Shown here in pieces: positions 1-16,225 of a DNA stretch of 16,225 bases. Below the pieces are notes generated by a model. That model saw only the letters and a list, made by a program, of their open reading frames with translations. It was not told where the DNA came from and made no database searches. Source of the DNA: Candidatus Micrarchaeota archaeon (GTDB lineage Archaea; Micrarchaeota; Micrarchaeia; Anstonellales; Anstonellaceae); the NCBI GenBank assembly GCA_013331805.1, contig DUFS01000015.1, positions 1-16,225 of the forward strand, in the 5' to 3' direction. How positions within the stretch are numbered: the first letter of the stretch is position 1; every line of letters starts with the position of its first letter. A program made the position numbers and the translations under genes.

Positions 1-81
1 CGAAAGAAAATCTTGAGCGCTTACGCCTTTCCGGCAAGCCTTATATTCACCAGCAGTGGAATGTCCCCTGGTGAAATGCAA

Positions 82-588
82 ATGAAACGTTCCCTCCTGC
101 TCGCATTCGCCCTCCTTTCGTTTTCGGGCATGGCATCGGCAGTGGAGTGCGGGACCATATACGACTGCGGCTACCGGGAGAACTGCAAGGCCGGCGTGTG
201 CGTGTTCGACGGCCTCTCCTGCAAATACGACACAGAGTGCGACCCGTTCGAATTCTGCAACACAGGCGCCTACCAGTGCCAAGTTTCCCAGGGAAGGTGC
301 CACACCTCCTCGGACTGCCCGGGAGGGGAGGTGTGCGACGCGAACAACTACTGCGCGGACCAGGTCATTCAGCTCAATGGCAACTATTCCTCCCAATTGC
401 TCAACAACACAACACTTCCCAACCTCTCGGGCTTCGGAAGCACAGACCCGAAGCTGAACAAGACCATACAGAAAATCAAAAGCAACGTGGATACCTCTAT
501 TGCGCAGAAAAAGGAGCAAAGCAGGGGCAGCGTGGGGGGATTCTTCGACTTCTTCTTTGAATTCCTTCGCAGACTGTTCGGCGGTTAA
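82..588 (+). CDS. Secreted cysteine-rich repeat protein with C-terminal Phe-rich amphipathic tail
   Basis: ATG at 82 follows SD-like GGTGA (70-74). Signal peptide MKRSLLLAFALLSFSGMASA, three 4-Cys units C-x4-[DE]C-x5-C-x4-6-C, ending GGFFDFFFEFLRRLFGG. Confidence 0.8.
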   Translation: MKRSLLLAFALLSFSGMASAVECGTIYDCGYRENCKAGVCVFDGLSCKYDTECDPFEFCNTGAYQCQVSQGRCHTSSDCPGGEVCDANNYCADQVIQLNGNYSSQLLNNTTLPNLSGFGSTDPKLNKTIQKIKSNVDTSIAQKKEQSRGSVGGFFDFFFEFLRRLFGG

Positions 589-608
589 TGGAAAAATAAA
601 AAGGGGAA

Positions 609-622
609 AGCCCCCGATGGGA
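609..622 (-). repeat. att-like copy of tRNA-Thr 3' end (14/14 identical)
   Basis: AGCCCCCGATGGGA at 609-622 is identical to 6925-6938. On the minus strand it is followed by TTCCCCTTTTTATTTTT, resembling a tRNA terminator flank. Confidence 0.75.
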
Positions 623-686
623 TGGAGCGCCGCAGCGCGACAGATTTTGGGCAACAGCCCAAAACCATCTGGTGGCGAACGAAGAG

Positions 687-706
687 AGCCCCTGATGGGA
701 ATAGAA
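687..706 (-). repeat. Second, degenerate att-like copy of tRNA-Thr 3' end (18/20)
   Basis: AGCCCCTGATGGGAATAGAA versus AGCCCCCGATGGGAATTGAA (6925-6944). Confidence 0.7.
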
Positions 707-959
707 ACTGAAGCTAGGTTTATCTTTTTCTTCGAGGTAAATGCTCATGGAATTTGTCTGCCCAGGGGTCGTGGCGTGACCTTGGGCTCTGATGGGTGAG
801 TTGACCTTACATCAATAAAAGAAAAGTAGAATTTTTCAAAACATATGGTTTTATGGGTTTTGAGCGACAGATGATGAGTGGCTGGATGAATAGCGAGAAA
901 ACAGCAGTATCCCCAACTTCTGCTTGCTCGCGCCCAGCACAGTTTCTAAAAAAAGACTC

Positions 960-1433
960 GTGGTGAATCTGACGAAATACTCATCTGCATTTGCAGTTAT
1001 GGTGCTAGGAATTTTTTTGCTTGCTGGTTGCACAGAGAATCAAAAACAACCTATAAATGAAACTACTGGCAACATGACAGGAATAAACAACTCGGGCTCG
1101 GCAAATGGAGTTCCTATGCGGCCCTTCACTGATTCCGCAGTAATCAAAGCAAAAGTTTTGGAAGTGCAGCCACAGTCTGCACAACTTGAGATTTTACAGA
1201 TATTGTCATATACTCCTGATTTGCGGGACGGCACGGTAAAGCTCGCAAATGGCGATATTCGAAATTTCACATTCCAATGGGGCACACTACCTACTTTGGT
1301 CGATATGCCGCCCCTCGGGCCGAGCAGTACTGATATGCGCCTAAATGGAGTCTCAACGAGTTCCATTCTAAATGCGAACATATCGATTAGTGGAAATTTA
1401 TGGACAGTGTATGCATATGAACCGTTGGACTAG
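960..1433 (+). CDS. Putative lipoprotein, unknown function
   Basis: Hydrophobic stretch ending in lipobox LLAGC, Asn/Gly/Thr linker, then a small beta-rich domain. Stop overlaps the start of the protease gene. Start uncertain (924, 960, 963 or 999). Confidence 0.7.
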   Translation: MVNLTKYSSAFAVMVLGIFLLAGCTENQKQPINETTGNMTGINNSGSANGVPMRPFTDSAVIKAKVLEVQPQSAQLEILQILSYTPDLRDGTVKLANGDIRNFTFQWGTLPTLVDMPPLGPSSTDMRLNGVSTSSILNANISISGNLWTVYAYEPLD

Positions 1434-4400
1434 GCCGATTATATCTATTTTCGCATTGGTTGCTTTATCCAGCTTGATTTCCGGTGTGCCTGCTTGGCCA
1501 GGTCTTCACACATTCCAACAGCCAGATGGCACAACTTTCAGCGGTCACCAGCGAGGTGACGAGTCTGGCGCTTGGTTTGAAACAGAAAACGGCTATATAG
1601 TCAAGCAGAGTACATCTGATGGCTGGTATGATTATGTTCAAAAGTCTGCAAGCGGTTCAAATTCTCCTGCGTCAACTCCTCAAAGCATTGATTTGAGAAT
1701 TGGCTATGCAGACCCAGAATCGATTGGTGCCATGCGCCAAACAGATTTATCTAGCACAGTGTCAGCATCAAAGAGTGCCAATAAAGATGTGCTGGAACTC
1801 ACCGAACTTCCAAACCAATTCCGAAGTGCGCCTCCTTTCTTTGCGCCTCCACCCACTGGCGCGCACAACGTTATTGTAATCCTTGTGCAATTCAACGGTA
1901 CTGTGCACAACTCGAGCCACACCACTGCTTATTTCCAGAATTTGTTGTTCAACGCTTCAAATCCTTACAGCATGAACAGCTACTTCCGCGAGGTCTCGTA
2001 CGGGCAGTTAAACGTCACTGGTACCGTTGTTGGATGGTATAACAGCAGTCATTCACTTTCATTCTACGGAGCCGATAACGGAAGTGACATTGACGCGCTA
2101 AATGGCAATATATTCGAGCTTACCCGTGAAGCTGTGCTGCTTGCCGATCCCGATGTGAACTTTGCAGATTATGATAGTGACGGAGATGGGATAGTGGACC
2201 ATGTCATAATCATTCATGTGGGTTACGGACAAGAATTTTCTGGCGTTAGCACAGACATATGGTCGCACAGCTGGAGCGTGCAGCCTGCCCAAGCCGTTGA
2301 TGGCAAGACAGTGTTCGGTTATACCATGAATCCGGAATACGGCGCAGTTGGTGTTTTTTCACACGAGTTTGGTCATGATTTGGGGCTGCCTGATTTATAT
2401 GATACTGTAGGAACTGGAAAGTCAGTCGACAAGTGGGATTTGATGGGTTCTGGCTCATGGGGCGGCCCGGGCAACGATGGATCAGTTCCAACTCACCTCA
2501 GCGCATGGTCAAAGGCGCGTCTTGGGTGGATTAATGTAACAAACATATTCAACACACCTCGTTCCTACAATATCCAGAACATTGAAAGCAATTCAAATGC
2601 ATATGCGGCAAACAATTCCGTTTTAGTTGGTCAAAACGAATATTTCTTGTTGGAAAACAGGAAACAGGTTGGTTTTGACGCTTATATTCCAAATCAAGGG
2701 ATAGTTATCTGGCACATAGATGACGGCGTTATCAATGCGTACTATGCTGATAACACCATCAACGGCCATTCGATACAAGGAGTCATTCCAGAGTACGTCT
2801 CAACCGTAACCGACGCACCTTACTTGTCACCCTCAAAACAATATTTCAATGCCACAACTACTCCAAATTCTGCGACAAATAACGGTACCGCAACGAGCGT
2901 TTCAATCTACGTTCAAAGCCCGATAGGCACCAGCATGACGGTGCACTTTTTTGGCGGAAATTCCTCAGATTTGGACCCTCCGGTTCTAAGTCCTGTCCAC
3001 ATGGGCTCAAACAACAATAACGCAAGCCTGGCAACTGTTGGAAATGTCATCAACCTCTCTTTCACATCCGACAAGGCGCTCAACCAAACTCCAATAGTTA
3101 CAATCTCCAATCACAGTGTGGCGGTCTCATCAGCAGGTGGCAATTCATATTACGCGCTTTACACCATGACTTCCTCAGATGTTGAACGGGTGATTCCATT
3201 CACAATCGATTTCAGCAGCTTCAATTATGTTGCTGGCACACGGGTGATTGGCACAACAGATGGAAGCTCGGTGATTTTTGACAAGACGCCACCCTCCGTT
3301 ATACTAACACTCCCTCTGAATGCTTCATTCTCAAACAACACAAGCGTTACAACGAATTTCACGGCTTCAGACAACAACAGCGCCATGCTTTCATGCACGC
3401 TCTTTGTGGATGGCTCTAGCAACATTTCATGGAGTGCATATGTAGCTGGCACTGCACAAGCAAACACTCAGGCTTTCTCTGCAGGAACCCACAATGTATA
3501 TGTAAACTGCACTGATCAAACAGGCAACTCCAATACAAGTTCAACCAAAACATTCACAATAGACTTAACGCTGCCATCAATCCTAATCACAAATCCCACC
3601 AACAATTCTTTTGTCACTTCAACCATAACCATAAACCTTACTGTATCCGACACAAACCTCAATTACACAAATATTTCGCTGTATAATTCCGCTGGCTATC
3701 TGGTCGATTCAACAGCAAACACAACTAATGGCACCTATTCACTCATGCTCACTTCTCCAGTGGATGGGATATACAGCATATTTGCAACGGCGGTTGACAA
3801 AGCTCAAAACACAGGCTCATACACTGTCTCAAATCTAACGCGAGACGCAACCTCTCCCTCGCTCACCGTCATCTCTCCCGCTTCCAGTCAGTTGCTCAAC
3901 ACAAGGATTATTACGGTCAATCTGTCGGTGACAGACGCCAACCTTAATTATACCAGCATCTCGGTCTACAACTCGACCAATGCTCTGATAAATTCCACCA
4001 TCAGCTATGCCTCTGGAACATTTGCGGTTGCTCTTGGCTTGCCATCAGATGGAGTGTACAGAATAAATGCAACTTCCTATGACAGAGCAGGCAATTACAA
4101 TTATTCCTCGGTGCAAAATATCACTGCCGACACCACAGCGCCGACCGTGGCCCTCAACGCGCCAGCAGCCTATCTCAACACATCCACTGCGAACGTCACA
4201 TTCAACTGGACCGCATCAGACGTGCCGCTTCCATTCGGCACCCTCACCTGCAACCTCACAATTGACGGCACAGATAACCAGACTGACCTGCAGATGACAA
4301 ATGGAATCTGGTACAACATAACCGCAACCTCCAACTTCACAGATGGCACCCACAACTGGTCAGTAACCTGCTGGGATGGCCCGAACAACACCAACACCTC

Positions 4401-6837
4401 TACAACAAGTTTCTTCACAGTGGACACCGTGCCTCCAGCAGTAACTCCCGTCTTGCCAGCGTCGGCAGCCGACCTATCAACAGCCAACGTCACATTCAAC
4501 TTTACCGCAACCGACGCGCTCACCAACATGTCCTGCAATCTCACGATTGACGGCACATTCAACCGCGCAGTCAGTGCAAACAATGGCACTCCAACCACAA
4601 CAACAGCAACCTCTGCGTTTGCGCAAGGTACCCACAACTGGTCCGTCTCCTGTCGGGATAATGCAGGCAATGTCAACTCCTCAATGGCAGCCAGGGCATT
4701 CATAGTTGATACCACATCTCCATCCATCACCCTCAATTCACCTGCCAACAACACCAACACTACCAGCAACAGCAGCACATTCAACTTTACTGCTGCAGAC
4801 AACCTTGCCAGCACTCTCAATTGCTCTCTTTACATCAACTCCGCGTTCAACCAGTCAAATGCCTCTACAGCCAACAATACAGCTGTCACACTCACAGTCT
4901 CCAACATGGCAAACGGCGTGTACACCTGGTACATATTCTGCAAGGACAATGCGCTCAACAACAACACTTCGGAGATAAGGTCGCGTCTGGTGGACAATAC
5001 AGCCCCTTCCCTAGCCATCAACTCCCCAGCCAACAACACCACCACCAGCACCAACATAACATTCAACTGGACCGCAAGCGATGTTGTGCCCACCAATATC
5101 ACCTGCAACCTGACAATTGACGGCTCAACAAACCGCTCCAACATTTCAGTGACAAACGGAACAGCCTATACCACCACCGCTACAGCAAACTTCACCCAAG
5201 GCAGCCACAACTGGTCTGTTAGCTGCTGGGATGGGGCAAACAACACCAACACTTCTGCGAAGCGCACCTTCACAGTTGACACAGTGGCGCCATCAGTCAC
5301 CACAACCTCGCCAGTTGCCTATCGGATATACAACACCACCAACATCAGCCTGAACTTCACTGTGCCAGACGCCACTACAGCTGTATCATCCTGTTGGTAT
5401 GCCATAAACAGCGGAAGCAACCAGACAGTCGCCAGCTGCGCAAACACAACTCTGAACTCCAGCCTGATGGCCAACGGTACCAAGACATTGGTGCTTTATG
5501 CAAACGATACTGCAAACAACACCAATTCTGCAATGTCAATATTCTTTGTCGACACCAGCGGCACCTACGCTTTGCTCAACAACTCCACCTCCAATGTAAC
5601 TGCCAACGGCACCAACCTGGTAATCACGCCCTTCACGCCGCCATCCAACATCAGCATGTCCTCAAACGCAACCAACGTCACGCTCGACCTTTCCGGCCTT
5701 CTCAATAGTACCACGCACAGTGCAACCCTGCCAAACCAGACGAATGTTTCTGCAAATACAAGCCTTGGCACCATAACCTTGCAGATACCCGCGAATACCA
5801 CAGTTATCGGCACATCTGGCTGGAACGGTTCAATACAGCTGCCAAACGTAAAGGCAAGCGCGTCCACCTCGCCAATAGCAGACTCCAGCTACAGCGTCAG
5901 CTCGGTTGATGCAGTGGTGGACATTGGATTTGGTTCAGTGCAGCTCAACTTCAGCAAGGGGGTACGGCTGTTCATACCAGGCATGGCAGGAAAGACCGCA
6001 GGCTACTCCAGAGGAGGCAAGTTCACCAAGATATCCGACACCTGTGCAGGGGACAACCAGGCAGTGGGAGACGCGCTTTCCGTAGGCGCAGACTGCAGGA
6101 TTGACTCGGGAAGCGACCTTGTGATATGGGTCAAACATTTCACCGAGTTCATAGCCTACACGCAGACTGCCACAAGCAGCGGCGGCACGCCAAGCGGCGG
6201 AGGCGGCGGTGGAGGTGGTGGCGGTGGCGGAAGCAGTTCAGCCTCCCTCAAAGAAGTCTCAGTTTACATGGTAGATGTTGGGCTTGGCAAATTCTGCCCT
6301 GTTAAAATAACTCGCGAAATGAAAAGCTCAACAAACCATTCGGTGCTCACCACCACTCTGGAAAACACAGGCAACGAAAGCTGCAAATTGGAGGACTTTA
6401 CATTTTCGGACACAATCCCGACTATCTTTGCCCCTATAGATAATCTGACTTTTGTTCCGTTATATGACTCGCTCTCCGGCCAATCTGTAAATTTCAGCTT
6501 CCCATCTTTCTCAAGCGGGGAGTCAAGGACATTTACATACTCATCTGAAACGCGGATCCCGCCCTCCCGCGCAAAGAACTTCACAACCTACAGCATGTCC
6601 GCAAAGAAGCAGGCAGCTGCCGCCCCGCCGCAGGAGAACGCGACAGCGCAGCCTGGGAAAGAGCCACTGGTTCCAACAGTGCCGGCAACAAAGCCCCTGG
6701 CGCAGCAGCAGCCAGCGCCTGCCCAGGTGCCAGCGCAGCAGGACTTTTCAGGAATACTGCCGGCGCTTTTCAGAGCTTCAATAATCATAGCCGTGCTGGT
6801 GCTGGCATTCTTCCTGTTCGCCAGGAAAAAGAAGTAA
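1411..6837 (+). CDS. Membrane-anchored M6-family (immune inhibitor A-like) zinc metalloprotease with tandem Ig-like repeats
   Basis: Signal peptide; prodomain PAWP..QPDG..RGDE; motifs YFREVSYG, DSDGDGIVD..IIIHVGYGQE, IWSH, HEFGHDLGLPDLY (2362-2400), WDLMGSGSW, HLSAWSKARLGW, EYFLLENR. Then ~95-aa D-T-x-x-P repeats, poly-Gly linker, and C-terminal TM helix ending RKKK. Start 1411 or 1417. Confidence 0.9.
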   Translation: MHMNRWTRPIISIFALVALSSLISGVPAWPGLHTFQQPDGTTFSGHQRGDESGAWFETENGYIVKQSTSDGWYDYVQKSASGSNSPASTPQSIDLRIGYADPESIGAMRQTDLSSTVSASKSANKDVLELTELPNQFRSAPPFFAPPPTGAHNVIVILVQFNGTVHNSSHTTAYFQNLLFNASNPYSMNSYFREVSYGQLNVTGTVVGWYNSSHSLSFYGADNGSDIDALNGNIFELTREAVLLADPDVNFADYDSDGDGIVDHVIIIHVGYGQEFSGVSTDIWSHSWSVQPAQAVDGKTVFGYTMNPEYGAVGVFSHEFGHDLGLPDLYDTVGTGKSVDKWDLMGSGSWGGPGNDGSVPTHLSAWSKARLGWINVTNIFNTPRSYNIQNIESNSNAYAANNSVLVGQNEYFLLENRKQVGFDAYIPNQGIVIWHIDDGVINAYYADNTINGHSIQGVIPEYVSTVTDAPYLSPSKQYFNATTTPNSATNNGTATSVSIYVQSPIGTSMTVHFFGGNSSDLDPPVLSPVHMGSNNNNASLATVGNVINLSFTSDKALNQTPIVTISNHSVAVSSAGGNSYYALYTMTSSDVERVIPFTIDFSSFNYVAGTRVIGTTDGSSVIFDKTPPSVILTLPLNASFSNNTSVTTNFTASDNNSAMLSCTLFVDGSSNISWSAYVAGTAQANTQAFSAGTHNVYVNCTDQTGNSNTSSTKTFTIDLTLPSILITNPTNNSFVTSTITINLTVSDTNLNYTNISLYNSAGYLVDSTANTTNGTYSLMLTSPVDGIYSIFATAVDKAQNTGSYTVSNLTRDATSPSLTVISPASSQLLNTRIITVNLSVTDANLNYTSISVYNSTNALINSTISYASGTFAVALGLPSDGVYRINATSYDRAGNYNYSSVQNITADTTAPTVALNAPAAYLNTSTANVTFNWTASDVPLPFGTLTCNLTIDGTDNQTDLQMTNGIWYNITATSNFTDGTHNWSVTCWDGPNNTNTSTTSFFTVDTVPPAVTPVLPASAADLSTANVTFNFTATDALTNMSCNLTIDGTFNRAVSANNGTPTTTTATSAFAQGTHNWSVSCRDNAGNVNSSMAARAFIVDTTSPSITLNSPANNTNTTSNSSTFNFTAADNLASTLNCSLYINSAFNQSNASTANNTAVTLTVSNMANGVYTWYIFCKDNALNNNTSEIRSRLVDNTAPSLAINSPANNTTTSTNITFNWTASDVVPTNITCNLTIDGSTNRSNISVTNGTAYTTTATANFTQGSHNWSVSCWDGANNTNTSAKRTFTVDTVAPSVTTTSPVAYRIYNTTNISLNFTVPDATTAVSSCWYAINSGSNQTVASCANTTLNSSLMANGTKTLVLYANDTANNTNSAMSIFFVDTSGTYALLNNSTSNVTANGTNLVITPFTPPSNISMSSNATNVTLDLSGLLNSTTHSATLPNQTNVSANTSLGTITLQIPANTTVIGTSGWNGSIQLPNVKASASTSPIADSSYSVSSVDAVVDIGFGSVQLNFSKGVRLFIPGMAGKTAGYSRGGKFTKISDTCAGDNQAVGDALSVGADCRIDSGSDLVIWVKHFTEFIAYTQTATSSGGTPSGGGGGGGGGGGGSSSASLKEVSVYMVDVGLGKFCPVKITREMKSSTNHSVLTTTLENTGNESCKLEDFTFSDTIPTIFAPIDNLTFVPLYDSLSGQSVNFSFPSFSSGESRTFTYSSETRIPPSRAKNFTTYSMSAKKQAAAAPPQENATAQPGKEPLVPTVPATKPLAQQQPAPAQVPAQQDFSGILPALFRASIIIAVLVLAFFLFARKKK
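3286..5556 (+). repeat. About eight tandem ~95-aa Ig-like domain repeats within the protease gene
   Basis: Recurrent DTTAP..TFN[WF]TA.D..C.L.IDG..G.HNWSV.C.D...N.NTS. 18-bp DNA identity ACATTCAACTGGACCGCA at 4198 and 5059. Boundaries approximate. Confidence 0.8.
6181..6231 (+). repeat. GGN triplet run encoding a poly-Gly linker
   Basis: ggcggaggcggcggtggaggtggtggcggtggcgga, in frame. Confidence 0.85.
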
Positions 6838-6924
6838 CCAGGCCGACCTTCCACCTTAAAAAAAGGGATGGATAGTTCAATTCCCCAAGGAGGCATTTTC
6901 TTTTACATCGTAAAAATGACTGTT

Positions 6925-7103
6925 AGCCCCCGATGGGAATTGAACCCACTACCTGCTGCTTTCTTGGCTTCCCAAAGGAAGCTGTGCAACTTCGTTGCAC
7001 AATTCTGCAACGGTATCCGTTGCAGAAGCAGGGAAACCCACTTTCTGTTCCGCGAAGGGGTTTTCCGTACAAGGCAGCCGCTCTACCGATGAGCTACAGG
7101 GGC
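6925..7103 (-). tRNA. tRNA-Thr(UGU) with a 107-nt intron at position 37/38 (intron 6961-7067)
   Basis: Minus strand: GCCCCTG TA GCTC ATCGGTA GAGC G GCTGC CT TGT A [intron] A GCAGC AGGTA GTGGG TTCAATT CCCAT CGGGGGC T. All stems pair (G-U allowed), U discriminator, CCA not encoded. Intron 3' end CAAG-AA pairs with CTTG of the anticodon loop (BHB central helix). Confidence 0.93.
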
Positions 7104-7127
7104 AGCATTCTTGTCTGTGCATACTAA

Positions 7128-7133
7128 TTTAAA
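7128..7133. promoter_or_regulatory. TATA box (TTTAAA), possibly shared by divergent tRNA-Thr and rpl40e
   Basis: Palindromic TTTAAA 25 bp upstream of tRNA G1; the only clear TATA-like element between the two genes. Confidence 0.55.
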
Positions 7134-7171
7134 CTTTGATCAGACCAAATCCGAACCACGAGGTAATGACT

Positions 7172-7220
7172 ATCAGCATCGCCTGAGGGCGATGTCTGAA
7201 AATTCCTGGAGGCAATTTTC
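7172..7220 (+). promoter_or_regulatory. Double-hairpin leader element, copy 1 (rpl40e 5' UTR)
   Basis: ATCAGCATCGCC-TGAG-GGCGATGTCTGAAAATT-CCTGGAGGC-AATTTTC-ATG, near-identical to 9377-9427. Confidence 0.75.
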
Positions 7221-7373
7221 ATGGGCAAATTCGCAGAGGCTGACGCATACATATCGAACATATTCATCTGCCGCAAGTGCAAGGCGAGGAACAAGCGGAA
7301 TGCCAAGAAGTGCCGGAAGTGCGGCTCGATCTGGATGCGCCCCAAGAGAAAGGACATACGCGTCAAGAAGTAG
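7221..7373 (+). CDS. rpl40e: 50S ribosomal protein L40e (eL40), missing from the ORF track
   Basis: Manual translation MGKFAEADAYISNIFICRKCKARNKRNAKKCRKCGSIWMRPKRKDIRVKK (50 aa) with the ICxxC.ARN..CRKCG..RPK signature; SD GGAGG at 7208-7212. Confidence 0.95.
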   Translation: MGKFAEADAYISNIFICRKCKARNKRNAKKCRKCGSIWMRPKRKDIRVKK

Positions 7374-7391
7374 GCTTAACAGGTGCAACAT

Positions 7392-7844
7392 ATGGCTGAG
7401 GAAGGGGAAGTCGCATTCACGGCGCGCTACAAGGGCTGGATGGTCATCAAGAAGATGTCCGTGGACGAAAAGACCACGCCCCAGGAAGTCTCTGCCATAC
7501 TTGCATCCGTAGAAGCCACCATGTCCCGTAAAAGCTACGAGTTTTCAGGCATAAACCTTTCGCAGATAGACTCGCTTGCCGACCAGCTCATTAAGGGCAA
7601 GAGGAAAAGCTACGTCGCGCTTTCAGAGGCGCTTTCCGCGCTCAAGCCAGGCGAGCTCAAGGGCGAGCTTCTCAAGTCCTGCCCGACTGAAAAGCACCTT
7701 GCGATTGCCGAAAACTACCTGCTCAAGACAATGCTGGACAAGATGGGCTTCAAAACCAACCTCGACGGCGAGACGCTCCAGCAGGCCTACCCAGAAGTGA
7801 AGATTTCAAAGCCCCGCGGGAATTTCGGAAAGAAAAAAAACTGA
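7392..7844 (+). CDS. Conserved archaeal protein, DUF2666-like
   Basis: ATG at 7392 after SD AGGTG. N-terminus FTARYKGWMVIKKM.VDEKT.P.EV...LAS resembles DUF2666 as I recall it (no search run). Basic C-terminus. Confidence 0.65.
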   Translation: MAEEGEVAFTARYKGWMVIKKMSVDEKTTPQEVSAILASVEATMSRKSYEFSGINLSQIDSLADQLIKGKRKSYVALSEALSALKPGELKGELLKSCPTEKHLAIAENYLLKTMLDKMGFKTNLDGETLQQAYPEVKISKPRGNFGKKKN

Positions 7845-7923
7845 ATTAATCTCAACACTCCCCTCGGCAAAACCTTGTGCAACGGCTCGGTCGCGTTGCA
7901 CAATTTTTCAATGGTTCGCCATT

Positions 7924-7939
7924 GGAAAAGGTTTATAAA
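7924..7939 (+). promoter_or_regulatory. BRE + TATA promoter of tuf
   Basis: Purine-rich GGAAAAGG then TTTATAAA (7932-7939); SD GGAGGTG at 8014-8020. Confidence 0.7.
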
Positions 7940-8027
7940 ATCAATCTCTAATATATGACAGCTTCGACTTAAGAAACGGCGTTAAGCTTCGTTCAGTCAG
8001 GCGTTATTCTAATGGAGGTGCGTAAAA

Positions 8028-9299
8028 ATGGCGGAAAAAGAGCACATTAACCTGATATTCATCGGACACGTCGACCACGGGAAATCAACCTCGGTCGGGC
8101 GCATACTTTACGAGACGGGCGCCCTCACCGAGCAGCAGCTCCGAAAGCTGAAGGAGGAGGCTGAGAAGGTCGGCAAGGCCACCTTCGAGTTCGCCTTCAC
8201 CATGGACACGCTCAAGGAAGAGCGCGAAAGGGGAGTGACCATCGACCTGTCCCACAAGGAGTTCCAGACCCCCAAGTTCTACTTCACCATCATTGACGCG
8301 CCCGGGCACAGGGACTTTGTGAAAAACATGATCACAGGAGCATCGCAGGCTGACGCCGCTGTGCTTGTGTGCTCAGCAAAAGAAGGAGTGCAGGCGCAGA
8401 CCAAGGAGCATGCTTTCCTTGCGAAAGTGCTCGGCATCAGCCAGCTAATTGTTGCAGTGAACAAGATGGACTCGGTCAACTACGACCACCTCAAGTTCGA
8501 CGAGACCAAGGTGGCGCTTTCCACGCTGCTCAAGAACATCGGCTACAAGATAGAGAACATCCCCTTTGTCCCGATTTCGGGCTACATGGGCGCGAACATC
8601 AAGACCAAGTCCCCGGACATGCCCTGGTACGCTGGTCCGACTCTGCTGGACTGCTTTGACAAGCTCACAGCGCCTGTGAAGCCCACGGACAAGCCCCTCA
8701 GGCTTCCGATACAGGATGTATTCACGATCACAGGCCACGGCACAGTGCCCGTTGGCCGCGTGGAAACAGGAGTCATGAAACTCAATCAGACCGTCATCTT
8801 CATGCCCTCGGGCGCAAAAGGCGAGGTCAAGAGGATCGAGATGCACCACCAGGAGCTGCAGCAGGCCGTGCCCGGCGACAACGTCGGCTTCAACGTGAAG
8901 AACGTTGACAAGAAGGACGTCAAGCGCGGCGAGGTGGTGGGCTCCGTGGACAGCCCGCCCAAGGTGGCATCCGAATTCACGGCGCAGATCGTGGTGCTGG
9001 AGCACCCGACGGCGATTGGCAAGGGCTACACCCCTGTCTTCCACCTGCACACGGCGCAGATCGCATGCACGATAACCGAAATACTCGAGAAAAAGGACCC
9101 CAAGACAGGGCAGACCATGCAGAAGAACCCGGACTTCATCAAGTCTGGCGACGTGGCGATAGTGAAGATCAAGCCGCTCAAGCCGGTCGTCGTTGAGAAG
9201 TTCGCCGAGTTCCCGCCGCTTGGCCGCTTTGCCATCCGCGACATGGGCCAGACAGTGGCCGCCGGCGTGGTGCTGGACGTGGTGGCAAAGACTGCCTGA
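8028..9299 (+). CDS. tuf: Translation elongation factor EF-1alpha
   Basis: [61 protein letters not shown]. Confidence 0.99.
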
Positions 9300-9301
9300 A
9301 G

Positions 9302-9315
9302 TTTTTGAATTTTTT
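9302..9315 (+). terminator. Oligo-T terminator-like tract after tuf
   Basis: TTTTTGAATTTTTT directly after the stop codon. Confidence 0.4.
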
Positions 9316-9376
9316 ATGGCTTTGAGCTGGATTGGGTGTCCGGTCAAGAGGATCGGAACGGCATATTGGTGAATTG

Positions 9377-9427
9377 ATCAGCATCGCCCTGCGAGGCGAT
9401 GTCTGAAAATTTCAGGGTGAAATTTTC
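9377..9427 (+). promoter_or_regulatory. Double-hairpin leader element, copy 2 (rps10 5' region)
   Basis: ATCAGCATCGCC-CTGCGA-GGCGATGTCTGAAAATT-TCAGGGTGA-AATTTTC-ATG. Perfect 10-bp stem GAAAATTTCA/TGAAATTTTC overlaps the SD GGTGA. Confidence 0.75.
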
Positions 9428-9733
9428 ATGGGAAAAGCGAGGATCAAGCTGATTGGCAAGACCCCGGAGGACCTCGAGGAGGTCTGCAAGCAGATCGTGG
9501 AGATTGCCAAAATGACCGGAGTGGAAATCAAGGGCCCGGTCCCGCTTCCCACCCGCCGATTGAACGTATGCACCCGCCGCTCCCCGTGCGGGGACGGCTC
9601 GGACACCTACGAGCACTGGGAGATGCGCATCCACAAGAGAATAATAGACGTCGCAGGCGACGAAAGGACGCTGCGGCAGATCATGCGCGTCCGCGTGCCC
9701 GAAAATGTCCAGGTAAAAATCAGCCTCGAGTAA
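9428..9733 (+). CDS. rps10: 30S ribosomal protein S10 (uS10), archaeal type
   Basis: KARIKLIG, GPVPLPT, RRSPCGDG..TYEHWEMRIHKRIID; located downstream of tuf. Confidence 0.98.
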   Translation: MGKARIKLIGKTPEDLEEVCKQIVEIAKMTGVEIKGPVPLPTRRLNVCTRRSPCGDGSDTYEHWEMRIHKRIIDVAGDERTLRQIMRVRVPENVQVKISLE

Positions 9734-9743
9734 TAATCTTCTT

Positions 9744-11858
9744 TTAGTCATTTGCTGCCTGCCCAACTTTCACAATAGTATACGTTGACGCAAGCAGCCG
9801 GTCAGCAGTTGTCATGCCCAGGTCAAATGTGCTGCAAAATTCCTTGACATACGGCTCCAGCTTTGAGATTTCAGGATCTGTGAGGCGCCTTCCCTCCACC
9901 ACCAGCTTGCTTTCGAAAAGAGGAGCTATGTCACCGGTTGCCCTTGCGAGTTTTGCAGCAGCCTCATCAGGGATCGCCCCCTGGTGCTGGTCATTCCTGA
10001 TTATCCGAAGCACCCTGTCCAATATCAGCGGATTTCTGCGTATTTCCCGAAGCGCGGTTTCGGTTATGATCCCTTCGTCCTTGAGCGCGGAGCAGACCGC
10101 TATCACCTCGCGCCTTGAAGGCGGCCTGCCTATTCTTTCAGCAGGCACGTGGCCACGGATGTACGCCTCGCCGCCCACCGCGCCGGTCATCAGGAAGTCG
10201 CCGACTATCGGGCTGTCGGTGTCCTCCTTGCCAAGATTTTCAAGCCCGAGCACCACTCCTATGCCGCCTGCGTTCATCTTCAGGAAATAAGGGCCGGCGG
10301 TCTCACCGACTATCACCACAGGAGGGCGGCCGTTGTTTGGCCGAAGCTGCTGGAATCCCCTTGCATCCACGCCGCCCCTCACATAGGCGACCCTTCCCTG
10401 GAATGCGTTTCCGTACATAAGCGACGCATTTGCGTGCACTATCACGGTGTCCAGCTGCGATGCTTCAAGCGCGTTCGGCTCGGATGACCCCACAATCTCA
10501 AGAGAGCCTTTTCCTTCCGAATAGCTGGCCCCGTGGTTGCCCAGGATTCCCGCATAAACCTCATGGCCGTCGATCTTTTTGCCGGCAAACTGGTGCGGGG
10601 CGCCGTTTATTTTCGGGATGCCGTCTTTGGCAAGAGCGGGCACGCTTATGTACGGCCGCTGCGTCCTGCCCGAAGATTTGATCCCTGAGCGCGAGGATAC
10701 CCACAGGTACTTGCCCCTCTCAGGCGAATACGTCTCAACCAGGGGCGAGAATATCTCCAACCCAGCAGCTGCGGTTATCTGCCGCAGCTCGCTTGCAGCG
10801 TACACAACCTGGTTCTCGTGGTCTATCACTATCTGGAGCGGACGGAAGTCGTTCCGGTCGCGGAATGCGATCATGTGCACATCATCCTCATATGCAATCA
10901 GGGCTATGCACGAGACAGGTCCGTCCAGGCCAAAGCCCTGGTACTTGAACGCCCTTTTTTCAAGGCGGCTGCGCTCCTGGCTTCCGCGCATCAGGCCAGT
11001 AAGGTGGTTGTCGAACGGCGGGACAAGAGCCTCCATCACGCCGGACAGCGAGAGGCTCGGATCGGACATCAGCCCGTTTTTCAGGAGCGTGTACATCATG
11101 GCGGAAATTATCTCGCTGTCCGTGCCCACCCAGCTCTTCCGCAGGGACGATAGGAATTCGCCAATCCCGTTCTGGGTATTCCTATGGTAGAGCATCGCAA
11201 GCAGCGATTCGCATGCAGCAAGATTGGCGCTGTACGAGGTCACGTCCCCGTTGTGCACTATCCCCACGTTCCCAAAGCCGAAAGGATGCGCCCGGACAAT
11301 CTTGGGCGACGAGCCCGTGGGGTATCTGGTGTGCGCTATCATGGCGTGCGCCTGGATGGAGCTTAGGTTGTACATGCTGTCCAGGGCTGCAAGCGAGTCA
11401 AGCCCCTTGAACAGCGTCATCCCGTGCCCGAAGGAGATTATCCTCGCGTCATCAAGCGAGAGGCTGGAATTCGCCTTCACCACCCCGCTAAGAAGCGGCA
11501 AATATTCCGCGGTTGTCGTTGCCTGGTAAATGTCCCCTGAGCCTTCCCTTTTGAAATCCGAGGATTGAATCCCGGACTCCGAAAGCTTCGCAGCAATTTC
11601 CTCCACAAACACCTGCTTCCTTGCCCATACTATCAGATTTTTCCCGCGCTCGGTCCTGTTCGGGGAGGCGAACATAACCCCGTTCCCGAATATGCCGCCC
11701 CTTGCCGCTTCTGCTGCGCAGATGCCCTCCACTGCCAGCCTTCCGGGTATTTTCTTTGCCTCGCCCCCGTTGTTGTTGAACGATATGGCGCCGAATATTG
11801 CGCAGGCTGACGCCTCCTTCCTGATCGGTTCAATTTTCCTAAGTGCCAATATAGTCAA
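9744..11858 (-). CDS. Glutamate synthase-related subunit: class II glutamine amidotransferase domain fused to GXGXG beta-helix domain
   Basis: Short propeptide then catalytic Cys (EASA-CAIFG), AHTRYPT, AHPF, HNGDV, GTDSE, LDGP, RDRNDFRP, ASE. C-terminal VIVGETAGPYF..MNAGG..VVLG, VGDF..TGAVGG.AYIRG. TTG start at 11858 or 11849. Confidence 0.88.
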   Translation of the reverse strand: MTILALRKIEPIRKEASACAIFGAISFNNNGGEAKKIPGRLAVEGICAAEAARGGIFGNGVMFASPNRTERGKNLIVWARKQVFVEEIAAKLSESGIQSSDFKREGSGDIYQATTTAEYLPLLSGVVKANSSLSLDDARIISFGHGMTLFKGLDSLAALDSMYNLSSIQAHAMIAHTRYPTGSSPKIVRAHPFGFGNVGIVHNGDVTSYSANLAACESLLAMLYHRNTQNGIGEFLSSLRKSWVGTDSEIISAMMYTLLKNGLMSDPSLSLSGVMEALVPPFDNHLTGLMRGSQERSRLEKRAFKYQGFGLDGPVSCIALIAYEDDVHMIAFRDRNDFRPLQIVIDHENQVVYAASELRQITAAAGLEIFSPLVETYSPERGKYLWVSSRSGIKSSGRTQRPYISVPALAKDGIPKINGAPHQFAGKKIDGHEVYAGILGNHGASYSEGKGSLEIVGSSEPNALEASQLDTVIVHANASLMYGNAFQGRVAYVRGGVDARGFQQLRPNNGRPPVVIVGETAGPYFLKMNAGGIGVVLGLENLGKEDTDSPIVGDFLMTGAVGGEAYIRGHVPAERIGRPPSRREVIAVCSALKDEGIITETALREIRRNPLILDRVLRIIRNDQHQGAIPDEAAAKLARATGDIAPLFESKLVVEGRRLTDPEISKLEPYVKEFCSTFDLGMTTADRLLASTYTIVKVGQAAND

Positions 11859-14109
11859 CTCCCAGCAAATCGGCAGTCTCCTTGGGCAGGTAGTGGTCGG
11901 CGCGCAGGATGTTCCGGTTCCCGATTATCGAGCTCATCATGCTCAGGCCCGACGCGCCCATGAGCATCTGGTCTTCGGCCCTAAGGCCCCGGATCAGGTT
12001 GAGTTTCCTTTGGTAGGTCGGCTTTGTTATGAGCCCGTCCGGATCGAGTATTACCGCATCAGCGCCAAGGCAGTTGAGCGCGTACAGGTCGCGCGAGCTC
12101 CTGAAATTAACCGGCTTTGCGAGTATCTTGAAGCCGTTCCTCAGTACCTTGCCGCTTTCTTCATCTATCTCCGAACTCAGGCTGTGATGAGTTTGGCTGA
12201 TTGCGATGTCCAGCGGCACGCTGCTTTTCATGGACAGGTCTCCCCCGATTATCACTCCATTGACGCCCAGCTTAGCCAGCCAAACTGCCTCTTCGTTGGT
12301 GTTCTCGCCGGATTCGAGCCGAACATACACGGCAGTTTTTGGGGAATGCAGCCTCAGCAGGCGCAGGGCTTCGGCGTTGACGTCCTCCTTGTCCAGTATG
12401 ACTCCGGCGGATTCCCGTATCTTGTATATGTCCTTAACTATGGATTCGGACTTGATTGGCACCAGCGCATGCTTCGAGTCATCCACTTCGCCGCCTTCCA
12501 GCACGATCGTATTGGTCTCCCTGGCAAGCCTCCTGGTTTCCGAGTCGCTGCCCTCCAATATTATCGGCATCCCTATTATGACGCCGCCAGGAAGCCTCAC
12601 CACGGTTTCTATCACTTCGCGGTGGTGGTCATACGCCGGTCCGACCACTGTCCTGCCCTCGTGCGTGAGATAATCCAAATTTGAGAATCTCGGGTTCAGG
12701 TCCAGCGTCCTGCCCATGCTGGCTATGGTGGGCTTGCCGGTTTCAGCAAGATTTTCTAGAAGATCCTGGAAATATTTCTGCGGCTTTATTTCCGGAACAG
12801 GATAGATCTGCCCCTTCTTCCTCACGGTCACGCCGAGCGCCTGCGCCAGCAGGTCCGGCATGTCAACCGCATAGAGCAGGTCTGACCTGCCCCTTGATTC
12901 GGAAGGGTTCGTGAAGCCGTAAGCCCCAAGCATGAGCTCCCAGGTCGCCTTGAATGAGTCGAAGAAATTCCCGAGGAACAGTGTCCCCCACTCCACGTCC
13001 AGGACCTTTTTCTTCACGCCTTTAGATTCCCTAACCGCTGCGATTGCCGCCGGGCATTCCTTGTGGCACATGTTCACCACTACGCAGCCCAGGGCGTTGA
13101 GGGAAGCCGTGCCCAGGATGACCCCGTCCGCGCCGAGGAGGTTCAGCTTGAACGCCTTTTCAGGCGAGTCCACCCTGCCCCCGGCGATTATGGCGAACCT
13201 GTCCCGCGCTCCCATGCCCTCTATTTCCCGGTGCGCTAGCCTGACTGCAAGCTCTATTGTCATGCCTATGTGGTCGCGATGTATGGCAGGCGCTGCTCCT
13301 GTCCCGCCTCCGAGCCCGTCGATTATTATGCCGTCCGCGCCAGAGCGGGCTGCGCCTGCTGCAACCGAGGCTATGGAATGCGAAGCCCCGACCTTTACCA
13401 GCACTATCTTTCCGGTGGTCTCCTTTATTGCCTGCACCAGCGCCCTCATCTCCTCTATTGAGAAAACCCGGTTCGCATCCGAAAGTATGTCGATCCCCTC
13501 CGGCATTCTCCGGATTTTCCTTATGAGTTCGGTCACTTTCCCTAAAGGGAGCATGCCTCCCTGACCGGTCTTTGCGCTCTGGCTCATTTTTACGGATACC
13601 GCAGCGGCGTTGCGAAGCATGGTGGCGTTGACTCCGAAAAGCCCGCTTGCGACCTGCACCATCACCTGCGCCATCATCTCTGCGTTTTCGGATATGGACG
13701 GCAAAACCCCGCCCTCCCCTACCCCGAATATGAAATTCTTTGCCCAGGCCGCATTCGCAACCGACTGGTGCACTTCGGGCTGCGTTGCTCCGAGCGAATA
13801 CTCCCCGAAAATGATGGGTGCGGAATAAGTGCGGCTCCCGAGGCGGAAGGAGAGGCCTGTCGGAGTGCCCTGCGTGCCGGGCGGCTCAACAACAAGCATG
13901 TCTGAAACAGAGTAAGGGGGCGTTTCAAACCTGGGCTTGAATTCCGTCAGCCGCCCTATCTCAAAATCAGGCTTGCCAGTGCTGCCCATCCTCTGGATGC
14001 GTTCCACAATGGGCTCTCCAAAATACCTCCTGCCGCCAGTTTCCCTATGTTTTCCAGGAACCTTCAGGTAACCTTGGACTACCTTGGTGACCGTGTTTCC
14101 TGTGTTCAT
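11839..14109 (-). CDS. Glutamate synthase FMN-binding subunit with a second, degenerate barrel-like domain
   Basis: GEYSLGA, GEGG, QVASGLFGV, VKMSQSAKTGQGGMLP..KVT.LI..IR, IDGLGGGTGAAP, AGGRV, GAD, and the Fe-S motif CVVVNMCHKECP. ATG at 14109 follows GAGGGG (track start 14148 less likely). Confidence 0.9.
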   Translation of the reverse strand: MNTGNTVTKVVQGYLKVPGKHRETGGRRYFGEPIVERIQRMGSTGKPDFEIGRLTEFKPRFETPPYSVSDMLVVEPPGTQGTPTGLSFRLGSRTYSAPIIFGEYSLGATQPEVHQSVANAAWAKNFIFGVGEGGVLPSISENAEMMAQVMVQVASGLFGVNATMLRNAAAVSVKMSQSAKTGQGGMLPLGKVTELIRKIRRMPEGIDILSDANRVFSIEEMRALVQAIKETTGKIVLVKVGASHSIASVAAGAARSGADGIIIDGLGGGTGAAPAIHRDHIGMTIELAVRLAHREIEGMGARDRFAIIAGGRVDSPEKAFKLNLLGADGVILGTASLNALGCVVVNMCHKECPAAIAAVRESKGVKKKVLDVEWGTLFLGNFFDSFKATWELMLGAYGFTNPSESRGRSDLLYAVDMPDLLAQALGVTVRKKGQIYPVPEIKPQKYFQDLLENLAETGKPTIASMGRTLDLNPRFSNLDYLTHEGRTVVGPAYDHHREVIETVVRLPGGVIIGMPIILEGSDSETRRLARETNTIVLEGGEVDDSKHALVPIKSESIVKDIYKIRESAGVILDKEDVNAEALRLLRLHSPKTAVYVRLESGENTNEEAVWLAKLGVNGVIIGGDLSMKSSVPLDIAISQTHHSLSSEIDEESGKVLRNGFKILAKPVNFRSSRDLYALNCLGADAVILDPDGLITKPTYQRKLNLIRGLRAEDQMLMGASGLSMMSSIIGNRNILRADHYLPKETADLLGVDYIGT

Positions 14110-14300
14110 GTGCGTCCCCTCTGCCAACAACAAGCACCTCTCGCCCATTTTGCGGCATAAGTTGCCTTAGGGACATTCTTTAGTTCAAAAACAGGCACAA
14201 GCAGCTTCAAAGAAAATATGATTCCGCATCCTCCGTAAATTGGCTGCCTTTCCACTAGGGTCGCGCTTACCCCTGCAGGCGTTGCCCCTTTCACTTGCAT
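14106..14300 (-). CDS. Possible 64-aa upstream ORF coupled to the glutamate synthase operon
   Basis: ATG preceded by GGTGGGG; stop overlaps the next start (ATGA); lies downstream of a TATA box. No recognisable homology. Confidence 0.3.
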   Translation of the reverse strand: MQVKGATPAGVSATLVERQPIYGGCGIIFSLKLLVPVFELKNVPKATYAAKWARGACCWQRGRT

Positions 14301-14342
14301 GCCCCACCAATGCGGAAATTTTTTCCTTTTTTGGGCTCACTA

Positions 14343-14350
14343 ATTTATAA
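14343..14350 (-). promoter_or_regulatory. TATA box for the glutamate synthase operon
   Basis: TTATAAAT on the minus strand, ~235 bp upstream of ATG 14109 and ~45 bp upstream of ATG 14300. Confidence 0.5.
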
Positions 14351-14663
14351 GAGCTCGTAACAAAACCGCAAGTAATATCGGCGATAGGCGAACACGCAAA
14401 GAGCACGCAGGTGAATGCTTCCCTCGAACGGATTTTTCCATTGGAAAAAAGAAAATCAGATTCTTCCCATAATGGGCGGGCTGCTGCTCCCCTCCTGAAG
14501 CCAGCTCAAAATATCTACTTTCGGCTCCAAAAACTTGGCGCTGATCGGCACCCTGCCGATCGCCAGGAGCAGCCCCTCGCTTCTTTTCCTGTTCACTTCG
14601 TTTTTTTCTAGGTAAACCACCTCTCGCGTTTGTCGCCCTTTCAGGCGCGTGAAAGGGTTCGAG

Positions 14664-14714
14664 TATTCTATTTATAATAATATATAAAAAAATAATTCTT
14701 AATAGAATAAATAA
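14664..14714. other. Very AT-rich tract bounded by a 9-bp inverted repeat
   Basis: TATTCTATT (14664-14672) and AATAGAATA (14701-14709); only 3 G/C in 51 bp. Confidence 0.7.
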
Positions 14715-14893
14715 CTTCAAACAATTTCCCCGTGGGCTTTGTGGGAAAAGAGCAATCTTTTTTCTTTATCACTTTGCTTTCGTTTCATTAATGAGAAAGA
14801 AAAAGCGCCGACGAGGGGTTATTTCCTCCAGAGCGTGTTTTGCTATTCTTATGGCGTGCCACGCCCTAGGAAAATGACTATCAAGAGACGCTG

Positions 14894-15640
14894 TTAATCC
14901 TCTGCGCAACTGTCCCACATGAACTGAAAGAATTTACGGTAGCCGTCAGCCAACTTCCTGCTTTTCATCACGAACTGAATTGGCTCCTCGTATAGTCTGC
15001 CTGGCTTGGTACCGACAAAAGTAACGACATAATCTCCGAATATGTCCACTGCCGTTGGACTGGAATACTTTTTTGGCAGGAATTTGTACGGCTTTCCAAC
15101 CAGCCCCAATATTTCCGGCTTCTGCTCCTTTACCTCATAATCGAACAGGTGCATGAATTTTATTCCAAGCCGCTTTCTTTCCCTCTGGAATCGCGGCAGA
15201 TAGTTCCTTAGTCTTGGATCCAGCCAGAACGCCTTTGCGCCAATGAAATAGACTGTTTCTTTTGTCTCGAGTATGTCCTGCAGATAATTCTTGAATCCCT
15301 CGATTCCACGGTAAAGGTAGGCTTCCTCCTTTTCCTCTGCTGATTCGTACTTTTTTTCCATATCTGGAAGCACGTCGTTTATCCTCTCCTGCTTTTCGTT
15401 CACAAGTTCCAGCAGCCTGCGCGGGTTGATTGCCTTGAAATTCTTCTCGCCTCTTACGAATACCTCTGATGCCAGCCCCCTTTCCGCCAGTTTGGTAAGC
15501 GAATCGTAAACGTTTCGCCTGTGCACCTTTGCCTTGAGTGAGATACTCTGCACAGATGCTTCGCCAATGGAAAGCAGAGCTTCGTAAACCCTTGCTTCGT
15601 TCTGGCTCAGACCGATGTCGCGCAGCAACTCCTCATACAT
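14894..15640 (-). CDS. TrmB-family transcriptional regulator
   Basis: N-terminal wHTH L..IGLS.NEARVY.ALL..G...I.....VHR.NVYD.L..L.ERGL, then a coiled helix, Y.G.EG, and a C-terminal effector domain ending F..MW. Confidence 0.9.
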   Translation of the reverse strand: MYEELLRDIGLSQNEARVYEALLSIGEASVQSISLKAKVHRRNVYDSLTKLAERGLASEVFVRGEKNFKAINPRRLLELVNEKQERINDVLPDMEKKYESAEEKEEAYLYRGIEGFKNYLQDILETKETVYFIGAKAFWLDPRLRNYLPRFQRERKRLGIKFMHLFDYEVKEQKPEILGLVGKPYKFLPKKYSSPTAVDIFGDYVVTFVGTKPGRLYEEPIQFVMKSRKLADGYRKFFQFMWDSCAED

Positions 15641-15766
15641 GAACCTATTTTGTTGCCCTTGGTTTAAATCCCTTTCTCTAAATTGGTGGCAATCACCACC
15701 ACATATATATAAATAGTTCTAACTACGCAAAGAAACACAGACAAACACAGATGGAGGTTGATGGAA

Positions 15767-16225
15767 ATGGTGGGATTCAAAAGAAGTGAAGCTAATGCGC
15801 GCCCAAGTGCTACGCCCCTGGGCGTTCTTGACAGGATGAGTTGGAGGAACGCAGGCAATGGCGCTGTGCCCTTCAGAAGCCTTCCACTGATAGACCAGCA
15901 CACTGTTCTTATGAAAGCCTGGAAAGAGAAAGGAAATAGCCAGAAAGCCCAAAGAAATGCATCTGAAGTGGTTGAAGAAAAAATGAAAGTTAGGGACTAC
16001 CAGGGCGCTGCCGATATAGCATTCGGATATAGTATACTCGTAATTAATGATCCGGATCCGGCTGCGTGTGAGCGAGTGACGTATAAGCGGCTGGTTGAGC
16101 AGTCGGAAAATGCTGCCAGGCAGCTTCATTGGGAGATGATGCGTGGGAGGAACTTTGAAGCCGCTGAGAAAATAGCGGAAAAATATAGTTTGTATGATGC
16201 ACAATATGGACATAAGATGCGCAAG
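15767..16225 (+). CDS. Hypothetical protein, truncated by the window end
   Basis: SD GGAGGT (15753-15758), ATG 15767 (or 15761), frame open to 16225 (MVGFKRSEANARPSATPLG...KYSLYDAQYGHKMRK). TATA-like TATATAAA near 15706-15713. Confidence 0.7.
   Translation, partial: MVGFKRSEANARPSATPLGVLDRMSWRNAGNGAVPFRSLPLIDQHTVLMKAWKEKGNSQKAQRNASEVVEEKMKVRDYQGAADIAFGYSILVINDPDPAACERVTYKRLVEQSENAARQLHWEMMRGRNFEAAEKIAEKYSLYDAQYGHKMRK

Follow-up and report, generated by a model that had tools for sequence, protein, structure and literature searches.

A probable double-hairpin insertion element carrying a Shine-Dalgarno sequence at the start codons of rpl40e, rps10 and other genes in a genus of Micrarchaeota

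The window analyzed here, a 16,225-nt stretch of a Candidatus Micrarchaeota archaeon genome, carries the ribosomal protein genes rpl40e and rps10, each preceded by a leader of about 50 nt with two hairpins (Table 1). A previous sequence-only reading had described these leaders by the pattern ATCAGCATCGCC-N4-6-GGCGATGTCTGAAAATT-N9-AATTTTCATGGG, ending at the base before the ATG. This pattern has exactly two matches in the window (7172-7225 and 9377-9432, both on the + strand) and none in any of 200 dinucleotide-preserving shuffles of the window, and a 17-mer core searched with up to two mismatches returned the same two places only (0.01 matches expected). As that reading had stated, only loop 1 (TGAG versus CTGCGA) and the 9-nt segment with the Shine-Dalgarno (SD) sequence (CCTGGAGGC versus TCAGGGTGA) differ between the copies, both of which lie directly 5' of real genes. 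The boundary of copy 1 is ambiguous by the dinucleotide AT (AT/CAGC...TTTTC/AT/G), and its match to our first covariance model (R1) spans 7162-7226 with 73.1 bits. Folded alone (52 and 54 nt), the two elements each adopt two adjacent hairpins, with energies of -19.6 and -22.0 kcal/mol. Given that their hairpin-1 stems are identical and that 2.2 kb separate them, one copy probably derives from the other.

Table 1. Positions of the two element copies and of associated features in the window.
Feature	Position	Strand	Description
TATA-like box, putative rpl40e promoter	7127..7135	+	AATTTAAAC; kept in 21/21 congener loci shown
Stranded ancestral SD of rpl40e	7160..7164	+	GAGGT, now ~57 nt from ATG; aligns with SD of empty sites
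Element copy 1, 49 nt	7172..7220	+	Directly before rpl40e ATG; pattern match
Hairpin 1 of copy 1	7176..7195	+	GCATCGCC / loop TGAG / GGCGATGT, closing G.U; RNAalifold consensus, MFE
Hairpin 2 of copy 1	7197..7221	+	TGAAAATT(CC) ... AATTTTCA; SD in loop, last pair uses A of ATG
Element-borne SD, copy 1	7208..7212	+	GGAGG, 8 nt before ATG
rpl40e, 50 aa	7221..7373	+	NF003161, E 3.5e-14
Stranded ancestral SD of rps10	9368..9372	+	GGTGA; matches empty sites of congeners
Element copy 2, 51 nt	9377..9427	+	Directly before rps10 ATG; pattern match; R1 82.7 bits
Hairpin 1 of copy 2	9381..9402	+	GCATCGCC / loop CTGCGA / GGCGATGT; stem identical to copy 1
Hairpin 2 of copy 2	9404..9428	+	TGAAAATTTCA / GGG / TGAAATTTTCA; SD-like AGGGTGA in and beside loop
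rps10, 101 aa	9428..9733	+	TIGR01046, E 1.8e-43; PF00338

Orthologue comparisons within the genus reveal that the leader is an insert of 49-51 nt, located exactly between the gene's own SD and spacer and its ATG, and present or absent among close relatives. At rps10, the empty site of genome G036 reads ...GGTGAAaca/ATGGGCAAGGCA and the filled site of genome G033 reads ...GGTGAAaca/ATCAGC..51 nt..AATTTTC/ATGGGCAAGGCA; further empty sites have the form ...GGTGAAttg/ATGGG (G037 and G041) or ...GGTGAAaca/ATGGGC (G036 and G035), and at rpl40e the empty site of G037 reads ...ccgaaccacgaGGTcatatt/ATGGGCAAATTCGCA. The insert occupies 2 of the 21 congener loci for L40e (19 empty) and 4 of the 19 for S10 (15 empty), as well as none of 10 S10 loci from other genera, and it is found in 1/22 congeners at the ScpB gene, 2/21 of those seen at the L19e gene (19 empty) and 7/22 at the PurL gene. 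The N-termini of the encoded proteins are unchanged between filled and empty alleles. In all five empty/filled comparisons AT flanks the insert on both sides, representing either a 2-bp duplication or an ambiguous boundary, and it is this flanking AT that regenerates the ATG. G036 carries a clean PurL junction with no insert, and its near relatives G035 and G031 carry the insert; in G033, G035 and G031, the insert at PurL has a degenerate sequence. The four S10-filled genomes are scattered on an EF-1alpha nucleotide tree, which, being a single-gene FastTree inference of mixed genera read irrespective of support values, puts the number of independent gains or losses only roughly at three or more.

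Within the loop of hairpin 2, some 8 nt upstream of the ATG, the element brings an SD of its own, for the most part GGAGG. Among 73 copies examined, 66 bear an ATG, and 52 of these 66 present an SD-like word 6-10 nt upstream of it (mode 8), the word being GGAGG in 28 of the 52; the 16S 3' end of this genome reads GAUCACCUCC. At filled sites, the original SD of the host gene is left stranded 55-60 nt upstream of the ATG. These start-codon insertions and the element-borne SD bear out the second alternative that the sequence-only reading had offered, namely a tiny repeat supplying translation starts. Once inserted, the element would be transcribed within the 5' UTR and the gene would rely on the SD of the element for its translation, which would explain why insertions into the essential rps10 and rpl40e genes survive. 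The AU-rich hairpin 2 would expose the SD in its loop and would have to open before the AUG could be read. Retention of hairpin 1 may serve mobility, in the form of single-stranded DNA or RNA, or may help the leader to remain inert or stable.

Many of the target genes start with ATGG(C/G)A, and AATTTTC before the ATG is not a general feature of start sites in this genome, being seen at three genes in a crude start-site consensus based on poor gene calling. TATA-like boxes, where present, are external to the element and at no fixed distance from it: in about seven loci such a hexamer begins 27-31 nt 5' of the element's first A, and about 25 of 59 copies, several of them directly following the stop codon of the upstream gene, have none within 70 nt. 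We also considered a TATA box within the element giving rise to leaderless transcripts, which was rejected by inspection because the resulting distance to the ATG (~16-22 nt) is too short, and an upstream ORF running from ATC (or an upstream GTG or TTG) to the TGA of CUGA, which was rejected because the frame is not kept (ATC..TGA lengths, by inspection of 13 copies, of 26, 26, 28, 29, 29, 30 (x7), 31 and 34).

The expectation of a functional structure is borne out by covariation, with double-sided changes in both hairpins among 72 distinct copies. Across copies, 94.0% of the cells are paired, compared to 39.9-55.8% in slid controls, and double-sided changes occur in 17 of the 18 pairs (as high in 0/500 shuffles), including all nine pairs of hairpin 1, in an alignment that was fitted to the covariance model and hence favors the model's structure. 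The extents of the hairpins nonetheless differ from those first proposed. Covariation backs GCAUCGCC/GGCGAUGU and UGAAAAUU../..AAUUUUCA, with hairpin 2 taking in the UG of CUGA, the C at -1 and the A of AUG, and lends no support to the extension of hairpin 1 through UCAG/CUGA. A switch between the hairpins through a shared GA had also been envisaged; the four UCAG/CUGA pairs on which it depends present no double-sided change, and the competing pair between the G of CUGA and the C at -1 presents G-C to A-U compensation in four copies. At a single site of the PurL gene, the copies have different stems in which the changes are compensated (CAGCTGC/GCAGCTG, CAGCCGC/GCGGCTG and CAGTGGGC/GCCCACTG). 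The base of hairpin 1, AUCAGCAU/AUGUCUGA, is conserved, and the stem sequence of this hairpin varies freely between copies; furthermore, the blocks AUCAGCAU and AUGUCUGAAAAU are conserved beyond pairing needs.

Two known types of RNA device were compared with this structure and rejected. In an SD-sequestering RNA thermometer or riboswitch expression platform the SD is base-paired in the off state; here it sits in the hairpin-2 loop of the consensus, and just two SD nucleotides are paired in the minimum free energy fold of copy 1. A K-turn (L7Ae) or C/D-box-like motif pairing GUGA with CUGA was discarded because the upstream GUGA is the old SD of the host gene at varying distance. Inspection revealed neither the tandem sheared G.A pairs of such motifs, with a canonical stem and a 3-nt bulge beside them, nor a complement of AAAAUU 5' of the GUGA box, and the CUGA is engaged in hairpin 2.

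The R1 model identifies 16 copies in this 1.19-Mb genome and matches in 18/22 congeners (E<=0.01). At E<=1e-4, matches are present in 16/22 congeners, 2/19 other genomes of the family and 3/109 genomes of other families of the order, all genomes compared being incomplete metagenome-assembled genomes (MAGs). The element is essentially confined to one genus of Micrarchaeota, with almost none beyond. A second model (R2) yields 27 copies in this genome; by inspection, 10 are located on the starts of named genes and 12 are SD-less and intergenic, and the remainder comprises four B-type copies and one SD-bearing copy with a 10-aa ORF. A search by nhmmer with a 13-sequence alignment mainly brought the B-type relatives to light. 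The downstream proteins, of which 34 of the 41 scanned could be named, include 10 ribosomal proteins (S10, L31e, L40e, S14, S27ae, L19e, S12, L14e, L3 and S7) and 31 that are not, among them ScpB, SMC, RadA, DnaG, CDC48, Rrp42, PurS/L and ArgH; most carriers are genes for housekeeping and information processing.

In agreement with the earlier remark that the leader matches no known family, the window compared to Rfam 15 at E<=1 gives only an intron-bearing tRNA, and eight B-type loci searched at E<=5 give only tRNAs and chance lncRNA matches. A contig scan with the looser pattern ATCAGC-N10-30-ATGTCTGAAAAT returned at least 120 stretches; of 80 loci fetched among the matches listed, two are true copies (both from Candidatus Micrarchaeota archaeon) and the rest score at most 24 bits. 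Viral contigs presented 11 pattern matches, none of them convincing by R2 (best 20.2 bits). A hairpin-descriptor scan of the genome was dropped as too loose (706 matches versus 329 in the reversed control). The element appears undescribed in the literature on Micrarchaeota leaders and repeats and on miniature inverted-repeat elements (MITEs) with ribosome-binding sites, as represented mostly by listings and abstracts.

With regard to mobilization, no transposase, integrase or autonomous partner could be tied to the element. A Y1 (HUH) transposase (PF01797) is found in 6 of 23 congeners, again as incomplete MAGs, and the Y1_Tnp (PF01797) search gave no match in the element-rich genomes G028 (13 element matches), G034 (13) and G021 (9). 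Reverse transcriptases occur in 3/23 congeners and show no link to the element. No autonomous partner with the same ends was seen among the seven TnpB and three Y1 loci of this genome, and the resident IS200/IS605 ends are unlike hairpins 1 and 2 (for instance, GGTGGGAGCATGTCAC after tnpB stop codons and GGGCTTTAGCCCGTGG beside Y1 genes). Immediately 5' of the element there is no conserved tetra- or pentanucleotide (flanks ..ATTG, ..AACA, ..GACT, ..TCTT and ..ATTT), and terminal inverted repeats are absent: the 5' end, ATCAGCAT, has only AT in common with ATGAAAATT, the reverse complement of the 3' end. As such repeats are lacking and any duplication is limited to 2 bp (AT), these data do not demonstrate classical transposition. 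To our knowledge, exact placement on the ATG of about 50 different genes lies beyond the known mechanisms of DNA transposition.

These results suggest, with a probability that we put at about 0.8, that both leaders are copies of a genus-specific, non-coding, double-hairpin insertion element of 49-51 bp lacking terminal inverted repeats. Tentatively, and with the odds against it, we may go further and envisage a mobile element that homes to start codons, by a mechanism that might operate on nucleic acid in single-stranded or RNA-paired form, recognizing the AT of an SD-led ATG and inserting a portable ribosome-binding site. Streamlined DPANN genomes would thereby rewire the translation of essential genes, and the SD-less B-type copies, with their closing stem and terminator-like hairpin, could be transcribed master copies or decoy RNAs.

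The sequence-only reading had favored a cis-regulatory RNA for ribosomal protein feedback, in which the double hairpin mimics an rRNA site and is bound by a ribosomal protein that represses the translation of dispersed ribosomal protein genes. Covariation in both hairpins and the 10 of 41 downstream proteins that are ribosomal speak in its favor, but the other 31 are not, and the same ribosomal protein genes are mostly empty in congeners, as seen above for S10, L40e and L19e. Since the element is also essentially absent outside one genus and its freely varying hairpin-1 stem is ill-suited to a specific rRNA mimic, we consider this explanation very improbable. More room is left for a former insertion that has been co-opted as a shared post-transcriptional control module (a protein-binding site, a thermosensor or an mRNA stabilizer), its carriers being co-regulated, which seems possible but doubtful. 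The blocks conserved beyond pairing needs fit such a role, as does the prevalence of housekeeping and information-processing genes among carriers; the compensatory changes at what is apparently one orthologous PurL site would mean that structure matters after insertion, and the TATA spacing in about seven loci would place hairpin 1 at the mRNA 5' end, a stabilizer-like position. The genes associated with Neisseria REP2 repeats are likewise described as co-regulated (PMC3184786). Against co-option, close relatives carry or lack the element at the same gene, indicating that no gene needs it, old copies decay, as in the degenerate PurL inserts, and the missing TATA-like hexamers, together with the copies that follow upstream stop codons, argue against a common position in the transcript. 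Co-option is compatible with the insertion-element explanation, to which it adds a function.

How the copies spread bears on another alternative, in which a leader cassette proliferated without transposition, with microhomology at ...AT and ATGG... serving ectopic gene conversion or a switch of template during replication. Hairpins are known to favor slippage and changes of template, no transposase could be tied to the element, its ends are not inverted, and its junctions share only AT; the proximity of the two window copies with their identical hairpin-1 stems, as well as the ATGG(C/G)A opening of many target genes, also point this way. Nevertheless, 2-6 nt is very little homology on which to base precise events recurring at about 50 genes, the occurrence of SD-less relatives in intergenic DNA off start codons suggests a general insertion mechanism, and the clean PurL junction of G036 also looks like an excision, making this route unlikely. 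Finally, the palindrome GAAAATT-N9-AATTTTC between the TATA box and the ATG would be in keeping with a DNA-level operator, located downstream of the promoter and bound by a transcription factor dimer. The stems, however, differ among copies with pairing kept, including through G-U (G-T) pairs (for example, GAAGATT/AATTTTT), which fits a folded single strand and not a sequence-specific duplex site, and no separate promoter is visible for the copies that immediately follow an upstream stop codon; an operator is an extremely improbable explanation.

Essential genes such as rps10 and rpl40e tolerate the replacement of their ribosome-binding site, and the filled loci constitute a natural experiment on the needs of archaeal translation starts, in which the SD occupies a hairpin loop, 8 nt separate it from the AUG, and the AUG sits at the base of the stem. 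They also advise caution in motif searches, where covarying "leaders" common to ribosomal protein genes can be mobile DNA, and they raise the testable question of how a 50-bp element with no inverted ends comes to lie precisely at start codons in a genome of 1.2 Mb.

Several known systems share part of this architecture. In archaea and bacteria, the autoregulatory leaders of ribosomal protein genes (L1, L10, S15, L7Ae K-turn) are each conserved at one operon over wide taxa and imitate an rRNA site. The element resembles them as a structured 5' leader next to the SD and AUG of ribosomal protein genes, but it is a repeat confined to one genus, stands at unrelated genes, varies in stem sequence and has no Rfam match. 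REP/REPIN/BIME sequences, which are mobilized by RAYT (Y1 HUH) transposases, and IS200/IS605-derived elements are, like the element, short hairpin repeats without terminal inverted repeats; they generate little or no target duplication and move via folded single-stranded DNA. In contrast with the element, REPs are usually located downstream of genes instead of at start codons, and they have no SD; moreover, the element does not co-occur with Y1 in several element-rich genomes, and its ends differ from those of the resident IS200/IS605. MITEs such as Correia and ERIC are small, non-autonomous and polymorphic between relatives, and they are co-transcribed with their neighbors, whose expression they can alter. 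What defines a MITE is a pair of terminal inverted repeats together with a fixed target duplication (TA in Correia). The presence/absence polymorphism at orthologous sites of five genes is MITE-like, but the element has no inverted ends, at most an ambiguous AT, and a position fixed to the start codon. Correia (CREE/NEMIS) and ERIC are named among bacterial MITEs in PMC3184786. According to PMC2800124, the mitochondrial double-hairpin or repetitive hairpin-forming elements of Allomyces and sponges are scattered units of about 50 nt with two hairpins, whose number differs between close species and which are kept in transcripts, with no target duplications or known mobilizing enzyme. Unlike the Micrarchaeota element, they are, in that account, organellar, located in intergenic DNA and in variable regions of rRNA and protein genes, and devoid of translation signals.

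Judged by description, the closest published analogue is the Neisseria REP2 repeat. Delihas 2011 (PMC3184786) describes REP2, together with similar Borrelia IR sequences, as lacking terminal inverted repeats and having two internal inverted repeats, with predicted stem-loops 1 and 2; REP2 measures 120-150 bp, is said to contain a promoter, and is intergenic, immediately upstream of many unrelated genes, its mode of proliferation being unexplained. The element equally combines two internal inverted repeats with the absence of terminal ones, and fuses a ribosome-binding site and ATG to downstream ORFs (an SD-like word in 52/66 copies, as noted above). The comparison is by description and not by sequence, REP2 being bacterial and, in that description, 120-150 bp long, and the present element archaeal and 49-51 bp long. 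In the literature searched, Neisseria REP2 and Borrelia IR are the only small repeats described as carrying translation signals that fuse to ORFs, and how they spread is unexplained. Here, insertion between the old SD and the ATG and presence/absence between relatives are directly observed: five genes offer both empty and filled sites of an archaeal element one third of the size of REP2, providing insertion junctions at single-nucleotide resolution.

The composite pattern described in the sequence-only reading was borne out: the window holds exactly two exact matches, both on the plus strand, and none was found in 200 dinucleotide-preserving shuffles (0/200). The 17-mer core, searched with up to two mismatches, marked the same two places and nowhere else in the window, and the two copies differ from one another, as claimed, at two points only: loop 1 and the 9-nt segment holding the Shine-Dalgarno (SD) word. 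The statement that this is not a known family also stands, the element having no match in Rfam 15 (whole window, E<=1). The sole Rfam match in that search is a tRNA gene divergent from rpl40e (48.5 bits; missed by ARAGORN), whose anticodon-loop region contains a 109-nt intron with three short hairpins unlike the element. The window also encodes an 1821-aa protein, very large given so small a genome, that combines an M6 (immune inhibitor A) peptidase domain with several bacterial Ig-like domains.

The element forms a family of repeats rather than a leader shared by two genes. The window belongs to contig C37 in a genome of 1.19 Mb (83 contigs, 52.9% G+C, rated 91.5% complete). Within the family, the 17-mer with up to two mismatches matched in 17 of 42 genomes; of the 29 loci, 13 presented, by inspection, the full hairpin-hairpin-SD-ATG arrangement, before different genes. 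A covariance model built from these 13 loci (R1) yielded, at E<=0.01, 16 matches in the genome of the window itself and at least one match in each of 18/22 congeners; at E<=1e-4 in an order-wide sample, it matched 16/22 congeners, 2/19 other genomes of the family and 3/109 genomes of other families.

Comparison of orthologous start regions within the genus for five genes, with empty and filled sites side by side, reveals that the element is an insertion. In all five genes the insert measures 49-51 nt, the protein N-terminus is unaltered and the ambiguity of the junction is limited to the dinucleotide AT; in G033, G035 and G031 the PurL insert has diverged. The GGTGA/GTGAT box lying 4-10 nt upstream of ATCAGC is each gene's original SD with its spacer. 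Three congeners (G020, G025 and G039; loci L232, L237 and L255) start rps10 with TTG rather than ATG, and all three sites are empty; all filled sites seen have an ATG start.

Coordinates and sequences of the features (G000, the window's own genome; other G numbers, relatives; C, contigs; a slash within a site sequence marks the junction)
Feature	Location	Sequence or description	Occurrence
Pattern match of element copy 1, through ATGGG	window 7172-7225 (+)		
L40e gene	window 7221-7373	ATG directly 3' of copy 1	
Pattern match of element copy 2, through ATGGG	window 9377-9432 (+)		
S10 gene	window 9428-9733	ATG directly 3' of copy 2	
Intron-bearing tRNA gene	window 6925-7103 (-)		
M6 peptidase protein	window 1372-6837 (+)		
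S10 site, empty	G036/G035	...GGTGAAaca / ATGGGCAAGGCA	
S10 site, filled	G033	...GGTGAAaca / ATCAGC...AATTTTC / ATGGGCAAGGCA	filled in 4/19 congeners (G000, G033, G040, G023); 0/10 loci of other genera
L40e site, empty	G037	...ccgaaccacgaGGTcatatt / ATGGGCAAATTCGCA	
L40e site, filled	window	...ccgaaccacgaGGTaatgact / element / ATGGGCAAATTCGCA	filled 2/21 (G000, G020)
ScpB site, empty	G020	...GTGATcctt / ATGGACGAAACC	
ScpB site, filled	G000	...GTGATtctt / element / ATGGACGAAACC	filled 1/22
L19e site, empty	G022	...TAAGTGATtctc / ATGGCA; directly after upstream gene's stop	
L19e site, filled	G034	...TAAGTGATattt / element / ATGGCA; directly after upstream gene's stop	2/21 seen; 2 loci missed by search pattern
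PurL site, empty	G036	...GTGGGAAG / ATGGCG	
PurL site, filled	G023	...GTGGGAGA / element / ATGGTC	filled 7/22
B-type copies (L180-L187)	G000 C8:2819, C11:18779, C46:8726, C50:1485, C59:12131, C60:28558, C68:1906, C81:3878		
C-type copies	G000 C7:666-735, C21:47533-47602, C57:1077-1146, C55:5028-5094, C34:11005-11071, others		
rps4 half copy	G000 C11:17738-17793 (-)	GAAAACTT-atggagg-AAATTTTC-ATG	
16S rRNA match	G000 C10:1759-4064 (-)	2306 nt	
Second, partial 16S match	G000 C10:197-1384 (-)	adjoins the first	

An ATG is present in 66 of 73 distinct copies, and in 52 of these 66 an SD-like word precedes it by 6-10 nt (mode 8); in 28 of the 52 the word is GGAGG, complementary to the 16S 3' end (GAUCACCUCC). 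Insertion leaves the old SD 55-60 nt away, and the gene would now be translated from the SD of the element. A TATA-like hexamer starts 27-31 nt upstream of the element's first A in about seven loci, a spacing at which the mRNA would begin with hairpin 1; the hexamer starts 36-44 nt upstream in about nine loci, and in the filled S10 loci its distance upstream is 54-65 nt. No TATA-like hexamer was found within 70 nt in about 25 of 59 loci, several of which directly follow an upstream stop codon. A look-up of window 6900-9800 found no RNA run containing this DNA. The 16S rRNA gene of this genome seems to be split by at least one large insert, its match exceeding the 1478-position model in length and being adjoined by a second, partial one.

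Of the two explanations offered by the sequence-only reading, a feedback RNA for ribosomal proteins and a tiny repeat supplying translation starts, the latter proved right: the inserts sit at gene starts and bring their own SD. With 40 aa as the minimum length, the downstream ORFs comprise 54 distinct proteins, 41 of which were run against NCBIfam, the other 13 being orthologues of proteins already included; 34 of the 41 received names. Ribosomal proteins account for ten (S10, L31e, L40e, S14, S27ae, L19e, S12, L14e, L3 and S7). The remaining carriers include ScpB, SMC, RadA, DnaG, Gins23, RpoA'', CDC48, PAC2, prefoldin beta, Rrp42, PurS/L, ArgH, GGGP synthase, SppA, 2-oxoacid:ferredoxin oxidoreductase beta and others. 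Feedback by ribosomal proteins is not supported by this share of ten in 41, nor by an S10 site that is empty in 15 of 19 congeners. One element-carrying RpoA'' gene (L058, G040:C10) also matches intein N-terminal splicing models.

RNAalifold predicted two adjacent hairpins from 13 seed sequences. In A3, an alignment of 75 R1 matches (72 distinct) made after a further 40 matches had been fetched, standard pairs occupy 94.0% of cells, compared to 39.9-55.8% after a shift of the 3' partners by 1-3 columns, although A3 was fitted to the model and so favours the model's structure. Double-sided changes occur in 17 of 18 pairs, the observed covariation score was reached by 0/500 shuffles, and G-U pairs are present (e.g. 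GAAGATT/AATTTTT). The proposed extension of hairpin 1 by UCAG/CUGA fared less well: it can form in most copies, with 6-16 unpaired cells of 72 in each of its four pairs and no double-sided change in any. The G of CUGA paired with the C at -1, by contrast, shows G-C to A-U compensation four times (in the CUAA...UAUG copies) and is unpaired in no cell; hairpin 2 therefore begins with the UG of CUGA and closes with the CA ending in the A of AUG, with the SD in its loop. When the two window elements are folded by themselves, precisely this structure results (-19.6 and -22.0 kcal/mol).

In a FastTree of EF-1alpha DNA, for which support values were not considered and deep nodes are unreliable, the four S10-filled genomes are scattered among empty ones. 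The PurL insert is missing from G036, with a clean empty junction (L369), but is carried by its near relatives G035 and G031, whose purL starts (L368, L370) hold an insert of about 50 nt that has diverged strongly. The EF-1alpha scatter and the G036 absence therefore require at least about three gains or losses for each gene. Clean loss of the element seems to occur, and the PurL comparison suggests that copies degenerate with age and can be removed precisely. In the window, the copies at L40e and S10 lie 2.2 kb apart and have the stem CATCGCC/GGCGATG in common, while the stems differ in the S10 copies of other species (CGCCGTC/GGCGGCG, CATGCCC/GGGCATG); because of this, the window pair probably arose by local copying.

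A second covariance model (R2) detected 27 copies in the window's genome, sorted into classes by inspection: ten on starts of named genes, one with an SD before a 10-aa ORF, four termed B-type and 12 intergenic and SD-less, most of these ending in ...TTTTTC followed by AT and any base. B-type copies share the hairpin-1 base of the element, followed by GTCTGATGCATTTTC...GAAAATGCACATC, without SD, and a simple motif search raises their number to eight. They are intergenic, lack an ATG and are built as TTCAGCAT-stem-loop-stem-ATGTCTGATGCATTTTC-loop-GAAAATGCACATC; none of the eight has an Rfam match at E<=5. Three of these loci present a closing stem (GTAGTGGA/TCCACTGC) and a terminator-like hairpin after it, and so look like small RNA genes. 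At least four identical-scoring B-type copies occur in G033. C-type copies are SD-less intergenic double hairpins (..TAGTGGAATT/AATTCCACT-GCTGAAAAA-stem-TTTTTC, then AT and any base). A genome of another genus (G016) has 31 weak R1 matches, and a copy seen there upstream of the S10 gene, off the ATG, is of C-type. The rps4 start, directly after the upstream gene, has only the hairpin-2 half and may be a truncated element copy.

The window's genome contains three Y1 transposase matches and seven TnpB genes, the flanks of which bear no resemblance to the element. Y1 was found in only 6/23 congeners, with the element-rich G028, G034 and G021 not among them, reverse transcriptase in 3/23 congeners, and viral contigs held no convincing element copy; all genomes are MAGs, so these absences are weak evidence. 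Three of the TnpB genes (on C65, C47 and C40) share GG(T/A)GGGAG(C/T)ATGTCAC just after the stop codon, and on C40 a three-hairpin element copy with the next gene's start lies about 40 nt past this sequence.

A literature search at the level of titles and abstracts found no description of the element. A MITE was rejected, as the element lacks inverted ends, and so were a REP-RAYT and an IS200/IS605-derived element, as it has neither a link to an enzyme nor a conserved 5' target. In form, the element recalls the mitochondrial double-hairpin elements in the excerpted account of PMC2800124. The closest published kind, judging from excerpts of PMC3184786, is the Neisseria REP2 repeat together with the similar Borrelia IR sequences: REP2 repeats lack terminal inverted repeats, contain two internal stem-loops and fuse a ribosome-binding site and ATG to downstream ORFs, their mode of proliferation being unknown. 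In contrast with REP2 as portrayed there, the element comes from an archaeon, is one third as long and has no demonstrated promoter, and its insertion junctions are resolved.
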